DNA of 64,000 bases from a virus. Below are positions 1 through 64,000 of this stretch, piece after piece. The notes under the pieces are model-generated. The model did no database searches. It was not told the origin of the DNA and saw only the letters and a program-made list of their open reading frames with translations. Numbering within the stretch: the stretch's first letter is position 1; each line of letters begins with the position of its first letter. A program made the translations under genes and the position numbers. The stretch lies in the IMG/VR virus record IMGVR_UViG_3300025195_000002; one strand, 5' to 3'.

Positions 1-2
1 AT

Positions 3-275
3 ACAGTCAATATGTTAGCCTGTGGTCATCGTATTATGAACGTCCATACGTGGCTACGTTTATTTACCACAACCGAAGCAAGTTATAGCGCGTCTAAAAG
101 AGGTCCTATTAAAGATCACGCTTTATATGACGCGTTAAAAGCAACGTTGCCCGCTAACCCTATAGCGACATGGCTTGCCATGGACGGTGGTTTTGAAGAC
201 CTCGTAACAACGCTGTATATCTTATTTGCCCAGTCCAATCGCGACCCATGGCAGATTACCCCTAACCGGGTGTAG
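3..275 (+). CDS. 3' end of a virion/head protein gene, truncated by the window edge
   Basis: Frame is open from base 3 to the stop at 275. The C-terminal WLAMDGGFEDLVTTLYILF resembles phiKZ-like structural proteins; it sits directly upstream of the internal-head paralogues. Confidence 0.5.
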   Translation, partial: TVNMLACGHRIMNVHTWLRLFTTTEASYSASKRGPIKDHALYDALKATLPANPIATWLAMDGGFEDLVTTLYILFAQSNRDPWQITPNRV

Positions 276-338
276 TTTTACGTAAAACTATTTGAATGTT
301 TAATTAAGCAAACTTTATATAAAGGGAGTAAGACAATT

Positions 339-1655
339 ATGTCTAACCGTTTAAAATCTCTACTGGCCACTACAGCGCCGTCTGTATCGGTTGAAGAACA
401 CAGCAACAAGACTAAGGTTGACGTTGCTTTATCTCAAGTTGAATTAACTGGTGTTGCGTTGGAAAACGCTGAAGCTAAACTTGACCTTGAGTCTATCAGT
501 GTTGAACAATCGAATGCTGATATCACTGAACTGGAAGAAATTGCAGTAGGTCTGGAGTCTATCCAAGCCGCTGCTCAAGCAACGATTGCTGATGGTGGCC
601 TTAAACGCGCAGCTGCGGCGATGATGCATGTTGCTATTGAAGGTTATGCTAACCGTTTAGGTCTGGAAGAAGCGATGGTACCTGCTATTGAATCATTTGG
701 TTCTGAAGGCGAAGCCATGACAGCTACCCAAGTGTCGGTTGAAGGCATTAAAGATGTTATCAATCGCGTATGGGAAGCCGTGAAAGCAGCGGTAATGAAA
801 GCATACGAAGCAGTAGCTAACTGGTTTAAACAGTTCTTCATCAATGCTGAGAAAATCAAAACACGTGCTGAAAAGGTTAAAGAGTCTGTTAAAGACAAGA
901 CCGGTGATGCCGAAGAAGCCAAAGTTTCTGTTGGCGGTGCGGTAGCAAAACTCCACAAAGGTGGTAAGTTGGCATCTGTTTCTGCCGCAGCCAGTGACGT
1001 TAAAGACCTTCTGGGTGACGTACTGGGCGCACAGAGCATTCTGTCTAAGAAAGCAGGTGACCTAGCTGACATCGTTGGTAAAGTTTCTGCAGCGACTCCT
1101 GAAGATGCTGCTGCGCAAGTGGTTGCAGCTAAAGAGTTGGTTGGTGGTGCAAGCGACGCTTTTAAAGGTGCCTTGAAACTGACTGAAAAATCTGAAGGTG
1201 GTGAAACTGCGCTGTACTCTGAAGAACTGCCGGGTGGTAAACAAGTTAAAGTAGTTGCCGAAGACGGTAAATACTCTGCTTCTTTAGTCGATGCCGGTGA
1301 AGTGAAGCTTGCTGATGCCGATAAAGAAGTTGACACTCTGTCTGTTGCCGACATCGAAAGTCTTTGTGACGTGGTGGTTGATTGTACAGACGTCCTGGGC
1401 GGCGCTAAGAAAACTGTCTTTGAAGATGGTAAGAAAGTTAAAGACGACCTGATCAAAGCGGGTGCCGATTCTGCTGGTAAGCTCAAAGACGACACTGATA
1501 AAGTGGTTGCTGACAGCACTCAGTCTTTAGTACGCATGCTGCCTGTATTTACTCGCATGGTTGACCAGCCATCTATGGCACTTTTAGCCCACTCTGCTAA
1601 AGCGCTAGGCGCGGTACTGGATATTGCTGCTGCATCTGCAAAGCAATACAAGTAA
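339..1655 (+). CDS. Internal head (ejection) protein, phiKZ gp93/95/97-like paralogue family
   Basis: 438 aa, Ala/Lys/Glu-rich, strong RBS (AGGGAG). N-terminal third carries many S/A/G-x-E prohead-protease motifs (ALE, GLE, AIE, SVE) followed by the typical 'IKDVINRVWEAVKAAV..WFKQFF' helix. Confidence 0.75.
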   Translation: MSNRLKSLLATTAPSVSVEEHSNKTKVDVALSQVELTGVALENAEAKLDLESISVEQSNADITELEEIAVGLESIQAAAQATIADGGLKRAAAAMMHVAIEGYANRLGLEEAMVPAIESFGSEGEAMTATQVSVEGIKDVINRVWEAVKAAVMKAYEAVANWFKQFFINAEKIKTRAEKVKESVKDKTGDAEEAKVSVGGAVAKLHKGGKLASVSAAASDVKDLLGDVLGAQSILSKKAGDLADIVGKVSAATPEDAAAQVVAAKELVGGASDAFKGALKLTEKSEGGETALYSEELPGGKQVKVVAEDGKYSASLVDAGEVKLADADKEVDTLSVADIESLCDVVVDCTDVLGGAKKTVFEDGKKVKDDLIKAGADSAGKLKDDTDKVVADSTQSLVRMLPVFTRMVDQPSMALLAHSAKALGAVLDIAAASAKQYK

Positions 1656-1668
1656 GTTAGTTGTCTTC

Positions 1669-1690
1669 TAGGAGGAGGTTACTCCTCCTA
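1669..1690 (+). terminator. Hairpin after the first internal-head gene
   Basis: TAGGAGGAG-GTTA-CTCCTCCTA, 9-bp perfect stem 14 nt after the stop; resembles the hairpin after the second paralogue. Confidence 0.6.
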
Positions 1691-1742
1691 CTCCCTGTTA
1701 TTTAATTAACATTCATTGATTTAAGTATTTAGGAAAAAGAAA

Positions 1743-3077
1743 ATGCGTAAATTCTTTCAAGAACCAGCTGTAGCTAAACCAGCTGTAGTAGCATTAAGCG
1801 CCGATGAGCAGATGGAAGCGATGGTTGCCTCTGAAGAGAGCTTTCAGGAATTCATCCAACTTGAAGCCGAAAACGCTCGAGCTATGGAGATTGCTGCCGG
1901 TTTAGAAAATTTAGCGATGGTTGCTGATCATGTTAAATCTGCGTCTAACACCGACTTGGCTTTCTTTGATGCCGGTATTGACCTTGCCTTAGTAGGCACT
2001 GGTATCTCATCTGAATCTATCGTTCCAGGCCTGGAAGATATGGAAGGTAGCGTGATCTCAACTGAATCTGTAAAAGAAACAGTTGACAAAATCTGGACAG
2101 CGATTAAGAAAGTCATCGAAAACATGTGGAAACAAATCCAGATCTTCTGGGGCAATTTGGTTAAAGCTGCACCTGGTCTGAAACTGCGTGCTGAAGCATT
2201 GTCAGAAAAGGTAGCCGAGTTAGGTTCTGCATCAACTGATGCGAAAACGTTCTCTGCCGGTAATGCGTTAAAGACATTATCTGTTGACGGTAATTTGCCG
2301 AAGAAAGGGTCTGACGTTATCGAAGGTCTGTCTTTGGTTGAATCCATTGCCAGCCACCTTTATGGTAAGTACAAAACTGACATGATCAAGATTGGTAAAG
2401 ACGTTGACTCTGCACTGTCTGCTTTTGATCTGACCTCTATCGATACTGCCAAAAGTTCACTGGATGCAGTAACGTCTGCTTACGCCGGCCTTCATGATCT
2501 TAATGAGTTCAAAGGCGTTAAGATGGTTAAAGTAGGTCGTGATGTACGCTTCAACCGTTCTGAGACTGTTGAAGCTGCCCACCTGCCAACTGACAAATCT
2601 ATCTTCAGTGTAAGCTTCCCGGCTGATGAGTCTGAAGACGTACTGGGTCGTGCTGAGCGTATCCGTAAGTCAACGTTGATGTTGATGGAAACTACTGCCG
2701 GTGACGCTAAAGCGAAAGATAAAGAAGCTGAGATGGAAGTCTTTGCTACTTCTGACGTACTTACTATCGCCGAGCGTTGTGTGGCACTGTCCAGTATGGT
2801 TGCTGATCATGACGCTAAAGCAGTTAAGTCTGTTGCTGACGGTATCATCAAAGCGTCTGATGCGTTGAACAAGAAGTTTAAAGATGCCAGCAAAGAAGAA
2901 GGCGGTGTTGCCTCTGCTTCTAGCTATGTTGATTCTGCAATGAAATTCAACGTGGCATTCACTTCGGTTTCTACTAAGTTCGAAGCCCAGCTCGCGCGTC
3001 TTGCAATGACCACTGTACGTGCAGCGCTGTCTGTTGCGCAGTCTAACTTATCCCAGTATAAGAAAGACAAAGCGTAA
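1743..3077 (+). CDS. Internal head protein, second paralogue
   Basis: 444 aa; same architecture as 339-1655 (AGLE, PGLE, STES then 'VKETVDKIWTAIKKVIENMW..FW'); similar C-terminal helix ending in QYK. Confidence 0.75.
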   Translation: MRKFFQEPAVAKPAVVALSADEQMEAMVASEESFQEFIQLEAENARAMEIAAGLENLAMVADHVKSASNTDLAFFDAGIDLALVGTGISSESIVPGLEDMEGSVISTESVKETVDKIWTAIKKVIENMWKQIQIFWGNLVKAAPGLKLRAEALSEKVAELGSASTDAKTFSAGNALKTLSVDGNLPKKGSDVIEGLSLVESIASHLYGKYKTDMIKIGKDVDSALSAFDLTSIDTAKSSLDAVTSAYAGLHDLNEFKGVKMVKVGRDVRFNRSETVEAAHLPTDKSIFSVSFPADESEDVLGRAERIRKSTLMLMETTAGDAKAKDKEAEMEVFATSDVLTIAERCVALSSMVADHDAKAVKSVADGIIKASDALNKKFKDASKEEGGVASASSYVDSAMKFNVAFTSVSTKFEAQLARLAMTTVRAALSVAQSNLSQYKKDKA

Positions 3078-3116
3078 GTGATGAGCGTCTAAAAAATCCC
3101 AACATCTGGGTCGTAG

Positions 3117-3148
3117 GCTAGGAGGAATTCCTCCTAGCTTTATGCCGT
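3117..3148 (+). terminator. Hairpin + TATGCCGT element
   Basis: GCTAGGAGG-AATT-CCTCCTAGC, then TT, then TATGCCGT (3141-3148). Confidence 0.7.
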
Positions 3149-3153
3149 ATATC

Positions 3154-3445
3154 TATGATGGGATGTGCTGTCATTCGTTCACGCAAACAAGTTGATTATA
3201 TCGTTCTTCCCTGGCAACTTGATATTGTGAACATGGGTGTAGGTTTTGGGTTGGGCTATTCACCTACACCCCTCTTTTCTGACACCCCATCTAACTGTCT
3301 GATGGTAGAGGTAGGTTTTTCCTTTATTTTCCCTATCTCAATCAACGCTCTGGACAAGCGTCCAATGTCAGACAGTGTTTGGCCACTAGTGGTGGCTGCT
3401 AAGAGGGATGGGGGCTGTGATGGTCCCCATCCCTGCTTATGCCGT
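3154..3445 (+). ncRNA. Candidate structured non-coding RNA
   Basis: At least six stems read directly from the sequence (listed in findings). Begins at a TATG (phiKZ late-promoter core) and ends at hairpin+TATGCCGT. The overlapping 110-aa ORF has no RBS. Confidence 0.45.
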
Positions 3446-3520
3446 CAGGGATGGTATGAATTTAAACGTCAGACGTATTACGTATGACTATATAACGATT
3501 TATTTAATGGAATTAACACC

Positions 3521-5056
3521 ATGCCACGTATTGCGATTGATTGCGGCGATAGCTACGATAGCGTTATCCGCCCTACTGTTTTGACGGTAGTAGAACAAGT
3601 AAAGAAGGTGACGGGACTAGGTCGCGTCAAAACGCTATTTACGGGTGATCCAAATAACACACCTCAAGTAGGTAGTCTGATAGACAATCCAGAAAAAGAT
3701 GTTACCTTTACTAACCAGGAATACCTACAGTTAGAAGTACGTACGGAGTATATGGACTCTGATCTTTTAACGAATAATGTTTTTAATCGAAACAACATTC
3801 CTCTTTTTAGAGACATTGACTTAGGTGTGTATATGGCACCGGTAGTCGGACATACCCGTGCTACAATCAGTGTCCGCTATAAAGCGCAAAGTCGTAACGA
3901 TGCAGATAGATGGCTATCTGAAATAAAGCGTCGAACTGCCCAAGGATTTAAAGAACTGACTCATGATGTTGAGTATCATTATCTTATCCCACGCGAGCTA
4001 TTGGTGATCTTAGACCAGATCCATAAAAAACGAGAAGCGGTAGCAGGGTATGGTGAGGATCTCAATCGCTACCTCACCGATCATTTCCATGAGAAAGTTA
4101 CCTGGTTCACGAATCAAAGTGGGCAGCGTAAGGCTTTGGGTGTCAGAGAGAAACAGACGGGGATATTGGGATACTTTAATTTCGATTCCTTGCCTGAAAT
4201 TGAAAAAGGTGAAACAGGTAACTGGATAAGTCAGTTTGATTACATTGTTGAATTTGACAGACCACACTCAGTAGTGATGCAATATCCACTGGTTGTCCAT
4301 AACCAGCTACTTGACACTAAGTATTTTGATGACACTATAGACTTCAACCAAACCCTTGAACTTTATCTAAGTAGTGTTTTTAATCAAGGGATGGATGTCA
4401 CTGTTAATCGCCATCGCCTACCTGCGCTGTCTACTTTATTAGGTTACGCTGTACCTGCTTTTGATGAATGGCTACCGCAAGAGGTCCCTATGTCTACAAC
4501 GACAATGGCTAGAATATTACTGGCTGTGGATGTCGATAACCCTCGCTATTTATGTAACATTGGAGAGCTAGGAGACTTTGCATTAGTTGATGAGGTAATT
4601 ACGTATCTGAAACGCCGTCATGACTTTGCGACAACACTCAAAGCGTCTCCAATATTCTTTAGTCTGTATCAAGATAATACCAGGATGTCTGATACGGTGA
4701 TGCAGATGGATGATCAAGGTAATTTATTTACAACGGTTGATCTATCATTACGTCGAGTATATCACCTTAGAGTAGGTATCTTTAACGATCTAAGTCTGTT
4801 AAATGAGAAAGTATTAGAAGATCTCAGAATGGATGGTGAATTTGCCAAGATACTATTGATCGCACTTGAACCATCATTGCGTGATGATCCATTACTTGAG
4901 TTATTACCCGATGGCCGTTTACCTAAACGTAACTTTTGGGATGCCATTGCCCGTATTAAAGGAACGAACCGACACTACAAGAATAAAATTGAAGTCAATC
5001 GGTTTACTGTTGCCAGTCTATTAATAACCTCGCGTAGACGCTCGCGATACGTGTAA
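3521..5056 (+). CDS. Conserved phiKZ-like virion structural protein
   Basis: 511 aa; first of four contiguous genes after the internal-head paralogues, matching phiKZ gp98-101 synteny as recalled. Confidence 0.55.
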   Translation: MPRIAIDCGDSYDSVIRPTVLTVVEQVKKVTGLGRVKTLFTGDPNNTPQVGSLIDNPEKDVTFTNQEYLQLEVRTEYMDSDLLTNNVFNRNNIPLFRDIDLGVYMAPVVGHTRATISVRYKAQSRNDADRWLSEIKRRTAQGFKELTHDVEYHYLIPRELLVILDQIHKKREAVAGYGEDLNRYLTDHFHEKVTWFTNQSGQRKALGVREKQTGILGYFNFDSLPEIEKGETGNWISQFDYIVEFDRPHSVVMQYPLVVHNQLLDTKYFDDTIDFNQTLELYLSSVFNQGMDVTVNRHRLPALSTLLGYAVPAFDEWLPQEVPMSTTTMARILLAVDVDNPRYLCNIGELGDFALVDEVITYLKRRHDFATTLKASPIFFSLYQDNTRMSDTVMQMDDQGNLFTTVDLSLRRVYHLRVGIFNDLSLLNEKVLEDLRMDGEFAKILLIALEPSLRDDPLLELLPDGRLPKRNFWDAIARIKGTNRHYKNKIEVNRFTVASLLITSRRRSRYV

Positions 5057-5068
5057 GGAGAGTTTATC

Positions 5069-6442
5069 ATGCCGTTAATGGGACAACCTACCAAACCCAG
5101 CGCCTCTGAAGAGACGGAGTTAAAAAAGAAAACGGATGCAATTAATAAAATCGTAACGCCTATATCTCACCCAGAAGAGTCTCAGAGAGCTTTTCTTGAA
5201 GAGGTAATAGATACGCATCATTTACCAACAAACGCCCTTCTAACGCATATAGAGGGCTCAGATTGGACGGTTAACTATTACTCCCAGGTGTTAAGTCAGG
5301 GATCTGAAGCTAATCCCCAGTCTTTATCCCAAGATCCTGTTCACCAGCAGTACAGTTTAATTGTTGGGTTAGAGATTAAAGTTACCTCAGCTTTAGAACA
5401 GGCCCAGAATACAGAAGATGGTACGTTTACAGTAACGGGTACAGCAACAACATTACCTGGTCTGGTCCCTATGTCAGGGGATATGTTCACTGCTGATGTA
5501 GGTGATGGTCGAGTCGGTGTATTCACGCTAACCTCTTCTCGTCGTATGAGCATGATGCGTGATACAGTCCATGAGATCGAGTACATCATGACCGACTACC
5601 TTACTGCTGGGGTAGAAGATGATCTAAGTAGTAAAGTGGTTGAAACCCGTCACTTTAATATGGACTACTTATTAAACGGTGAAGACCCTTTCTTAGATAC
5701 TGTTGATTTTAACCTGGAAGGGCAGTTAAAGGAAAGTTATTACCGAATGATTTCGTGGTATGTTCAGTTATTTTACAGCCGTGAATATAAAACACTGCTA
5801 GTTCCTGATAGCCAAGGTGTATTAACGTCTACCTACGACCCTAACGTGTTGAAGTTATTTCACTTAATCATCTCGCGCAATGACCTTGGACATGGTCCTT
5901 ATCCCACCATTAAACAAGTAGGGGGTGATGTTGAAACTGACACACTCACGTTATGGGATGCGTTAGTTAAACGTGACCCAGACATTTTACGCTTTGCTGC
6001 AACCCATTCTCGCAGAGTGCTTGCATCGGATTTTTCTATCCAACCCTTCTTCTCATCTATTGCTGTTACTAACATTAAACATGTTATTTGGCCTGCATCG
6101 GAGTTAACTCACAAAGAGAAGCGGGGCGGGGTAAATAGGAACGATCTACTCGCTGCGATTCCTGAATCTACCGTTTTAAATTATGGTTCACCAGATACGG
6201 TTATGTTGCGTGAACCCGATATAGATAGCTTCTATGTATTTAGTAAGCCGTTTTATGAGGGTGATGCGGAACAGATGTCTCAGCTGGAATATATGGTTGA
6301 TCAGTATTTGGATGGTGATGCACTTAACTTAAGTGACATTAAAGACATCATCGACGCGCTTTATGATGCAACCCCACTACAGCAATTCTACTATGTCCCG
6401 GTTATGCTAGTACTTATTAAAGTCTTTGTTAGGAATCTTTAA
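5069..6442 (+). CDS. Conserved phiKZ-like virion structural protein
   Basis: 457 aa; 'LLTHIEGSDWTVNYYSQ' and 'GDMFTADVGDGRVGVF' motifs typical of this family; RBS AAGGAG. Confidence 0.6.
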   Translation: MPLMGQPTKPSASEETELKKKTDAINKIVTPISHPEESQRAFLEEVIDTHHLPTNALLTHIEGSDWTVNYYSQVLSQGSEANPQSLSQDPVHQQYSLIVGLEIKVTSALEQAQNTEDGTFTVTGTATTLPGLVPMSGDMFTADVGDGRVGVFTLTSSRRMSMMRDTVHEIEYIMTDYLTAGVEDDLSSKVVETRHFNMDYLLNGEDPFLDTVDFNLEGQLKESYYRMISWYVQLFYSREYKTLLVPDSQGVLTSTYDPNVLKLFHLIISRNDLGHGPYPTIKQVGGDVETDTLTLWDALVKRDPDILRFAATHSRRVLASDFSIQPFFSSIAVTNIKHVIWPASELTHKEKRGGVNRNDLLAAIPESTVLNYGSPDTVMLREPDIDSFYVFSKPFYEGDAEQMSQLEYMVDQYLDGDALNLSDIKDIIDALYDATPLQQFYYVPVMLVLIKVFVRNL

Positions 6443-6444
6443 CC

Positions 6445-7017
6445 ATGCCAAGTCAACCTAAATCAAAACACACTAATGCTTATAAGTTGTTTAACTACCC
6501 GTTTATGATTTGGGTGGCTAACATCTATATGGTTAGTGATGTGGAAGTAGAACAGATTGGTACATTCTCCACCGGTAATACTATTAAAGATGAGAACCTT
6601 GCTCGTCAGGAATGTCGTAGGATGGTAACTATTGCCAAGATGGCTGAAATTGTAGACATGGGAGGTAGCTTTAGTTTTATCAATGGTGTCGATGCACAAC
6701 GGGCTTATGATATTATTGTAGGACACTTAAGTGATTGGGTTGATGCCATGAACCATCGGGTTAACATGAGACGCCCACCCAAAGAAGATTTACGTAAACT
6801 CAATGAACTTGCCGAGTTGCTCTATACCAGCGCACGTCTTAAAATCATTGAAGATACGTCAGTGCCTACCCTGGTTCAAAAGCTGCTTAACATGTCACCC
6901 ATGGCTGCGCCTACTAAATTGGTCCGTGATGGAGTAGCAGAGAAACATAGACACCCCATTGCCGATATGATTGCAGACGGTCAGGAACTTAAGGAAATGA
7001 GAAGATGGCGGGAATAG
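6445..7017 (+). CDS. Conserved phiKZ-like hypothetical protein
   Basis: 190 aa, translationally coupled; 'RRPPKEDLRKLNELAELLY' motif. Confidence 0.5.
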   Translation: MPSQPKSKHTNAYKLFNYPFMIWVANIYMVSDVEVEQIGTFSTGNTIKDENLARQECRRMVTIAKMAEIVDMGGSFSFINGVDAQRAYDIIVGHLSDWVDAMNHRVNMRRPPKEDLRKLNELAELLYTSARLKIIEDTSVPTLVQKLLNMSPMAAPTKLVRDGVAEKHRHPIADMIADGQELKEMRRWRE

Positions 7018-8441
7018 TAGATGATAGTGTTTTATATAACGACGTCATTGATATCGTCACCTCACCGTATTCGAATGTAGATGACCGTTACCGACCTGAC
7101 AAACAGTACAAATATCGCCTTGAGATGTATGTTGGGGATAAAGCAATTGAGGCGATTAAGGTACTGGCTGTTGATATTAAACGCGATTTTCAAAATGAGT
7201 TTAGTCAATCGATGATCGTTGAAGCGGCGGTTGGCCTTGGTACCTACACCCATGAGATCTTTCCTAATAAACAAGGATTGACCGCTAAGTTGTATCGACA
7301 GTTGGTATTAACAGCTAGCAATGGTAAGGTGGTTAGTGATGCAGCTGAGGTCTGTTGGGAATATCAGTGTATTATTGTGGGTGAGCAATCACCAGCAATG
7401 GTAGCGTCAACAGAGGCTACGGCCGATAAAGAGACCGGTGATCGTTCTGATATCGTCTCTATTGAACTCCAGCTTATTGAACAGATCGTTGATGAGTTTC
7501 GTGTAGTTGAGGTAGGGGGTATCTTTAAGGACTGTACCGTTAAGCAAGTCTTAGAGTTGTTTTTTGCTAACGTTCAGAATGTCGATACACCTCCCTCTAA
7601 TCTAACCGTCAGTGCCGATGATTACTTAGAATGGAATGTACGCAATGTGGTAAGTGGTGCAGATATTGTTGATCCTGACAACATCCGTACTTACGACCAC
7701 ATCCTTATCCCCCACGGTACAAGGTTGGTTGATTTACCTAACTACCTTCAGAAAACCTACGGTGTTTATAAAACAGGAATAGGTTATTTCTTTCAGAAAA
7801 CGATCTGGTTCATTTTTCCTGCTTACCATACTCGTCGTTATGAAGATGAGGCGCAAACACTCACTATTGCCAATATACCTGCTAATAGAATGCCTGGTAT
7901 CGAAAAGACCTACAAGGTAAGAGATCCTATCAGTCACTATGGTAAGGTCTATATGCTGGCAACCGGTGAAGTAGTACAGAAAGATCACTCTGAGCGTCGT
8001 CAGATGAATGAAGGGAATGCTTACTACCACGTTAATGCTGACCGTATCATGGATGTCTTTTCTACAACAAGTGCTAATGTTACAACTATAGTAGACGAGG
8101 ATCATGAGGTTCAAGCTGCAGTAGAGAGTCGTATCCATACTAACTTCCTTAAGTTAAGTAAAGATGCCATTACGCATAACGCGTTTGTTGAAAACAGCAG
8201 GCTATCTAGACAAGTAGGCTCTCATGTTCAAATACGTTGGGAGAATGCAGATATTGACCAGGTGTATCCTGGTATGCCTGTGCTGCTACTCTACATCTTA
8301 GATGGTAACGTGGCTAAACTTTACGGCACATTACAGCGTATCGACCAGGACTCTACCGCTATAGAACCTGGACCTACCGAACACCGTCATTTAAGAAACG
8401 CGGTTATTACCGTTTGGGTAGAGCGTGATAAAACCGATTAA
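7005..8441 (+). CDS. Virion structural protein, probable baseplate hub/tail-tip component
   Basis: 478 aa; 'HILIPHGTRLVDLPNYLQKTYGVY..GIGYF' and C-terminal 'W..AD...YPGMPV' motifs of the phiKZ gp101-like family. Confidence 0.55.
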   Translation: MAGIVDDSVLYNDVIDIVTSPYSNVDDRYRPDKQYKYRLEMYVGDKAIEAIKVLAVDIKRDFQNEFSQSMIVEAAVGLGTYTHEIFPNKQGLTAKLYRQLVLTASNGKVVSDAAEVCWEYQCIIVGEQSPAMVASTEATADKETGDRSDIVSIELQLIEQIVDEFRVVEVGGIFKDCTVKQVLELFFANVQNVDTPPSNLTVSADDYLEWNVRNVVSGADIVDPDNIRTYDHILIPHGTRLVDLPNYLQKTYGVYKTGIGYFFQKTIWFIFPAYHTRRYEDEAQTLTIANIPANRMPGIEKTYKVRDPISHYGKVYMLATGEVVQKDHSERRQMNEGNAYYHVNADRIMDVFSTTSANVTTIVDEDHEVQAAVESRIHTNFLKLSKDAITHNAFVENSRLSRQVGSHVQIRWENADIDQVYPGMPVLLLYILDGNVAKLYGTLQRIDQDSTAIEPGPTEHRHLRNAVITVWVERDKTD

Positions 8442-8447
8442 CCTAAA

Positions 8448-8460
8448 CACCTACATTACT
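8448..8460 (+). promoter_or_regulatory. Early-promoter-like motif CACCTACATTACT
   Basis: One mismatch from the phiKZ early consensus TATATTAC; identical 13-mer at 25901; immediately upstream of the RBS of 8475. Confidence 0.55.
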
Positions 8461-8474
8461 AAAAGGAGACTATC

Positions 8475-8627
8475 GTGAGTGATGGTTTTGATGATTTTGA
8501 TTTTGATATCGACGAAGCAGCACTAGAGCGTGCAAATGCAGAACGTATGGCAGAGCAAGATGAAGAAGCGAAAGCTTTAACGGAAGGCGATGTCGATGGC
8601 TGTGAAGGCGGTGCGTGTAAAATCTAA
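8475..8627 (+). CDS. 50-aa acidic mini-protein ending in an NrdA-type redox tail (DGCEGGACKI); absent from the ORF track
   Basis: AAGGAG RBS, GTG start, TAA stop, own hairpin terminator. Translation: MSDGFDDFDFDIDEAALERANAERMAEQDEEAKALTEGDVDGCEGGACKI. Confidence 0.85.
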   Translation: MSDGFDDFDFDIDEAALERANAERMAEQDEEAKALTEGDVDGCEGGACKI

Positions 8628-8636
8628 AGAACTATA

Positions 8637-8668
8637 GGGAAGACTTTCGGGTCTTCCCGTTATGCCCT
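8637..8668 (+). terminator. Hairpin + TATGCCCT element
   Basis: GGGAAGAC-TTTCGG-GTCTTCCC, then GT, then TATGCCCT. Confidence 0.7.
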
Positions 8669-8693
8669 TAAGGAAACTAAAGGTAAAAAAATC

Positions 8694-9245
8694 ATGAAAG
8701 AAGATATTAAAAAACTATGTCAGTTACGTGGTGTGATAGTTGAGGTTATATCTAAGCCGAAACTTACTGAATGTCTAAGTAAAGAACTTGATGAATTAGA
8801 CATGTCTATACGTGAGCCATTAAGAACTATAGATGATTATATCGCCCTAGCGAATGAGTTAGAAAACGCTATAGCGAAAACCGTGTTCATTGAATCATTA
8901 CTTGTAGACCATGGCAAGATTGATTATGCAAACGGGAATATGGTTTTTACATCTAATCTTAGCGCAGTATTCAGGCGAATACATCATGCGGTAGTAGTTA
9001 ATGGACATTGTCTGGTGTCTGTTCATTCTACGTCAGGTCTCTGGTTGTTAACGGTAATGCCATACATAACGTCATTAACTCTAGTTCTTGATGAAACTAA
9101 ATGCTCTGTGATTATAAATAAGCTCGATAATACTACTGACAGCAATCAAGGTATCTTTAACCAGCCTACCAGTCCGTATAAAGGCATGAAGGCGTGGTCA
9201 GAAAACGCGGATTTTACATTTACTAAAAAACCAAGCAAGACTTAA
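8694..9245 (+). CDS. Hypothetical protein
   Basis: 183-aa ORF with AAGG RBS; no recognised motif. Confidence 0.6.
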   Translation: MKEDIKKLCQLRGVIVEVISKPKLTECLSKELDELDMSIREPLRTIDDYIALANELENAIAKTVFIESLLVDHGKIDYANGNMVFTSNLSAVFRRIHHAVVVNGHCLVSVHSTSGLWLLTVMPYITSLTLVLDETKCSVIINKLDNTTDSNQGIFNQPTSPYKGMKAWSENADFTFTKKPSKT

Positions 9246-9259
9246 AGGACAAGTAATAA

Positions 9260-9730
9260 ATGGCTAGAATGAAACCCTTAGATGTCAAAGCGTATCAGAG
9301 AAACCAAACTCGGGTAGCTCAGTTGTTAGACATCGCTGAAGGGTCACCCGAACCCGTTAAGGCTTTTAATGCGTTAATGGTAAACCATATCAACAGCGAC
9401 TTACCCACTGCTCGCAGTTTCAGACGACAAGCAGTAAAGGGCGAATTCCCTCGTCCCTTTAAAGCCTGGAATGCCATCGAGCGACTTATGATACATCATG
9501 GGTTAGATGTGTTGTTTGATAAAAGTAGTGAAGCTATCTGGCTACATAGACAGCATCACCCTCTACACGCTAAAAATGGATTTCCCTTTAGGCGTGATCT
9601 TAAACTCACCATGGAGATGATCAACTGGATTAACACCCATCCTTGTATTATTAAACCAGTAAATCAAACTGCGCTTTTAAAACTAATACAAGCACCTGAC
9701 TCTCCAATAATCAGGGCAGGTGACAGCTAG
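9260..9730 (+). CDS. Hypothetical protein
   Basis: 156-aa ORF with AAGGA RBS; basic; no recognised motif. Confidence 0.6.
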   Translation: MARMKPLDVKAYQRNQTRVAQLLDIAEGSPEPVKAFNALMVNHINSDLPTARSFRRQAVKGEFPRPFKAWNAIERLMIHHGLDVLFDKSSEAIWLHRQHHPLHAKNGFPFRRDLKLTMEMINWINTHPCIIKPVNQTALLKLIQAPDSPIIRAGDS

Positions 9731-9827
9731 TATATAAATACACACTGCCTTTAAACTATTATGAGACGTGTTCTTTAAACACGCTTACACCTTTTAAACC
9801 AAAATAATAAATTAATGGATTATTACA

Positions 9828-10364
9828 ATGAACAATTCAATCCCTTTAAATACCGTATTTCATTCTCCTAAACACCGTGTTGCTGACAACGCCAAGCGTC
9901 TGATTACCCTAACTAATCTGTCGCATTTTAAACAAGTTGTAGGCGCGCTACATCCAGCTAAGGGTCTACCTACCGCCTTGGTTGATCAGTACAGCATTGA
10001 CATGAATGTGTCGTCAGAGTGCGTTACAGCATGTCTGGAGTGGGTGTGTCGTGTAAACCGCTTGGACAATGCTCAACTGCGTATCCTTGCGTTAACTAAC
10101 ATCATGTCAGGTCGTCTGTATGAAGAAGACTTGCTGACTAATGTTCATTTAGATGAGATCGAGCAATTGCATAACGACCCTCACGCAATAGACCTAACTG
10201 CTATTGAAAAAGCAATGAACATCCATCGTACTACTATATGGGATCGCCCTACTATATCGTGGTGTGAGATAGAAGCCATGGGGCAGTACGCGCCTACGCT
10301 TACAAAAACGTTTTACCGGTTAATTAACGGCAAGGCATTTATTAAAGAAAGTGTTTGCATATAA
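9828..10364 (+). CDS. Hypothetical protein
   Basis: 178-aa ORF, co-oriented, AT-rich leader. Confidence 0.6.
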   Translation: MNNSIPLNTVFHSPKHRVADNAKRLITLTNLSHFKQVVGALHPAKGLPTALVDQYSIDMNVSSECVTACLEWVCRVNRLDNAQLRILALTNIMSGRLYEEDLLTNVHLDEIEQLHNDPHAIDLTAIEKAMNIHRTTIWDRPTISWCEIEAMGQYAPTLTKTFYRLINGKAFIKESVCI

Positions 10365-10373
10365 GGATAGGTA

Positions 10374-10991
10374 ATGAGCAACAATGCCAATTTAATAACT
10401 GTAAGGCAGGAAGCCAACAAAGCCCGGATGTTTTTAAAGCAGTTTCTTGATCCGTCTTTGGACAGACGAGCAAGTAATTTCATCCAGGGATTCAACAACG
10501 TTTACGAAGCATCGCTCAGACAACTAGAAAACTTCCAATTCCGCAACACCTCATCGGTTACACTAACACACGTTTTTAATACTGCTGAGATCAACGCGTT
10601 GGGTCTAAGTGAACCTGCCGCGCGTGTAACTATGGCTGTAGTTAAACACCTGCCATACACGGCTATGCAAAATGCCATATATCAAGATCTTGTTAATGAA
10701 ATTGTAATGTTACCAGATAACATTCCTACCGTTAAAATAGGTCGTGGTATCTTTGCTAGGAAAAGGAAGTCAGTTATTAACTTCAACGTGATGCTGCAGG
10801 ATAGGGTATTAGATTGGTATTTGCGCCATATATTAATACTGGGTAACATCCTCATACTCGAACGACACGTCTGTACAGGTAAGCCATCGACCGCTTTACT
10901 AAAGGCTTGTGCGGAACGTGCAAAGAAGTTTGCTGTGCTATATCAAGAATTATTAAAACGCTCACCCCTTTTAAAGGATATAATAAAATGA
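10374..10991 (+). CDS. Hypothetical protein
   Basis: 205-aa ORF with AAGGA RBS; its stop overlaps the start of the next gene. Confidence 0.6.
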   Translation: MSNNANLITVRQEANKARMFLKQFLDPSLDRRASNFIQGFNNVYEASLRQLENFQFRNTSSVTLTHVFNTAEINALGLSEPAARVTMAVVKHLPYTAMQNAIYQDLVNEIVMLPDNIPTVKIGRGIFARKRKSVINFNVMLQDRVLDWYLRHILILGNILILERHVCTGKPSTALLKACAERAKKFAVLYQELLKRSPLLKDIIK

Positions 10992-11761
10992 AACAAAAAT
11001 CAGTAGGACTATTCACCATACTACTAGCTACCATTGCTATTGGTATTATCATGTCTGCAAGTACCGGTTATGCAGCGGACATTCCTAAGTCATTCCCTAC
11101 CAGTGTAAAATGGATGGTAGAGGACATCCACAAACCCCCATTGAACCAGACGTTTTATTGTGGGTGTGCTTTTAAAGATAATAAAAGTGTGGATTATTCA
11201 GACTGTGACTATCAGCCTGTTAATATAAACGGCACGCGCGCTAACCGCATTGAAGCTGAACATGCCATGCCTGCGGTTATGTTAGGTGGTGGGTTAATGT
11301 GTTGGGGTGATACACGTAAAGATATTCCTGCGTGTTATGAGTCGGATGGGGATCTGTTATCATCTAGAGCGTGTTGCGAGAAAACTAACATGATCTACGA
11401 GCGGGCGCAAAACGACTTAGTGAATCTAGTGCCCGCCATTGGCGAGCTTAATAACCTACGTTCAGACAAGTTGTTTTCAAATATACATGGTGAGGGGCGT
11501 GACTTTGGTAGTTGTGATGTTGAAGTCAACCAAGAATATGTAGAGGTGCGTGACGTTATGCGTGGGGATGTAGCCCGCATCTTTCTGTATATGTTAGATG
11601 CCTACTCATTACCACTTGATATTGTAATAAGCGATAAAGAACTCATGCATCTCTATTATTGGGATTTAAAAGACCCCGTGAGTGATGATGAGCGTTTACG
11701 TAATCAGCGTATCTGTGAAAAACAAGGTAGTGGTAACCACTACGTAGGTGAATGTGAATAA
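10988..11761 (+). CDS. endA: Endonuclease I family (EndA/Dns-like His-Me nuclease) with N-terminal signal peptide
   Basis: Motifs FYCGC, RIEAEHAMPA (cf. RIEWEHVVPA), DLVNLVPAIGELNNLRSD, RGDVARIFLYM, ERLRNQRI..QG..NHYV. Start reassigned to the ATG at 10988 (MKQKSVGLFTILLATIAIGIIMSASTGYA). Confidence 0.85.
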   Translation: MKQKSVGLFTILLATIAIGIIMSASTGYAADIPKSFPTSVKWMVEDIHKPPLNQTFYCGCAFKDNKSVDYSDCDYQPVNINGTRANRIEAEHAMPAVMLGGGLMCWGDTRKDIPACYESDGDLLSSRACCEKTNMIYERAQNDLVNLVPAIGELNNLRSDKLFSNIHGEGRDFGSCDVEVNQEYVEVRDVMRGDVARIFLYMLDAYSLPLDIVISDKELMHLYYWDLKDPVSDDERLRNQRICEKQGSGNHYVGECE

Positions 11762-11764
11762 TTA

Positions 11765-11793
11765 GGGAGGGCTTCGGCCCTCCCCTTATGCCT
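11765..11793 (+). terminator. Hairpin + TATGCCT element
   Basis: GGGAGGGC-TTCG-GCCCTCCC, then CT, then TATGCCT. Confidence 0.75.
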
Positions 11794-11816
11794 GAATTTA
11801 AATAGAGAAATGGTTT

Positions 11817-12329
11817 ATGAATAAACTAACACCGTTTATAGATTTTGATACGGGTGACTGTAAGAAGCCACACTATCTTAAACCTGAGACCAAGGGTCAG
11901 GGTATAGTACCACGAAAAACTAGCCAAGTTGAAGTACGACGTGTACCGCCAGATTGGAAACATCCAAAAGATAATGAAGGAAACTATATTCCTTTATTCG
12001 ATGGTTTGTTAGTAGAAAAGCACAATTATAAAATTATGCTATATAAGAGTCGAGCAAAAGAAGGGTTTGCTACTATCGACGGGCTGCTATATTGGATGGG
12101 CGCTCCCTTTACACCCTGTGAAGACGGTTTAATTGATCCAACGCATGCAACCCAAGGTTACACTGCCTTTGAAGCTACATCGTATTGTCTTTACGAAACT
12201 GTTACGGGAGGGACGCCTAAATCGCCAGTGTTTGATAGCTTAAAAGATATGGCTGCTTGGATTAAACAAGACAACGACGGCCGAACCCTTAATCACATTT
12301 TAACTAATTTAGTTAGCTTGTTACGGTAG
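11817..12329 (+). CDS. Conserved phage hypothetical protein
   Basis: 'EVRRVPPDWKHPK' and 'YCLYETVTGGTPKSPVF..L..MAAW' motifs, recognised from widespread phage hypotheticals. Confidence 0.6.
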   Translation: MNKLTPFIDFDTGDCKKPHYLKPETKGQGIVPRKTSQVEVRRVPPDWKHPKDNEGNYIPLFDGLLVEKHNYKIMLYKSRAKEGFATIDGLLYWMGAPFTPCEDGLIDPTHATQGYTAFEATSYCLYETVTGGTPKSPVFDSLKDMAAWIKQDNDGRTLNHILTNLVSLLR

Positions 12330-12337
12330 GAAACCTC

Positions 12338-12547
12338 ATGTCTGATTCAACATTTAACATAGAAGACAAGGCCAAAGATGTGGCAGCGCGGTTGCGTAGT
12401 CTAGCAGATGCCATAGAGACAGGCGAATACGACTACCAGACCAAATTGTCAATCAAAGGCTTTAGTTTCAAATATGAACTTGAAGCAACACGAAAAGTAG
12501 AAATACCTTTACCCTTTAATAGTGACGAGGAATGTTCTAATGTTTAA
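12338..12547 (+). CDS. Hypothetical protein
   Basis: 69 aa with AGGA RBS. Confidence 0.55.
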   Translation: MSDSTFNIEDKAKDVAARLRSLADAIETGEYDYQTKLSIKGFSFKYELEATRKVEIPLPFNSDEECSNV

Positions 12548-12833
12548 ACTTCTTTTATTAGTGGCATTATTGTGGGTGGCGTACGAGTACTATAAAAAAT
12601 GCACGCCAGTCATCGCCGACATGCGCATCCTAAAAGATACCAGCATGACGTACCAGGAATGGAACACCAACGTCTTTAATCCCGCACTTGTCAAAGCTTA
12701 TCAAACTAAACGCCATGTTAAAGTTATTCGCTATGAGGATGACACTAATCGTGGTAGAATTAACGATAAGTTTGAGATAGACAAGCATTTATTAGAATGG
12801 ATGCGACCTCTACCTAAAGTAGACTTTGAATAA
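12540..12833 (+). CDS. Small membrane-anchored protein
   Basis: Start moved to the ATG at 12540 (GAGG RBS); N-terminal hydrophobic MFKLLLLVALLWVAY. Confidence 0.55.
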   Translation: MFKLLLLVALLWVAYEYYKKCTPVIADMRILKDTSMTYQEWNTNVFNPALVKAYQTKRHVKVIRYEDDTNRGRINDKFEIDKHLLEWMRPLPKVDFE

Positions 12834-12921
12834 ACTAAGAAGGGTTAACGCCCTTCTTTTTTTGCCGTCAATGTTGTATTTAACAGCCCTTAGGGATCTT
12901 ATAATACTAAGGAGAGTGACT

Positions 12922-13401
12922 ATGGGCGCTGAAGCTATAACGATGTTTAGGGGCGAATATTCGTTCTTAAGTAACTTTTACATATTAGAAACCCCGCTTC
13001 CTGAAAACGCTATATTTAAAACACGCTCACATCCCCTGTTTTACTTTGCGTCCTCTGAACACGCTTACGTAGCCTGTAAGACTGATAATGAAGAGATTCG
13101 CAGATATATTGCAAGTCTATATAAACCCGGTGAAGTTAAACGCTATGGTCGATCTATCGACATCGTAGACAATTGGGATGATATCAGACAAGCATGTATG
13201 TGGGATGTGTTATATGCAAAATTCACCTTTAATCCCCATTTAAAAGAAAAGCTACTTGCTACTGGTGACCGAGAACTAGTCGAAGGGAATTGGCATGGTG
13301 ATAAATACTGGGGCGTGTGTCTGCGCACCGGGGAAGGCAACAACCATTTAGGACGTATGCTCATGGAGCTGCGTGATTACTTTAGAGATATAGAGGAATA
13401 A
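12922..13401 (+). CDS. NADAR (YbiA-like) family protein
   Basis: Motifs FRGEYSFLSNFY, SSEHAY.ACK, W......M..VLYAKF..NP.LKEKLLATGDRELVEGN.HGD.YWG, GEG.N.LGRMLMELR. Start at ATG 12922 behind AAGGAG; the longer start lies inside a terminator. Confidence 0.9.
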   Translation: MGAEAITMFRGEYSFLSNFYILETPLPENAIFKTRSHPLFYFASSEHAYVACKTDNEEIRRYIASLYKPGEVKRYGRSIDIVDNWDDIRQACMWDVLYAKFTFNPHLKEKLLATGDRELVEGNWHGDKYWGVCLRTGEGNNHLGRMLMELRDYFRDIEE

Positions 13402-13403
13402 CC

Positions 13404-14282
13404 ATGATCTTACCAAAGAACTTACCGTCAGCTGAAGTACAGTATCTTGACCTTTTACGTACGACCATGGAGCACGGTCACGACATCCGCAATGACCGTA
13501 CTGGGATGGTCTGCCGCACAGTTACAGGTGCGGTGATGTATTACAATGTAGGAGGGGGTGAATTTCCTCTTACCACTACACGTAAAAGCTATTGGCGTAA
13601 GGCGATTAGAGAACTCTGCGGCTACTTCCGTGGGTTTAACAGCGCAGCGCAGTTTAGAGACCTAGGTACTGATAGCTGGGATATCAACGCTAATGAAACA
13701 CGTGCGTGGTTAGATAACCCTCATCGTAAAGGTACGGATGACATTGGTTTGGTTTACGGAGGCGTAGCTAAACGCTGGCCAACGCATGACGGCCACACCA
13801 TGGATCTATTTAAAAAGGTCTACACTAACCTTAAAGCAGGAGTAGATGATCGCGGCGAGATCGTTACGTTTTGGAATCCAGGTCTTTTTGAATTAGGTGC
13901 GCTAAGACCATGTATGTATAGCCACACCTTTACACTGTTAGGCGACACATTGCACATGACGTCGACTCAGCGTAGCTCTGATGCGTTTTTGGGTGTGAAT
14001 TGGAATATGATGCAGTGTTATGTTTTCTTAGCGGTGATGGCTAAGATAACAGGTCATAAGCCGGGTTGGGTTAAACATGACCATAATAACTTCCACATCT
14101 ACGAAAACCATTTTGAACAGGTGACGGAACAGTTGAGTCGTGATCCCTATGAGATGCCTACAATAAAGTTAAGTGACCGTATCACGGATTGGGACTATGT
14201 GGTTAACCATATGACCGATGAAGACTTTGAGGTAATAGGCTATCAGTCACACCCACCTATCTCAGGTAAAATGTCAGCATAA
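13404..14282 (+). CDS. thyA: Thymidylate synthase
   Basis: NDRTG, FPLTTTRK, catalytic LRPC, QRSSDAFLGVNWN (dUMP-specifying Asn retained), HIYENH. Confidence 0.95.
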   Translation: MILPKNLPSAEVQYLDLLRTTMEHGHDIRNDRTGMVCRTVTGAVMYYNVGGGEFPLTTTRKSYWRKAIRELCGYFRGFNSAAQFRDLGTDSWDINANETRAWLDNPHRKGTDDIGLVYGGVAKRWPTHDGHTMDLFKKVYTNLKAGVDDRGEIVTFWNPGLFELGALRPCMYSHTFTLLGDTLHMTSTQRSSDAFLGVNWNMMQCYVFLAVMAKITGHKPGWVKHDHNNFHIYENHFEQVTEQLSRDPYEMPTIKLSDRITDWDYVVNHMTDEDFEVIGYQSHPPISGKMSA

Positions 14283-14291
14283 GGAACTTAC

Positions 14292-14498
14292 ATGATTGAA
14301 GAGATCATACAGACCCATGGCGATAAAAATGTAATTGCAAAAAGTGCAGATGGCAATCAGATAACTAAACTTGGCGTTGCTAAAGATGCCTTGAGTTTAT
14401 TTGAGGATGCGCTATTTACCAGTTACTTCATTGAAAACAATCATGTGGTCATTATAGCCACAGATGATTTCTTTAATTTACAACCAGGATTAAGTTAG
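14292..14498 (+). CDS. Hypothetical protein
   Basis: 68 aa with AAGGA RBS, in operon. Confidence 0.5.
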   Translation: MIEEIIQTHGDKNVIAKSADGNQITKLGVAKDALSLFEDALFTSYFIENNHVVIIATDDFFNLQPGLS

Positions 14499-14503
14499 TT
14501 GTT

Positions 14504-15121
14504 ATGTTGATACCAGATTACGCTATAGAGGCACTTTGCACGGGTGATTGTTCTATCGAAATTGATGGAACGATTGTCAATAATAAAAAGCGTCCTATGA
14601 TTGAGCCATTCATCAATACGTCGGTGAAAGTTAACGACAACGATCAACGTATTCCTAGTTATGGTCTTAGTAGCTTTGGTTATGATGTTCGTCTTGCCCC
14701 TGAGTTTAAACTCTTTAGCAAACCTAACGATGGACGCATTATCGATATCATGAACTTTGATGAGCGTGAGTTTGTTGAAGAAGTGAAGGCCGACAGTGTT
14801 ATCCTGCCTCCAGGTGGGTTGTTGCTATCTCGTACAGTAGAATACTTCTCTATTCCAAATAACGTCATGGGTACATGTTCTAATAAGAGCACATGGGCAC
14901 GTATTGGTATGTTTAGTCTGGTAACACCGCTGGAGCCAGGTTGGGAAGGTAACTTAGTGGTGGAGATCACCAACTGTACCAATCTACCCATGCGTATATA
15001 CGCAGGTGTGGGTATTGCGCAGATAGAGTTTAAAGCATCTAAGGTCCGCCCAAACGTCACTTACGGTGATAGAGGGGGTAAGTACCAGGGTCAGACAGGT
15101 ATTACCGGCAGTAAGCTATAA
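14504..15121 (+). CDS. dcd: dCTP deaminase
   Basis: SYGLSSFGYDVRL, KSTWARIG, TPLEPGWEGNLVVEI, YAGVGIAQ, Y.DRGGKYQGQTGIT. Confidence 0.95.
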   Translation: MLIPDYAIEALCTGDCSIEIDGTIVNNKKRPMIEPFINTSVKVNDNDQRIPSYGLSSFGYDVRLAPEFKLFSKPNDGRIIDIMNFDEREFVEEVKADSVILPPGGLLLSRTVEYFSIPNNVMGTCSNKSTWARIGMFSLVTPLEPGWEGNLVVEITNCTNLPMRIYAGVGIAQIEFKASKVRPNVTYGDRGGKYQGQTGITGSKL

Positions 15122-15140
15122 TGACTAAATAGTTAACTAA

Positions 15141-15168
15141 AGTAGGGCTAGTCCCTACTTTATGCCGT
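15141..15168 (+). terminator. Hairpin + TATGCCGT element
   Basis: AGTAGGG-CTAGT-CCCTACT, then T, then TATGCCGT. Confidence 0.7.
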
Positions 15169-15188
15169 ATCCGTAACATTTATACCTC

Positions 15189-15196
15189 TATATTAC
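15189..15196 (+). promoter_or_regulatory. phiKZ-type early promoter core TATATTAC
   Basis: Exact match to the published phiKZ early consensus; intergenic, directly after a terminator. Confidence 0.65.
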
Positions 15197-15253
15197 CTTA
15201 GTGAATAAATACAATAATGTATTATTCTTTAAACTAAATAAGGTATTAAGCCC

Positions 15254-16066
15254 ATGCAGATTACACAAACATTCACCCTGACCCGTACAGAAGTTGCTGC
15301 TTTTCGCGAACAGTCTAGTCAAGCTATTGACTTACTTAAACCACTAGCTTCAGAGTTGGTGGGTGAGCAAAAGACTGAAGCCCAAGCAGCGAAGCTCCTA
15401 GAGCAGTTAAAAACCTCTATAACTGTTGATGTTAAAGTTGCAAATAAACTAAGCACGGTGGGTTACCTGCTACGTATAAAAGATGATGTTGAGGTCGTAC
15501 TGACCGTTGATGTTGATGATGAAGTATTTACCGAGCTGATGGCCTACGGTGTAGATCTTCTAAAAGATTACATGGATATCCTTAAAGCAATGATTAATCT
15601 AGTTGTTAATTTAAAAGAACTCCAAGCCGATAGTGAATTACGTTCTACCCGCCGTCTCGTGGCGCTTAAAGAACGTATGGGTGATGATCAGACTAGCGTG
15701 AAAGTAAACGGTGATGAGATGGTGAGGGACGTGAAAGGATCTATGGCTGTCGATAGTTATTCTTATCCTTACTGGACTATTGAACAAGAAGATCTGATTC
15801 CAGACGTCATGTATATCGGGGCAGACAGCGGCATCGATGACATTCAGGCTAAGTTGGTAAATCTTAGTTTAGCGCGTCCGAATAAAACCTTGACATTAAG
15901 TGCGTCAGCAAGAGTCAGGATGGTTGTTAAAAATGGTGAAGTAATTAAATCTTCTAAATTTGAAGATTTTTACATTATGGATGAGGAGGTTAAAGAGGAA
16001 GCTAAGATCTTTAACAACCTCATACCAGCTAGCCACGACGTATTGGGTAACTTTAAAACTAAATAA
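15254..16066 (+). CDS. Hypothetical early protein
   Basis: 270 aa behind the TATATTAC promoter; followed by a hairpin+T tract (about 16077-16105). Confidence 0.6.
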   Translation: MQITQTFTLTRTEVAAFREQSSQAIDLLKPLASELVGEQKTEAQAAKLLEQLKTSITVDVKVANKLSTVGYLLRIKDDVEVVLTVDVDDEVFTELMAYGVDLLKDYMDILKAMINLVVNLKELQADSELRSTRRLVALKERMGDDQTSVKVNGDEMVRDVKGSMAVDSYSYPYWTIEQEDLIPDVMYIGADSGIDDIQAKLVNLSLARPNKTLTLSASARVRMVVKNGEVIKSSKFEDFYIMDEEVKEEAKIFNNLIPASHDVLGNFKTK

Positions 16067-16169
16067 GCAACTCAAGTGGGTAGGTGTAATATTGACCTAC
16101 CCTTTTAAACTTAAACACCGTATCCCCACTATAACGTGGGTTACTATTAATCTTTAAGGAAACATTAAC

Positions 16170-16670
16170 ATGACAGCTACTGCTATTGAAACAACTACTA
16201 ACCTAACACCTGCAACTCCCGCTAACATCAAACAACTTATCAAAGATAACGAAGGTCGTCTAGCTAAGGCGCTGGTTAATCTAATCGCGGGTTTTGAAGA
16301 CAATGCTGTATTAGACGATGACTTATATATCATCGATCAAATCCCAACCCATTGGAATAATGGCTCGGGCTATCTAGATCGCGGTGTAGACGACGCCAGC
16401 GTAGCTAAACGTATTCAATTCATCGGTCTAACCGAAGATAACCGTCTAGTGCATGTAACTAATACACCAGTGGGTAACGTTATTATGTTTGATCGCTACA
16501 GCTATGGTAGCAACGGTGTAATTGTAGCAAATATGCCAGAACACATTAAACGCATGTATGGGTCGCTTATGCGTGGACAGCTATCTGACATGGCTATTGA
16601 TAATACCGTGCGTTATAACTTAGGTAAAGCATTATTCGACATGGTTGATTACTGCAAGGAAGCAAAATAA
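16170..16670 (+). CDS. phiKZ-like hypothetical protein
   Basis: 166 aa with AAGGA RBS; 'TNTPVGNVIMFDRY' motif. Confidence 0.6.
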   Translation: MTATAIETTTNLTPATPANIKQLIKDNEGRLAKALVNLIAGFEDNAVLDDDLYIIDQIPTHWNNGSGYLDRGVDDASVAKRIQFIGLTEDNRLVHVTNTPVGNVIMFDRYSYGSNGVIVANMPEHIKRMYGSLMRGQLSDMAIDNTVRYNLGKALFDMVDYCKEAK

Positions 16671-17080
16671 TGAAAACTAAAACTACCCGTCTACAGCGTG
16701 AAGAAGTACAACAAGCCTCAGCTGAGGTTATTCAACTGTTTAAACAAAAGCATGATGTTAGGTTAACACCGCTTGAGATTATGGTGAAGCTGCGCCTATC
16801 AGATCTGAGTCTGCCAGCCGTATTAGCGTTAGCTATTGTAGATAGTAACCACCATGGCAAATATCCTCTAGTCTACGTAGGTGAGGTTGAAGGGTTCTTC
16901 ATGAGCTACTATAGAAATGGTGATAATCCATGGGGTTACTCGGCTATTGCGCAGATGCTTAATAAGTTGGTTAAGAAAGACCTGTTGGCTAAAGAACGCC
17001 ACGGTCGCTACATGGCCTACGGCATGACACGTAAGGGGATTCGCTTCTTACGTGACCTAGGTCTAGATATTACCAAATAA
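16670..17080 (+). CDS. Putative winged-helix DNA-binding protein
   Basis: C-terminal 'SAIAQMLNKLVKKDLLAKERHGRYMAYGMTRKGIRFL' fits the ArsR/MarR/PadR recognition helix + wing pattern. Confidence 0.55.
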   Translation: MKTKTTRLQREEVQQASAEVIQLFKQKHDVRLTPLEIMVKLRLSDLSLPAVLALAIVDSNHHGKYPLVYVGEVEGFFMSYYRNGDNPWGYSAIAQMLNKLVKKDLLAKERHGRYMAYGMTRKGIRFLRDLGLDITK

Positions 17081-17177
17081 CAATAGAGTTTTTAAGGGGT
17101 AGGGGATTACATAGATGCTAGCTACTATGATCCCCTTTCTTTTTTTATAATAAACTAAACCCTTTTAAGGATAAACT

Positions 17178-17825
17178 ATGTTAACTAAAAAACGTTTACT
17201 TCCTAAATGCCTAACCGCCACCCGTTTAAGAATAGGGGCGTTGGAGATACGATGGGCAATACCTAAGTTTGATCGTTCGCTACATTTTCTATTAACGCGT
17301 ACCACCAAACAAATGATCAGTTGGGATGAGGGAAGAAATGACATTACGTTTTCCCTTTACTGGCTATGTATTACTATTCATTTAGGTAATTGGGCCTGTA
17401 CAGAAACCCTTAATTCAGATCAAGAAAGTTTTTGGTACGGTGTTTTTATTAGAAGCGAATCGCTACACTTCTATCTAGGAGGACGGGGTTCTAAATTAGT
17501 AGACTTACCATGGCGGGTGAGTGCTGTTGAGCCTTATAAGGAACATACGCTTGCTGAGACCGTTGGTCTACATTACCATGACCGACCTAACCTTAATAGC
17601 GTGGATGCCAATGTGCGGGTCTACTATATTAAGGTTGCCCCTATCGGATTTCGCTGGATCCCTTTTCTATCGTGGAAGATTTACCGCGCAGAAATTGATT
17701 TTGCCGAGGAAGTAGGCGTCGGTGTGGGTAGTTGGAAAGGTGGGACGTTAAGCACTAGTTTTATGATCCCTAATAAAATGCAATGCGCAGAAGCACTGCG
17801 TTATTATGAAAATAATCACGCATGA
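17178..17825 (+). CDS. Hypothetical protein
   Basis: 215 aa, aromatic-rich, AAGGA RBS; flanked by T-tract terminators. Confidence 0.6.
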   Translation: MLTKKRLLPKCLTATRLRIGALEIRWAIPKFDRSLHFLLTRTTKQMISWDEGRNDITFSLYWLCITIHLGNWACTETLNSDQESFWYGVFIRSESLHFYLGGRGSKLVDLPWRVSAVEPYKEHTLAETVGLHYHDRPNLNSVDANVRVYYIKVAPIGFRWIPFLSWKIYRAEIDFAEEVGVGVGSWKGGTLSTSFMIPNKMQCAEALRYYENNHA

Positions 17826-17895
17826 TAGATAAGGGGCGTTACGGCGTCCCTTTCTTTTTTTGTTTCCATCTATTCTTAACGTTGTGGAGAACGTA

Positions 17896-18450
17896 ATGAG
17901 TAATAAAGTCACGTGGAGCAGTGATTTTGGTCCCAGCTACACCCCCGATCAAATGTTGCGTATGGGTGTGTTCATGGATTGCCGTTATAACGCGGCCATC
18001 ACGGACCTACCCGCAGCGTGGTACAAGCATAAAAACGTTATACCTAGCTCGCAAGAGCCCGACGCATCAGATAATTACTTTGGCGTTAAATCCCGTCAGT
18101 CGTTAAAAGAATGGCAGCGTAAAGGCTGGACTGACCCCGACTACCCTCTTGGGTGGTGGGAGTGGTACGTCCATTTCTTTTTTGGAAGGCGTTTAGGTGA
18201 GAAAGATGAATTGGAAATCAATCGGTGGCGTAGTTTTGTAGCACGACATCAGGGTCAGATTAAAGCAAACTGTAATTTAAACGATAAGAATTGTCGTCCT
18301 AAACAACGACAAGCTCTGTTGCAGTGGGGGTGGGATAGTAGTACGTTGTTCAACGACCAACAAGTAACACGTAATGCTAGGAAGTTAGCCAAAAGTATAA
18401 ACGTGGGGTTGGAAGATTCAAATGCTATGATTGTATCTCTAAACTGGTAG
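17896..18450 (+). CDS. Conserved protein of unknown function (family recalled from bacteria and large DNA viruses)
   Basis: 'F.PSYTP.QML.MGVF', 'NYFGVKSRQSL.EW..KGW...DYPLGWWEWY..FF.GRR', 'CRPKQRQALLQWGWD'. Start moved to ATG 17896 (GGAG RBS). Confidence 0.7.
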   Translation: MSNKVTWSSDFGPSYTPDQMLRMGVFMDCRYNAAITDLPAAWYKHKNVIPSSQEPDASDNYFGVKSRQSLKEWQRKGWTDPDYPLGWWEWYVHFFFGRRLGEKDELEINRWRSFVARHQGQIKANCNLNDKNCRPKQRQALLQWGWDSSTLFNDQQVTRNARKLAKSINVGLEDSNAMIVSLNW

Positions 18451-18481
18451 AGGTTGTTACAAAACATAGCGGGGTATGTAG

Positions 18482-19192
18482 ATGAGACGTTTGCTAACTA
18501 TCAGCTTTACACGTTCTAGTATCGAGACGCTGATAGAGCACTTAGAAGATAGAAAACGATGGGCTGAGGTGATTAAATCGATACTATTAGCGCAACGAGA
18601 TCAATGTTTTAGTGATGCTCTTAAGGAGGCTGATCCAGGCCATAGTGTCTATGATGATGTAGATATGGCGGTTAAGCACTACGTGAATGAAAACCTCAAT
18701 TACGTTTTCTTTAAACGATATAATCTCTTCTACAATACTTATATGAAAATCATTGACGTCATCATGGGGGTTTTTGATAAATTAGGTCTAAAACCCCAAC
18801 GGCGAAATAATTTTGATGTAAAGATCAATGTAGATCACCCTCACCATAGAGCCGATGATGAACTTTATCGAGGTGAAGCATCTTTTAACCAATTATCCAT
18901 TGAGAAAGGTGAGGATATTACTACGGGTAAGGTTTATTGGATTGTTAATCTAAGTCAATACGGTAGTCATCTTCAAGAGGTGTTGAAAGACACTAACAAT
19001 ATAGAAGATAGACTAGACTCCATGATTGTCATGTTAGATTTGTTTATAGAACACGCTATAAATGCAAAAGTTTTATTGGGTAAATCTAAAGAGGATCAAG
19101 AGATACACTTTCCTGTCGAACCGCTCAATCGATGTTTAAATGGTATAATAGAATTAAGAGATGAGTTAATTAAAGGAGGAGGTCACTCATGA
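18482..19192 (+). CDS. Hypothetical protein
   Basis: 236-aa ORF with GGGG RBS. Confidence 0.55.
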   Translation: MRRLLTISFTRSSIETLIEHLEDRKRWAEVIKSILLAQRDQCFSDALKEADPGHSVYDDVDMAVKHYVNENLNYVFFKRYNLFYNTYMKIIDVIMGVFDKLGLKPQRRNNFDVKINVDHPHHRADDELYRGEASFNQLSIEKGEDITTGKVYWIVNLSQYGSHLQEVLKDTNNIEDRLDSMIVMLDLFIEHAINAKVLLGKSKEDQEIHFPVEPLNRCLNGIIELRDELIKGGGHS

Positions 19193-19216
19193 CCTCCTCC
19201 TTATGACGATAAGGAT

Positions 19217-20431
19217 GTGGAGATGAAGCCCGTTAGACTATTACTTGACAAGGCTAGGTTGACCGATGGTCAAATTCAACAATTTGACGCTGTTAGAAAA
19301 CTGATAAAGAAAAGAACAGAGGCCTATATTGTAGACCAGCAGCTCGCCTCTAAAATTACTGCAGATACTAGCCCAACCATTAATGATATTATTCAAAGAC
19401 ACATCAAACTTCGACCAGAAACTAAGCCTAATCGTAAATTACTTGATGTGGAGCGGACACGCTACGATGCTAAAATTAAATCGATTGCTGAAAAAGAAGA
19501 GTGGCGCTTTAAAGCCAGTGAAATGTTTCACCGTGAACTCTATAAAACATTAGAGTTACAGTTGGTAGAGAAGACAGAGAAGGCCATTGGCTTAAATAGC
19601 ATTGAATTACTTGATGTTCTTTATCATCCTAATATTGATTATCGTAAATTAGCAGGTATAGTAGAACAAGACCCTTCTTTAATAGACGGCATTCTATCTT
19701 ACCATGCTAATGAAAAGGATAATAATAAAGTCCCTGCCAGCCAAAAAAGTATGAAGGCTATTTTAGGCCATTTAGGGGTCAGCGTATTAGACAATGTCAT
19801 CCCATTAATACTGGCACAGAATGCCGTAAACGTTACCGGTAATCTACGACGGTCGTCAATTGAAAACAAGTTAAAGCGTTTAATGTCTTATAATGTATTA
19901 ACTTTTGGTACGTTGCTGGAACATATGCCTAGGAATAATCCATATCAGCGCCTAGGTGGACTTATGGGGGTGTTAGAGCCACTTAGCTATGCTGTCGTAT
20001 ACCGATTATTTTGTCTCCATCAGGAGAGCGTTAAGGACCGTGTAATGAAGAAGTGGTACCAGCAATCTAACCACACGCTTTATAACGCGCTACAAGACAT
20101 TGACGTTAATTTCGATGTTTTACCTATTTGGTTTGATCAGTTACAATTAAAAGTCAAAGAAACGTTAATCAATTATCTAAAGTGGAATCATACAACACCT
20201 GCGAGGCGTGCTTTAGAAGAAAGCCATGAAAACATTGACTTACATGAGCGATCACAGTCAGGTATACTATATAACCACGCGTATCATTTCGCACAGTTTA
20301 AGTTCCTACTTGAAGGTAAGATGTTAAGTAAGAATCTCATCACCCCTTATTTTTATGGGAATTATATTTCTAATGAACTTAGTAGATCTATGTTAAGTTC
20401 TATCCAAACGTCGACAATGGAGCTTGTTTGA
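19217..20431 (+). CDS. HDOD-domain protein with long N-terminal extension (degenerate HDOD)
   Basis: 'IDYRKLAGIVEQDPSLIDGILSY..N' and 'SMKAILGHLG...L.NVIP' match the HDOD 'L..II..DP.L.A.IL..AN....I.S...AI..LG...L' pattern. Confidence 0.6.
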   Translation: MEMKPVRLLLDKARLTDGQIQQFDAVRKLIKKRTEAYIVDQQLASKITADTSPTINDIIQRHIKLRPETKPNRKLLDVERTRYDAKIKSIAEKEEWRFKASEMFHRELYKTLELQLVEKTEKAIGLNSIELLDVLYHPNIDYRKLAGIVEQDPSLIDGILSYHANEKDNNKVPASQKSMKAILGHLGVSVLDNVIPLILAQNAVNVTGNLRRSSIENKLKRLMSYNVLTFGTLLEHMPRNNPYQRLGGLMGVLEPLSYAVVYRLFCLHQESVKDRVMKKWYQQSNHTLYNALQDIDVNFDVLPIWFDQLQLKVKETLINYLKWNHTTPARRALEESHENIDLHERSQSGILYNHAYHFAQFKFLLEGKMLSKNLITPYFYGNYISNELSRSMLSSIQTSTMELV

Positions 20432-20432
20432 T

Positions 20433-21263
20433 ATGAAAAATAACGCGTTAACTTTATCTATACTTGATAAAATCAGCCACAATAAGCTAACGCTACCTAC
20501 ATTACCTGATATTGCATTGCGAGTTAAACAGACGGCAGAGGAAGATGATTCCACTATACTGGATGTAAGTAACGTCGTTGCAACGGACACCGCATTAACA
20601 ACTAGAATTATCCGCTATTCAAATAGCGCTTTAGTACGTGGTGTATCTCCCATTACAAACGTTCACGATGCCTGTAAACGGATTGGTTTGGTAAAGCTGA
20701 AAAACCTTGCAATCGGGATGGCGATGGAACAACTGTTTGACTCAAACAACAAGCAGATTCAAATTAAAATGCATGATATTTGGATGGATACCGTGACGAT
20801 GACATCGTGTGCGGTTGGCGCTTACTCGGTTTGTAATAAAAGTAAAGACCTGCGTGAAGAGACATTATTCCTTGCGTGTTTGGTCCACAACATCGGTATG
20901 TTAGCAATACTTAACGAAGCTGAAACAAACCCAGCTGAGTATGCAACAGAATCTTACCTTAAAGAGACTGCGGATAGATTAAACCCTATATTAGGTGGTC
21001 AGATCTTAAAGAGTTGGGAGTTTGATCAAGATGTCATCTATGCAGTAGAACGCTGGCGTCGTGGGGATGAGGGGTCTAATGTTAAACGGATTGGTTATGT
21101 TGACTACCTGCGCTTAGGTGCAGCACTCAACGGCTATTTCGGTGATAAACAAGACCGAATATTTAAACATTGTATTAATAAGAACATGTTTAAACACCCT
21201 ACCATACTAGAGTGTGACAAATACCATGAGATCTCACAGGCTGTTTTAGCAAGTTTCTTGTAA
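20433..21263 (+). CDS. HDOD-domain signal-transduction protein
   Basis: LPTLPDIALRV, DTALTTRIIRYSNSAL, ITNVHDACKRIGL, LACLVHNIGMLAIL, GGQILKSWEF. Start at ATG 20433 (GGAG RBS). Confidence 0.9.
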   Translation: MKNNALTLSILDKISHNKLTLPTLPDIALRVKQTAEEDDSTILDVSNVVATDTALTTRIIRYSNSALVRGVSPITNVHDACKRIGLVKLKNLAIGMAMEQLFDSNNKQIQIKMHDIWMDTVTMTSCAVGAYSVCNKSKDLREETLFLACLVHNIGMLAILNEAETNPAEYATESYLKETADRLNPILGGQILKSWEFDQDVIYAVERWRRGDEGSNVKRIGYVDYLRLGAALNGYFGDKQDRIFKHCINKNMFKHPTILECDKYHEISQAVLASFL

Positions 21264-21317
21264 CGGCATAAGCTAACCACCCGGCCTCACGGCTAGGTGG
21301 TTAGGCTTTTATGCGGC
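21263..21317. terminator. Bidirectional hairpin between convergent HDOD and helicase genes
   Basis: ACGGCATA (minus-strand TATGCCGT), then CTAACCACCCGGCC-TCAC-GGCTAGGTGGTTAG, then TTTTATGCGG. Confidence 0.7.
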
Positions 21318-22868
21318 ACTGGTCTTTTTCATATCCCACCATGGTGTCTCATCGGCACCAGGCTGACTATTTACACCACCCCCTACAGAGCGCCTTGATA
21401 AATCAGAACCATGTATATCGTCCGGAATGTCACCTATTGACTCAAATCGATACACGCAGAAAAGATCTCTATCTGGAGTAATCTTACCTGACTTACGATG
21501 TTTACCACGCATCATCGTAAGATAGCTATGTCCATCGCCCGGTTTTTCAATGTGGATAGTGATTTCTAAATCAGGTTCTTGGTCGATACCTTTAGCAGAA
21601 TCATAATAACCTTTATTGGCGACTTCTTTAACAAAGTCAGAACTTCCCATCCTTACTAACTGTTTGGCATCTGAACTTAACTGATGCGCTGTCAAGAAAG
21701 TAATGGCTTTAGGGTTACAATAGTTACGGACGCGTCTAAATAATTCACGTATACGGAACGCTTCGTTAGTCCCACTGTTACAACCTTGTTTACTCATCAT
21801 GTTAAGGTAATCTACTGATACCAGATGTATCTCATAACCTTCGGCCTGATATCTATCTAGTAATTCAAATAGATCACGGTAGGTGAAGTCAGTCGGATCG
21901 AAACGTAAGAACTTGAAGTGGTAGCCATTCTTACCCAAACGTTCTTTAAGATAAGCAGCTGCTTCTTGGATGTTAACATTTGATACGTCACATTCTTGCT
22001 TAGTCTCATTTTCCTTAAGATTCTTATAGAGAATCAGGATGTTATCTTCTATCTTGTTTTCTAACGAGATGTAGATGATGAGTGGTTTCTTCCTGGGGTC
22101 CAACATATAGGGTTTGTTATATAACGCTACGTGTTTAGGTATATTTAATAACATACCTGATTTAAAGTTGTGTTGAAGTGCACCGATAAGGACAAAGTCA
22201 CCTCGACGTATCCCATTATGGTCGCCTGTCATTCTATTGACACCTTGCCAACCTAACTTCATTATCCCTTCCGTTGAATTAGATTCATTGCCGTCTTTCA
22301 TGACCTTTTCAAGATCATCTATATTGTCGATATCTAACTCAGTTACTAGACCCTGTGCATTTTCAATCATCATGGTAGTGTAGGGCTCTAGCTTATCACA
22401 GAGATCCGCTGCAAACGTCTTCCAGTCCACAGACTCTTCATTAAAGTGAACGTCTTGCGATGCTTGCTTAATAATATTCTTAATTTTATTTCGTGATATA
22501 AACTGACGCAGGGTTCTTATATGGTCGTAGCAGATCTGCTGAATGCGTTCTTCTGACTCTACCTCTACCATACCTAGTTCAACGGCCTGGAATAGAGACT
22601 CGTCGTCTGTGATATTAACACGCAGGCGTTGAATAATGGTGTCTCTATCGTGTTGGTAACCATCAGGCTCTTCTAGCATATAGAGCAGTGTATCTCGCAG
22701 TGCAACCAGTGTGTCTTTGGAAGAGCCAGATACCGCACTATTAAATGTAGGTTTAAGTGCCTCGATAACGTCTTTAATAATAGGGGCTGACTGACCCGTA
22801 TTTTCCTTTAACTGCCCTTCTCGATAAAGTAACATTATCGACTTAACAAGCAATAGTTTTGAGTCCAT
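21309..22868 (-). CDS. dnaB: DnaB-like replicative helicase (phiKZ gp118-like)
   Basis: 'GIRRGDFVLIGALQHNFKSG' variant Walker A, YISLEN, VDYL, LTAHQLS, 'RGKHR' Arg finger; lies just upstream of the capsid gene as in phiKZ. Confidence 0.85.
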   Translation of the reverse strand: MDSKLLLVKSIMLLYREGQLKENTGQSAPIIKDVIEALKPTFNSAVSGSSKDTLVALRDTLLYMLEEPDGYQHDRDTIIQRLRVNITDDESLFQAVELGMVEVESEERIQQICYDHIRTLRQFISRNKIKNIIKQASQDVHFNEESVDWKTFAADLCDKLEPYTTMMIENAQGLVTELDIDNIDDLEKVMKDGNESNSTEGIMKLGWQGVNRMTGDHNGIRRGDFVLIGALQHNFKSGMLLNIPKHVALYNKPYMLDPRKKPLIIYISLENKIEDNILILYKNLKENETKQECDVSNVNIQEAAAYLKERLGKNGYHFKFLRFDPTDFTYRDLFELLDRYQAEGYEIHLVSVDYLNMMSKQGCNSGTNEAFRIRELFRRVRNYCNPKAITFLTAHQLSSDAKQLVRMGSSDFVKEVANKGYYDSAKGIDQEPDLEITIHIEKPGDGHSYLTMMRGKHRKSGKITPDRDLFCVYRFESIGDIPDDIHGSDLSRRSVGGGVNSQPGADETPWWDMKKTSAA

Positions 22869-22920
22869 GAGGTTTCCTATTGTATAGATGAATCACCTGC
22901 AATCACTGTAAAGGCCCACT

Positions 22921-23454
22921 ATGAATTATGTCATTGTTCCCTATTGGCTAAAACAAATATTAGCGCGTCTGGGCGAGCCTCTCACCAGCGTGCTGGATAT
23001 TGAGAAATTGTCGTCTATACTATCACCAGAAGATGTTTTGTTATACCAAGCTTGCTGTTATAATACGATGATCCAACTCGGTTCTCAACAAACACCGTGG
23101 CTGAATGCATTGGCGCAAAGTTATCCACATGTTCGCATTAAAGGTATGCCTGACGGTCCTGAAGATGCAGTGCTTGTTAAACTTAAACAACATGAATCCT
23201 CTGAAGGTCAGAAACAAATTTTGCTCTATGGGCAAACTTTAGGTAGTGTAGATAAGTGTATCTCTATGACACCTTGTCTAATCGGCACGGATACTATAGG
23301 TTTGTGCATCGAACCTAGCGAAGAACCTGTAGTGGTTGTAGATTTATATGAGGAACTATTCAATATTCTTCAGATACGCTACAATCATGGCGACATACTA
23401 AAAACGCCACTGTATACCAGCTACGTTGCGATGCAACTGCGCGGCGCAGCGTAG
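22921..23454 (+). CDS. phiKZ-like hypothetical protein
   Basis: 177 aa between helicase and capsid; conserved position. Confidence 0.55.
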   Translation: MNYVIVPYWLKQILARLGEPLTSVLDIEKLSSILSPEDVLLYQACCYNTMIQLGSQQTPWLNALAQSYPHVRIKGMPDGPEDAVLVKLKQHESSEGQKQILLYGQTLGSVDKCISMTPCLIGTDTIGLCIEPSEEPVVVVDLYEELFNILQIRYNHGDILKTPLYTSYVAMQLRGAA

Positions 23455-23553
23455 TCATCCGCATTTTTAACCTGTAGAAGTAGACGTGCCTCGTACACCT
23501 TATGAGACACTAGCTTCTTAATAATCCACGTTAATGAAAGGAAAGGTACGATA

Positions 23554-25716
23554 ATGTCCTTATTAAGCATCAAGAAAAAGGCAACCGGTTTAGGTGCCGC
23601 TAAAATGAGCATCCACACGCTTCTGCAGGAACAGGGTGCTGAAATGTCTAACCAGTCTATTGCCAACAACCTGGTATCTCTGGAATCATTGGACGATCAC
23701 GCTCGCTCTGATCTGGAAACGTCTTTTGAACATTGTTCAAATGAACTGAAGACTATCCTGTCTGAAACCATGGGTGAAGGGTTTGAGGTAAGTGACATCG
23801 GTCTGGAAGCCGCTGCCATCACTACTTTGGCAATCGGTAACCCAGCTGCGTACATGCAGTCTGCAACTCGCATTGGTATTGAGGGTATGATTGAATTACC
23901 TTCTTACGGTACTGCCGGTTCAATGGACTATCGTCTGTCTCCGTCAAATGAAGCATTCGACGAAGCTGAACTGCGTAAATTTGCTCCACACTCAATTGTA
24001 TTCAACGCCCTGGCCGCTGTGCAGGACCCGTTTGCTGAAGCATTCTTCCCGACGTACGTTATGTCGCCTGACAATGCTGGCGCTGAAGTATCTGTTCAAC
24101 GTACCATGGTTTTCAATGAAGTTAGCCGTAGCCCTACTGGTCAAGTTACTAACTTCAATAAAGTTAACCTGGTTGAAGCTGTTCAGGATGCCAAAGTCCT
24201 TGAAAACCAAACTACTGCATTGGTTCCAGTTTACCTGGCCGATGACAGCCGCGCTGAATACTTTGTTGACACTGACGTCCTTGCCCCTGTTGATACTAAA
24301 GTTGATGGCGACGAGTTCCAAACTTCTGCACTGCGCATCGATGCACAAATGGACCTGGTTGCAATGGCAACTTCTCCAAACCGCATCAACGCTCAGATCG
24401 ACAGCACTGACTCAATCGACGGTCGTGTTGAACTGAAAACTGTTTACGTTCGTGTACGTGATGCAGCCAACCTGGCTGATCCTGCTACTGGTAACGACGA
24501 AGTATTATCTATCAGCGTTAAAGGTCTGCCACGCACTACCTTCCAGCCGTCTGCTGAAGGCGATAGCCGTGAGATGACTCTTACTTTTGCTAACAACGCT
24601 CTGTTGTTAAGCGATGCGACCAAAGCTGTTGATGGTTCTGCTGCTGACGCGCTGTCTGGTCTGTCTGGTTACACTGCATCTGTTGATATTAAACTGAATG
24701 GTACTATCAACGTTGAAACCGGTGCTCTTGAACTGAACGCGTCTCCAATGCGTGTTAATGGTCTGGTTGATGCAAGCGGTACAAATATCGCTACTGCAAC
24801 TGGTGCTGGTAAGACAGCAATTGATAGCTTCTCTATGGAAGTTATCGGCTACAGCCTGGATGCTCGCCTGACTAATGCGAACCGTCGTACTCGTGGTATC
24901 CTGATCGATCGTACTGAAGTTAAAGAGCGTTACACTGTACCACTGGGTGCACCAATCTCTGCACCTCAGCCAATTCATGGTTCAAGTGACAGCGCTTCTG
25001 ATCTTCGCGCTCTGGTAACTACTGCACGTACTCGTACGTCTAACAACGCTGTGACCACGCTGCTTAACTATGTTGACAGCCTGAAATCAACTGTTGCTGT
25101 TGCCGCTGCGACGGGTGTTACTCCACAAGTACAAGGTATTGGCCGTCTTCTGGTTAAGCCTTACTTCCAGGAAGAAACTATCGATGCAGTTCAGGTAATC
25201 AACTCTACCAAGTCACACGAGAAAGCACAAGACTTCTCTGCGGTATTGGTTGATGCAATCCGTCAAATTGCTTACAAGATGATGGATCGTTCAAACTACG
25301 CTGCAGCGTTGGAAATGGAAACCGGCGGTGCCAACATTAAGCCTAAGTTGATCATCGGTACAGATAACGTTATCGCTCAGCACATCATGGTTTCTGGTGA
25401 TGATCGCACTGCAAGCATCGGCATGGACTTTGAAGTTGTATCTTCACCTGACTCTCGTATGAGTGGTAAGATCGTTCTTGGTTTCGGTCGCGGTGCAAGC
25501 GGTAAGCCTGACGCACTTGGTTTTGGTACTCACTTCTACATGCCTGAGCTTACTAGCACAGCGCAAGTATCACGTGACAATGCTACTACCAAAGAAACTC
25601 AGGTACAGCCTCGTGATCTTCACGTTCCTCATCTGCCAGTATTGGCTGTGATCAACGTTGAGAACATCGACCAGGTCTTCACCGATTACATTAAAGGTGT
25701 TCCTGCACGTAGCTAA
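23554..25716 (+). CDS. Major capsid protein (phiKZ gp120-like)
   Basis: 720 aa; propeptide with SLE/GLE/SNE cleavage motifs; 'QDPFAEAFFPT', 'N.N.R.RG.L.D', 'TKETQVQPR.LH.PHLPVL'; strongly biased codon usage. Confidence 0.9.
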   Translation: MSLLSIKKKATGLGAAKMSIHTLLQEQGAEMSNQSIANNLVSLESLDDHARSDLETSFEHCSNELKTILSETMGEGFEVSDIGLEAAAITTLAIGNPAAYMQSATRIGIEGMIELPSYGTAGSMDYRLSPSNEAFDEAELRKFAPHSIVFNALAAVQDPFAEAFFPTYVMSPDNAGAEVSVQRTMVFNEVSRSPTGQVTNFNKVNLVEAVQDAKVLENQTTALVPVYLADDSRAEYFVDTDVLAPVDTKVDGDEFQTSALRIDAQMDLVAMATSPNRINAQIDSTDSIDGRVELKTVYVRVRDAANLADPATGNDEVLSISVKGLPRTTFQPSAEGDSREMTLTFANNALLLSDATKAVDGSAADALSGLSGYTASVDIKLNGTINVETGALELNASPMRVNGLVDASGTNIATATGAGKTAIDSFSMEVIGYSLDARLTNANRRTRGILIDRTEVKERYTVPLGAPISAPQPIHGSSDSASDLRALVTTARTRTSNNAVTTLLNYVDSLKSTVAVAAATGVTPQVQGIGRLLVKPYFQEETIDAVQVINSTKSHEKAQDFSAVLVDAIRQIAYKMMDRSNYAAALEMETGGANIKPKLIIGTDNVIAQHIMVSGDDRTASIGMDFEVVSSPDSRMSGKIVLGFGRGASGKPDALGFGTHFYMPELTSTAQVSRDNATTKETQVQPRDLHVPHLPVLAVINVENIDQVFTDYIKGVPARS

Positions 25717-25839
25717 GCTACACCGGGGAGGGTAACCTCCCCACCGTTTCATTAACAATCTGGTTAAGATGCGTTAGCGTGTCGACAAGAAAAAAGAAGT
25801 ACGGCATAAACTGCCGATAAAGCCACGGACGTGGTAAAG

Positions 25840-25885
25840 TAGAACCCAGGGCATTTAGTCCTGGGTTCTATGCCGTCTATGCCGT
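25840..25885 (+). terminator. Hairpin followed by two tandem TATGCCGT
   Basis: TAGAACCCAGG-GCATTTAGT-CCTGGGTTCTA; TATGCCGT at 25869 and 25878; reverse-strand copy at 25801-25808. Confidence 0.65.
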
Positions 25886-25900
25886 CTCTAGGTTTTTTCA

Positions 25901-25913
25901 CACCTACATTACT
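25901..25913 (+). promoter_or_regulatory. Early-promoter-like motif CACCTACATTACT
   Basis: Identical to 8448-8460; 50 nt upstream of the 25964 start. Confidence 0.55.
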
Positions 25914-25963
25914 ATATTGATTCAAGTGCTAAGACCTTATCAGGATTTAACAAGAGAACGCCA

Positions 25964-27091
25964 ATGGACAACTCGCCAACAAAGGGGCATTTTACACGTG
26001 TAAGAACAATTGAAGGTTATCGAGAAAGTAGTTACAGTGCGCCGCGCCTAGCTGGACTTCGTATAACACAAAGCTACTATAACTACACGGGTGAACTCCT
26101 CTATTTCGCACACCGTAACAACATGATAATTCCACTTGCTATGGAGGACAAACATCTTAATATACCTAAAAGCCATACCGGTAAATTAATTATTGAACAA
26201 CAGTTTGTGGTTGCCTATAACCGTGTTGATGATTTTATCAATCAGCTTATGTTAGATGTCGAGCGGGATAACGACAAAGACCACATTGAACAACACTGTG
26301 CCTTAGAGGCCATTACTACAGGAGAACAAATAGAGAAGAGTCGGTCAGGACTTATCTTCACCCTACGTTACATTGTAGGTGGTAAACACATCGAACGCTT
26401 TAGTCAGGGGATATACTTAACCAATCTAGACATTTCAATTGGTTACAGTAAAGAGAATCTCATCCATCCCTATTCAGCGAAAGATGCACAGACTATTTTC
26501 AATCGCTATCGTAAAGATTCATTTGAATTAAAACAAAGTAATTTTACCGTCACACTCGTTGATAACGCTAAACGTTTCAATACGCTATATATCAATATCA
26601 ACGGGGATGCAATGGAAGTTACTCCAACAGAATCAGCACGGTTAGAAGACGGTGTTTGGATAACACGCAGTTCACATACCAGCGGTAAAGTTAAAGATGC
26701 AGATGCTGTTTTTGTAGGAGGTCCTAACACAATTAGGTTCGATACACTAGAGTGTCTAGACACTGATAATTACGATACCCCAATGCTGTATTATAGCCCA
26801 CAAGAATGCATCACTTATGGGAATGAGATAAAGTTATTGGAAAAGAAATACCAGTTGGAGAAAATTAAATTAGAGGCTGAGGCACGTGAAAGGGAAGAGA
26901 AGATCAAACAACAAGAAGATGCCCGTAGGGAACGGGATCATCAACGAAAGATGGACGAGATGGAAAGAAAAGCTAGGGTAGATCGTGTTAAGGATGAACG
27001 TAGTGTAGGAGTAGAAATTCTAAAAATAGGCGGCGCGTTAGTAACTGGTATTGGTATTGCATTGGCGGCAGTAGCAAAAATGCGCGATTAA
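25964..27091 (+). CDS. phiKZ-like conserved hypothetical protein
   Basis: 375 aa with C-terminal charged coiled coil and a hydrophobic tail helix; syntenic between capsid and nvRNAP genes. Confidence 0.6.
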   Translation: MDNSPTKGHFTRVRTIEGYRESSYSAPRLAGLRITQSYYNYTGELLYFAHRNNMIIPLAMEDKHLNIPKSHTGKLIIEQQFVVAYNRVDDFINQLMLDVERDNDKDHIEQHCALEAITTGEQIEKSRSGLIFTLRYIVGGKHIERFSQGIYLTNLDISIGYSKENLIHPYSAKDAQTIFNRYRKDSFELKQSNFTVTLVDNAKRFNTLYININGDAMEVTPTESARLEDGVWITRSSHTSGKVKDADAVFVGGPNTIRFDTLECLDTDNYDTPMLYYSPQECITYGNEIKLLEKKYQLEKIKLEAEAREREEKIKQQEDARRERDHQRKMDEMERKARVDRVKDERSVGVEILKIGGALVTGIGIALAAVAKMRD

Positions 27092-27186
27092 TGTCTTATT
27101 TTACAGAGACCACTTACATTATGTCGATGCTTTAAAGTAAGCATCGTTATGTCCGAGAGACGACATAACTGATCGGAGGATGGTAG

Positions 27187-28803
27187 ATGGATCAATATTT
27201 GTTTAAACACATACATGAAAAAAGCGTACCTAAATTCAATCCTTTGTTGGCGAAGGGTTTGGTGGTGGAACAAATGCGCGGCGTCGAGGAATATATCGAC
27301 CTTGTATGGAAGTGTGCAGCGAAAAGCTTTCCTGAGGGCTTTACGTATGACGGGGAATATAAACGTGCGACTCCAGAACAACAATATGCTTACATGACAC
27401 GTAAGCGTTCATCGCGGGCTGAGTTTAACTTAGCACCTAGCGACTTCTATGCGGTACAGTATAACTTTAGCTTTAAAGGTCAGAAACTCTACCCTCGACT
27501 CATGCAACTTCCTTACGTTGGACCAGGTGGCGTGATACGGGTTAATGGTTCTAAGTATGTTATCAATCCTGTCATGGTTGATAATCTGTTCTCGGTTGAC
27601 GATGGTAAACTGTTTGTTGCGTTGACACGTGATAAGCTTACCTTTGAACGGTTGACTCACAACCTTGTTATCGATGGAGAGAAAACCACACTTAGTATTC
27701 CATGGAGTACGATCTACCACCTTAGACAAAAGGATAAGACGTCTAAGATTATTTACATGCACGGACTTCGTCTTAACATGGTAAGTACTTTAGGTCATTA
27801 CTTATTCTGTCGATTTGGTGTAACTGAAACATTTAAGCGTTACTGCAACATGGATATAGTGGTAGGTGATAGACATTCTATCACAGAAAAGACTCATCCT
27901 CAAAATGAATGGTTCTTTGCGGATAGTCTCCATCTCAGACCTATTACGGTGAAGGGTAAGGGGTATGTTCCTACTCAAATCCGCATTGCCTGTAAACGCA
28001 GTCAGCGTAGTCAGTTATCGGATAACCTGCTAGCATCGTTCTTTTACTTAGCAGATCATTTCACCCAACGTATTAAACCAGAGTTTATTGACAATACAAG
28101 ACTCTGGCGTGTATTGATGGGACACGTGATCTTTAAGAGTAAAGTAAACGAAGGGCGTTTGCTTGAAGACATTGATGCACATCTAGTTAGTTTAGATTAT
28201 TACATCGATGGTCTAGTGCAAATGGACCTGGAACGCGAGGGGATTGACTGTAAAGATATTTATTCGCTAATGGCGTATATTATTGAAACCATGAACGAAA
28301 CAATCATCTCTACCGACGTATCTAACTTATATGGTAAGAAGCTAACAACATTGAGATATATATTACTAGATGTGATAAAGGCTATCTTCAATTTTACCTT
28401 TAAGTTGAATTCTAATAAGAATAAGGTATTAACGGTACGTGACATTGAAAATTTAATGGACAAGTATTTAAAGTTTGATACTATCCGCAAGATTAATACC
28501 GGACATGGTGAAGTCAGTTCTCTTTCTAATGCAGGCGATAGTCTGATGTTTAAGATGACTAACAAAGTGGTTCCTCAGACCGATGCGACTGGCTCTCGTA
28601 ACGGTACGAAAACCAAACCTTCTAGATTACTCCATGCTTCTCTGGCTGAAGTATGTAGTTATGGTAACCAGCCTAGTTCCTGTCCTACAGGCCATGGTCA
28701 AATTAACCCGTATCTCAATGTCACCCCTGAAGGTGAAATGATACCTAATCCAAGATTTGCTGATCTAATAGAAAGCGTACAGGCTCGAATTGCTAGAACG
28801 TAA
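27187..28803 (+). CDS. Non-virion RNA polymerase beta-like subunit, N-terminal part (phiKZ gp123-like)
   Basis: 'PKFNPLLAKG', 'LPYVGPGG..R.NGSKY.I.PV..D', 'RDKLTFER', 'SRLLHASLAEVCS', 'P.G...INP'; position after the capsid gene. Confidence 0.85.
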   Translation: MDQYLFKHIHEKSVPKFNPLLAKGLVVEQMRGVEEYIDLVWKCAAKSFPEGFTYDGEYKRATPEQQYAYMTRKRSSRAEFNLAPSDFYAVQYNFSFKGQKLYPRLMQLPYVGPGGVIRVNGSKYVINPVMVDNLFSVDDGKLFVALTRDKLTFERLTHNLVIDGEKTTLSIPWSTIYHLRQKDKTSKIIYMHGLRLNMVSTLGHYLFCRFGVTETFKRYCNMDIVVGDRHSITEKTHPQNEWFFADSLHLRPITVKGKGYVPTQIRIACKRSQRSQLSDNLLASFFYLADHFTQRIKPEFIDNTRLWRVLMGHVIFKSKVNEGRLLEDIDAHLVSLDYYIDGLVQMDLEREGIDCKDIYSLMAYIIETMNETIISTDVSNLYGKKLTTLRYILLDVIKAIFNFTFKLNSNKNKVLTVRDIENLMDKYLKFDTIRKINTGHGEVSSLSNAGDSLMFKMTNKVVPQTDATGSRNGTKTKPSRLLHASLAEVCSYGNQPSSCPTGHGQINPYLNVTPEGEMIPNPRFADLIESVQARIART

Positions 28804-28850
28804 CTATTATATTTCAAATACACTACTGACAATAAACAACGAGGTCTCTT

Positions 28851-30929
28851 ATGTACCCCGGTAATTTACCCTTTGATCCTAATCAACCTAATCAGCAGGC
28901 CTTTATTCAAGGTCTGCCGTATTCGGTACCCGGTAGAAACCCCCCTAACGGTTTCCCAGCACAACTTGGTCCTGACGCGTTCAGGATGATGGATGGTTAT
29001 CTTCGCTATAACTTGCAAGAACAGGCAGGGCGTAATCCTCTGCGTATGTTTTTATTTAACCAGATGTCATCTAACTTCTATAACAATCAGTTTTATGAAG
29101 AGATGTTGATCAGTGCTGGAACTTTCTTAGAGCTAGTCATGGCTTCTGGCTCCTACAACACTGGAAATATGGAAGGTGTTGTTAAGATGGTAGCTGAGAA
29201 AATGACAAGCATTTATGCTTCCATTAATGCTACTCAATACCCACCACTCCAGCAGATGGTTCAAGATCCTAATATTGTTAACTCTGTTAACAACACCTTG
29301 AATGAATTTGAGCAAATTAAGCAGCAAATACTTAATTATCAAAGGAGTCAACAAGGTAATAATTGGGGTGGTAACCAGCAGCAAAACTGGCAAGGTGGCG
29401 GGTTTCAACAAAATTGGCAAGGTGGTGGTAATAGCTACGCTCCTCGTCAATCTACCTGGCAAGGTGGTAACAGTGGATACCAGCAACCTACTCAAACATC
29501 GACGGGTGGACGATCTATGTTTAGCGGCGGATACCAGCAACCTAACAAGTCTGTTGTTGATACCGGTAGACGAGGTGGAATGCATAATTTCCAAGAAGTT
29601 GATGTAGGTAAGTCTGAAAGTCATGATGTACCTAACACCACTCAATCAGATGGGTATGGTTTTAATCGTAACAAGTGGGACATGGCTGCACCAGAGACCA
29701 CGGAAGTTAAGACTAACGTTAAATTTGATAATGAACCAGTTACGTATGATGATCCGTTATACTATACTAGCATACCCGACCATCTAGCACTGGTAGCAAC
29801 ACTACCAGAAAACCTAGTACACAACCCTAACACGCACGAGCGTATATACCTTCCATCAAAGGAAGGACAGCTTGTCGAAGTCATTCAAGAAAAAGGTGAA
29901 TTCATGGACTATGAACAGCACGAATTAGATAATGCCCTTAAAACCCAAAACCTAGGTGCGCCTAGCCCGTCTCCACAAGGTGATGGTTGGGATAACTACC
30001 ATTACATCAATGCCAGCGCTACCATCTTAACGGATGAGAGTGAAGAGGACGAAGTAACCCCTGCAGTACAGCTCAATAATCTTATTGATGCACACTCCGA
30101 TCAGCAGGCTGAATTCTACCTTCGCCAGGCATTAATCAAGAAACGCCTTAAGGTGCCAGAAGATGCCATCTTAGAATTTCAGTATCGCCAGGTCAAACCT
30201 ATCGCCTATCGGGTAGATAGAGTAGGGGCTGACATGTTAGCAAAAGTTAGCAATGTCGCAGAGTTCATTGAAACTATGAACGACCTGGATATGCCTGAAC
30301 GTTTCTGTGGTCAGATTACTAAGCGTACTGTAACTATGATCAACGATGCGTTACTCTATTCAATGTCTATTGGGTGGACTATTGATGGTCTTGGTGATTA
30401 CCCTGATCTGTTGAAAGAAATTGCTGGTGAGTATGGTGAACATACTAAGCAACAGTTTGATAAGAAGATCAATGATTTGATACCACTGATGTTTTCAGCT
30501 ATTACTGCAACGGATGTCAGTAAGTATCTACAAGAAACCTATAACGCAGAACGTCTTAAAGACAACATCGTACAAGTTGCCGAAGACACTGAGCTGTCTG
30601 GGTTTGTAGAAAACATTGAAGATCCAGATGTTTTAGATCTAACGACTGAAGATTATGCTGTGGTTTTCCTAACTGACATCATCTCTATTACTCAGGTTCC
30701 TTGGAACTTAAAGTCAATGGAGCTAGGTCTGGATAAAGAAAAGCCAACGGCTGCTATCAAACAGTCTGTGAATCCGGTTGAGTTTAAAGTGATCCAAGAT
30801 CTCTTTGCTCGTACTAAAGACTTAAATGTACGTCATTACTTCATCGACACTATTGATGGATACCGCCTAAAGGTATTGCCAGGTTGGCTAAGTAAAGACT
30901 ATTATGCATTAGGCCTATGGCGCGAATAA
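28851..30929 (+). CDS. Conserved phiKZ-like protein with Q/N/G/W-rich low-complexity linker
   Basis: 692 aa; 'NPLRMFLFNQMSSN.YNN..Y' N-terminal domain; repeated (N/T)WQGG in the linker. Confidence 0.65.
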   Translation: MYPGNLPFDPNQPNQQAFIQGLPYSVPGRNPPNGFPAQLGPDAFRMMDGYLRYNLQEQAGRNPLRMFLFNQMSSNFYNNQFYEEMLISAGTFLELVMASGSYNTGNMEGVVKMVAEKMTSIYASINATQYPPLQQMVQDPNIVNSVNNTLNEFEQIKQQILNYQRSQQGNNWGGNQQQNWQGGGFQQNWQGGGNSYAPRQSTWQGGNSGYQQPTQTSTGGRSMFSGGYQQPNKSVVDTGRRGGMHNFQEVDVGKSESHDVPNTTQSDGYGFNRNKWDMAAPETTEVKTNVKFDNEPVTYDDPLYYTSIPDHLALVATLPENLVHNPNTHERIYLPSKEGQLVEVIQEKGEFMDYEQHELDNALKTQNLGAPSPSPQGDGWDNYHYINASATILTDESEEDEVTPAVQLNNLIDAHSDQQAEFYLRQALIKKRLKVPEDAILEFQYRQVKPIAYRVDRVGADMLAKVSNVAEFIETMNDLDMPERFCGQITKRTVTMINDALLYSMSIGWTIDGLGDYPDLLKEIAGEYGEHTKQQFDKKINDLIPLMFSAITATDVSKYLQETYNAERLKDNIVQVAEDTELSGFVENIEDPDVLDLTTEDYAVVFLTDIISITQVPWNLKSMELGLDKEKPTAAIKQSVNPVEFKVIQDLFARTKDLNVRHYFIDTIDGYRLKVLPGWLSKDYYALGLWRE

Positions 30930-30983
30930 GCGTCTAAGTCTTACCCATTTAAAGGGCGTCTGGTGTTAGGGCCAGACATTTTG

Positions 30984-31016
30984 GAGAGGGGGTTTTGCCC
31001 TCTCCTTTTTTTTTTG
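30984..31016 (+). terminator. Canonical intrinsic terminator
   Basis: GGAGAGGG...CCCTCTCC stem followed by a long T run. Confidence 0.8.
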
Positions 31017-31044
31017 TTTCGTTTTAAAATAATAAGGACTAATA

Positions 31045-31236
31045 ATGAAAAATTTAAAGATGGACTCAGCGTTAACGCTAGCTATCGCATCAAGCCTCAC
31101 GGCATCTTCACCTATGTCGCATGATAGAAGAGCAGGACGGGTAAGGATGGAAGATGAACAAAGTCGTAATAAGCGTATCCGTGACAGGAAAAAAGCTAAG
31201 GAAGCTAGAAAGTCTAGACGTCGTAACCGCAAGTAG
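31045..31236 (+). CDS. Small protein with Arg/Lys-rich C-terminus
   Basis: 63 aa with AAGGA RBS; ends RNKRIRDRKKAKEARKSRRRNRK. Confidence 0.55.
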   Translation: MKNLKMDSALTLAIASSLTASSPMSHDRRAGRVRMEDEQSRNKRIRDRKKAKEARKSRRRNRK

Positions 31237-31250
31237 TCTGTATGGGCCTG

Positions 31251-31308
31251 TATGCCGTTATAACGGCATATTGTAGGGTAACCTAGGTTACCCTACAAGT
31301 TATGCCTT
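31251..31308. repeat. Two abutting perfect palindromes at a convergent junction
   Basis: TATGCCGTTATAACGGCATA (20 bp), then TTGTAGGGTAACCTAGGTTACCCTACAA (28 bp), then TATGCCTT. Confidence 0.8.
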
Positions 31309-33985
31309 ATATTGAAGGTAGATCGTCTTCAGAGTCACTAGGCGGTGTCTCACCCCCTGCCACATCATCAAGATTGTCTTCTAGCGGTACATCATCTTCT
31401 GGTAAATCAGTATTCCCGCCATCACCACTATCTGAAGTCCCGTCACCTTCTTCAAGTTTAGACTTCAACTCATCAACTTCATCCTGAAGCTGTTGAATGA
31501 TTGCTTCTTTCTCATCGCTGGCTTTTGTTAACTCATCCTGATCAGCATCAAGGTTATCTTGCGCCTTGCGACCTTCTTTACGCATCATCCGTAAAAGCTT
31601 TTGCATAGGACCAAGAATACTCTTAGCATGATCTTTGTGGATGCCGACAATATCAAACGCTTCTGCGCTGCCTGAATCTAACATTCCCTCAAGTTCCGGC
31701 ATGATATTATTCTTACGTAACCATTGACGTTGGAAATAACTACGAAGTGCTGCGATAGTGCCATCAATCCCTTCTTCCAATCCAGAATCTAACATACCAT
31801 CAAACATTTCAGAATCAACATAAGCCGGTAGGGCTGCTTCAAGTAAGCTGTTAAACTCTTCAAACGATGCACCCTGGTTAGCCAGCTTGGCTGTATCTGG
31901 CGTAGGAAGATTTAAACGAACCGAGTCAATGATTTCAGTGATGATACTTTCAACGGTATCGACTGTACCATCGTCAGTGACATCGGTATCTCCTTTCGCT
32001 AGTTTCTTCTTGAGCGGCGACTCATCAATCAATTTTACAATCTGTGACATTAACACCGGTGAGTTATTAGTAAACTTACGAATAAACTCACTTAAATGAT
32101 CACAAAGTGTGTCTTGATAGATAATAACACGCTTGGCCAATAGCAAGTTTGACCCTACCACGTTTGTTGCAAACTCAACATCTAATGTTGAATCAACAAT
32201 CTCAGGAGCAATATGCATGGACATGAAGTGACGGTTACGCAGGCTTTCTTCAAGATCCGTATCAACCCTTACCATACTACGCTGACCATCTTCGACATTA
32301 GTCTTGGTAGTAGGATAAGCAGGGTGTCCTTCCACATTAATGTCTACTGATGATCGTTGCAGATAACCTGTAATATCTGAAGGATCAATAGTTCCTAACG
32401 GATAAGACAGTTGATGGTTCTTTGTGAAGTTATGCATGATCTTTTCAACAGTCGCTGATGGGTCTGGATCATCTTCATCAAGTGTGATATTAAGCTTAGT
32501 CCGATTATTGGAGTTCTTAATCCCCGCCATGGTATTGGCAAACATGGTCATTGCCCTTAGTGATGCAATGATTTTAGAACCTTCGATCAAGGAACGTCCT
32601 GTTCCATTATCATTATAATCAAATGCAACGTACGTCATTAACTCTGAGGGGATGAACAATACCTGAGTATGCATTTTAGATAATGCACGGGCTAGCATGA
32701 TACGTCCTACTTCACTTGGGCATGATAGTGTAGCGTTGTCTTTATAGATCCCTGCTTCTAAACGAGATACTAAATCACTTTCTACAAGGGACGTGTACGC
32801 AGCCACCAACTCAGATTCAGACTTCTCAGAAATATCCTCACGGTCACCATATATACCCTGTCGTACTTGTTCAATAAGTTCAGACGTACCCTGATTTTGT
32901 TTTTTCAATTTTTGTTTCAAATTAGAAAAATACTTTGCATCTTTAGAGCGCGTGATAGGATTACCGTTCTTATCAAGTAAGACATAATAACCAACATGAT
33001 TAGACGGATCAGATGGCACATGGACAGGAATAACCGATTCACTAGGTAACTTCATTACTAAAGGATGACCTACCGATTCTCGGTTTAACGTCTCACTAGT
33101 CTGAAGTTGTACCGCTGAACGCTGTGTATATACACGACGACGGTACGCTGACTTTAATACAGTTGGTTTATTTTCACCCTCTTTACCACGTGATGATTCA
33201 AGACCAGTATAGACACCAGCCACTCCATTACTTTCAAACGCATGGGCAACGGCATCTTGACGCGCTCTATCTAATAAAGAGGGCACCTTTAAAGCGTTGA
33301 AGTTATCAACAATAGTGGTGTACTTATTAAATTTGTCGTACGACTCCACCGACTGGGTCTTAGAGAAAATGTTTTCTAAGCCAAAGGAGGATTTATCTGA
33401 TTTATCGGAATTACCCAACAACCCTAGAGGTTTAACGGTGTGGTTATCTGATGAAAAGAAATCTTTAACTGATTCCATAGACACTTCATCATCGCCATTT
33501 ATTACCATATCCAGGCTATTTTCAGGAACAATAGCGATAGGGTAACTACCTGTCTTAAATAACGCATCTGACAATATAGTAGTGAGGCGTCGTCTTAATC
33601 CAAACTCATTGATAAAATAATCGCTGATAATCTTTATGACACCAGACGCTAATTCTGCTGCTTCACCTGATATATTAGAGGTGAAGTTAATCTCCGTTGA
33701 GATCATGTCTTTCGGTGACAGTATCGAGGATACTAAGACTTGCATTGCCATTTCAGTATCAGGCAATATTTCAAAGATGGCTCGTGCATCATTGATATTA
33801 GCCGCTATCTCATTAGAAATAGTCTCCATGACATTCTTAGAGGGTGCTTTGGTTTTATTCGGCACTTCTCCATCACCTGATCCAGGCTGAACTATCTTAT
33901 TTAAGATTGCTTTTACTTCTGGCGTAATTCCAGAATCGGCATCGTGCCTGGGATAGGCGTGTTTACGAATATTATCTGTGGCCAT
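31307..33985 (-). CDS. Portal protein (phiKZ gp129-like)
   Basis: 892 aa; 'IFEILPDTEMAMQVLVSSILSPKDM', 'GHPLVMKLPSESVIPVHVP.DP..HVGYYVLLD..GNP'; divergent from the baseplate-type genes as in phiKZ-like genomes. Confidence 0.8.
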   Translation of the reverse strand: MATDNIRKHAYPRHDADSGITPEVKAILNKIVQPGSGDGEVPNKTKAPSKNVMETISNEIAANINDARAIFEILPDTEMAMQVLVSSILSPKDMISTEINFTSNISGEAAELASGVIKIISDYFINEFGLRRRLTTILSDALFKTGSYPIAIVPENSLDMVINGDDEVSMESVKDFFSSDNHTVKPLGLLGNSDKSDKSSFGLENIFSKTQSVESYDKFNKYTTIVDNFNALKVPSLLDRARQDAVAHAFESNGVAGVYTGLESSRGKEGENKPTVLKSAYRRRVYTQRSAVQLQTSETLNRESVGHPLVMKLPSESVIPVHVPSDPSNHVGYYVLLDKNGNPITRSKDAKYFSNLKQKLKKQNQGTSELIEQVRQGIYGDREDISEKSESELVAAYTSLVESDLVSRLEAGIYKDNATLSCPSEVGRIMLARALSKMHTQVLFIPSELMTYVAFDYNDNGTGRSLIEGSKIIASLRAMTMFANTMAGIKNSNNRTKLNITLDEDDPDPSATVEKIMHNFTKNHQLSYPLGTIDPSDITGYLQRSSVDINVEGHPAYPTTKTNVEDGQRSMVRVDTDLEESLRNRHFMSMHIAPEIVDSTLDVEFATNVVGSNLLLAKRVIIYQDTLCDHLSEFIRKFTNNSPVLMSQIVKLIDESPLKKKLAKGDTDVTDDGTVDTVESIITEIIDSVRLNLPTPDTAKLANQGASFEEFNSLLEAALPAYVDSEMFDGMLDSGLEEGIDGTIAALRSYFQRQWLRKNNIMPELEGMLDSGSAEAFDIVGIHKDHAKSILGPMQKLLRMMRKEGRKAQDNLDADQDELTKASDEKEAIIQQLQDEVDELKSKLEEGDGTSDSGDGGNTDLPEDDVPLEDNLDDVAGGETPPSDSEDDLPSI

Positions 33986-34025
33986 GTTTATTTACCTATA
34001 ACTGTAATAAAGAGCGAAGTACATA

Positions 34026-36110
34026 ATGTCTGACTCTACCTACGATCTTTATCGACAAAGCTGTATTAATTTAGCCCGTTCGATCATCCTCAAGTCTAGC
34101 GAGACTGCCGCTGCAATTAATGCAGAATTAGAACTGCTTGGGGTAGAAGTCGATCAAACGAACCCTAGTACTTGGAAATACTATTTAAATTTAAGTGGAC
34201 AATATCATCCTTTCGATACTCCGATGACAGTAACATCACTGGATACGTTAGAGATCATAGCATTCACTCGAGAAAGTTTAGAGATACATCGATCTACTGC
34301 AAAGGCGTATACCTTTAATTCCGATGCATATATGTCGTTACTATCACGTTACCCAGAACAAGAAACACTCATCAGGGGTATAGTTAATCCTGTAGAGTTG
34401 GAACAATCTATTCCAGCGGATGATTGGGATATTCTTTTTTATAATGACGATCTAGTTGAAACTAATGAAGCGGATTTGATTACACGGATTCAACTTTGGA
34501 TCAAACGTCACATGTTGCGTTGGCATATCAGTGACTATACCATCAGTGACGATCTCTACCTTGCTGCCGCGCTCGGTGTTCTCTATAGCCATTTACCTAA
34601 CGCTATAATGAATATACGTTTAGATAACGCTAAGACCTATAAGGCTCACAGTTATCACGTGTGGACATACTTAGCAAGTAATGGTGGGTTAAGTGGTTAT
34701 CGGGAAAGTCTAACCACCGCACAAGCATTGTTTCTATATAGAAACATTCGGTACATTTACAAGAATTCGGGTAAAACCTCTACCTTTAGATTACTTATAC
34801 AGAATCTATTAACGGAACGTGGTTTACCACTTTACGCTTATGATTTACGTCACCGAACAGATAGCCTACCTGATTCGATTCAACCAGATATTGATGTAAT
34901 ACGCTATCCTCTAAATGACTCACTGGTAAGTGCTGATGCCATTCAAATCTATACTCCTGACGAATTAACTCAGCTGGTTGATATCTTTGCACCCGATAAC
35001 GGATTAAACGCATTAGAGTTAACAGCAGAATGGGTGCGTAAGATGCAGCGTTCTGGGCGGGACAGGGTATTAACGAAAGTAGTCGAATCAGTAGTTGAAA
35101 TCAACGATAGTTTTGAGGCGGTTAATTTAAACCAACTTCTTTTAGAACACTGGGCTTACCTCTCTAACATCGGCGTATACAGTGGTAACATCACTGTAGT
35201 TAACCCACATAGTGGTAATATCCTACAGATCTCAGCCGCCGACGCCTTTATCTTATATCTTTATTTGTATAATAAGACGTTGGGTGTAACATTAACAGAA
35301 ATCCCTACCTTCACTACCTTTCTAACCGTAGAGCCTGTGATGCAGAATTGGGATGAGTTTACCGAGGGTCTTGACCCAGACTATGTCGAACCTTATCACT
35401 CGATGTTTAGAAGTCTACCCACTACTTCAAACATCATTAATGCTGAGGGATTCTTCGAACATGTCAGCGAAGTCTATCATGTCATTGCCTCTATTCTTAC
35501 TGCTTCTAATCTAGCAAGTAAGTTAGAAGAAAAGGCAGCGTTACGTATACTGTTTAACAGATTGACACTTACTCGTAAATTGACATTGAACGAGATTGAA
35601 AGTTACGATCAATGGTTATTTATTAACGATATTGATGTTGAAGATATTAGTTTATCTGACGCGCAAGCTTTTATGGATATTATCGTTGAAACCGCCACCG
35701 GAAGTGACGCATCTACTGACACCACCGCCAAGTCTATTCAAGCAGCACTCGTTGCTATTTTGAATCAGCTTACCAGCTACGATATTAATGTAGTGCCAAC
35801 ACTGTTAGGTCAAAATGCTTTTAGTGTTGATACTAATCGATTTAGAATATCTGAACTGAGTATTTCAGGTATTCATGATGATGGTGACTACCACTCAACA
35901 CTTCGTATTAAAGACGCATATTCCCATACTGACATGGGTCGTATTGATGCTGCGCCAGCTGCCTTAAGGCTTGACGACACCACGCAATCGTATGCACAGT
36001 TTAACCTTAATCAATTAGACACCGCACACCTACACACCAGTGCTAGATCCTTAGGATCCATCCGCGTTGCCAATGTAGAAGTTGCTGTAAAGGAAATCAG
36101 ACATGACTAA
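34026..36110 (+). CDS. Virion structural protein, probable baseplate component
   Basis: 694 aa; 'WKYYLNLSGQYH..DTPM.V.SLDT', 'AHSYHVWTYLAS', 'LYRNIRYI..N.GK..TF..L...LLT.R.LPL'. Confidence 0.6.
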   Translation: MSDSTYDLYRQSCINLARSIILKSSETAAAINAELELLGVEVDQTNPSTWKYYLNLSGQYHPFDTPMTVTSLDTLEIIAFTRESLEIHRSTAKAYTFNSDAYMSLLSRYPEQETLIRGIVNPVELEQSIPADDWDILFYNDDLVETNEADLITRIQLWIKRHMLRWHISDYTISDDLYLAAALGVLYSHLPNAIMNIRLDNAKTYKAHSYHVWTYLASNGGLSGYRESLTTAQALFLYRNIRYIYKNSGKTSTFRLLIQNLLTERGLPLYAYDLRHRTDSLPDSIQPDIDVIRYPLNDSLVSADAIQIYTPDELTQLVDIFAPDNGLNALELTAEWVRKMQRSGRDRVLTKVVESVVEINDSFEAVNLNQLLLEHWAYLSNIGVYSGNITVVNPHSGNILQISAADAFILYLYLYNKTLGVTLTEIPTFTTFLTVEPVMQNWDEFTEGLDPDYVEPYHSMFRSLPTTSNIINAEGFFEHVSEVYHVIASILTASNLASKLEEKAALRILFNRLTLTRKLTLNEIESYDQWLFINDIDVEDISLSDAQAFMDIIVETATGSDASTDTTAKSIQAALVAILNQLTSYDINVVPTLLGQNAFSVDTNRFRISELSISGIHDDGDYHSTLRIKDAYSHTDMGRIDAAPAALRLDDTTQSYAQFNLNQLDTAHLHTSARSLGSIRVANVEVAVKEIRHD

Positions 36111-36936
36111 TGTAACTCGTACCATTTATGCCAGTGCCCTTCAGTCGGCTCAAGTACTTGGTATTCCCTATGACATCGTAGATAACACGACACTTAATGA
36201 GAAGTTTGGTATCCTTGACGGTACTCACCCTACCGAGGGTTATCCAACCATGCAGTACCTTGCTATCGGTCGGGGCGGTCACCGCAACGCTAGCGGTGCT
36301 GACGGCGCATCCTTAACACGTCTAAATACCCACAGGGCATCGGATGCGGCATTGTTCCGCCATCTACCCTTTGTTTTACGTGAGGTTGATAATGACTTAA
36401 CGGCTATCGAAAGAGCAAACTACGCCCTTCGCCGTGAAGAGACCATCGATGGTGTTACGTATGTTGCGTATTATCTCATGCGCATTAACAACGCTAATGT
36501 CGATATCGACTATAACCGGGTTATTGTTAGCGACGGTGATCAGTCTACCGTTCCGTACACACCTTCGTCAAGTGACCTTAACCCTACACCTATTGAAGCA
36601 TCGTCGACCGGAATCAATGTATCAGATGGTGAATATCTGACAGCATCAGCTGGTATTACTCTTAACTTCACCGCTAACATTATTAATGAGATCGTTAATG
36701 CTGCTAAGATCATTTACGGCGAAGAAGAATATGCAACGCTTTCAGAAATAGCGCTGGTAACCGGTCAAGATTATACTCACAGTGCTGTTAATGATGAAGG
36801 CGGGTCGTTTACTTACTCTGAAGTCATCGCAGCGCAAGTTAACACCCACATTACTCTACACCAGCAGTTATGGTTGTTGAACAACAGCCTGACCCTTGAA
36901 TTTAATTTAGGTGGTACAGAGTCACTAGCCATTTAA
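36103..36936 (+). CDS. Virion structural protein
   Basis: 277 aa; 'NTTLNEKF', 'YLAIGRGGH', 'H...DAALF..LPFVLR..DNDL....R..YALR' phiKZ-family motifs. Confidence 0.65.
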   Translation: MTNVTRTIYASALQSAQVLGIPYDIVDNTTLNEKFGILDGTHPTEGYPTMQYLAIGRGGHRNASGADGASLTRLNTHRASDAALFRHLPFVLREVDNDLTAIERANYALRREETIDGVTYVAYYLMRINNANVDIDYNRVIVSDGDQSTVPYTPSSSDLNPTPIEASSTGINVSDGEYLTASAGITLNFTANIINEIVNAAKIIYGEEEYATLSEIALVTGQDYTHSAVNDEGGSFTYSEVIAAQVNTHITLHQQLWLLNNSLTLEFNLGGTESLAI

Positions 36937-36947
36937 GGATTAACGCG

Positions 36948-37241
36948 GTGGATGCGAACAAACACATTAGAGATAACCATGGTTTTACATTGAGTTATAG
37001 CTGCGAGACCGAAGGGTGCAATGGCGAGGTTGTTACTAACACTATAACTGAATCCGTTAGAGAGCATCTTTACGGGGAACGTTCCTGGCCTTGCCATTGT
37101 GTTTCGTGTGGGACCCTTTATGTTTCAAATCTACCGCTACCCTTAACTAGAAGTGGCTATCGTTCGCTTGTTGAATTTGAAAAGATTAAACACGTCGCTC
37201 ACTCCAGTCTCGTGGTTATTAAAATGAACACTGAAAGATAA
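36948..37241 (+). CDS. Small Cys-containing hypothetical protein
   Basis: CETEGC and CHCVSC; possible Zn ribbon; GTG start. Confidence 0.4.
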   Translation: MDANKHIRDNHGFTLSYSCETEGCNGEVVTNTITESVREHLYGERSWPCHCVSCGTLYVSNLPLPLTRSGYRSLVEFEKIKHVAHSSLVVIKMNTER

Positions 37242-37250
37242 GGGCTTAGT

Positions 37251-37826
37251 ATGTTCGGGATAAACACATACCGAATCATTGGTATTGACCCTAGTGTAGA
37301 CAATATGGGTGTCGGTATCTTAGATATAGATATTGATACTTATAGGGTTGTGGTCGTTGAATCATACACCGTCCATGGTAAAGATCATGTTAAGAGGTAT
37401 CCACACATCGCCAAGTATCACGGCGAACGGGTCGCTAAACTTCATGGTCATGGTGAACATTTTATCAAAGTATTTGATCAGTGGGACCCCAACGCGGTGG
37501 CTATCGAGACCCCATTTATGGGGCGTTTTCCAGCAGCCTATGGGGCGTTAAAAGAATGTGTGTGCACTGTCACTAACGCATTGATCAGTCACGACTTTAC
37601 AATGCCGTTAAATGGAATTGATCCTAAGAGTGTTAAAAATGCAATTGGGGTTTCTGCGGGAAGTAAAGATAAGAACGACATGCAGGCCGCATTGAGTCTA
37701 CATAAAGGGATTGAATGGGGAAATGGATTAAATGCGGGGATGCTCGATGAGCATAGTGTTGATGCAATAGCGGTCGCGTACTGGCTATATAGTCATCAAT
37801 TCAATCCTTATATTAAAAACAGGTAA
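37251..37826 (+). CDS. ruvC: RuvC-like Holliday junction resolvase
   Basis: IIGIDPS, AIETPF, K..KNA, DEHSVDAIAV: RNase H-fold acidic residues present. Confidence 0.85.
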   Translation: MFGINTYRIIGIDPSVDNMGVGILDIDIDTYRVVVVESYTVHGKDHVKRYPHIAKYHGERVAKLHGHGEHFIKVFDQWDPNAVAIETPFMGRFPAAYGALKECVCTVTNALISHDFTMPLNGIDPKSVKNAIGVSAGSKDKNDMQAALSLHKGIEWGNGLNAGMLDEHSVDAIAVAYWLYSHQFNPYIKNR

Positions 37827-37831
37827 CTGTT

Positions 37832-38233
37832 ATGAAAACTTTTTTCTTGGTATCACCTAGAAATATAGGTCATGAAACGTTAAATGAAATATTAGATATA
37901 CTTCAAAAACGTATAGACCCTCTAGCAACATTATCACATGTGTCACGAGAATTAAGTTGTTCAAACACGACACCTATTTTAATGTCAAGAAGTAACCCTG
38001 ATGGTATACCGCTTGAAGATATTATTGATCAGATTATCAGTGACATGAAAGAAAAGCGAGACTATATCGACAATGATCGTAGTCTAGCATCCCAGACTAT
38101 TAAAAATAACAATCGAGATATTGTTGATTTACTACTACGTATTAAAAGAATCAATGAAGAAACTCGTAATTTGTTAGAAGCCATTGAACCTGATCCAGGG
38201 CCTAGTGGAAAACCACGCGTAGGTAAATATTAA
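37832..38233 (+). CDS. Conserved hypothetical protein
   Basis: 'SRSNPDGIPLEDII' and C-terminal 'PDPGPSGKPRVG' motifs. Confidence 0.55.
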   Translation: MKTFFLVSPRNIGHETLNEILDILQKRIDPLATLSHVSRELSCSNTTPILMSRSNPDGIPLEDIIDQIISDMKEKRDYIDNDRSLASQTIKNNNRDIVDLLLRIKRINEETRNLLEAIEPDPGPSGKPRVGKY

Positions 38234-38238
38234 TTGAG

Positions 38239-38267
38239 GCCGGGGTATATCCTCGGCTTTATGCCGT
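38239..38267 (+). terminator. Hairpin + TATGCCGT element
   Basis: GCCGGGG-TATAT-CCTCGGC, then TT, then TATGCCGT (38260). Confidence 0.7.
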
Positions 38268-38312
38268 GTTAGAAATAACGATGCGTATAAACACTATAGA
38301 GGTATAAAAAAC

Positions 38313-38678
38313 ATGCAATGCTATACGTACCAAATTGGAAAGATAGAAGCGATTGAAGGAGTTGAGGATATCAACATTATTAACGCTTCGGTTAAAAGCG
38401 GCCACCGCTGGTTAGCTCCCACATGGGCCCTATTAATGGCATATAAAAAAGGTGAAATAACAGAAGCTGAGTATACTGAAAAGTTTCAGAGCCTTATGAG
38501 GTTACGGTATCGTCGCTATAAGAATCTGTTTGAGGCGATGGCTAAGCGAGAGAATGTGGCGTTTGGTTGTTATTGTAAAAAAGGTGAATTTTGCCACCGT
38601 CATCTTCTAGTGGATATGTTTGAGCGTATATGTAGTAATTACGATATACCGTTTCACTACAATGGAGAATTAGAATGA
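38313..38678 (+). CDS. DUF488-like protein
   Basis: 'LAPTW.LL..YK.G.I.E.EY...F' and 'CYCKKGEFCHRHLL' match the DUF488 LAP...C.C....CHR signature. Confidence 0.7.
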   Translation: MQCYTYQIGKIEAIEGVEDINIINASVKSGHRWLAPTWALLMAYKKGEITEAEYTEKFQSLMRLRYRRYKNLFEAMAKRENVAFGCYCKKGEFCHRHLLVDMFERICSNYDIPFHYNGELE

Positions 38679-38992
38679 GTAGATATGTGCCCTGTGAAAT
38701 GAATGACCTTCATGTAGACACATTCAATACTGTAGTGCGTGCAACTGATGATGTGCTAATTAAATTAGAAAAGGCCCAACAACGACACGGCTTGACGCGA
38801 GGATGGCGCTTCCCACCAGAAAGTAAGGATCCAGGTGATGGACGGTTCTTTAACACAGCTGAGGAATGTGTAGTGGCGTTACGTGAGCATTTAAAGAAAG
38901 GTGACATCACTGACTGTATTGCTTATCTCATGTTCTTAAAAGAATTAGAAGGTAGTAACATTTCTCAATCTTTAATCGATCAATTTACATAA
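38675..38992 (+). CDS. Putative all-alpha NTP-pyrophosphatase-like protein
   Basis: 'KLEKAQ.RHG..RGW' and 'LREHLKKGD..DCIAYLMFL' resemble the recurrent phage 'KL.KAR.KGR.GW...L.EHV.KGD..DVANF' family. Confidence 0.4.
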   Translation: MSRYVPCEMNDLHVDTFNTVVRATDDVLIKLEKAQQRHGLTRGWRFPPESKDPGDGRFFNTAEECVVALREHLKKGDITDCIAYLMFLKELEGSNISQSLIDQFT

Positions 38993-39004
38993 TTTAAAAA
39001 GGAT

Positions 39005-39649
39005 TTGATTTTGTCTAACCATAACCCCCTTAAAGAAATTCAACGAAATCCCATTGTTGCTGTTATAGATTTAGAAACAGGTTCGTTGAGAAACAAAGCT
39101 CACATATTTACAGCAGGGATGGTCATTGGTAATATTCTCACTGGTGAGATCTTTAGCGAACACTACTACCGTGTTGCCTCTGATGGTCAGGAGGGTCGGA
39201 TAAGTGACAGTGAGACTGTTACTGATTTTTGGGGTGACTTGAATAAAGTTTCCCGTGAAGCAAGGCGAGAGATATTTGACCTAGAGTTAGATCGCATTCC
39301 ACTCGAAGAATTGTTGCTGAGATTAAACGAGGACATCTGCGGTGTTGTAGAAAAACTCGATATCAAAAATCTCCATGTAATGGGCAACGGTAGTGAATTT
39401 GATAACGCTATTATTTTAGATGTCTATAAAGAACTAGGTATTAAACCAGCCTGGCCACATGGTAACAATCAATCCCTGCGTACACTGGTATGGATGGGGC
39501 GTTTGTTATTAGGGATAGATCCAAAATACCAAAATGAGTTTATTGGTATCCGTCACCATGCCTTGGACGATGCACGGGATGAATTTAATTATAGTACCGC
39601 TATTGTTCAGAAATTTAAAGAAGCGCTAGAGGGTGCAGGTAAGGAATAA
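39005..39649 (+). CDS. DEDDh 3'-5' exonuclease (Rv2179c-like)
   Basis: IDLET, GNGSEFDNAII, SLRTL, HHALDDARDE. Confidence 0.85.
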   Translation: MILSNHNPLKEIQRNPIVAVIDLETGSLRNKAHIFTAGMVIGNILTGEIFSEHYYRVASDGQEGRISDSETVTDFWGDLNKVSREARREIFDLELDRIPLEELLLRLNEDICGVVEKLDIKNLHVMGNGSEFDNAIILDVYKELGIKPAWPHGNNQSLRTLVWMGRLLLGIDPKYQNEFIGIRHHALDDARDEFNYSTAIVQKFKEALEGAGKE

Positions 39650-39653
39650 TAAA

Positions 39654-40193
39654 ATGTATAGTAGTAATTTTATTGCTATCCTTGCATGCGATAGCAGATA
39701 TGGCATAGGGGTTAATAACAGTATCCCCTGGCACTGTCCTGAAGACTTCAAGCATTTTAAAGAAACAACCTATGGCCATATTCTTATTATGGGCCGGAAG
39801 ACCTTTGATAGTATTGGAAAACCTCTTCCTGGTAGAGCAACTATAGTAGTAAGTCGCAATACACGAAAAACGATACCTGGTGTTATACAGGTATCATGTC
39901 CTGAACAGGCTTACTATACGGCAGCATCTATTGCAGATGCTGTGGAAGGTAGAAAAGTCTTTGTCTGTGGCGGTGGTGAAATTTACAAAACCATGCATAA
40001 ATGGACAAATCGCTACATCGTCACTAAGATACATCATTCAAAGGTTGATCACTTTGATTGTGATACACGTTTTGATAATACGCTATTGCGGGGATGGCGA
40101 CTTGAAAAGGTATCTGATTTAGAAAAATCTAAAACGAAAGACATTGCCTTTCAAATCCTACATTTTATTAAAGGAGAAACACATGGGAATTAA
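39654..40193 (+). CDS. folA: Dihydrofolate reductase
   Basis: GIG.NNSIPWHCPEDFKHFKETT, MGRKTFDSIGKPLPGR, VCGGGEIY, CDTRF. Start at ATG 39654. Confidence 0.95.
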   Translation: MYSSNFIAILACDSRYGIGVNNSIPWHCPEDFKHFKETTYGHILIMGRKTFDSIGKPLPGRATIVVSRNTRKTIPGVIQVSCPEQAYYTAASIADAVEGRKVFVCGGGEIYKTMHKWTNRYIVTKIHHSKVDHFDCDTRFDNTLLRGWRLEKVSDLEKSKTKDIAFQILHFIKGETHGN

Positions 40194-40455
40194 ACAGTCA
40201 GTTTTAACCCCTATCAAGCTATCTTACGACTGCGATGTCTGTGGTGGAAATGTACTTCCTAATCGAGGCGATATGGACTCTAATCATTGGTATAGTACGT
40301 TCGATGCGAAGCGTATCCCCCACCAGTGTGTTGATTGTAAGAAAGATTATTACTTTAAAGCAGATATTACTCAAATTATCTTTTGCGATTCATCCGAAGG
40401 CTTTGCTCCGGATACATTAACCGATTATTTGCTGAATAACCCAACCAAGGAATAG
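40183..40455 (+). CDS. Small Zn-ribbon protein
   Basis: CDVC...HQCVDC; start at ATG 40183 behind AAGGAG. Confidence 0.55.
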   Translation: MGIKQSVLTPIKLSYDCDVCGGNVLPNRGDMDSNHWYSTFDAKRIPHQCVDCKKDYYFKADITQIIFCDSSEGFAPDTLTDYLLNNPTKE

Positions 40456-40459
40456 ACCA

Positions 40460-41197
40460 ATGAAAATAGAACAAGCTATTGTTGCCACAACGACAATGTT
40501 ACAAATGCAACACGATGTTAATGTTGTTATGAATAAAACGGAAGACTGGGTCAGTTTAAATCGCCCATGGTACCGTGCTATCTGGACTGAAGCCAGTGAG
40601 ATTGTTACAGAGTGGGTTGATTGGGAATGGTGGAAGAAAGGGCAAGTAAGTGTTTATCAGGCTCAATTAGAGCTGGTTGATATCTTTCACTTCATTCTCT
40701 CTAATGCCCTACAAAACCGCGACCCAGATGAAGAGTCGTTCGAAGATGTTGCCTATGTTGTTGCTACTCAATTATACGATCAATTAGGTAAAAGCGCCGT
40801 TCTCGATCTACCTGAAGACATTGAAGGTCTGTGTGGAGTTGCTGAGCGTTTTATTAACGACACCATTGAATTCCATCAACCGGACCTTGGTTATTTTGCT
40901 GACTTGATGAACGCATTAGACTTCTCATTTGAAGCACTATATATGTGGTATATTGGTAAGAACCAACTCAACCATTTCCGCCAGGGACATGGTGATAAAG
41001 AAGGTACCTATGTGCGTAACTGGGTCTTCAGTGCTGATGGTGATACAGTTGCTGACAATGCCTGTCTGGAAAACATTGTTACATCAGCTATTAAAGCCAA
41101 CATGGATACAGATGGTTTTGCTGATCATGTAACGAAGGAGTTAGACTCACGTTGGGAGATTCATCTATCTTATACAGGGGAAAACGATGCGGGGTAA
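40460..41197 (+). CDS. dut: Dimeric all-alpha dUTPase (Campylobacter/trypanosomatid type)
   Basis: Q...N, W.RAIW.EASE, WEWWKK, ELVDIFHFILS, YIGKNQLN.FRQ.HG.KEGTY...W....DN. Confidence 0.9.
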   Translation: MKIEQAIVATTTMLQMQHDVNVVMNKTEDWVSLNRPWYRAIWTEASEIVTEWVDWEWWKKGQVSVYQAQLELVDIFHFILSNALQNRDPDEESFEDVAYVVATQLYDQLGKSAVLDLPEDIEGLCGVAERFINDTIEFHQPDLGYFADLMNALDFSFEALYMWYIGKNQLNHFRQGHGDKEGTYVRNWVFSADGDTVADNACLENIVTSAIKANMDTDGFADHVTKELDSRWEIHLSYTGENDAG

Positions 41198-41831
41198 ATT
41201 GATTGTTGTAGAGGGTAGTGATGGTTCGGGTAAAACCTCACTTATTGAGAGGCTACAGGGTTGGTTACTAGTTAATGGTAATGAAGTGGAAGTCTTTAGA
41301 GAACCTGGCAGTACTCCAATAGGGGAAGCGGTAAGGACGTTAATTAAAGATCCTAACAGCACTATATCGGTTACTACACAGACCGAGCTGCTATGGCTTT
41401 CACGCGCTCGGTTATTAGAAGAGATAGTTCAACCTAAGCTTTCTGCTGGGGTTAATATTATCCTTGACCGGTATTGGTTCTCAACGTTAGTCTATCAACA
41501 CGAGTTCTATAAAGACAAACCTATCTATGATACTATTCGTAATATCATCGAACAATACTACCAGGCCGACTATCTCATCTACCTTAAAGTATCGCCAGAA
41601 GTTGCATATGAGCGATGTCGAGCAGGTAATGGTCGAGGTAACGTTGCTGATATGAATGACGATAAACCCCTCGATGTATTTGTAAAATGGTCACAGATGT
41701 ACAATGAGTTATTTGATGCTTATTGTAAATGTAAACCAAACTACAAACAGGCACTTTCCATTGATGGGGACCAGGTGTTTTCAGAGGTGGCAAATGATGC
41801 TTGTCATTTCCTAGTAGAGCTAAGTGAATAA
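41187..41831 (+). CDS. tmk: Thymidylate kinase
   Basis: IVVEGSDGSGKTS P-loop, FREPGST.IGE..R, ILDRY..ST..YQ. Confidence 0.95.
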   Translation: MRGKLIVVEGSDGSGKTSLIERLQGWLLVNGNEVEVFREPGSTPIGEAVRTLIKDPNSTISVTTQTELLWLSRARLLEEIVQPKLSAGVNIILDRYWFSTLVYQHEFYKDKPIYDTIRNIIEQYYQADYLIYLKVSPEVAYERCRAGNGRGNVADMNDDKPLDVFVKWSQMYNELFDAYCKCKPNYKQALSIDGDQVFSEVANDACHFLVELSE

Positions 41832-41874
41832 AATGATAGGGGCCGAAAGGTCCCTATGACGTCAAGGAGATTTA

Positions 41875-42195
41875 ATGTCCATATTTCAATGTCAGCGGTG
41901 CGGTTCTTCGGAGAATACCGCTTTAGGTCTCTACCATAGCCGTCATCGCAATGAACGGTATTTCGATGGGTTAGAAAATGGAACTGCGTTATGTTCAGCC
42001 TGTGCACCTACTCACTACAAAGATGGTTCATGTAGTTCATTTAATGGTGAATGGCATAATCGGTTTACACGTCATTTCTTACCCAAAGGATCTTGCTTTA
42101 CTAATAATGAGGGAAATTTAGAACATCGTGAAACTGGATTGGTGGGAAACAAGCTTTATGAAACTTTAGGAAAGGTTGAAGAGTATCCAGATTAA
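41875..42195 (+). CDS. Conserved phage Zn-finger hypothetical protein
   Basis: FQCQRCG..ENTA, ALCSAC, GEWHNRF; AAGGAG RBS. Confidence 0.6.
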   Translation: MSIFQCQRCGSSENTALGLYHSRHRNERYFDGLENGTALCSACAPTHYKDGSCSSFNGEWHNRFTRHFLPKGSCFTNNEGNLEHRETGLVGNKLYETLGKVEEYPD

Positions 42196-42289
42196 ATTTA
42201 CTACTTGCTTGTAAGGAGGGTCTTGGTGACTCTTCTTATGAGCAGTATTATGCTGTATCTTTTTTTTATTTAAAAAGGAAGTTAGTACC

Positions 42290-42700
42290 ATGGCTGATAG
42301 AAATGAAATTAATTTAGATACCTTTAATGCTGTCCAAGACAGCTTGGCTAAAGAAGATGCTAAAGGTGGTAAGACACGCCCAAGGATAACCTGGTTAATG
42401 GCTATACTTTTTACTAGCTTTTATGTTGTTTATATGGTCATTATGGTCGAAAGTGTCATGGCGGGTAAGTTTGTATTACCTAACTGGGAAGAGATCACCG
42501 CTTTACTAGGTCTACCTGCATTTGTTTTGCGTAGTTATTTCAATAACCGCACGCAGGATAAGAAGACTCGTGCTGCGGCTGCCTTAGGACTTAACCCTAA
42601 CGCGACACAGGGCACTACTGCATTAGATACATTAATACGGGTGTTGTCTGTAAAGTATCTAAAGATAGATCCGGTTACTATGAAACCAGTAGATAAATAG
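42290..42700 (+). CDS. Putative holin
   Basis: 136 aa; hydrophobic helix (ITWLMAILFTSFYVVYMVIMV) plus a second (LLGLPAFVL); basic segment; first gene of a membrane-protein cassette preceding the spanins. Confidence 0.55.
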   Translation: MADRNEINLDTFNAVQDSLAKEDAKGGKTRPRITWLMAILFTSFYVVYMVIMVESVMAGKFVLPNWEEITALLGLPAFVLRSYFNNRTQDKKTRAAAALGLNPNATQGTTALDTLIRVLSVKYLKIDPVTMKPVDK

Positions 42701-42717
42701 CAAAAGAGGAGAGTATC

Positions 42718-43155
42718 ATGCTTTTAGGTTATAAAATAGCAGGCGTTACTAGTGTTGTTTTACTAGCAATTATAGGCTGGCTCTCCTATGAAAATGTTAC
42801 GCTTTCAAGAGATCTAGCTTTAAAGCAAAATGAAGTTGATAAGCTTACCTCAAATGTTGTAACGTTGGAAACTGCTAACGAAACAAGCAATGAGACAATT
42901 GACAAATTAATCACACTGTCCCAACAACAGGCTGGATTAATTGAGCGATATGGGGAAAGAAATAATGAAGTGGTTACAAAAGCAAACAGGTTGGAGAACG
43001 AGATTGATCGACTTCGTAATACAGAAGCTGTTCAAGCGTTACAAATTCCCTTTGAGAGGGGCAATGCTGCTACTGTGCGTGTCGGTGACCTCATGCAGTC
43101 TATTGCAGGCACCCGTACAGACAGTGAAAGTAAAGACGATTCCAGTAATCCCTAA
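42718..43155 (+). CDS. i-spanin (Rz-like)
   Basis: Single N-terminal TM helix followed by a long coiled coil; 3' end overlapped by a lipoprotein gene in another frame. Confidence 0.7.
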   Translation: MLLGYKIAGVTSVVLLAIIGWLSYENVTLSRDLALKQNEVDKLTSNVVTLETANETSNETIDKLITLSQQQAGLIERYGERNNEVVTKANRLENEIDRLRNTEAVQALQIPFERGNAATVRVGDLMQSIAGTRTDSESKDDSSNP

Positions 43156-43525
43156 GGTTACTATCCCCGCCCCTATTGCGAAACCTACTATATCTATACC
43201 ACCCGTTATTACATTGACGCCTGATGATGCGTTATATTATCAAAAGGCTTGTGATGACTTCGGTATGATTGGTCAGGACGATGGTTATACGCTGAGTGAG
43301 ATTAACAGTCTCTATCCAGGACTAGATCGCTCGGCGGCGTGTGATTGGGCTATCTATGGTTTTACCGTGCAAGGTTGGTTAACATTTGAAAGCCAACTTA
43401 ATCGACTGGGTGTTTATACAGAGCAACTTCGCAATCGTATTAGCTACTTAGAGTCTATGATTAAAGAGTTAGAACAAAACGCCAAAGTCCAACAGGATGC
43501 AATATTGGAGAATAATAATGACTGA
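43064..43525 (+). CDS. o-spanin (Rz1-like outer-membrane lipoprotein)
   Basis: Start moved to ATG 43064 (GAGAGGGG RBS); MLLLCVSVTS-C lipobox; Pro-rich linker (IPVIPKVTIPAPIAKP). Confidence 0.7.
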   Translation: MLLLCVSVTSCSLLQAPVQTVKVKTIPVIPKVTIPAPIAKPTISIPPVITLTPDDALYYQKACDDFGMIGQDDGYTLSEINSLYPGLDRSAACDWAIYGFTVQGWLTFESQLNRLGVYTEQLRNRISYLESMIKELEQNAKVQQDAILENNND

Positions 43526-43787
43526 TGAAAGACCTGAAAGACGCCGCTTAGATCACCGTATACACGAGGTGGCGTATCTTTTAATGAAGTTACGGATAGC
43601 GCAAGTTGCGTGTCTAGTGTTCATCTGTTACCTTACTTTTGATTTCCATGTCTTTTTTACAGAAAACATAGACAGGTTTGAACAATGGCAGATGGTATCA
43701 GTGGTAGCGTACATGGGTGGTTTCTTAGGTGCGCTTAAGTTGATGTTTGAAAATATTAAATTAAAGGTCTCCAGGGATGATATATGA
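43518..43787 (+). CDS. Two-TM membrane protein (holin/antiholin-like)
   Basis: GGAG RBS; two hydrophobic segments; charged N-terminus. Confidence 0.5.
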   Translation: MTDERPERRRLDHRIHEVAYLLMKLRIAQVACLVFICYLTFDFHVFFTENIDRFEQWQMVSVVAYMGGFLGALKLMFENIKLKVSRDDI

Positions 43788-44170
43788 CGTTTTTTACACT
43801 TAATATCGTGACATTGATTACTATTATAGCTATTAATGCATTTACAGTCATGGACGGTGAATATCTATTTCGAGTAAGTAGATGTCAACGATGTAATATG
43901 TTGGATACCGGCATTATTACCTGGTCTGATAGAATAAGAGTATGGGTTAAGGATTCTAATACCGCCATTGGGCTGTTATTGTTTATTACCGCTACGGGTA
44001 TGTTGAGTATATTCATATATCTATACATTCTGATTCTTTTTACTTTTAGCATCATGCGAACATTGGATGGTCAACAAGCTGCTACATTAAGTCTAAATTA
44101 TTATTACAAGTTGTTTATAGGTCCGTTTACAGTTGTATGGTTACTGCCGTGTATTCTCTATTTCTCATGA
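43784..44170 (+). CDS. Multi-TM membrane protein
   Basis: Three hydrophobic segments; ATGA-coupled to the previous gene. Confidence 0.5.
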   Translation: MTFFTLNIVTLITIIAINAFTVMDGEYLFRVSRCQRCNMLDTGIITWSDRIRVWVKDSNTAIGLLLFITATGMLSIFIYLYILILFTFSIMRTLDGQQAATLSLNYYYKLFIGPFTVVWLLPCILYFS

Positions 44171-44174
44171 TATA

Positions 44175-44208
44175 AGCAGGTACTGTAAAAGGTACCTGTT
44201 TATGCCGT
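44175..44208 (+). terminator. Hairpin + TATGCCGT element closing the lysis cassette
   Basis: AGCAGGTAC-TGTAAAAG-GTACCTGTT, then TATGCCGT (44201). Confidence 0.7.
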
Positions 44209-44226
44209 TAGAGTCATTTTCAGACC

Positions 44227-44234
44227 TATATTAC
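44227..44234 (+). promoter_or_regulatory. phiKZ-type early promoter core TATATTAC
   Basis: Exact match in ACCTATATTACT context, 33 nt upstream of a small ORF. Confidence 0.6.
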
Positions 44235-44266
44235 TTAAAGGATATTAACCTACTAAGGATATTAAC

Positions 44267-44389
44267 ATGACTATCTCTCTATTAGATATCATTATTTATT
44301 TCGTGTTCATGGGTTCACTGGTAGCCTTACTTTATCGGGATAACATTATCCCTGCTATCAAACAATGGTTTAAACGAACCCTCGCATGA
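44267..44389 (+). CDS. 40-aa single-pass membrane peptide; absent from the ORF track
   Basis: AAGGA RBS; MTISLLDIIIYFVFMGSLVALLYRDNIIPAIKQWFKRTLA; own promoter and terminator. Confidence 0.6.
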   Translation: MTISLLDIIIYFVFMGSLVALLYRDNIIPAIKQWFKRTLA

Positions 44390-44440
44390 CGGCATAGAGG
44401 AGGACATTGTCCTCCTTCTACTAGCTTTCTTTTTTTCTTT
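44389..44440. terminator. Bidirectional hairpin (T tract on plus, TATGCCGT on minus)
   Basis: ACGGCATA, then GAGGAGGAC-ATT-GTCCTCCTTC, then a T-rich tract. Confidence 0.7.
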
Positions 44441-45275
44441 CAATAATCTGATAGAGCCTAGACTCACCATTACAATATTTACCTTGCTTGAGGTTAGTCA
44501 GGTAATGGCTATTTAATAGATGGCCAGGTAAATTAGCGGTATACTGAATACCGGCAATGCGGGTCTGGTAGTGTTTCGCGCCTATTCGAAAGACATAGTC
44601 TTTTTCATTACCAAAATGTTCTACGTTCTTAACCAAAGGAAACTCATCCTGAGCACCTGCAATAGTAAATAACTCGATATTGCTAAGGTCTAAACCATAA
44701 CCCTTTAATATCTTAACCACATTTGAAAGAATGATCCCTCCCTGAGAGTGAGCAATAATGTGGATTTTCTTTCCACTTAGTACAGGATAAAAAAGATGCT
44801 GTGCCATAATTCTAGCAATAGGCGTTAAACGGGACGTAGCCCTGCCTACAACGCTTTCAATAAGATCTCTATACATTCCCCTAGAGGGGTTATATAGACC
44901 CATCACAGGCTCATCTAGAAGCCGTGATAAACCATCAAGGTTAACATCCAAGACATCTTTGGTTGTCATGATGCCGTTAATAAAATAACAAAGCGTTTCT
45001 TGCTCGTTAAATTCATTGATAGTTATCGACCTACTATAATGATGAGGTTTAACAAAGAATCGATCTAAAGTCTTAGCCGTACTCTCACCACGCGCCACCA
45101 TAGACGCTACTAACTTTACCTTGCTGGCATGGTTGATCTTGTCACTAATAACTTTGTCTTCCGTACCATATTCTGGTTCAGGATGACCTTTGGATGCATT
45201 GATGTAACGTAAATAGGGCAGTTCACTAATAAGTAGTATCGTCTCCCTCACGATGTTGATAAATGTCTTAAACAC
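44421..45275 (-). CDS. Alpha/beta-hydrolase fold protein (lipase/esterase-like)
   Basis: Nucleophile elbow IIAHSQGG, upstream FINGI oxyanion motif, NEKDYV acid and C-terminal GHLL..HY histidine. Confidence 0.75.
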   Translation of the reverse strand: MFKTFINIVRETILLISELPYLRYINASKGHPEPEYGTEDKVISDKINHASKVKLVASMVARGESTAKTLDRFFVKPHHYSRSITINEFNEQETLCYFINGIMTTKDVLDVNLDGLSRLLDEPVMGLYNPSRGMYRDLIESVVGRATSRLTPIARIMAQHLFYPVLSGKKIHIIAHSQGGIILSNVVKILKGYGLDLSNIELFTIAGAQDEFPLVKNVEHFGNEKDYVFRIGAKHYQTRIAGIQYTANLPGHLLNSHYLTNLKQGKYCNGESRLYQIIERKKES

Positions 45276-45313
45276 AAGTAAACCCTTAACGTTTTAAAAT
45301 AATTGCATACGAT

Positions 45314-45347
45314 TCGGCATAAATGGGACCCTAATACAGGGTCCCAT
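45314..45347 (-). terminator. Hairpin + TATGCCGA element (minus strand)
   Basis: ATGGGACCCT-AATAC-AGGGTCCCAT with TCGGCATA on its left. Confidence 0.7.
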
Positions 45348-45361
45348 AAATAAGCATTGTT

Positions 45362-45892
45362 TTATTGTTCGATGTTGGTTAAATAAACCGCATCGTTTTC
45401 AACATCTACTAACAACTCAAACTGACCTTTCCCCGTCAGAGATAATGAGCTTTCTTGAGTACTCTCATCAAGATGAAAGACCGTACTCTCTAAAGATGAA
45501 ACAACGGTTACTACGCCCGCTGTATCCCATACATTATCCACCTTGATTAATGCATTTTGAACAATATCACCCATGTCTATCGTAATCGTACCATCACCTG
45601 CACCGATCCGTTTAACGATATGGTGTACGGATAACCCTGATAAGGTAACATCCCCAACGCTATTGATCACGTTAAAGGTGTTGTGAGGGTCAGACTCAGT
45701 AAAGTGTGCCTCTAAGATCCCATCGTACGACATTCCAAATGCGAACATATTACCTTCTTCATCCTTGGAGAAGATAACTTGATCAGCGATGTTAAACGCA
45801 ATACCAGCAACATTAATGAGTTCTGGTTCAGGCGTTGCGCCGGGTGTTGTACTGTATGGGAATCCAATGGGGCCTAGGCGGAAAGTTGCCAT
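45362..45892 (-). CDS. Tail-associated protein with Mtd-N/hyaluronidase-N-like module
   Basis: 'YSTTPGATPEPELINVAGIAFNIADQVIFSKDEEGN' is homologous to the N-termini of 48365-49357 and 58831-59421. Confidence 0.55.
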   Translation of the reverse strand: MATFRLGPIGFPYSTTPGATPEPELINVAGIAFNIADQVIFSKDEEGNMFAFGMSYDGILEAHFTESDPHNTFNVINSVGDVTLSGLSVHHIVKRIGAGDGTITIDMGDIVQNALIKVDNVWDTAGVVTVVSSLESTVFHLDESTQESSLSLTGKGQFELLVDVENDAVYLTNIEQ

Positions 45893-46021
45893 TGCATGCT
45901 CCTGGTATTGCAGGCCAATGAGTTAGCGTGCTGTCTCTTTTATTTAATAACCGACGTGATGTCAGTGTACGTGAAAGGATTCATAAGAATAAGGTATTTT
46001 TCTTGAATATAAATTTACACC

Positions 46022-46029
46022 TATATTAC
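46022..46029 (+). promoter_or_regulatory. phiKZ-type early promoter core TATATTAC
   Basis: Exact match in ACACCTATATTACT context, 49 nt upstream of ATG 46078. Confidence 0.65.
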
Positions 46030-46077
46030 TTAAGTAGAGCAATTGTGGATGGTGTTAATTTAAATAGGAATACAATA

Positions 46078-46623
46078 ATGAACCTACAACAGATAGAGAA
46101 CCTTGCATTGGAGTTAATGAATCTTGACACGTTGGACATAAACGATAAAAGACTTACATTAAAGGATGATTCTACTAACGTTACAGTAGCTCACGCTATG
46201 GCCGCCAAGGGTTACACTTTTCCACTAGAGAGTGAGCTACTTAAATTAGTAGGTACGGCTGACTGGTCAGTGGCCCACTCCATGGCCAGTATAGGTTACG
46301 ATTTTCCCGAGGATAGCGAGCTACTGAAGTTAGTAGATATAACAGGTGAGTCGGTAGCTCACGTCATGGCCAAGCGAGGTTACCAATTTTCAGAAAACAG
46401 TGGGATACTAAAGTTAGCAGACTTTCGAGGCTGGACAATAGCTCACACCATGGCGCAACAAGGTTACACTTTTCCACTAGAGAGTGAGCTACTTAAATTA
46501 GTAGACGATCAAGGATGGACAGTAGCTCACGTCATGGCTGATGAAGGTTACCAATTTCCAAAAGGCAGTGAACTGCTGAAGTTAGTAAGCAAAGACATCA
46601 AAGGCTACGAGGATGATTTCTGA
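46078..46623 (+). CDS. 28-aa tandem-repeat protein (ankyrin-like)
   Basis: About 5.5 repeats of GY.FP..SELLKLVD..GW.VAH.MA..; start moved to ATG 46078 behind AGGA. Confidence 0.75.
   Translation: MNLQQIENLALELMNLDTLDINDKRLTLKDDSTNVTVAHAMAAKGYTFPLESELLKLVGTADWSVAHSMASIGYDFPEDSELLKLVDITGESVAHVMAKRGYQFSENSGILKLADFRGWTIAHTMAQQGYTFPLESELLKLVDDQGWTVAHVMADEGYQFPKGSELLKLVSKDIKGYEDDF
46210..46504 (+). repeat. 43-bp exact direct repeat (46210-46252 and 46462-46504)
   Basis: GGTTACACTTTTCCACTAGAGAGTGAGCTACTTAAATTAGTAG occurs twice, 252 bp (3 x 28 codons) apart. Confidence 0.9.
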
Positions 46624-46659
46624 TAACTGAACTTTTAATATTAAACTTAGGAATATACG

Positions 46660-48264
46660 ATGTCAAGTGATGATAATGAATTAATAGGATTAAAGGTTGG
46701 CGCGTTAACCGTTCAAGGTCTAGATACGTCTAATACGAAAACCAAACGCAGTTGGCTATGTAAATGTCAATGCGGTAAGATAATATCCATTGACACCTTC
46801 AGGCTTAAAGCAGGCAAAATTACCTCTTGTGGTTGCTTAGCCAAGCTAAAGGCAAAAGAGAACGCGACCACCCATGGTTTACGTCGCCATCCCTTACATG
46901 GACGGTGGACAATGATGCGGGGTCGCTGTAACAATCCAAACAACCCCGACTACCATAACTACGGAGGACTGGGTATTAAGGTTGATCCTAGGTGGGATGA
47001 TTTTGGGTTATTCGTGCAAGATATGGGAGAACCTGAACCCGGTCAGGTCTTATTAAGAAGGGATGCTAACGCTGACTTTGGACCCGATAACTGCTATTGG
47101 GGCAAACGTGAGTATGTATTGAGAAACACTACTAATAGAGGCGATGACTTAACCGGACAAACGTTTGGAGAGGTAACGGTCTTTAAGAAAGCAGAACCCC
47201 TACCTACTACTAAAGGCAACCGGTGGTGGGTGAGATGTTCGTGCGGTACTGAGAAAATCGTTTCAGCTAAAAGTTTAAAGTCAGGTGATACTAAAAGCTG
47301 CGGGTGCTTGTCTAAACGCAACTTAGTAGGAGATACCTTTAGTGAATTAACGGTTCTTAGAGAAGACCCTATAAAGCAAGGTAAGAAGCGGCGTTGGATC
47401 TGCCAATGTAGCTGTGGTAATACGACATCAGTGGCCACTAACGATCTAACTTCAGGTCATACCAGAAGCTGTGGGTGTGCTAAGGGTAAGTTAATCAGTA
47501 GCGGCGTTACCACTCATGGGTTGAGGGATCATCCTTTATACGGAAGATGGTCAGCTATGAAGAACCGGTGTTATAATCCTAATGACGATTACTACCACAA
47601 CTATGGTGGGAGAGGTATTAAGGTTTGTAATAGATGGCGTAACTCGATTGATAACTTCCTAGAAGACATGGGGATGCCACCTGAGGGCTATACCTTAGAC
47701 CGCAAAGACAATAATAAGGATTATAGTCCAGAGAATTGTAGATGGGCGACTAATAAAGAACAGGGGAGAAATAAAAGCGATACGGTATGGTTAGAGTATG
47801 GCGGTAGGCGTGTTACACGTATTGATCTAGCGGAGGAACATGGGGTTGATCCTAATAGACTTCGTCAGAGGTTAGAAAAGGGGTGGGATTTAGAGTTAGC
47901 GCTAACACCACCCTTTAAATCAGGTTCTATAACCGAACCGTTAGTTGGTTTAAATTTAGAAACTCGCCAGATTGTATTCTCTGTGCATGTTGATGCAATG
48001 GCTAGTCTGATTGATATTAGTAAACACAAAATAAGAAGCGCAGTAGCTTACCGTGTCTCTATTAGTGGTGTCTGGGTGTTTAGACAGATATCTGATAAAA
48101 CCCCTTGGAACGATCACAAGGGCTGTACGGGCGTCTCAGAGGAAGTTATCCTCAAGCAACCCAATGGGCCGGATGTGATCTTTTCTGACGTTAGAGAGGC
48201 TTACAGGTACCTTACAGAGCATTCTTTACTAGATAAGGAGTATAGGTTAGAAGTATTTGAATGA
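46660..48264 (+). mobile_element. Free-standing HNH homing endonuclease with internal duplication
   Basis: Four WxCxCxCG...SCGC Zn modules and two 'THG..HPL..RW..M..RC.NPN..Y.NYGG.GI.V' HNH blocks; only the second keeps DRKDNN.DY..ENCRWAT..EQ..N. Confidence 0.85.
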
Positions 48265-48318
48265 CGGCATAAAAGAACCAGCCCGTAAAGGCTGGTTCTT
48301 AGCTATGTTTCTTTTTTG
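48264..48318. terminator. Bidirectional hairpin (TATGCCGT on minus, T tract on plus)
   Basis: ACGGCATA, then AAGAACCAGCC-CGTAAA-GGCTGGTTCTT, then AGCTATGTTTCTTTTTT. Confidence 0.75.
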
Positions 48319-48364
48319 TCTATCTTAAGCTACAAGCGTTGTGCTAAACCTAAGATAGCCGCAA

Positions 48365-49357
48365 TCAAAACGACCGACCATAGTCAAGTGAAGCTGCGAG
48401 GTCAGTTACCAGGCCATTGGCATGACTAATGGCAGCCAGGCGTGCGTCGTTAACCGCTTTCGAAGAAGCAACGTTGGTAGTTGAGGTTGAGTCAGTCGCA
48501 TCAGAGATAGCAGACTTGTCAACTTTCAATGCCAGACCAGTGTCAGTGTAAGACTTGGCTTCAGTCAACGCAAGCAGAACAGCGTTAGACGATGCAACGT
48601 TGGTAGAGCTGTCAGACACGATAGAGTCAGAGATATCTGCTTTATCGACTTTAAGCGCCAGGCCATCGTTAAGCTGAGTGATGGTTGCTTTAGTTGCCAA
48701 GGTTGAAGTGATAGCAGCGATGTCGCTATCGTTATCAGTCAGGGCAGCAGCAAGTTCTTGCAAGGTATCCAATGCAGCCGGTGGAGCACCGCCTAAGATA
48801 TCAGACTTAACAGCATCCGCGTAGGCAATAGCAGCGGCTTCTGCACTAACACCACGCTGGAATGCGGTGTACGCAGCCATAGATGATGCATACTGAGTAG
48901 ACGTCTGCTCATTAACAGCGTCGCTGATGGTGTAGTTTTCTACGTTACCCAGACCAACGTCAGCTTTGGTCAGGTTAGAGGTATCAGACTGTGCTTGAGC
49001 GATATCAGATTCAGCTTGAGCAATACGGTTACCGATTTTCAGTAACGTATCTAACGTGCTATCCAGCGCACCGCCTTTAAGTGCGTTGATCTGAGTATCA
49101 GTGTAACCATTAGAGCTGGCGATCGCATTAGCTTGAGCAGCAGCGATATCAGCAGTATAGTCACGACCTAAGGTAATTACATTACCTTCGTGGTCTTTGG
49201 TGAAGATCTTACGATCGACTAAGTTAAGTGCAATAGCACCTTCTTCCAGGTCGGCCGCCAGAGGTACGGCACTTGCAGTGATTGAACGGTCAAACTGAAT
49301 CTGACCAAGATCAATGGCTACGTTCTCTTCACCTGAGGTTGAGTTAACTGTAGGCAT
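48365..49357 (-). CDS. Tail fibre-associated structural protein
   Basis: Mtd-N-like start, 'LDTL.ELAAAL' and 'TKADVGLGNVENY' fibre motifs, three 'ISD....SST.VASS.A' repeats; highly biased codons. Confidence 0.7.
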   Translation of the reverse strand: MPTVNSTSGEENVAIDLGQIQFDRSITASAVPLAADLEEGAIALNLVDRKIFTKDHEGNVITLGRDYTADIAAAQANAIASSNGYTDTQINALKGGALDSTLDTLLKIGNRIAQAESDIAQAQSDTSNLTKADVGLGNVENYTISDAVNEQTSTQYASSMAAYTAFQRGVSAEAAAIAYADAVKSDILGGAPPAALDTLQELAAALTDNDSDIAAITSTLATKATITQLNDGLALKVDKADISDSIVSDSSTNVASSNAVLLALTEAKSYTDTGLALKVDKSAISDATDSTSTTNVASSKAVNDARLAAISHANGLVTDLAASLDYGRSF

Positions 49358-49468
49358 GGATTAAACTCCTAAAGATGGGATGCGGTCCCAGATTAAATAT
49401 ACTTGACGAGCGTGTCATAGTATCGAGATAAAATGGAGGTAGTTTTTTACGACTACCTCCTTGTAAGG

Positions 49469-50116
49469 TTAAGCACTAACGCCAAAGAACTCAGCACGTT
49501 TTAACCAGGCAGTGTTGTAGAAACTCTCCCACTCTTCTGCGGTATTGAGGACAACTGCGTTACCGTTATCGTTATTAAATGGAACAGGAACAAAAGGCTC
49601 GCCGGCTTTTTCACGCTTCTCAAGGAAACGATCAATAGACGTCCAACCGTTTTGGTCAGCTTCCGTTACACTACACATCACGCCATTGAACTCAAAGGCG
49701 TTCATCTTACGCCAGTGACGGTAACTGGAATCGGTAGAAAAGTATTCAGCCATCGGACCAGGTTGAGGTTTAGGTGGGAACGACTGATAACTTAGAAGAG
49801 GTGAATGTTCTTCTTCATTTTCAATCGCTGCGTTTCTTTCCTCAATCTCAAGGTTAGTCTTTTCAACCTTTTCGTTAGCGGCATGAATCTGAAGGCAGCG
49901 TTTTGCCCAAGACTCCTGAAGAAACTCAATGTAATTTGAGTAAGCAGCTTCAAGCGAACTCTCTTTAACATTGGCTTCCATCAGACCTTTGATATACTCA
50001 GGTCCAAAAGCCGACATTGAAAAGTCGTAAACAGGACCAGTAGTTTGTTCCCCACTGTTCACCTGTTCAGGTGATAGAATCCACTTAGATAGATTCGGTA
50101 AACTAGGACGCGTCAT
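49469..50116 (-). CDS. Putative tail-fibre assembly/chaperone protein
   Basis: C-terminal 'FEFNGVMCSVTEADQNG..S......F.N.NGN.V.L...E....F' resembles DUF4376-like fibre chaperones; coupled to the upstream RBP gene. Confidence 0.5.
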   Translation of the reverse strand: MTRPSLPNLSKWILSPEQVNSGEQTTGPVYDFSMSAFGPEYIKGLMEANVKESSLEAAYSNYIEFLQESWAKRCLQIHAANEKVEKTNLEIEERNAAIENEEEHSPLLSYQSFPPKPQPGPMAEYFSTDSSYRHWRKMNAFEFNGVMCSVTEADQNGWTSIDRFLEKREKAGEPFVPVPFNNDNGNAVVLNTAEEWESFYNTAWLKRAEFFGVSA

Positions 50117-53001
50117 TAGCGTTTCTCCTTAGGTAAAAAGCCAAGAGGGCGAGGTAGGGACATCATCCCAAATAAAACCCTGTGTTTATTTAAATCAGAC
50201 ATCATCGTCAGACCCTGTAAAATGAACTGATGATCGTCACCACTTTGTGAAGCAGTTACCATCCCAACGGTATTGTTAATTGTACCTTCTCTTGTGTAGA
50301 GTCGATTATCAACATAGTTAAGCACAGTACCGCCTTCTTCCGTGAACAGTGTATTGTTCCAACTCTGATCAATGTCCTGTAAGGCAACTAAGCCAACATT
50401 GTTAGTCTCTACGTTTAAACCATCTTGGATGATAAAACGTTCACCCGCTGCGATACTAACTGATTGGTTACTGGCCGTTAGGGTTATAACCTGAGGTGAG
50501 TAGGGTAGTGAGTGATAGTACCGCATTTCTTTAAATAAGACTGTTAGCGATACAAGACCGGGTATGTCTTTACTTTCAAAAAGTAAAGGGATATACTTAA
50601 AGGTATCTAACTTCCCATGGTCTTCCAGGTTGCTATTTTCTAATACAATAGGCTTATGTTTAATAACCCCATTATTTGTAATAGAAAAGCCAGACTGATC
50701 ACCTACCACCTCAAACGATGACCGTTGAAGTGCTTGCTTGGTAACCGTCTCTGCCTGACCTTGTTTACTGTAAACAACGCCATTGATTGCACACCCTAAA
50801 ATAACCCCACGTTCACCCGCTGCAACCGATACGCTACCTACACCATTTTCTACAAATCGACCAATATCTCGAATGTCTTGTGGTAAGAATGGTGCGGCGT
50901 TAGAGGTCTGGGAGATGATGGCCACTTTACCAGATTCAAAGTTAAACGTTAACACCTCAGTAGTGTTATTTAATCCAGAAGACCAGCTAGTAAAACCCCA
51001 GTCTATCCCACTTAGGTCATTGGAAACAACTGCGTAGTTATTCGACCCACCAATTTTTCGAGGGAACTGATAGTCCTTAGAAGTTCCATCTGGCAATTGT
51101 GCTACCCATAGCGCATTGGGGATGTAATCTACATTAAAGTTATCCATCATAGTCCGAAGATCAGTTGGATTACAAAATAGATTATTCAACATAGGTGGAT
51201 TAAAGTAAGCATAGTCGAGGTCTTCATAAGACAACACAATTACACTATCACCAACTTGCCAATCATCTACCACTATCTCCCCATCGCCTAGTGTTGCTCT
51301 AGTACTAGAGCTATAACGATTATATTTAAACGGGTAGATAGAGCTGTAGGTGTTGATAGGGAAATAAGTCCCTGATACACTTCCGTCATCACCTGTTTTA
51401 GCTGCAGGGGTAAACTCGTTGCGTGTTTCATTGTAAAGGTAACACCCACCACGCACATCGGTCTGTGAAGGGAGTGCTGACAATGTGACACTGTGCGTAT
51501 CAGTACTTTCTAGCGTGGTACGTTCAACACGTAATGCTCTTGCTATTTCATTACCTCGAACCCGGCCTGCTGAGAAACCGTCCGTATACCTATCAGCATT
51601 AAGCTCTATACCGTGTGCTGATAGTCTCAGATCATCGATCTGAAAATGGTACACGTTTTCATACGTCCAATCAAACGGTGTTCCGCTTACAGGATCTTGT
51701 ATGGTGGCACCAAAGTCTGATAATACCCCACCTTCCTCTTTAGTTAAAAAGCAGTCAGCGGTAGTTGTTGCAAGTTTGGCTAATGATGAAACATCCCACC
51801 ATTCTGCACCACCGACACCGCTCTGTTTAGAGAGTCTAGTACCGTTGGGGTTTAAGAAAGGGTGATATGCGCCTTTATTGAAACGATTAACAATGGCGAT
51901 CGGTAACCAATATACATTGTCTATTTCACCAGATAAAAATTCAGCTGGTGCAATGCAAACACCGAAATCTTCTAAATCCGCAGGGTAATTATTAGATAAA
52001 GGTTGTTGGAAAACCTCGCTGTTGTTAATAGGAGGTACTGTTGTACTAGAACCTTGTGGACTTAGTCTGTAAAGGAATCCAGATTCAGTACCGGACGTTC
52101 TAACGTAACTGGCTGCCCCTCTATCATAACCTGTTGCGAAGTCCCAGCGACAGCCCGATGCTGGTGTAGATCGTATACGATATTGCCATTGATAGACCTT
52201 ATCACCATCAATGAAGATGTTATGGTCAGGATTATCTAAGATCTCATTCTTTTGAGCGTTAGTCAATGTAGACCACACTAAACCAAATCCAGCGATACCA
52301 CTGCGCTCAGTATCCCAATCGCCAAAAGCACTATAGCTTTCTGGCATAACTTCGGCACCTTGAACACCTATCCCAAACGCTTGTCTATTTCGACATTGGA
52401 CGTTACCGTATGGGTATACTACAGGACATTGACCGCTTTCATCACCTACCTCAACTTTAAAGACTTCCATACCTACTAATACAGAAGACCCGACATATTT
52501 AACTTTAGTAAAATACGAGGTATCGGTTAGTAAAACACCTACTGGTGCGGCGGTTGTACAGAGGTAGATGTCATTAGCAACAATTACATGTTCATTGCGA
52601 CTGTATGCATTTGTGGTGGTGGTGCTAGTTTCAACCTTGGCACTGGGTGATTCTGGCAGGAATATGCTATTTCTAGCACTGGCTCCAACGTAGTTTTGAA
52701 CTACACGAATCCCGTCTACGTTATAAACCGGGTAGTCGGTTAAACTACTGCCAAAGGAATTAGCATCGGCACCATTTCGACCCATTCTAAATGCGTTAAC
52801 AACACCGCCATAATGAGTACACCAAATACCATCATTCACCTCGCGGTTAGATGCATCGTAGTAATGTTTGCCGGGATTAATAAAACCAGATACCGCGTAA
52901 CTATCTCTTCTATCCTGACGCAGAGATTCAAACTCGCGTACAGTCATGCCCTTTAAACTACGAGGCAAGAGTTCAGATAATTCTTTCATACTTTGCTCCA
53001 A
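50116..53001 (-). CDS. Large tail-fibre/receptor-binding protein, paralogue 1
   Basis: 961 aa; shares FE..R..RR..Y..SG, YP.YNVDGI, YPYGNVQ, WQYR, RFNKGAYHP..NP.GT and IDDLR motifs with the next two genes. Confidence 0.65.
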   Translation of the reverse strand: MEQSMKELSELLPRSLKGMTVREFESLRQDRRDSYAVSGFINPGKHYYDASNREVNDGIWCTHYGGVVNAFRMGRNGADANSFGSSLTDYPVYNVDGIRVVQNYVGASARNSIFLPESPSAKVETSTTTTNAYSRNEHVIVANDIYLCTTAAPVGVLLTDTSYFTKVKYVGSSVLVGMEVFKVEVGDESGQCPVVYPYGNVQCRNRQAFGIGVQGAEVMPESYSAFGDWDTERSGIAGFGLVWSTLTNAQKNEILDNPDHNIFIDGDKVYQWQYRIRSTPASGCRWDFATGYDRGAASYVRTSGTESGFLYRLSPQGSSTTVPPINNSEVFQQPLSNNYPADLEDFGVCIAPAEFLSGEIDNVYWLPIAIVNRFNKGAYHPFLNPNGTRLSKQSGVGGAEWWDVSSLAKLATTTADCFLTKEEGGVLSDFGATIQDPVSGTPFDWTYENVYHFQIDDLRLSAHGIELNADRYTDGFSAGRVRGNEIARALRVERTTLESTDTHSVTLSALPSQTDVRGGCYLYNETRNEFTPAAKTGDDGSVSGTYFPINTYSSIYPFKYNRYSSSTRATLGDGEIVVDDWQVGDSVIVLSYEDLDYAYFNPPMLNNLFCNPTDLRTMMDNFNVDYIPNALWVAQLPDGTSKDYQFPRKIGGSNNYAVVSNDLSGIDWGFTSWSSGLNNTTEVLTFNFESGKVAIISQTSNAAPFLPQDIRDIGRFVENGVGSVSVAAGERGVILGCAINGVVYSKQGQAETVTKQALQRSSFEVVGDQSGFSITNNGVIKHKPIVLENSNLEDHGKLDTFKYIPLLFESKDIPGLVSLTVLFKEMRYYHSLPYSPQVITLTASNQSVSIAAGERFIIQDGLNVETNNVGLVALQDIDQSWNNTLFTEEGGTVLNYVDNRLYTREGTINNTVGMVTASQSGDDHQFILQGLTMMSDLNKHRVLFGMMSLPRPLGFLPKEKR

Positions 53002-53037
53002 TTAAGGGCCCTGATAGGGCCCTATCTACTTTACCAT

Positions 53038-55881
53038 TTAACGACGCGAGGATTTGGGTGCTAATCCCAAACACCGTTCTACGGTCGCGGTACCATAAGC
53101 CACCATACGGTCATTTAAGTCTCCCATAAAGGCCGTACGACCAGTGTAGGTAAATGTACCGTCATCACCGTATAAGTTAGTGTATTCGACCCGCATACTT
53201 CCTACAAAGGTACCATCTTCCCTATAAATACGTCCATCATCCTGGTTAACAGTATGGCTATCAAACGTCGCAGCCGCCCATGTGGTCGTGATAGGTTGAG
53301 TAGCAACTAATACCATCCCTTCTAAAGACCGGTCCCTTACACCAACAAGTGTAAAACGTTCACCTACAGAAATATCTACCGTAAGGCCATTAGTAACATC
53401 TAACACCGAGACTGGGTCCGTTGAAGGATTATAAGTCAACCCTTTAAACATCATCCATCCTGTCACTAATTGACGCTTAGAACCACCCATTCTGAATAAC
53501 TGGGTAAAGAACTTTATACCATCACTGTTATCTAAGAACCCAATATCATTGTGTCTCATCAATGAACTATTAGACCCATCTGGCATGATGTAGGTGCTTG
53601 TATTTTCCCGCCAGCCATAAGAGATAGCAGGGTATTTCACTGGGCCAATTTCACCCTGACCAGTTGGTTTTTTACCCGTTAACGTCAAACAGGTCACTGC
53701 GCCAGATTCAACTCGCCAATCAGCAGCAACGTGAATGTCACTAAGCTTCAAGTCTAACGGACTATAGTTATTATCCGGTATTAAGAATCCTGCATACCAC
53801 AAATATGGCATTACATCGATGTGTAAATCTGAAGTTGATTTACTTACACCACCAGGATCGCCGTAACCAGCAGTAACTGCCGCTGAAGATATCCAAGACA
53901 CACCATCACGCTGATAACCCGATGCAGCTACTTTACATGGGATATTTTGAGGCAAGATTTGCTTCGGAGTACCGTCTGGTATAACTGGTACCCAGTTTCC
54001 ACCAACTAATGGTAATGGATTTGCATTACCCATTAACCCCAATAACCGCTCTGGTGTACATACTACATCGTAACCATAGACTTGATGGAAAGACAATGGT
54101 ACATCGGTGTAACCAATGATGATGATAGTATCACCTACTTCCCACCCATCTGTGATAAATGACGGCGCATTGCCTGTACTACCATATTGGTCAAAGAGTG
54201 CCATCGGGTTGATGTCTTTATGTAGTGACCAAAGACTCGTCGTCGTACCATAACGCATAGCTGGGGTTAGCATACCCTTAGTGACATTATAAACCCATGA
54301 GCCACCGTTGTAATCTGAGGATAAATTCTCAGCTGGTACAAGTTCGGAATTGGTCAGTGATGTAATGGTAGTTTGTATCCCAAAAAGTTTTCTAACCCTT
54401 TCCCAACCACGAATGCGACCATAGGCAATGTCACTAGCAAACGTATCCGGTGTCCCAGTATACCCTGCAGCAAAATGACGAAGGTCGTCAATTATTCCGT
54501 TATAAATAACGTCATGATAGACACCCATTGGATGTCCTGATAATCCTGAGTCATAATCACCAGAGTTCAGAAAAACACCTTCACCCTCTTCATCCGCTAC
54601 ATACTTAAAGCAGTCGGCGGTTGTGATAGGTGTGTCGATGTTTGGACTAGACCAGTCAGAACTACCATCATCGGTATTACGGTGGAAACGTCGAGTCCCG
54701 AATGGATTCATTCTAGGATGATACCCACCTTTATTGAAACGAGTAATACGACACAGTGGGATGAAATAAGACTCAGCAGCACTTAAGCTACTATTAACTA
54801 TCCCTAATGACCATACTCCGGGAGAGTTAGCTGAATAACCGTTAGACACCCCTAATGTTCGGTTACCTGAATCTGAATATTCGTCAGTAGTTAAACTTCT
54901 ACCCTGAAACGCTACCGTATAGTCCTGTGATTGAAGGGGTCGTGGTGCAGTTTGACTATGCATGTCTTCTAGGTCAATCGAATAGAACTCTTGACCAATA
55001 CCACGCCAACTACGAAGTCTGTACTGCCATTGGTAATATTTCCCATCTGTTTCAATGATATTGTTATCTGGGTCAGATACCCAAACTATACGCTCTTGAG
55101 CTGAAAGTTCAGTCCAATCCATACCCATACCCTGGGTCACGGTATCCTCAGAATTACGTGCCGAGTATGCTTGATCCATCACGGTGTTGCTAAGCGTCTG
55201 ACCTTTCCATTCAGTTAACCCACACTGGACGTTACCGTATGGGTAAACAGCCGGTGTACGATCACCACCTTCACCCAGCTCTACTAAGAAAACCTCTAAA
55301 CCAAACACATCTTCTCTAGACACCGCATCGCGTCTTTCAAATAACGCTGTGTTGGTTAAAGATTGGCCAGTAGTAGCACCGGTGTATGAAACACAGACAT
55401 AAATGTCATCGTCTACTACGACAAAATCACCCAGTACATAATCACGGGTAGTAGTGGCGTTAATTTCAACATAGGCGTCAGGGGCATCATCGATATCCCA
55501 AATACTAGTAACAGAATACAGAGCATTTTCAGCTTCAATACCTACATTAACTAATTGGGTAGCTTTAATAGCTCTGACGTGTAACGCAATGCCATCAACG
55601 TTGAAAATTGGATAGTTAGATTTACTTTTTCCTTCAGTCGGACTAGCTAAATCGTCTAAACGCCCCATGTAGATACGTTTCTTAACGCTTTCCCACCCAT
55701 ACATCCCGTTAAAGGCGAAGTTATTTTGAGTTTCTCGAGGGCCAGATTGCGTTGTGTTCTTACCCGGCTCAATCATCCCGCTACCGGCGTAAAGATTACG
55801 GCGCTGATCCCTCATTGCCTCAAACTGAGACCGAGGTGTGGCCTGCAGCGCACCTGGAACTCGGTTAGTTAAATCAGTCAT
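53038..55881 (-). CDS. Large tail-fibre/receptor-binding protein, paralogue 2
   Basis: 947 aa; same motif series. Confidence 0.65.
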   Translation of the reverse strand: MTDLTNRVPGALQATPRSQFEAMRDQRRNLYAGSGMIEPGKNTTQSGPRETQNNFAFNGMYGWESVKKRIYMGRLDDLASPTEGKSKSNYPIFNVDGIALHVRAIKATQLVNVGIEAENALYSVTSIWDIDDAPDAYVEINATTTRDYVLGDFVVVDDDIYVCVSYTGATTGQSLTNTALFERRDAVSREDVFGLEVFLVELGEGGDRTPAVYPYGNVQCGLTEWKGQTLSNTVMDQAYSARNSEDTVTQGMGMDWTELSAQERIVWVSDPDNNIIETDGKYYQWQYRLRSWRGIGQEFYSIDLEDMHSQTAPRPLQSQDYTVAFQGRSLTTDEYSDSGNRTLGVSNGYSANSPGVWSLGIVNSSLSAAESYFIPLCRITRFNKGGYHPRMNPFGTRRFHRNTDDGSSDWSSPNIDTPITTADCFKYVADEEGEGVFLNSGDYDSGLSGHPMGVYHDVIYNGIIDDLRHFAAGYTGTPDTFASDIAYGRIRGWERVRKLFGIQTTITSLTNSELVPAENLSSDYNGGSWVYNVTKGMLTPAMRYGTTTSLWSLHKDINPMALFDQYGSTGNAPSFITDGWEVGDTIIIIGYTDVPLSFHQVYGYDVVCTPERLLGLMGNANPLPLVGGNWVPVIPDGTPKQILPQNIPCKVAASGYQRDGVSWISSAAVTAGYGDPGGVSKSTSDLHIDVMPYLWYAGFLIPDNNYSPLDLKLSDIHVAADWRVESGAVTCLTLTGKKPTGQGEIGPVKYPAISYGWRENTSTYIMPDGSNSSLMRHNDIGFLDNSDGIKFFTQLFRMGGSKRQLVTGWMMFKGLTYNPSTDPVSVLDVTNGLTVDISVGERFTLVGVRDRSLEGMVLVATQPITTTWAAATFDSHTVNQDDGRIYREDGTFVGSMRVEYTNLYGDDGTFTYTGRTAFMGDLNDRMVAYGTATVERCLGLAPKSSRR

Positions 55882-55934
55882 TTTAACTTACTCCAAAAAG
55901 AAGGGTGTGGTAAACACCACACCATTATTTATTA

Positions 55935-58802
55935 CTATCGACCGGTTTTATTTATAAAACCAAGAGGACGCGTGTGATAGGCGTAACCTTCAATGATTTT
56001 ATTACCCAACTTATCCGTTATATAAGAGAAACGGGTACGGGAGGTGGTTGTAAACTGACCGTCGTCTCCTTTAGCAGAAGGCTGTACTAGTTCTAAGACC
56101 GGCGCATAGCCGTTACTTGCATAGATCTTATAATCATCGTAATTTATTTCGTAATTAGACAAATCAGATGAAATGAGCGGAAGGTCTAGGTCGTCTAACA
56201 CATTGAGCGTATATTTCTCCAGAATTGGATTATTACTATTTATAAAACGAATGTGTTGACCTTTACTTACCGTTCTAGGCGTTGTATCCGATAGATCTAC
56301 CTCAATGGCGTTATCGTCAAAGAAGTTATAAGCCATCTCTTTATATAACACCCCCATCCATGCTAAACCAATACTATTTTCTACATCTTCACGCGCAATG
56401 TAAGGTAATACTTTAACACTAGGACCTACTGCATTATACAACACTTCCTGATGACGTATAGGTCTTTCCAACTCGATGGTAGGAAAAGATGATAGTCCAT
56501 AGCTGATTCGGTTATAAGGCGCTTCCTCTAACAGGTAAGAGAGAAACTCACGGTTACTATTTTCTGTAGGTATTTTACCTATCAGGTTTTTAATAACCAT
56601 ACCACCTTTCTCACTCTCCCTGTTCATCAAATGCCAGACTCTGTCTGAGTACTCACTTGCTGGTGGGAATGGTGCCCTTATGATGTTAAAAAGTAAAGAA
56701 GGGGTGCTATATAACAACGCAAGTAAGTTACCGGAACCGTTAGTAATGGTTGCGGCATTATTACTCGATAAGAAAGCCGGTATATATGTGGTGTTACCAA
56801 CTGTTGAATTAGTAAATGATTCATAGTCGGTACTTACAATACACTGTACAGAGTAATTATTCTCTACTAACCGGCTAGCTTCCACCGTAGGGTCATTACC
56901 AACAAGGTCTACAGGTAACCAACGTGCAGCCATAATCGGATTAGAGCCAAAGTTTTGATATAGCGATACTAAACTATCAGGCTCTGCTATAATGTCCATA
57001 ACCGGAATTTCAGCATCTCCTACTTTGGTATGTAGATAATCTACAATAACCAACTCATCTCCAGCTTCCCACGTTGCAACGCGGTCCGGCTCAAACGCAT
57101 TAGGTACGTACTGCCACTCGTACATGTGGTAATCAGCACTTTCTGGCAGGGCTTTTATCACCTCTTCGTTAGTGTTAGTTAGAATGTAGTAAACACCTTT
57201 AATGGATTCATTTTTGGTCTTATTATAAACCTGAATACCTCTAACATGCGTTTCGTTAGCTTGGTTGAGGCTAACACTTGGCAAAATATCACCATTTGCT
57301 CTTGCTTCAACAATCGTCGCTTCGGTAACGCGCATTTTTAAGATGTCTTCCCACGGCCGTTGCCTTAACATAGTCAGGTTGAGAAAGTGTTCATCAGGAT
57401 TATTACTGATACCGTTGGCCGGTATACGTAGATCTTCAACGTTATCCTGTTTAACCACATCATGATAAAGTCCCTGGGGGTTTCCTGAATACCCACTATC
57501 AAGGTTCCCTGAGTTATGCCAAACACCTGGCGACATAGCCGTAGAGGTGATGGCAAAGCAATCTGCAACAGTCACAGCAGCTTGTACGTTATTTGACAAC
57601 CATGAGCCAGCGCCTGCCGTATCAAGACGAGAAAAACCAGCAGTCCCAAATGGATTTAGGATAGGGTGGTAAGCACCACGGTTGCGGCGACGCATACGAC
57701 AGATAGACATAAAGAACATCGTATCACCTTCCGTTATAGCACTATTTGGCGCATATATCGGATTGGTAGCCGCAATACCAAATGATGTATCTTTTGGAAA
57801 ATCAAAATGGCCGTTGGTCAGTAGGTAGTTAAAGTCCACGTCCTCTTCAGGTCTGGCATACTGCGGTAGCTTGGATGTCAATTTACCTTGAGGCTTAATA
57901 TAGGTAAAATGGTCACCAATAGCGTCTGGTAAATTAAAGTAAGGATAAGCTCGATTAAACCCTAGACCTTTAGACGATATAACGCGATGACGGTACTGCC
58001 ACTGAAACGCCCGGCCATCTTTAAAGAAGATGTTGTTACGGGGGTCTGTATAAAAGACTTCTCTTTCTTCTGGCGAAAGCTCGTCCCATCGCGCACCATA
58101 ACTTTCGCGATGGTGTTCACCAGGGTACGATGATGTATATTCATCCGGCATGATATTAGGACTTAAAGCCAATACTTCATTTCTGTTACGTATGCCGGTG
58201 TAACCTGTAGGACCATGTTGCACGTTACCGTAAGGATAGACCGCTGGGACTCGGTTATCCCCTTCACCCAGCTCTACTAAGAAAACCTCTAAACCAACAA
58301 GATCTTCGTGAGTACACCCTTCTACTTTTTCAAAATACGTGGTATCAGTTAAAGGGGTTTGGGCCGGTGCGGGGTTATAACTAACAGTAACGTAAACGTC
58401 ATTATCCTTTACTACATACTCGCCCTGAACGTATTCTTTACTAGTCGAAGTAGAGGTTTCAACATTAGCAATTGGCGCTTCGGGTAGGGGTACTAAGTTG
58501 TTGTCTAATGAACCCCAACGGTTACCTAGTACATGGATAATAATACCATCAACCATGTATATAGGGTTATCGCTGCCACTTTGACCATCAGCATCGTTAT
58601 TGCCTCGGCCAAAACGCATTTGGTTAGATAGGGTGGGAAACCACATACCGCCAGGGCCTAGCGGCCGGTCTTCTAACTGGCGACCTTGTTCAATATAGCC
58701 GCTTGATACAAACTTCTCGCGGTTATTAGCCCGCATAGCCTCGAAGCTAGCCAAACTCATCGGTGGTTGGAGATCCGGTAACCGATTTGCTAAGTTATTC
58801 AT
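55935..58802 (-). CDS. Large tail-fibre/receptor-binding protein, paralogue 3
   Basis: 955 aa; same motif series. Confidence 0.65.
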   Translation of the reverse strand: MNNLANRLPDLQPPMSLASFEAMRANNREKFVSSGYIEQGRQLEDRPLGPGGMWFPTLSNQMRFGRGNNDADGQSGSDNPIYMVDGIIIHVLGNRWGSLDNNLVPLPEAPIANVETSTSTSKEYVQGEYVVKDNDVYVTVSYNPAPAQTPLTDTTYFEKVEGCTHEDLVGLEVFLVELGEGDNRVPAVYPYGNVQHGPTGYTGIRNRNEVLALSPNIMPDEYTSSYPGEHHRESYGARWDELSPEEREVFYTDPRNNIFFKDGRAFQWQYRHRVISSKGLGFNRAYPYFNLPDAIGDHFTYIKPQGKLTSKLPQYARPEEDVDFNYLLTNGHFDFPKDTSFGIAATNPIYAPNSAITEGDTMFFMSICRMRRRNRGAYHPILNPFGTAGFSRLDTAGAGSWLSNNVQAAVTVADCFAITSTAMSPGVWHNSGNLDSGYSGNPQGLYHDVVKQDNVEDLRIPANGISNNPDEHFLNLTMLRQRPWEDILKMRVTEATIVEARANGDILPSVSLNQANETHVRGIQVYNKTKNESIKGVYYILTNTNEEVIKALPESADYHMYEWQYVPNAFEPDRVATWEAGDELVIVDYLHTKVGDAEIPVMDIIAEPDSLVSLYQNFGSNPIMAARWLPVDLVGNDPTVEASRLVENNYSVQCIVSTDYESFTNSTVGNTTYIPAFLSSNNAATITNGSGNLLALLYSTPSLLFNIIRAPFPPASEYSDRVWHLMNRESEKGGMVIKNLIGKIPTENSNREFLSYLLEEAPYNRISYGLSSFPTIELERPIRHQEVLYNAVGPSVKVLPYIAREDVENSIGLAWMGVLYKEMAYNFFDDNAIEVDLSDTTPRTVSKGQHIRFINSNNPILEKYTLNVLDDLDLPLISSDLSNYEINYDDYKIYASNGYAPVLELVQPSAKGDDGQFTTTSRTRFSYITDKLGNKIIEGYAYHTRPLGFINKTGR

Positions 58803-58830
58803 GAGTTGATACTCCTAAATTAAAATCATG

Positions 58831-59421
58831 TTAGATGTACTGAACTTTAACGGTCCAGAGATCTGTTTGTGCTTTGGTCAGAATGGCCATAAACGGCTTA
58901 TTAGTTAGCTGGACGTCGTCCGTTTCCTCGTCACCGTCAATTAACCATTTACCGCTAGTAAGTGTAACAGTAATATCACCAGCATCTTTTGATAATCGAG
59001 ATATCTCAAACTGCTGACCTATGTCGTAATTGGCTGTGTCGATGGTATATGTTACATTAGCGCCGTTACCGTATTCAACTCTAGTCAGTTGGCGGTTGGT
59101 ATCAAATGTCCGATTGCCTGAGTTGTAGTAATAGAGTGGTAATGGGTTAACGTTAGGAACGTTAGATAAACCAACCGTAGATTTAGTAACATTGTGGGGA
59201 TTAGATTCTTGAAAGTGTGCTTGTAATATAGCATCGTAATTCTGACCTAATTTAACAATATTACCCTGGTCATCCTTGGTGTAGAGTATTAAGTCTTTAA
59301 GGTTGGCCGCTAGCTCACCTTCTTCAAGAAGAACAGGCTGTGGTTCAGCATTAGGTGTAATAGAACGCCTAATTAACAATGGACTTAATGCGGTACCACC
59401 GGGGGTGGTTATTGAAGGCAT
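58831..59421 (-). CDS. Tail-associated protein with Mtd-N-like module
   Basis: 'IRRSITPNAEPQPVLLEEGELAANLKDLILYTKD' and 'NPHNVTKSTVGLSNVPN'. Confidence 0.6.
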   Translation of the reverse strand: MPSITTPGGTALSPLLIRRSITPNAEPQPVLLEEGELAANLKDLILYTKDDQGNIVKLGQNYDAILQAHFQESNPHNVTKSTVGLSNVPNVNPLPLYYYNSGNRTFDTNRQLTRVEYGNGANVTYTIDTANYDIGQQFEISRLSKDAGDITVTLTSGKWLIDGDEETDDVQLTNKPFMAILTKAQTDLWTVKVQYI

Positions 59422-59433
59422 GATAAACTCTCC

Positions 59434-59853
59434 TTATAGTCCCGATGGGATTTCAATGGCGGTAGCAGGAGCGAAGATAGATTCAAGATCAGATTCTGTA
59501 TAGATACCTAATCCTTCTATTACGGGCCTTAACCTTTCATCGTTAAGATTAATGTACTCGCGAGACCGTAGGTTAGTCAAGTACTTATATAACACCATGT
59601 TAGGTGGGTCTTGATCCATACCGGCCTTAGACATGGCGTATATTGTTTCAAGTTTATTATCAATATCTAGTCGATCAAGAAATGAGGCGACTGATATAAT
59701 GTACGTATCAACAACCCCGATCGCAATCGTTTCGCTCTGGAAAGTAATTACCTTGGACGTGTTATCAGAAAAGTTTTTTCTTATCTGATCTCCATCTTCC
59801 GGTTCCTCTCCAGGACGACTGAGGTTATCAATCGACACAATCGTCCTACTCAT
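59434..59853 (-). CDS. Hypothetical protein in tail cluster (possible fibre chaperone)
   Basis: 139 aa, coupled; 'FLDRL..D.KLE.I' and 'YINLNDERL' resemble small fibre-assembly proteins. Confidence 0.45.
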   Translation of the reverse strand: MSRTIVSIDNLSRPGEEPEDGDQIRKNFSDNTSKVITFQSETIAIGVVDTYIISVASFLDRLDIDNKLETIYAMSKAGMDQDPPNMVLYKYLTNLRSREYINLNDERLRPVIEGLGIYTESDLESIFAPATAIEIPSGL

Positions 59854-60419
59854 AACTCATCTCCTATCAAATAATCACAGGTAAGGGTTTGCCTAGAGCT
59901 CCAGCTATACATGTTGGCATATTCAATCTTAAGTTGGTTTTCAAAATGAACACCCCCCTTAAAGAAATTCTGCCTGTATTCTTCCGTGATAGTTTCTCTA
60001 TCTTTAAAAAAGTAGAATCCCCCTACTGACCCCCAAGAGGACCCTTCCGACCAATACCCCCAAGCTAGGTGTCCATAATTCCAATTATTGGTGAATGTAA
60101 CACTTGACTCTCCATCGACGGTAATTCTTAGATACATGGGTTGTTTTAATCCATGTATAGCGCTAAGTACTCCTTTTCCATTTAACTGAAGATAAGGCTT
60201 AAAAACATTAGCATCCCCTCTGTCAGTTTTAAATGGGTCTCGAGAATAGCTACTGTCGTGCCTCTCAGAGAATTGGGTTACCATGAAAGGCGCTGGGACA
60301 TTGCCAACAAGATTACCCATGACCGATGTTGCGAACACTGCGTCTCGCAATGGTATTTTGGGATAATAGAATTTTTCTACTTCTTCAACCGGAAGTAGGG
60401 TATAGAGTTCACGTGGCAT
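59850..60419 (-). CDS. Hypothetical protein in tail cluster
   Basis: 189 aa, aromatic/Gly-rich beta-type composition. Confidence 0.45.
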   Translation of the reverse strand: MPRELYTLLPVEEVEKFYYPKIPLRDAVFATSVMGNLVGNVPAPFMVTQFSERHDSSYSRDPFKTDRGDANVFKPYLQLNGKGVLSAIHGLKQPMYLRITVDGESSVTFTNNWNYGHLAWGYWSEGSSWGSVGGFYFFKDRETITEEYRQNFFKGGVHFENQLKIEYANMYSWSSRQTLTCDYLIGDEL

Positions 60420-60491
60420 CTTTTAACCTACTTAACAGTTTGTTATAACAAGACTGCTATCGGTTTACACATTGTACTTAAACTTCCAGAA

Positions 60492-61580
60492 TTAGTAAGA
60501 AATTGGTCTATCCACATAAGTTCTCCACTCAGTGTTTACAGTGTCAATTTGCTCCTGTAAACCCTTTGTTTCAGATTGTGGATCGCCAATAACAATATCC
60601 GTTAAGTCGGGGTTCTTACCCCACAACCAACCTGCTCGATATGTTTCTCCATTTTCACAAGTTGTCGTTATCCGTGTAACACAGATATGCATGTCGTCCC
60701 AGTTCGCACTATTGTCATCCAACTCCAGATACAGTGCGTTGCGGGTAGCGTCGAAGTATTTAAAGGCATACTTAAGTTTTTCGCCAGCCAGTTCGGTACC
60801 ATGCATGTTGACCAACACATTGTCCCCTTCAATCTCTTTATAAGAGAGGGAGTATCGGGCAACACCTTTTGAAGATATCAACTCAAATTCAATAACGTTA
60901 ATAGCGTTTTGCCCTATTGAACGATTAATCAGTAAACGTAGCGCGCCGACATAATCGCCCGGTACAAAAGATGCTTCATCTTGAGTAATGAGTTTAGAAT
61001 GACCAACGTCAGATGTCTTCTTAGCAAGCTGTTTGAGTATTTGTTCAACAAACGCTTCGTTAGATACATCAACAGCCTGCTTGACTTCACCAATAACTTC
61101 TACCAGTTCACTCAGTCCCACTAAGTCATAGCCGCTATGTTGGTGATCGGCAGGTGGGAAGACTTCTGGTTTATTCTTAATGTCATCCCAGTTAACCGTG
61201 AGGTCGGAGACTTCAAGTGTCGATAAGACTTCTTGAATAGCGGCTGCCTCAGAGGCATACCGCTCACCTACTGTCTGATAACTTAAGAGTAAAGTATCAG
61301 TGGTTAGGTTCTCATTAAGCAAAGCTACCGCAGTCACTACTTCATGACCTGTCTCCATCGTCGCTTCTTGATACAGGTAGACTAATTTATAGTCATCACC
61401 AGGCACTAAGGGATTACCACCCTGTGGCGTTAATGTAAAGCCCTGTGCATAAAACGGCGTGTGGGTAGGTACAATAATCTGGTTAGTCACTGTTGATAAG
61501 GTAACAATTTCACCCGAGATCGCGTTAGTCTGAGCGACAGCTGTCGGGTCAAACGGGTATTTTTGTAATTCAGGTAACAT
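60492..61580 (-). CDS. Tail fibre/baseplate protein, phiKZ gp131-135-like family
   Basis: N-terminal 'YPFDPTAVAQTNAISGE....IIVP..TPFY' and 'W..I.NKP..FPP..H.H...DL.GL..LVE.I'. Confidence 0.7.
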   Translation of the reverse strand: MLPELQKYPFDPTAVAQTNAISGEIVTLSTVTNQIIVPTHTPFYAQGFTLTPQGGNPLVPGDDYKLVYLYQEATMETGHEVVTAVALLNENLTTDTLLLSYQTVGERYASEAAAIQEVLSTLEVSDLTVNWDDIKNKPEVFPPADHQHSGYDLVGLSELVEVIGEVKQAVDVSNEAFVEQILKQLAKKTSDVGHSKLITQDEASFVPGDYVGALRLLINRSIGQNAINVIEFELISSKGVARYSLSYKEIEGDNVLVNMHGTELAGEKLKYAFKYFDATRNALYLELDDNSANWDDMHICVTRITTTCENGETYRAGWLWGKNPDLTDIVIGDPQSETKGLQEQIDTVNTEWRTYVDRPISY

Positions 61581-61653
61581 GACCTGCTCCTTAGTGAGAT
61601 TGCATAGGTGGGTAGGGATTTACCCTACCCACCGATGTGTTTAAGATTAGTGA

Positions 61654-62253
61654 TTATACCGCACCGGCGATGACAATCCATTTTGATTCCGCTTTAATCC
61701 AACGCAACCAAACCCAACCGTAATCTGATGAAATGGTAAGAGGTTCATCAGAAGCCACATCTTCAATAGGACCATTGATATTAATCGCATAGTTAGAAGA
61801 ACGACCATATCTGTCTTTGACAATAATTTCTGAACCATCCAGAATGCTATCATCACTTGGTAAAGATCTGGTAACTGATTCAGCGGTCGTATCGGCTAAC
61901 CAAGTTGTCCATGGTGTTAACTCACCACTACTGGCCATGTCGTTGATCATCGTGCGAGCAATGCGACCTTCTTCATAGAGCACATTAAAAGCCTGTGCTT
62001 CAAGAACGGCCTGGTTAACACCATCTAAGGCTGATGTGGCATCGCTGGCTGCCATAATAGCAGCTTCAGTAAGGCTGTAGATGTCAGCTTTTTGAAGTTC
62101 TTGTAATGCTTTAGCATTATAGAACATATCTTCGGAAGTACGTGAACTTTCAGCTAATTTACTGAGTCGCGTATATTGACCTTCAACCAACTCTCTTACA
62201 GTTGGCGGGGTCTCGTTCGTAGTATCATTATCGGCCATTAGAGGGCACCTCAA
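61654..62253 (-). CDS. Virion structural protein (tail cluster)
   Basis: 'L..S.T.EDM.Y.AKAL..L' N-terminus and a C-terminal 'LP.....G..I.V.D..G......I.I' beta domain. Confidence 0.55.
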   Translation of the reverse strand: MRCPLMADNDTTNETPPTVRELVEGQYTRLSKLAESSRTSEDMFYNAKALQELQKADIYSLTEAAIMAASDATSALDGVNQAVLEAQAFNVLYEEGRIARTMINDMASSGELTPWTTWLADTTAESVTRSLPSDDSILDGSEIIVKDRYGRSSNYAININGPIEDVASDEPLTISSDYGWVWLRWIKAESKWIVIAGAV

Positions 62254-62283
62254 ACAGAATTAGGAGTGAATAAGATGGTCGTT

Positions 62284-63405
62284 TTAAATGTGCTTAAATA
62301 GCCCGGGATAAAACGAGTTCAAACGTAGCATGGACAAACGACTTTCTATACGGTCCAAACCAACAATTTTTTCAACAATCGTTGCTTCACCAGTCACATC
62401 ATTGGCAAAATAGACGACATAGCCTTCGTTATAGATCTGTGGAACCGTAGTTCCAATGGTGATCGAACGAATAACTACATGATGATTTTTCCAATCGTCG
62501 CCTTTACCTAGATAGATAGTTGGATAGTTATCATTGTCGTAAGTAAAAAATGCATCTAAAACATGACGATAACCTTGATAGGTTGCCGTCGTATCTTCCC
62601 AACTACCACCAGCTACCGTCTGATATCGACTACCTACCAAACCTGATAGGTAGTAAATCGTGGGCTCTTCTTCACTTAATACAGCTACCTCAACCGTGAT
62701 GCGAAGAGGGTTATTAAGTTTAGGTAGGCGGATAGCGACTGACCCTACCTGGTTAGCAAAGCTATAACCGTTGGCAGGAGCGGGTTTGTGAGACCGATTA
62801 ACGACAGCCATTTGACTGATACGGTCTTCCAAACCTAAGATTTGGTCTATAGCGTGTGTGTGGTTAGCTTTATACTCACCACTTATCGCTGCCCGAATTT
62901 CCTGTAACGCCGAGATGACTTGATTCAGATCTGTCAGATCTTCACCATCGACAACGTGGGCTGAAGGAGGATAGAACTCAGGTTCTCCAATGACATCACT
63001 CATGTCTCGAGTATCAACGAACGCCGCCAAAGTACCAATAGCGGCAAGAAGCTCTCGGCCTTCTTGACTATGCGGCCCACCCATCACCTGATAGCTTTCA
63101 ATAGTAAAATTACCACTGAGTTCACGATCTAGTATTGTAAGGCTGCCAAACGCATCACCCCCTAGATTATCTTCAGGCTTGGTATATTGGTGAGTAAAGA
63201 TGTAATCCTTACCTACTACTAAAGGGTCAGCGCTATCCTCGTGGGTGAGTATGAATCCTTCTTTATAAAACGGTGATACATTGGGGATAATCAGGTGATA
63301 ATTGTCACCATTATCCGATGTAAGAACATGTTCTTCGTCCCGTCTTAAATTAGAAGCAGCCTGACCCGTCGGGTCGTAGTCGTAGAGATAGCTTGAATCT
63401 GACAT
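62284..63405 (-). CDS. Tail fibre/baseplate protein, phiKZ gp131-135-like family
   Basis: 'Y.YDPTGQAASNL...E.H.L....LIIP..SPFY', paralogous to 60492-61580. Confidence 0.7.
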   Translation of the reverse strand: MSDSSYLYDYDPTGQAASNLRRDEEHVLTSDNGDNYHLIIPNVSPFYKEGFILTHEDSADPLVVGKDYIFTHQYTKPEDNLGGDAFGSLTILDRELSGNFTIESYQVMGGPHSQEGRELLAAIGTLAAFVDTRDMSDVIGEPEFYPPSAHVVDGEDLTDLNQVISALQEIRAAISGEYKANHTHAIDQILGLEDRISQMAVVNRSHKPAPANGYSFANQVGSVAIRLPKLNNPLRITVEVAVLSEEEPTIYYLSGLVGSRYQTVAGGSWEDTTATYQGYRHVLDAFFTYDNDNYPTIYLGKGDDWKNHHVVIRSITIGTTVPQIYNEGYVVYFANDVTGEATIVEKIVGLDRIESRLSMLRLNSFYPGLFKHI

Positions 63406-63535
63406 TCTGACTGACTCCTTTGGTCATTATAGGTAAATAGAATTAATAAAAAACACAAGGTTCACATAATATTTAAGCCCCGTGTAGGTAAACTATGATT
63501 AAGCCTTAAAGATATCTATAAATAGGAGTCAGCTT

Positions 63536-64000
63536 GTGTATACCTTTATTAGTGCTTTAGTGCAACAGAAACGCACCTGGGATGCCGTTGATGTCTCTTC
63601 ACTAACTTTTTTTCAACTTTACCAAAATTATAAAAACGTCATTTTGATTGTGAACAATGGTAGTGTCGAAAAGGCGCTTGCTATTAAGGATCTCGATTAT
63701 AGTTATCGGTTTAAAAAGGTAACTATTGCTGACTGGCTACAGACCCTCACCGCTACATTACCTTGGCTAGATAGCGTTCCAACAATAGACTCTGCGCCAG
63801 GTGTTTTTTATACGGACGTATTTGATCATGACTTTACAGTAACGCGTTCAGACTACACCAAACACGTGACTAACCCAACAATAGGTCGACATGGTCCTGA
63901 TGCACTACTGACTCACGATAATATTGATTACATTCAATTATCTAAACATGCATTGTTTACGGTTAACGGGTATGTGCATCGAACTAGTGCTTCAAGTCGT
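63536..64000 (+). CDS. 5' part of a phiKZ-like virion structural protein, truncated by the window edge
   Basis: AGGAG RBS and GTG start; frame open to the window end (MYTFISALVQQKRTWDAVDVS...LFTVNGYVHRT); TATG at 63494 upstream. Confidence 0.65.
   Translation, partial: MYTFISALVQQKRTWDAVDVSSLTFFQLYQNYKNVILIVNNGSVEKALAIKDLDYSYRFKKVTIADWLQTLTATLPWLDSVPTIDSAPGVFYTDVFDHDFTVTRSDYTKHVTNPTIGRHGPDALLTHDNIDYIQLSKHALFTVNGYVHRTSASSR

Follow-up and report, generated by a model that had tools for sequence, protein, structure and literature searches.

What occupies the 443-nt gap (3078-3520) that separates the internal-head-protein block from the gp98-like block in a divergent phiKZ-like (Chimalliviridae) jumbo phage, and is it a gene in its own right? 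The phage is uncultured and is represented by metagenome assemblies only; the window examined here is a stretch of 64,000 nucleotides from IMG/VR virus record IMGVR_UViG_3300025195_000002. A preliminary description of this DNA, made from the sequence alone, proposed a structured noncoding RNA (ncRNA) at 3154-3445. The flanking genes lie on the + strand, as does the RNA, and the gp98 homologue is followed on its 3' side by homologues of gp99-gp101, with the gene order as in phiKZ. The genes that frame the gap are as follows.

339-1655, internal head protein gene (PHROG matches; PF12699, phiKZ_IP)
1743-3077, + strand, internal head protein gene, the last before the RNA unit (PHROG matches; PF12699, phiKZ_IP, on the identical gene of relatives)
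3521-5056, + strand, homologue of phiKZ gp98 (phrog_3289), the downstream gene

Relatives of this locus were found by protein-guided searches with the gp98-like gene and fall into five lineages in all.

Lineage A: the window and L002-L004
Lineage B: L006, L012, L015-L017 and L019 (75% protein identity)
Lineage C: L007, L008, L011, L018 and L020 (75% protein identity)
Lineage D: L001, L009, L013, L021 and the partial L010 (about 51% protein identity)
Lineage E: L014 (29% protein identity)

At this position, about 410-450 nt separate the genes of lineages A-D, with the same frame in each, and a gap of this kind is absent in lineage E, phiKZ, Eowyn and Goslar. The frame consists of elements that have been characterized in phiKZ. 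The phiKZ terminator motif BCCYCCCCHWWDGGGRRGGBYTTATKYYGT was mapped by ONT-cappable-seq (PMC10914365), and this intrinsic terminator type is shared by 201phi2-1 (PMC11512511). The phiKZ late promoter is TATG, the G of which is +1 (PMC4666361, PMC12809450). The corresponding elements of the window, together with the RNA that they enclose, are listed here.

3117-3148, + strand, terminator T1: a perfect 11-bp hairpin GCTAGGAGGAA/TTCCTCCTAGC (3117-3138), then TTTATGCCGT
3154-3157, + strand, TATG, candidate core promoter of the non-virion RNA polymerase (nvRNAP), with G3157 as the presumed +1; conserved in lineages A-D
3157-3439, + strand, predicted ncRNA body of ~283 nt (full-length matches of CM R1 in lineages B and C; covariation; 44 G-U vs 9 A-C)
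3400-3445, + strand, terminator T2: TAAG, a 13-bp hairpin AGGGATGGGGGCT/GGTCCCCATCCCT and CTTA, then TGCCGT; motif CTTATGCCGT
3455-3467, + strand, TATGAATTTAAAC, putative late promoter that would serve the downstream gene and is not part of the RNA unit

Similar to phiKZ-type terminators, T1 and T2 consist of a GC-rich stem-loop followed by TTAT and KYYGT, a likeness that concerns the boundaries of the RNA and not its body; the terminator tail of the present phage, TATGCCGT, is stricter than the phiKZ motif. The T2 hairpin spans 3404-3434 and has a stem of 13(+4) bp, or 17 bp. The presence of a phiKZ-type motif at both sites suggests that the head-protein operon ends at T1 and the structured unit at T2. 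From T1 to T2, the two TATGCCGT motifs are 297, 293, 297 and 300 nt apart in lineages A, B, C and D. The framing put forward at the outset, namely the T1 hairpin with TTTATGCCGT, the TATG at 3154-3157 at the start, and the hairpin at 3404-3434 with CTTATGCCGT at the end, is present as described. The closing signal, a hairpin followed by TTATGCCGT, is real, but it is a generic phiKZ-type terminator and not an end mark specific to this transcript, since TATGCCGT directly follows a GC-rich hairpin at 13 of its 13 sites in the window. T1 and T2 aside, the eleven remaining copies are located at gene ends, including the ends of convergent genes (pairs at 31251/31270 and at 48271), which are places where a promoter is not needed.

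A second TATG closely following the terminator motif is found only at T1, at T2, and at a tandem duplicated motif (25869/25878). The TATG at 3154-3157 sits 13 nt after the terminator's own TATG, a spacing kept in lineages A-D, and the first long-range helix of the RNA, P0, begins exactly at G3157; the TATG inside T1 (3141-3144) is an alternative start. Assignment of a promoter draws on this four-nucleotide motif and on analogy with phiKZ and is putative. Beyond T2, GATGGTATGAATTTAAAC is conserved in lineages A-C and parallels CTTATGATCTTAAAC, located 5' of phiKZ gp98, and GATGGTATGAAT of this post-T2 element is invariant in the same lineages. The gp97-gp98 gap of phiKZ is 83 nt long and contains only a hairpin, TTTTATGCTGT and CTTATGATCTTAAAC. 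As the phiKZ gap is a plain terminator-promoter junction, the RNA gives the impression of a self-contained transcription unit that was inserted, with the order T1, TATG, the ~283-nt RNA, T2, TATG with AATTTAAAC, and the gp98-like gene. On the simplest reading of these sequences, a unit comprising promoter, RNA and T2 would have been inserted into the ancestral junction, leaving T1 on its 5' side and the gp98 promoter on its 3' side. The RNA is probably a transcription unit of its own.

The gap also contains an ATG-initiated frame of 110 codons (3155-3487), which is open in the window and offers a protein-coding alternative in which this or another small ORF is the functional product. The preliminary description had singled out protein-level conservation of this ORF as evidence against an RNA. 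Comparative data refute the coding reading, leaving it with a negligible probability. In L002, at most 54 codons of the frame stay open, and lineages B, C and D have no open frame and carry indels whose lengths are not divisible by three. The ATG at 3155 is not preceded by a Shine-Dalgarno sequence, the 110-aa ORF has no match to a PHROG family, and gene callers annotate nothing in the RNA region on any related contig. Substitutions across the region are RNA-like, being wobble-preserving and compensatory. The ORF also shows no similarity to a small gene that precedes the homologue in Goslar. The ORF is spurious, and the 443-nt gap is without a conserved ORF.

The stability of the RNA was assessed against shuffled sequence and against the rest of the window. 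On the + strand, 3154-3445 folds with -114.7 kcal/mol, compared to -86.2 +/- 5.3 kcal/mol for dinucleotide shuffles (z -5.41), and 0 of 200 shuffles are as good. The - strand folds similarly well (z -6.36), which is expected because the DNA is hairpin-rich. In a scan of 638 overlapping 287-nt segments over the 64 kb, regressed on GC content, the RNA region ranks 1/638 for stability, at -4.0 to -4.3 SD. The region had been called GC-richer than other intergenic DNA; its GC content is raised, but only slightly (0.47 vs about 0.39-0.46 nearby).

All seven stems listed in the preliminary description were found in the sequence at the coordinates given there, and comparison with relatives reveals an additional helix, P0. 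The resulting architecture consists of two multi-helix domains, then the hairpin P4, then the terminator hairpin. In domain I, P0 closes P1/P1b and P2, while in domain II the long-range helix P3 closes P3a and P3b. This architecture is common to lineages A, B and C in independent MFE folds. The elements are:

3157-3173, + strand, 5' strand of P0, GATGGG .. G .. TGTCA, which pairs with 3280-3291 and closes domain I
3177-3232, + strand, P1 (GTTCACG/TGTGAAC) and P1b (CAAGTTG/CAACTTG), with a large loop containing conserved YUUCC(C)UG
3235-3271, + strand, P2 hairpin GGGTGTAGGT..ACCTACACCC, with internal TGG/CTA
3280-3291, + strand, 3' strand of P0, TGACA C CCCATC; a linker rich in pyrimidines (3272-3279) lies on its 5' side
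3294-3376, + strand, domain II, with P3 ACTGTCTGAT/GTCAGACAGT enclosing GGT/ATC, P3a and P3b
within 3294-3376, + strand, P3a, GAGGTAGG/CCTATCTC
3345-3349/3357-3361, + strand, P3b, ACGCT/AGCGT, with loop CTGGACA
3381-3397, + strand, P4 hairpin GGCCACT/GGTGGCT (100% paired, 5 pairs changed on both sides)

The conservation of this architecture was probed with CM R1, which was built from lineage A alone and gives full-length matches in lineage B (136-138 bits) and lineage C (103-105 bits); no CM matches are found in phiKZ, Eowyn, Goslar or L014. In the CM alignment (A7), which is fitted to the model and whose three well-aligned lineages represent few independent events, 92.6% of pair cells are canonical compared to 35-50% in slid controls, with partners displaced by 1-3 columns, 35 of the 89 pairs have changed on both sides compared to at most 8 when slid and 22.0 +/- 2.5 in shuffles (0 of 500 reach the observed value), and the covariation score is 0.385 compared to at most 0.109 in controls. 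P3 has 10 of 10 pairs changed on both sides in this alignment, and P1 with P1b is 100% paired with 5 pairs changed on both sides. Because A7 was fitted to the model, the pairs were recounted on a structure-blind MAFFT alignment (A4) with the RNAalifold structure, where 17 pairs have changed on both sides compared to at most 5 when slid. RNAalifold applied to A7 recovers the same helices. Stem cells include 44 G-U and only 9 A-C combinations, and an excess of this size indicates that pairing is selected in the + strand RNA.

The same pattern is observed at short and at long evolutionary distances. L002 is 95% identical to the window across the RNA and 96-97% identical in the flanking genes, and 6 of the 7 substitutions at paired positions keep pairing by wobble; all three substitutions in P4 preserve pairing (G-U to A-U, C-G to U-G, U-G to C-G). 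Between lineages, identity is 0.56-0.67 in the RNA vs 0.33-0.50 at four-fold sites of the flanking genes in the A-B and A-C comparisons, and compensatory substitutions preserve the fold in relatives whose synonymous sites are near saturation. P3b illustrates this behavior, reading ACGCT/AGCGT in lineage A, ACGGT/ACCGT in lineage B and ATAGT/ACTAT in lineage C, with the loop CTGGACA conserved. Results from these comparisons uphold the proposal of a conserved structured ncRNA on the + strand, the architecture of which is kept through many compensatory changes in relatives, and we are highly confident that this RNA is real.

Two further proposals about its structure do not hold beyond the window's own lineage. 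A TGGAC/GTCCA stem had been drawn in domain II; it exists in lineage A only, and the conserved helix there is ACGCT/AGCGT with its CTGGACA loop. It had also been suggested that the segment 3366-3376 pairs with either of two partners in a mutually exclusive switch or pseudoknot. Both alternative partners are present in the window sequence, but the alternative duplex is retained in lineage A alone, with -9.5 kcal/mol in the window, -6.9 in L002, -2.3 in lineage B and -2.6 in lineage C, whereas the competing helices are kept in all (P0, -9.5 to -13.5 kcal/mol; P3, -12.4 to -15.8 kcal/mol). The alternative duplex in lineage A is best regarded as a by-product, because TGTCA occurs in both P0 and P3. 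A scan for tertiary contacts and pseudoknots returned nothing convincing, only wobble-rich candidates without covariation, such as the P2 loop UUUGGG with the P3b loop YCUGGA.

In contrast to the other helices, all of which vary among lineages A-C, P2 is nearly fixed. Its core (3237-3269, GTGTAGGT..ACCTACAC) comprises 33 nt of stem and loops common to lineages A-C with a C/T change at 3261, and reads GTGTAGGTTTTGGGTTGGGCTATTYACCTACAC, where Y is C or T; the basal pairs 3235/3271 and 3236/3270 vary, and either covary or break. Further conserved elements are the U-rich loop of P3a, the CUGGACA of P3b, and the YUUCC(C)UG of the P1b loop, which is present in lineage D as well. A P2 24-mer is found only in lineage B and C contigs, and pattern searches with P2 and with the 5' end returned only six IMG/VR contigs that were already known. 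A G-quadruplex in P2 was ruled out by reading, as the first G-tract is lost in lineage C.

Invariance leaves P2 itself without covariation support and would be just as compatible with a DNA operator. In place of a functional RNA, the region could be an element that acts as DNA, such as operator palindromes, an origin or a packaging signal, or it could be what is left of a mobile element or intron. The invariant 10-bp inverted repeat of P2, with its 17-bp spacing, would be an appropriate site for a DNA-binding protein that forms dimers, folding of the - strand is as favorable as that of the + strand (z -6.4), and the unit has 9-bp TTATGCCGT repeats on either side, as a target duplication would produce. 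This explanation is nonetheless very unlikely. The ratio of G-U to A-C combinations points to selection on + strand RNA pairing, the long-range helices P0 and P3 covary, and the unit occurs as one copy in the window with no repeats of at least 14 nt elsewhere. The TTATGCCGT repeat is the general terminator tail, and no intron or ribozyme family is matched. Searches with CM R1 and CM R2 likewise returned no second copy in the window or in the related loci.

Lineage D carries an equally stable fold at the same site (z -5.35), and the changes relative to L010 are wobble-compatible or compensatory. With filters off, it matches CM R2 weakly (14.4 bits, E 5e-5 for 1 kb), and with default filters it gives no match. 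Either the lineage D RNA is homologous to the others but has diverged greatly, or the slot has been taken over by another RNA.

A conserved + strand RNA is compatible with more than one mode of action, and two of these place its function in cis. In the first, the gp98-like virion operon would have the RNA as its 5' leader, with T2 as a conditional terminator: opening of P0 would free its 3' strand, CCCCATC(T), to pair with the 5' arm of T2, resulting in read-through. Precedent exists, as most ncRNA candidates of phiKZ and 201phi2-1 are premature-termination products of 5'-UTRs with a read-through mode (PMC10914365, PMC11512511). In addition, 3285-3292 can pair with 3406-3413 (8 bp by hand, 7 bp by repeat listing), and hand pairing gives incomplete counterparts of 5 bp in lineage B and 7/8 in lineage C. 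Three copies of GGGATGG are present: one close to the 5' end, one within the arm of T2 and one beyond T2. The proposed anti-terminator, however, is at most 8 bp, which makes it far weaker than T2 with its 17 bp, and is located 110 nt 5' of T2, and the complementarity is trivial, arising from the likeness of the P0 and T2 5' strands. Furthermore, a conserved promoter-like element (TATG with AATTTAAAC) follows T2, just as one precedes phiKZ gp98, and with such an element between T2 and the gp98-like gene, the gene would not need a leader. No Rfam riboswitch or leader is matched. Attenuation by this mechanism is, in our view, rather unlikely.

The second cis-acting explanation treats the RNA as a structured 3' extension or insulator. 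Here T1 would be leaky, head-protein transcripts would end at T2, and the fold would protect their 3' ends or insulate the two operons with no function in trans. The region does lie directly 3' of highly expressed head genes and between two tandem terminators, and a strong generic structure would serve such a purpose. Stability alone leaves unexplained, though, the 33-nt P2 core common to lineages A-C, the conserved loops, the conserved three-way-junction architecture, and the TATG placed exactly at the start of P0; no other terminator in the window bears such an appendix. We consider this explanation improbable, and less probable than attenuation.

The remaining reading, which we favor by a modest degree when its steps are taken together, is that of a stand-alone, trans-acting structured RNA recognized through P2 and the conserved loops. 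In this scheme, which is drawn from phiKZ biochemistry and transcript maps, the non-virion RNA polymerase would start at the conserved TATG (at G3157 or, less likely, G3144) and stop at T2, at about 3437-3440. The product would be a discrete RNA of ~283 nt (283-296 nt predicted) made in middle or late infection, and the gp98-like gene would be served by its own TATG promoter 3' of T2. The unit may be described as an 'RNA moron' that would have duplicated the terminator-promoter module seen at the phiKZ site. The weakest step is the proposed action in trans, which the RNA would exert in its folded form. The presence of a few conserved elements on a covarying scaffold is suggestive of sequence-specific recognition, in which a protein, or else another nucleic acid, would probably contact the P2 hairpin together with the pyrimidine-rich and CUGGACA loops; the remaining helices would serve only as scaffold and would thus be free to covary. 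Against the proposal of a stand-alone RNA, T1 could be leaky, which would make the RNA a read-through 3' extension, and a function is not indicated by any partner, target or motif.

Searches for a known family or target were carried out on several fronts. Rfam 15, queried with the window at E up to 10, returned miRNA models as the best hits, with 19 bits compared to gathering thresholds of 74-86, so that no family (pRNA, 6S, riboswitches, ribozymes, introns, ROOL and GOLLD included) is matched, and for lineages C and D gave nothing at E <=1, only sub-threshold miRNA and PYLIS noise. ARAGORN detected no tRNA or tmRNA, comparison of the gap with 50,697 phage records by blastn in 'distant' mode produced no match, and a P2 22-mer, used as a probe for host mimicry, is absent from 185,579 species genomes. 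Three 13-mer complementarities to the RNA occur in the window, where about 0.5 would be expected by estimate; the one that involves P2 is not kept in relatives, and no conserved antisense target was found. GGA is not enriched (3 vs 3.4-3.6 expected), providing no sign of a CsrA/RsmA sponge, and there is no conserved match of at least 6 nt to the complement of the 16S 3' tail. A DGR template was ruled out, as no repeat of at least 14 nt exists elsewhere in the window.

Within the favored reading, a more specific and decidedly speculative possibility, which we regard as improbable, is that the RNA is part of a phage ribonucleoprotein of a new class that acts in trans, and that it is made late in the phage nucleus and recognized via P2. 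Such a component could act in assembly of the head or inner body, a role suggested by the position of the RNA among the clustered internal-head-protein genes; alternatively, it could serve as a decoy for a host defence that binds or targets RNA. If this were true, the different RNA of the same length found in the same slot in lineage D would represent an exchangeable 'RNA cassette'.

Structured RNAs of phages are known from other systems. In the preliminary description, a packaging or assembly RNA, a protein sponge and an anti-defence RNA were named as conceivable roles. The phi29 prohead (packaging) RNA (RF00044, 174 nt) is a phage-encoded structured RNA of comparable size, and the position of the locus among head genes prompts the comparison, but it gives no Rfam match here at E up to 10 and belongs to an unrelated phage family with different packaging machinery; the intermolecular loop-loop pairing that defines pRNA rings finds no evidence in the present RNA. 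ROOL (RF03087) and GOLLD (RF01998) are likewise phage or prophage structured ncRNAs that emerged from comparative genomics. These RNAs are 500-800 nt long and form RNA-only multimers, whereas the present RNA is much smaller, has no Rfam match, and has no self-complementary loop that could be identified.

Nucleus-forming jumbo phages serve as models in cell biology and as candidates for therapy, and their RNA biology is almost unexplored. An RNA with defined boundaries, helices and an invariant hairpin is ready to be synthesized, probed and used as bait, although the clade that carries it is small and uncultured. By analogy with phiKZ, the locus would represent a lineage-specific, self-contained ncRNA gene in a phiKZ-like jumbo phage, and its sequence context suggests that Chimalliviridae can acquire stand-alone RNA genes within a conserved virion gene block.

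The closest parallels come from the same virus family. In phiKZ and 201phi2-1, ONT-cappable-seq and Grad-seq data have revealed short, terminator-delimited ncRNAs that were confirmed by northern blotting; the candidates are 71-196 nt long, within a screen limit of 250 nt, form one or two hairpins (PMC10914365, PMC11512511), and owe their discovery chiefly to transcript mapping. Similar to what is predicted for the present RNA, these have a phage promoter on the 5' side and end in a hairpin and TTAT(KYYGT) just 5' of a gene, often a virion gene. Two features of those candidates also recur here, namely a putative TATG promoter motif at the 5' end and the lack of an ORF with a Shine-Dalgarno sequence. 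The kind of RNA is therefore already known, as terminator-delimited ncRNA candidates in phiKZ and 201phi2-1. What is new is the RNA family, its bigger and more elaborate fold, the covariation support, and its layout as an independent unit at what is a plain junction in phiKZ. In contrast to the phiKZ and 201phi2-1 ncRNAs, which are conserved in sequence within a genus and have no sequence or model similarity to the present RNA, the RNA described here is ~283 nt long, has two multi-helix junction domains, covaries strongly across deep divergence, and is followed by a separate promoter-like element for the downstream gene. Its predicted length of 283-296 nt exceeds the 250-nt size filter of those screens.

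The slot between the genes for an internal head protein and the gp98-like protein, which in the window holds the predicted RNA unit (3157..3439, + strand), also holds an RNA in lineage D of the metagenomic relatives (L001:3658-3945; also L009, L013, L021 and the partial L010). The terminators there are as in the window, and the 300 nt between the motifs represent an equal length. The sequence and 3' domain of the lineage D RNA are largely unlike those of the window RNA, and it folds equally well. Either the slot is a possible cassette in which RNAs are exchanged, or its RNA may diverge very fast.

GGGATGG/GATGGG occurs three times, at the RNA 5' end (3157-3164), in the 5' arm of the terminator T2 (3404-3413) and directly past T2 (3446-3454), where it adjoins the next TATG, a candidate late promoter core. 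Any of these copies can pair with the T2 3' arm (inverted repeats I6 and I11; the 5' copy by hand pairing). They may reflect a duplicated terminator-promoter module or a common recognition element.

The window contains 13 terminators consisting of a hairpin and TATGCCGT, listed here with a further hairpin ahead of T1, the terminator preceding the RNA unit.

3141, 3438, 15161, 25869, 25878, 31251, 38260, 44201; + strand; hairpin and TATGCCGT terminators
48271, 44396, 31270, 25808, 21270; - strand; hairpin and TATGCCGT terminators
3093-3111; small hairpin CCCAACATCTGGG in the head-gene 3' UTR, ahead of T1

At 31251/31270, convergent genes lie on either side of a palindrome made by both terminator motifs themselves, and at 25869/25878 the motif is a tandem duplicate. 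The latter pair falls within 25601-25963, which ranks second in stability outside the RNA locus (-3.3 SD in the GC-corrected MFE scan). Both strands of this 247-nt gap carry terminator hairpins, and TATGCCGT is duplicated in it; it could be a cluster of terminators acting in both directions, or a further small RNA.

Read on the - strand, the 3093-3111 hairpin is followed by ATTTTTTAGA, forming a canonical U-tract terminator that points toward the RNA unit; AAATCCCA..ATCTGGGTC is kept in lineages A-C. Antisense transcription into the head genes could be stopped there. Between the two internal-head-protein genes (1656-1742), the hairpin TAGGAGGAGGTTACTCCTCCTA lacks the TATGCCGT tail, with CTCCCTGTTATTT next; it could act as a weaker terminator that needs no tail, or mark a processing site.

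Because the only TATG upstream of genes 8694 and 11817 sits within a terminator tail (8660-8693, TTATGCCCT; 11787-11816, TTATGCCTG), late transcription in this phage may also start at the terminator TATG. The motifs TATATTAC and TACATTAC, which resemble the AT-rich phiKZ early promoter, occur at ~15195, ~25900, ~44230 and ~8455, 3' of several terminators and 5' of small genes; this placement suggests that early transcription units are interspersed among late ones.

Follow-up and report, generated by a model that had tools for sequence, protein, structure and literature searches.

A small phage peptide family resembling both flexible tails of class Ia ribonucleotide reductase

DNA precursors are made de novo by one enzyme only, ribonucleotide reductase (RNR), which is among the best-studied of all. 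Two kinds of small ligand offer parallels to the peptide described here. Sml1 of yeast and Spd1 of Schizosaccharomyces pombe are small, largely disordered RNR regulators that act on the large subunit, and Sml1 reportedly competes with the C-terminal tail of R1. Synthetic inhibitors modelled on the R2 C-terminus (hepta- and nonapeptides, for the HSV and mammalian enzymes) occupy the docking cleft of the alpha subunit by means of the beta-tail sequence. We know of no described natural free-standing tail peptide that acts on RNR. In the enzyme itself the C-terminus of beta (NrdB) tethers that subunit to a cleft on alpha (NrdA) near the opening of the active site, and the cycle by which RNR is re-reduced is well established (PMC11903788). 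With the alpha tail (E. coli NrdA, residues ~737-761, with Cys754 and Cys759; chain B of 1QFN) our 50-residue peptide has in common an acidic lead-in, the CX4C spacing and a K-I end, the last 8-12 residues being identical or one off; it differs in being free-standing, without the catalytic barrel, in belonging to phages that lack RNR, and in adding an N-terminal motif and a helix. The docking peptide of NrdB (ending D-[FL]-x-x-F-x-L) is reproduced as an octapeptide at the N-terminus of the clade to which the window belongs (the window being the whole stretch of 64,000 nucleotides analysed here, from IMG/VR virus record IMGVR_UViG_3300025195_000002), and two nearest homologues, P0004 and P0007, score like native NrdB ends. 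The peptide's motif, however, is N-terminal or internal, that of the window ends in F and not L, and there is no ferritin-like domain. Sml1 and Spd1, compared by description only, resemble the peptide in being small, largely disordered and directed at the large subunit (its putative target), but they are eukaryotic, inhibitory and devoid of a redox Cys pair. The synthetic R2 peptides are man-made and address a single site; that of the phage occurs in nature and brings the alpha redox tail as well.

The window holds a PhiKZ-type major capsid gene (23554-25716), whose best cultured relatives show ~38% capsid identity, and is a divergent phiKZ-like jumbo phage; its G+C content of 42% and its presence in seawater samples fit a marine gammaproteobacterial host. 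The peptide gene (Table 1) runs from a GTG start to a TAA stop, and its AAGGAG is kept in six relatives (L010-L013, L025, L032). The earlier note, made from the letters of the DNA, had called this 50-aa ORF together with its ribosome-binding site, and both were read in the sequence as claimed. An identical peptide is carried by 195 contigs, Tara samples among them. A chance ORF can be ruled out, because homologues with diverged bodies retain the ending C-x-G-G-A-C-[KR]-I, and short ORFs with the same ending recur. No family in Pfam, NCBIfam or PHROGs matched the window peptide, and megablast of the region against cultured phages returned no near-identical relative.

Table 1. Features of the window and of related loci and peptides. 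Coordinates are those of the window unless a locus or residue numbers are given.
Feature	Position	Strand	Remarks
Shine-Dalgarno AAGGAG	8463..8468	+	6 nt 5' of GTG; read directly
Acidic 50-aa peptide gene	8475..8627	+	net charge about -13
DGFDDFDF, residues 3-10, candidate mimic of the octapeptide by which the NrdB (beta) C-terminus docks	8481..8504	+	PSSM, 11.9 bits, p=0.034 (shuffle)
Predicted single helix, residues 14-38, putative spacer	8514..8588	+	about 37 A if helical
DGCEGGACKI, residues 41-50, copy of the class Ia NrdA (alpha) redox tail	8595..8624	+	Cys43 and Cys48
GC hairpin (8 bp stem) then TTATGCC, terminator-like intergenic cassette	8637..8666	+	compensatory stem changes
Endonuclease I homologue	10907-11761		upstream of thyA and the dCTP-deaminase-like gene; the nuclease also adjoins the peptide gene in L009 and L013
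NADAR-domain protein	12826-13401		upstream of thyA
thyA	13404
dCTP-deaminase-like gene	14504
P0004, nearest homologue, NrdB-like motif	residues 2-9		24.8 bits, p<=0.0005 (shuffle)
P0007, nearest homologue, NrdB-like motif	residues 3-10		20.5 bits, p<=0.0005 (shuffle)
42-aa Neisseriaceae member	L099:5063-5191		also loci L071, L074, L100, L109, L128, L136, L141, L161, L162
Tail module of roughly 45 aa fused to unrelated orphan domains	L033:1193-1582; L014:1052-1840; L045:3664-4743		also P0063-P0083

The same note saw the gene as a dedicated monocistron with a promoter-like motif of its own at 8448 and a terminator, a picture of which the terminator stands and the rest is not supported. The hairpin proper (8637-8658) is conserved, pairing being kept through compensatory stem changes in L012, L009 and L002. 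Five cassettes of a hairpin followed by C-N-TTATGCC occur in the window (3138, 8658, 11784, 15158 and 38257), all on the plus strand and intergenic, against 1.8 expected, and probably serve the phage as a terminator or combined terminator-promoter signal; their TATG core is reminiscent of phiKZ-type late promoters. A sigma-70 scan of the plus strand, by a model that says little for a phiKZ-like phage, found no promoter-like site. Since only 33 nt separate the upstream gene from the peptide ORF and no cassette lies between them (the preceding one is that at 3138), the peptide gene seems to close a transcription unit that runs from 3521 to 8627. In four marine metatranscriptome studies there are contigs that span the gene, two of them beginning at 8311 and 8314; they give a weak hint of expression, as such contigs cannot prove transcription and may stem from DNA carried over. 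The region is also mosaic: from ~8150 onwards identity to relatives is 95-100%, compared with about 70% upstream, the boundary (~8100-8200) falling inside the 3' end of a 478-aa gene, and the high identity to L010, L011 and L032 continues to at least 9770. The 100% identity of the peptide to these three is therefore not a sign of selection on this gene, the whole block being 95-100% identical.

The C-terminal ten residues copy the redox tail of NrdA. The R1 C-terminus of E. coli is DGCESGACKI, as the earlier note gave it, and R1 chains in the PDB read QDDGCESGACKI at residues 750-761. In a pattern scan, CEGGACKI proved to be the native NrdA end in >100 bacterial species, and in many gamma- and beta-proteobacteria NrdA ends natively in DGCEGGACKI. 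The matches in bacterial genomes were mostly the ends of NrdA genes of roughly 760 aa, from Pseudoalteromonas, Shewanella, Moritella, Colwellia, Thalassotalea, Oleispira, Yersinia, Pectobacterium, Proteus, Photorhabdus, Gilliamella and others. A profile of the family, run against all PDB sequences, matched nothing but the C-termini of RNR alpha subunits and the 25-mer of R1 in complex with Grx1, where a single-sequence phmmer search with the peptide had found nothing, and tblastn of NrdA against the window gave one alignment only (8583-8624, NrdA residues 748-761). The mimicry of the NrdA redox tail that the earlier note put forward is supported and turns out stronger than proposed. Of NrdA the peptide has the CX4C tail ending in K-I; the ten-stranded barrel (PF02867), the ATP-cone and the all-alpha domains are absent from it according to Pfam and tblastn. 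Nor does it belong with the thioredoxin-fold redoxins (thioredoxin, Trx; glutaredoxin, Grx; NrdH), its spacing being CX4C and not CxxC, its model a single helix, and Pfam and NCBIfam giving no match. Even very divergent members (alignment A3) all keep the two Cys, the distance between them and the K-I end, which accords with redox chemistry and not with simple blocking.

The other end of the peptide, whose acidic-aromatic run the earlier note had guessed to be a docking motif, resembles the C-terminal octapeptide of NrdB, and at the level of sequence the guess is supported. Native NrdB C-termini from the same host loci end acidic-aromatic, for example ...DFDDFDL and ...DLSNFQL. With a PSSM derived from 41 distinct native NrdB ends we scored the N-terminal stretches of 24 diverse members, each against 2000 shuffles. 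Besides the three peptides of Table 1, nine further members reached p<0.04; 12 of the 24, the Alexandravirus and Neisseria forms included, were not significant. The Fisher combined p over the 24 is 1.6e-10, members not being fully independent, and the likeness to NrdB ends exceeds what composition would give. The chromosomal peptide of Moraxella has IDLDDLNL, and its own NrdB ends in VDLDDFEL. The beta-like motif is internal or N-terminal and has no free C-terminal carboxylate, in contrast to the native NrdB motif at the extreme C-terminus, and the ferritin-like di-iron domain of NrdB (PF00268) is absent from the 50 residues. This sequence match between the N-terminus of the window's clade and the docking octapeptide is a new observation. 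AlphaFold2, run on alignment A3, predicts a helix over residues 14-38 (block pLDDT 77-81) with flexible ends that bear the two mimic motifs, and the linker from motif to first Cys measures 22-34 residues across members.

Word-based and exhaustive HMMER searches recovered homologues of 46-54 aa with diverged bodies, all true ones keeping C-x-G-G-A-C-[KR]-I. In one exception, P0005, residues such as a translated sequencing adapter would give stand in place of the tail, and this is probably an assembly artefact and not a tail-less variant. A degenerate DNA pattern (the last eight residues plus stop codon) found 63 contigs in IMG/VR, 27 of which are full NrdA gene ends and 36 short or orphan ORFs. 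The search across phages by tBLASTn that the earlier note had suggested placed the family in about 100 cultured-phage records, every one annotated hypothetical, among them Erwinia and Dickeya Alexandravirus, Derbicusvirus, Cronobacter CR5, Salmonella SPN3US-like phages, Klebsiella phages and a Vibrio podophage of the Zobellviridae. Tail variants include CESGACKI, CEDGACKI, CTGGACKI, CAGGACKI and CSGGACKI, and L008 differs from its homologues L035 and L066 in the tail solely by G against S. The module also stands at the C-terminus of larger orphan proteins (80-360 aa), and its fusion to unrelated orphan domains, one of them a domain of the N4 gp49 / Sf6 gp66 family, suggests a portable tag. Pfam gave nothing meaningful on ten longer fused forms, and the ESM Atlas no usable match for the fused proteins of 263 and 360 aa. 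PHROGs 14561, 24014 and 38753, of unknown function, cover some (Erwinia-type) members, and neither Pfam nor NCBIfam has a model for the family. The shared features are a short acidic body, a conserved acidic-hydrophobic N-terminal motif and the invariant C-x-G-G-A-C-[KR]-I end. A description of the family was not found in the literature searched, and stand-alone RNR-tail peptides are, as regards that literature, an undescribed and widespread family of small proteins.

The phages that carry the peptide have no RNR of their own. A PF02867 search found the large subunit in none of 30 carrier genomes, nor in the window, and scored all five NrdA-bearing viral records used as positive control; the 30 include two genomes of ~190 kb bounded by terminal repeats, one of them 78-79% identical to the window, and at least 13 judged 90% or more complete. 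Likewise NrdB (PF00268), NrdD, Grx and Trx were found in none of five carriers checked (three close relatives of the window, from its clade, and two Erwinia jumbo phages). Conversely, each of five NrdA-bearing phage genomes has the tail motif once, at its own NrdA end, and no second tail. To set this in proportion, an NrdA homologue is present in no fewer than 5000 of 50,697 phage records. The proposal of a split RNR, in which the peptide serves in trans a phage NrdA lacking its tail, fails on these counts, there being no carrier among the 30 in which a tail-less NrdA could co-occur with the peptide. Since the carriers lack RNR and a split phage enzyme is refuted, the peptide must address host proteins. 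The immediate neighbours in the window are virion-type or unknown proteins. Several lineages have thyA, dcd, tmk or a dCMP deaminase in the vicinity of the peptide gene: in Dickeya phage AD1 these are a CMP deaminase and thyA, in Cronobacter phage CR5 thyA, and on a 206-kb contig a single gene (a 155-aa ORF) separates the peptide gene from a thymidylate kinase upstream. Across lineages no phage neighbour is universal and no conserved partner gene was found, which points to a host target. Further along the window, a 215-aa ORF (17178-17825) matches the CBASS inhibitor family Acb3 with its C-terminal 57 residues (E 1.3e-13).

Judged by sequence, the peptide mimics both flexible tails, alpha and beta, of the host's class Ia RNR, and we read it as a putative two-ended ligand of host NrdA, in which a helical spacer joins a beta-tail mimic to an alpha redox tail. 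We infer binding, redox cycling and a direction of effect along the following lines. The N-terminal motif, imitating the C-terminal peptide of NrdB, would dock in the NrdB cleft on NrdA and the peptide would in this way tether itself to the host enzyme, the helix of about 25 residues acting as spacer between the two motifs. Host thioredoxin or glutaredoxin would recharge the dithiol, which would re-reduce the active-site disulfide of NrdA in trans, and such extra, pre-reduced 'swinging arms' would raise host RNR throughput for an RNR-less phage with a genome of ~190 kb. To this tethered, Trx/Grx-recharged trans-reductant we give a probability of roughly 40%. We prefer it because both Cys are invariant, the carriers have no other de novo source of dNTPs, and the neighbouring genes all promote dNTP supply; of the earlier note's proposals we favour a booster of host RNR turnover over a decoy. 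Against it stand the weakness of the beta-like motif in the window (p=0.034), which has no free carboxylate, and the high local concentration at which NrdA already holds its own tail.

The effect may also run the other way, towards inhibition, since filling the beta cleft is a classical route to RNR inhibitors. With the same two-ended binding the beta-like motif might displace NrdB and the alpha-like tail block the re-reduction path, which would make the peptide a natural counterpart of the R2 C-terminal peptide inhibitors and of yeast Sml1, and the phage might profit from damped dNTP surges, which trigger DRT defences, or from a host shut-off during which it uses salvaged host DNA. We regard this outcome, the main rival, as rather unlikely, even though beta-tail peptides inhibit class I RNR, the defences DRT2, DRT4 and DRT9 are triggered by NrdAB-driven rises in dNTPs, and the window has genes for salvage-type enzymes and for a homologue of Endonuclease I; inhibition would cut off the only de novo source of dNTPs that RNR-less carriers have, an inhibitor has no need of two invariant Cys, and it sits poorly with neighbours that favour dNTP supply.

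Chromosomal copies show that the family is not solely viral and make a broader redox role possible. In Neisseria and Eikenella a core gene, annotated hypothetical, encodes a 42-aa member ~70 bp upstream of iscU and after iscS, and through this copy Fe-S assembly may be connected with RNR or with thiol redox. The copy of Moraxella follows an OYE-type flavin reductase, that of Thalassolituus a CysJ-like diflavin reductase, and another follows ubiK on one bacterial contig; these contexts are not beside nrdAB. In Neisseria, Moraxella and Thalassolituus the NrdA tail is intact and one residue off the tail of the species' own peptide, that of Moraxella additionally ending KL rather than KI. Such contexts, and the intact NrdA tails, would suit a general free dithiol carrier, recharged by Trx or Grx, with an acceptor other than RNR, for example in persulfide or Fe-S chemistry at IscS/IscU, its NrdA-like tail merely reflecting recognition by the same reductants. 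We consider such a carrier distinctly unlikely: it leaves unexplained the NrdB-like N-terminal motif, the Moraxella match to its own NrdB end and the exclusion with phage RNR, and the phage copies lie beside nucleotide-metabolism genes and not Fe-S genes. Still less probable is a decoy that soaks up host Trx or Grx or distracts a sensor or defence protein recognising the NrdA tail. That tail is a known Trx/Grx substrate (chain B of 1QFN is matched by the family profile) and small acidic phage proteins are often mimics, but a reduced dithiol peptide would need to be oxidised by something before it could be a sink for Trx, there is no known defence system that reads the NrdA tail, and the beta-like motif would have no explanation. 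We give hardly any credence to a detached tail for a tail-less phage NrdA or a RiPP precursor (FxLD-like leader, Cys core), the latter suggested by one UniRef auto-name ('FxLD family lantipeptide') on a Neisseria member, since no enzyme or maturase recurs as neighbour across 27 loci, the core is usually without Ser or Thr, and the module also ends large proteins.

The trans-reductant reading has a wider form, for which we put the chances only slightly short of even: phages and some bacteria would make free 'swinging-arm' peptides that dock on NrdA and exchange electrons with it, a portable and hitherto unrecognised layer of RNR control through which RNR-less phages would drive host dNTP synthesis, the module serving also as a C-terminal tag. 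The family spans cultured jumbo phages (Erwinia, Dickeya, Cronobacter, Salmonella), abundant marine phages and the Neisseria isc operon, and its occurrence in well-known cultured jumbo phages makes it directly testable with existing assays for E. coli-type NrdAB, Trx and Grx. If the peptide is a booster, it would show how RNR-less phages cover their need for dNTPs without carrying NrdAB, whose genes set off DRT-type defences; if it is an inhibitor, it would offer a natural scaffold for a two-site RNR inhibitor. Either effect would also bear on how access to the active site is divided between the alpha and beta tails.

One phage NrdA met in the course of the analysis (L031:1811-4621, 937 aa) ends in CEGGACKI and has a barrel match that is broken between profile positions 390 and 390-522; the interruption is probably an intein-like insertion.
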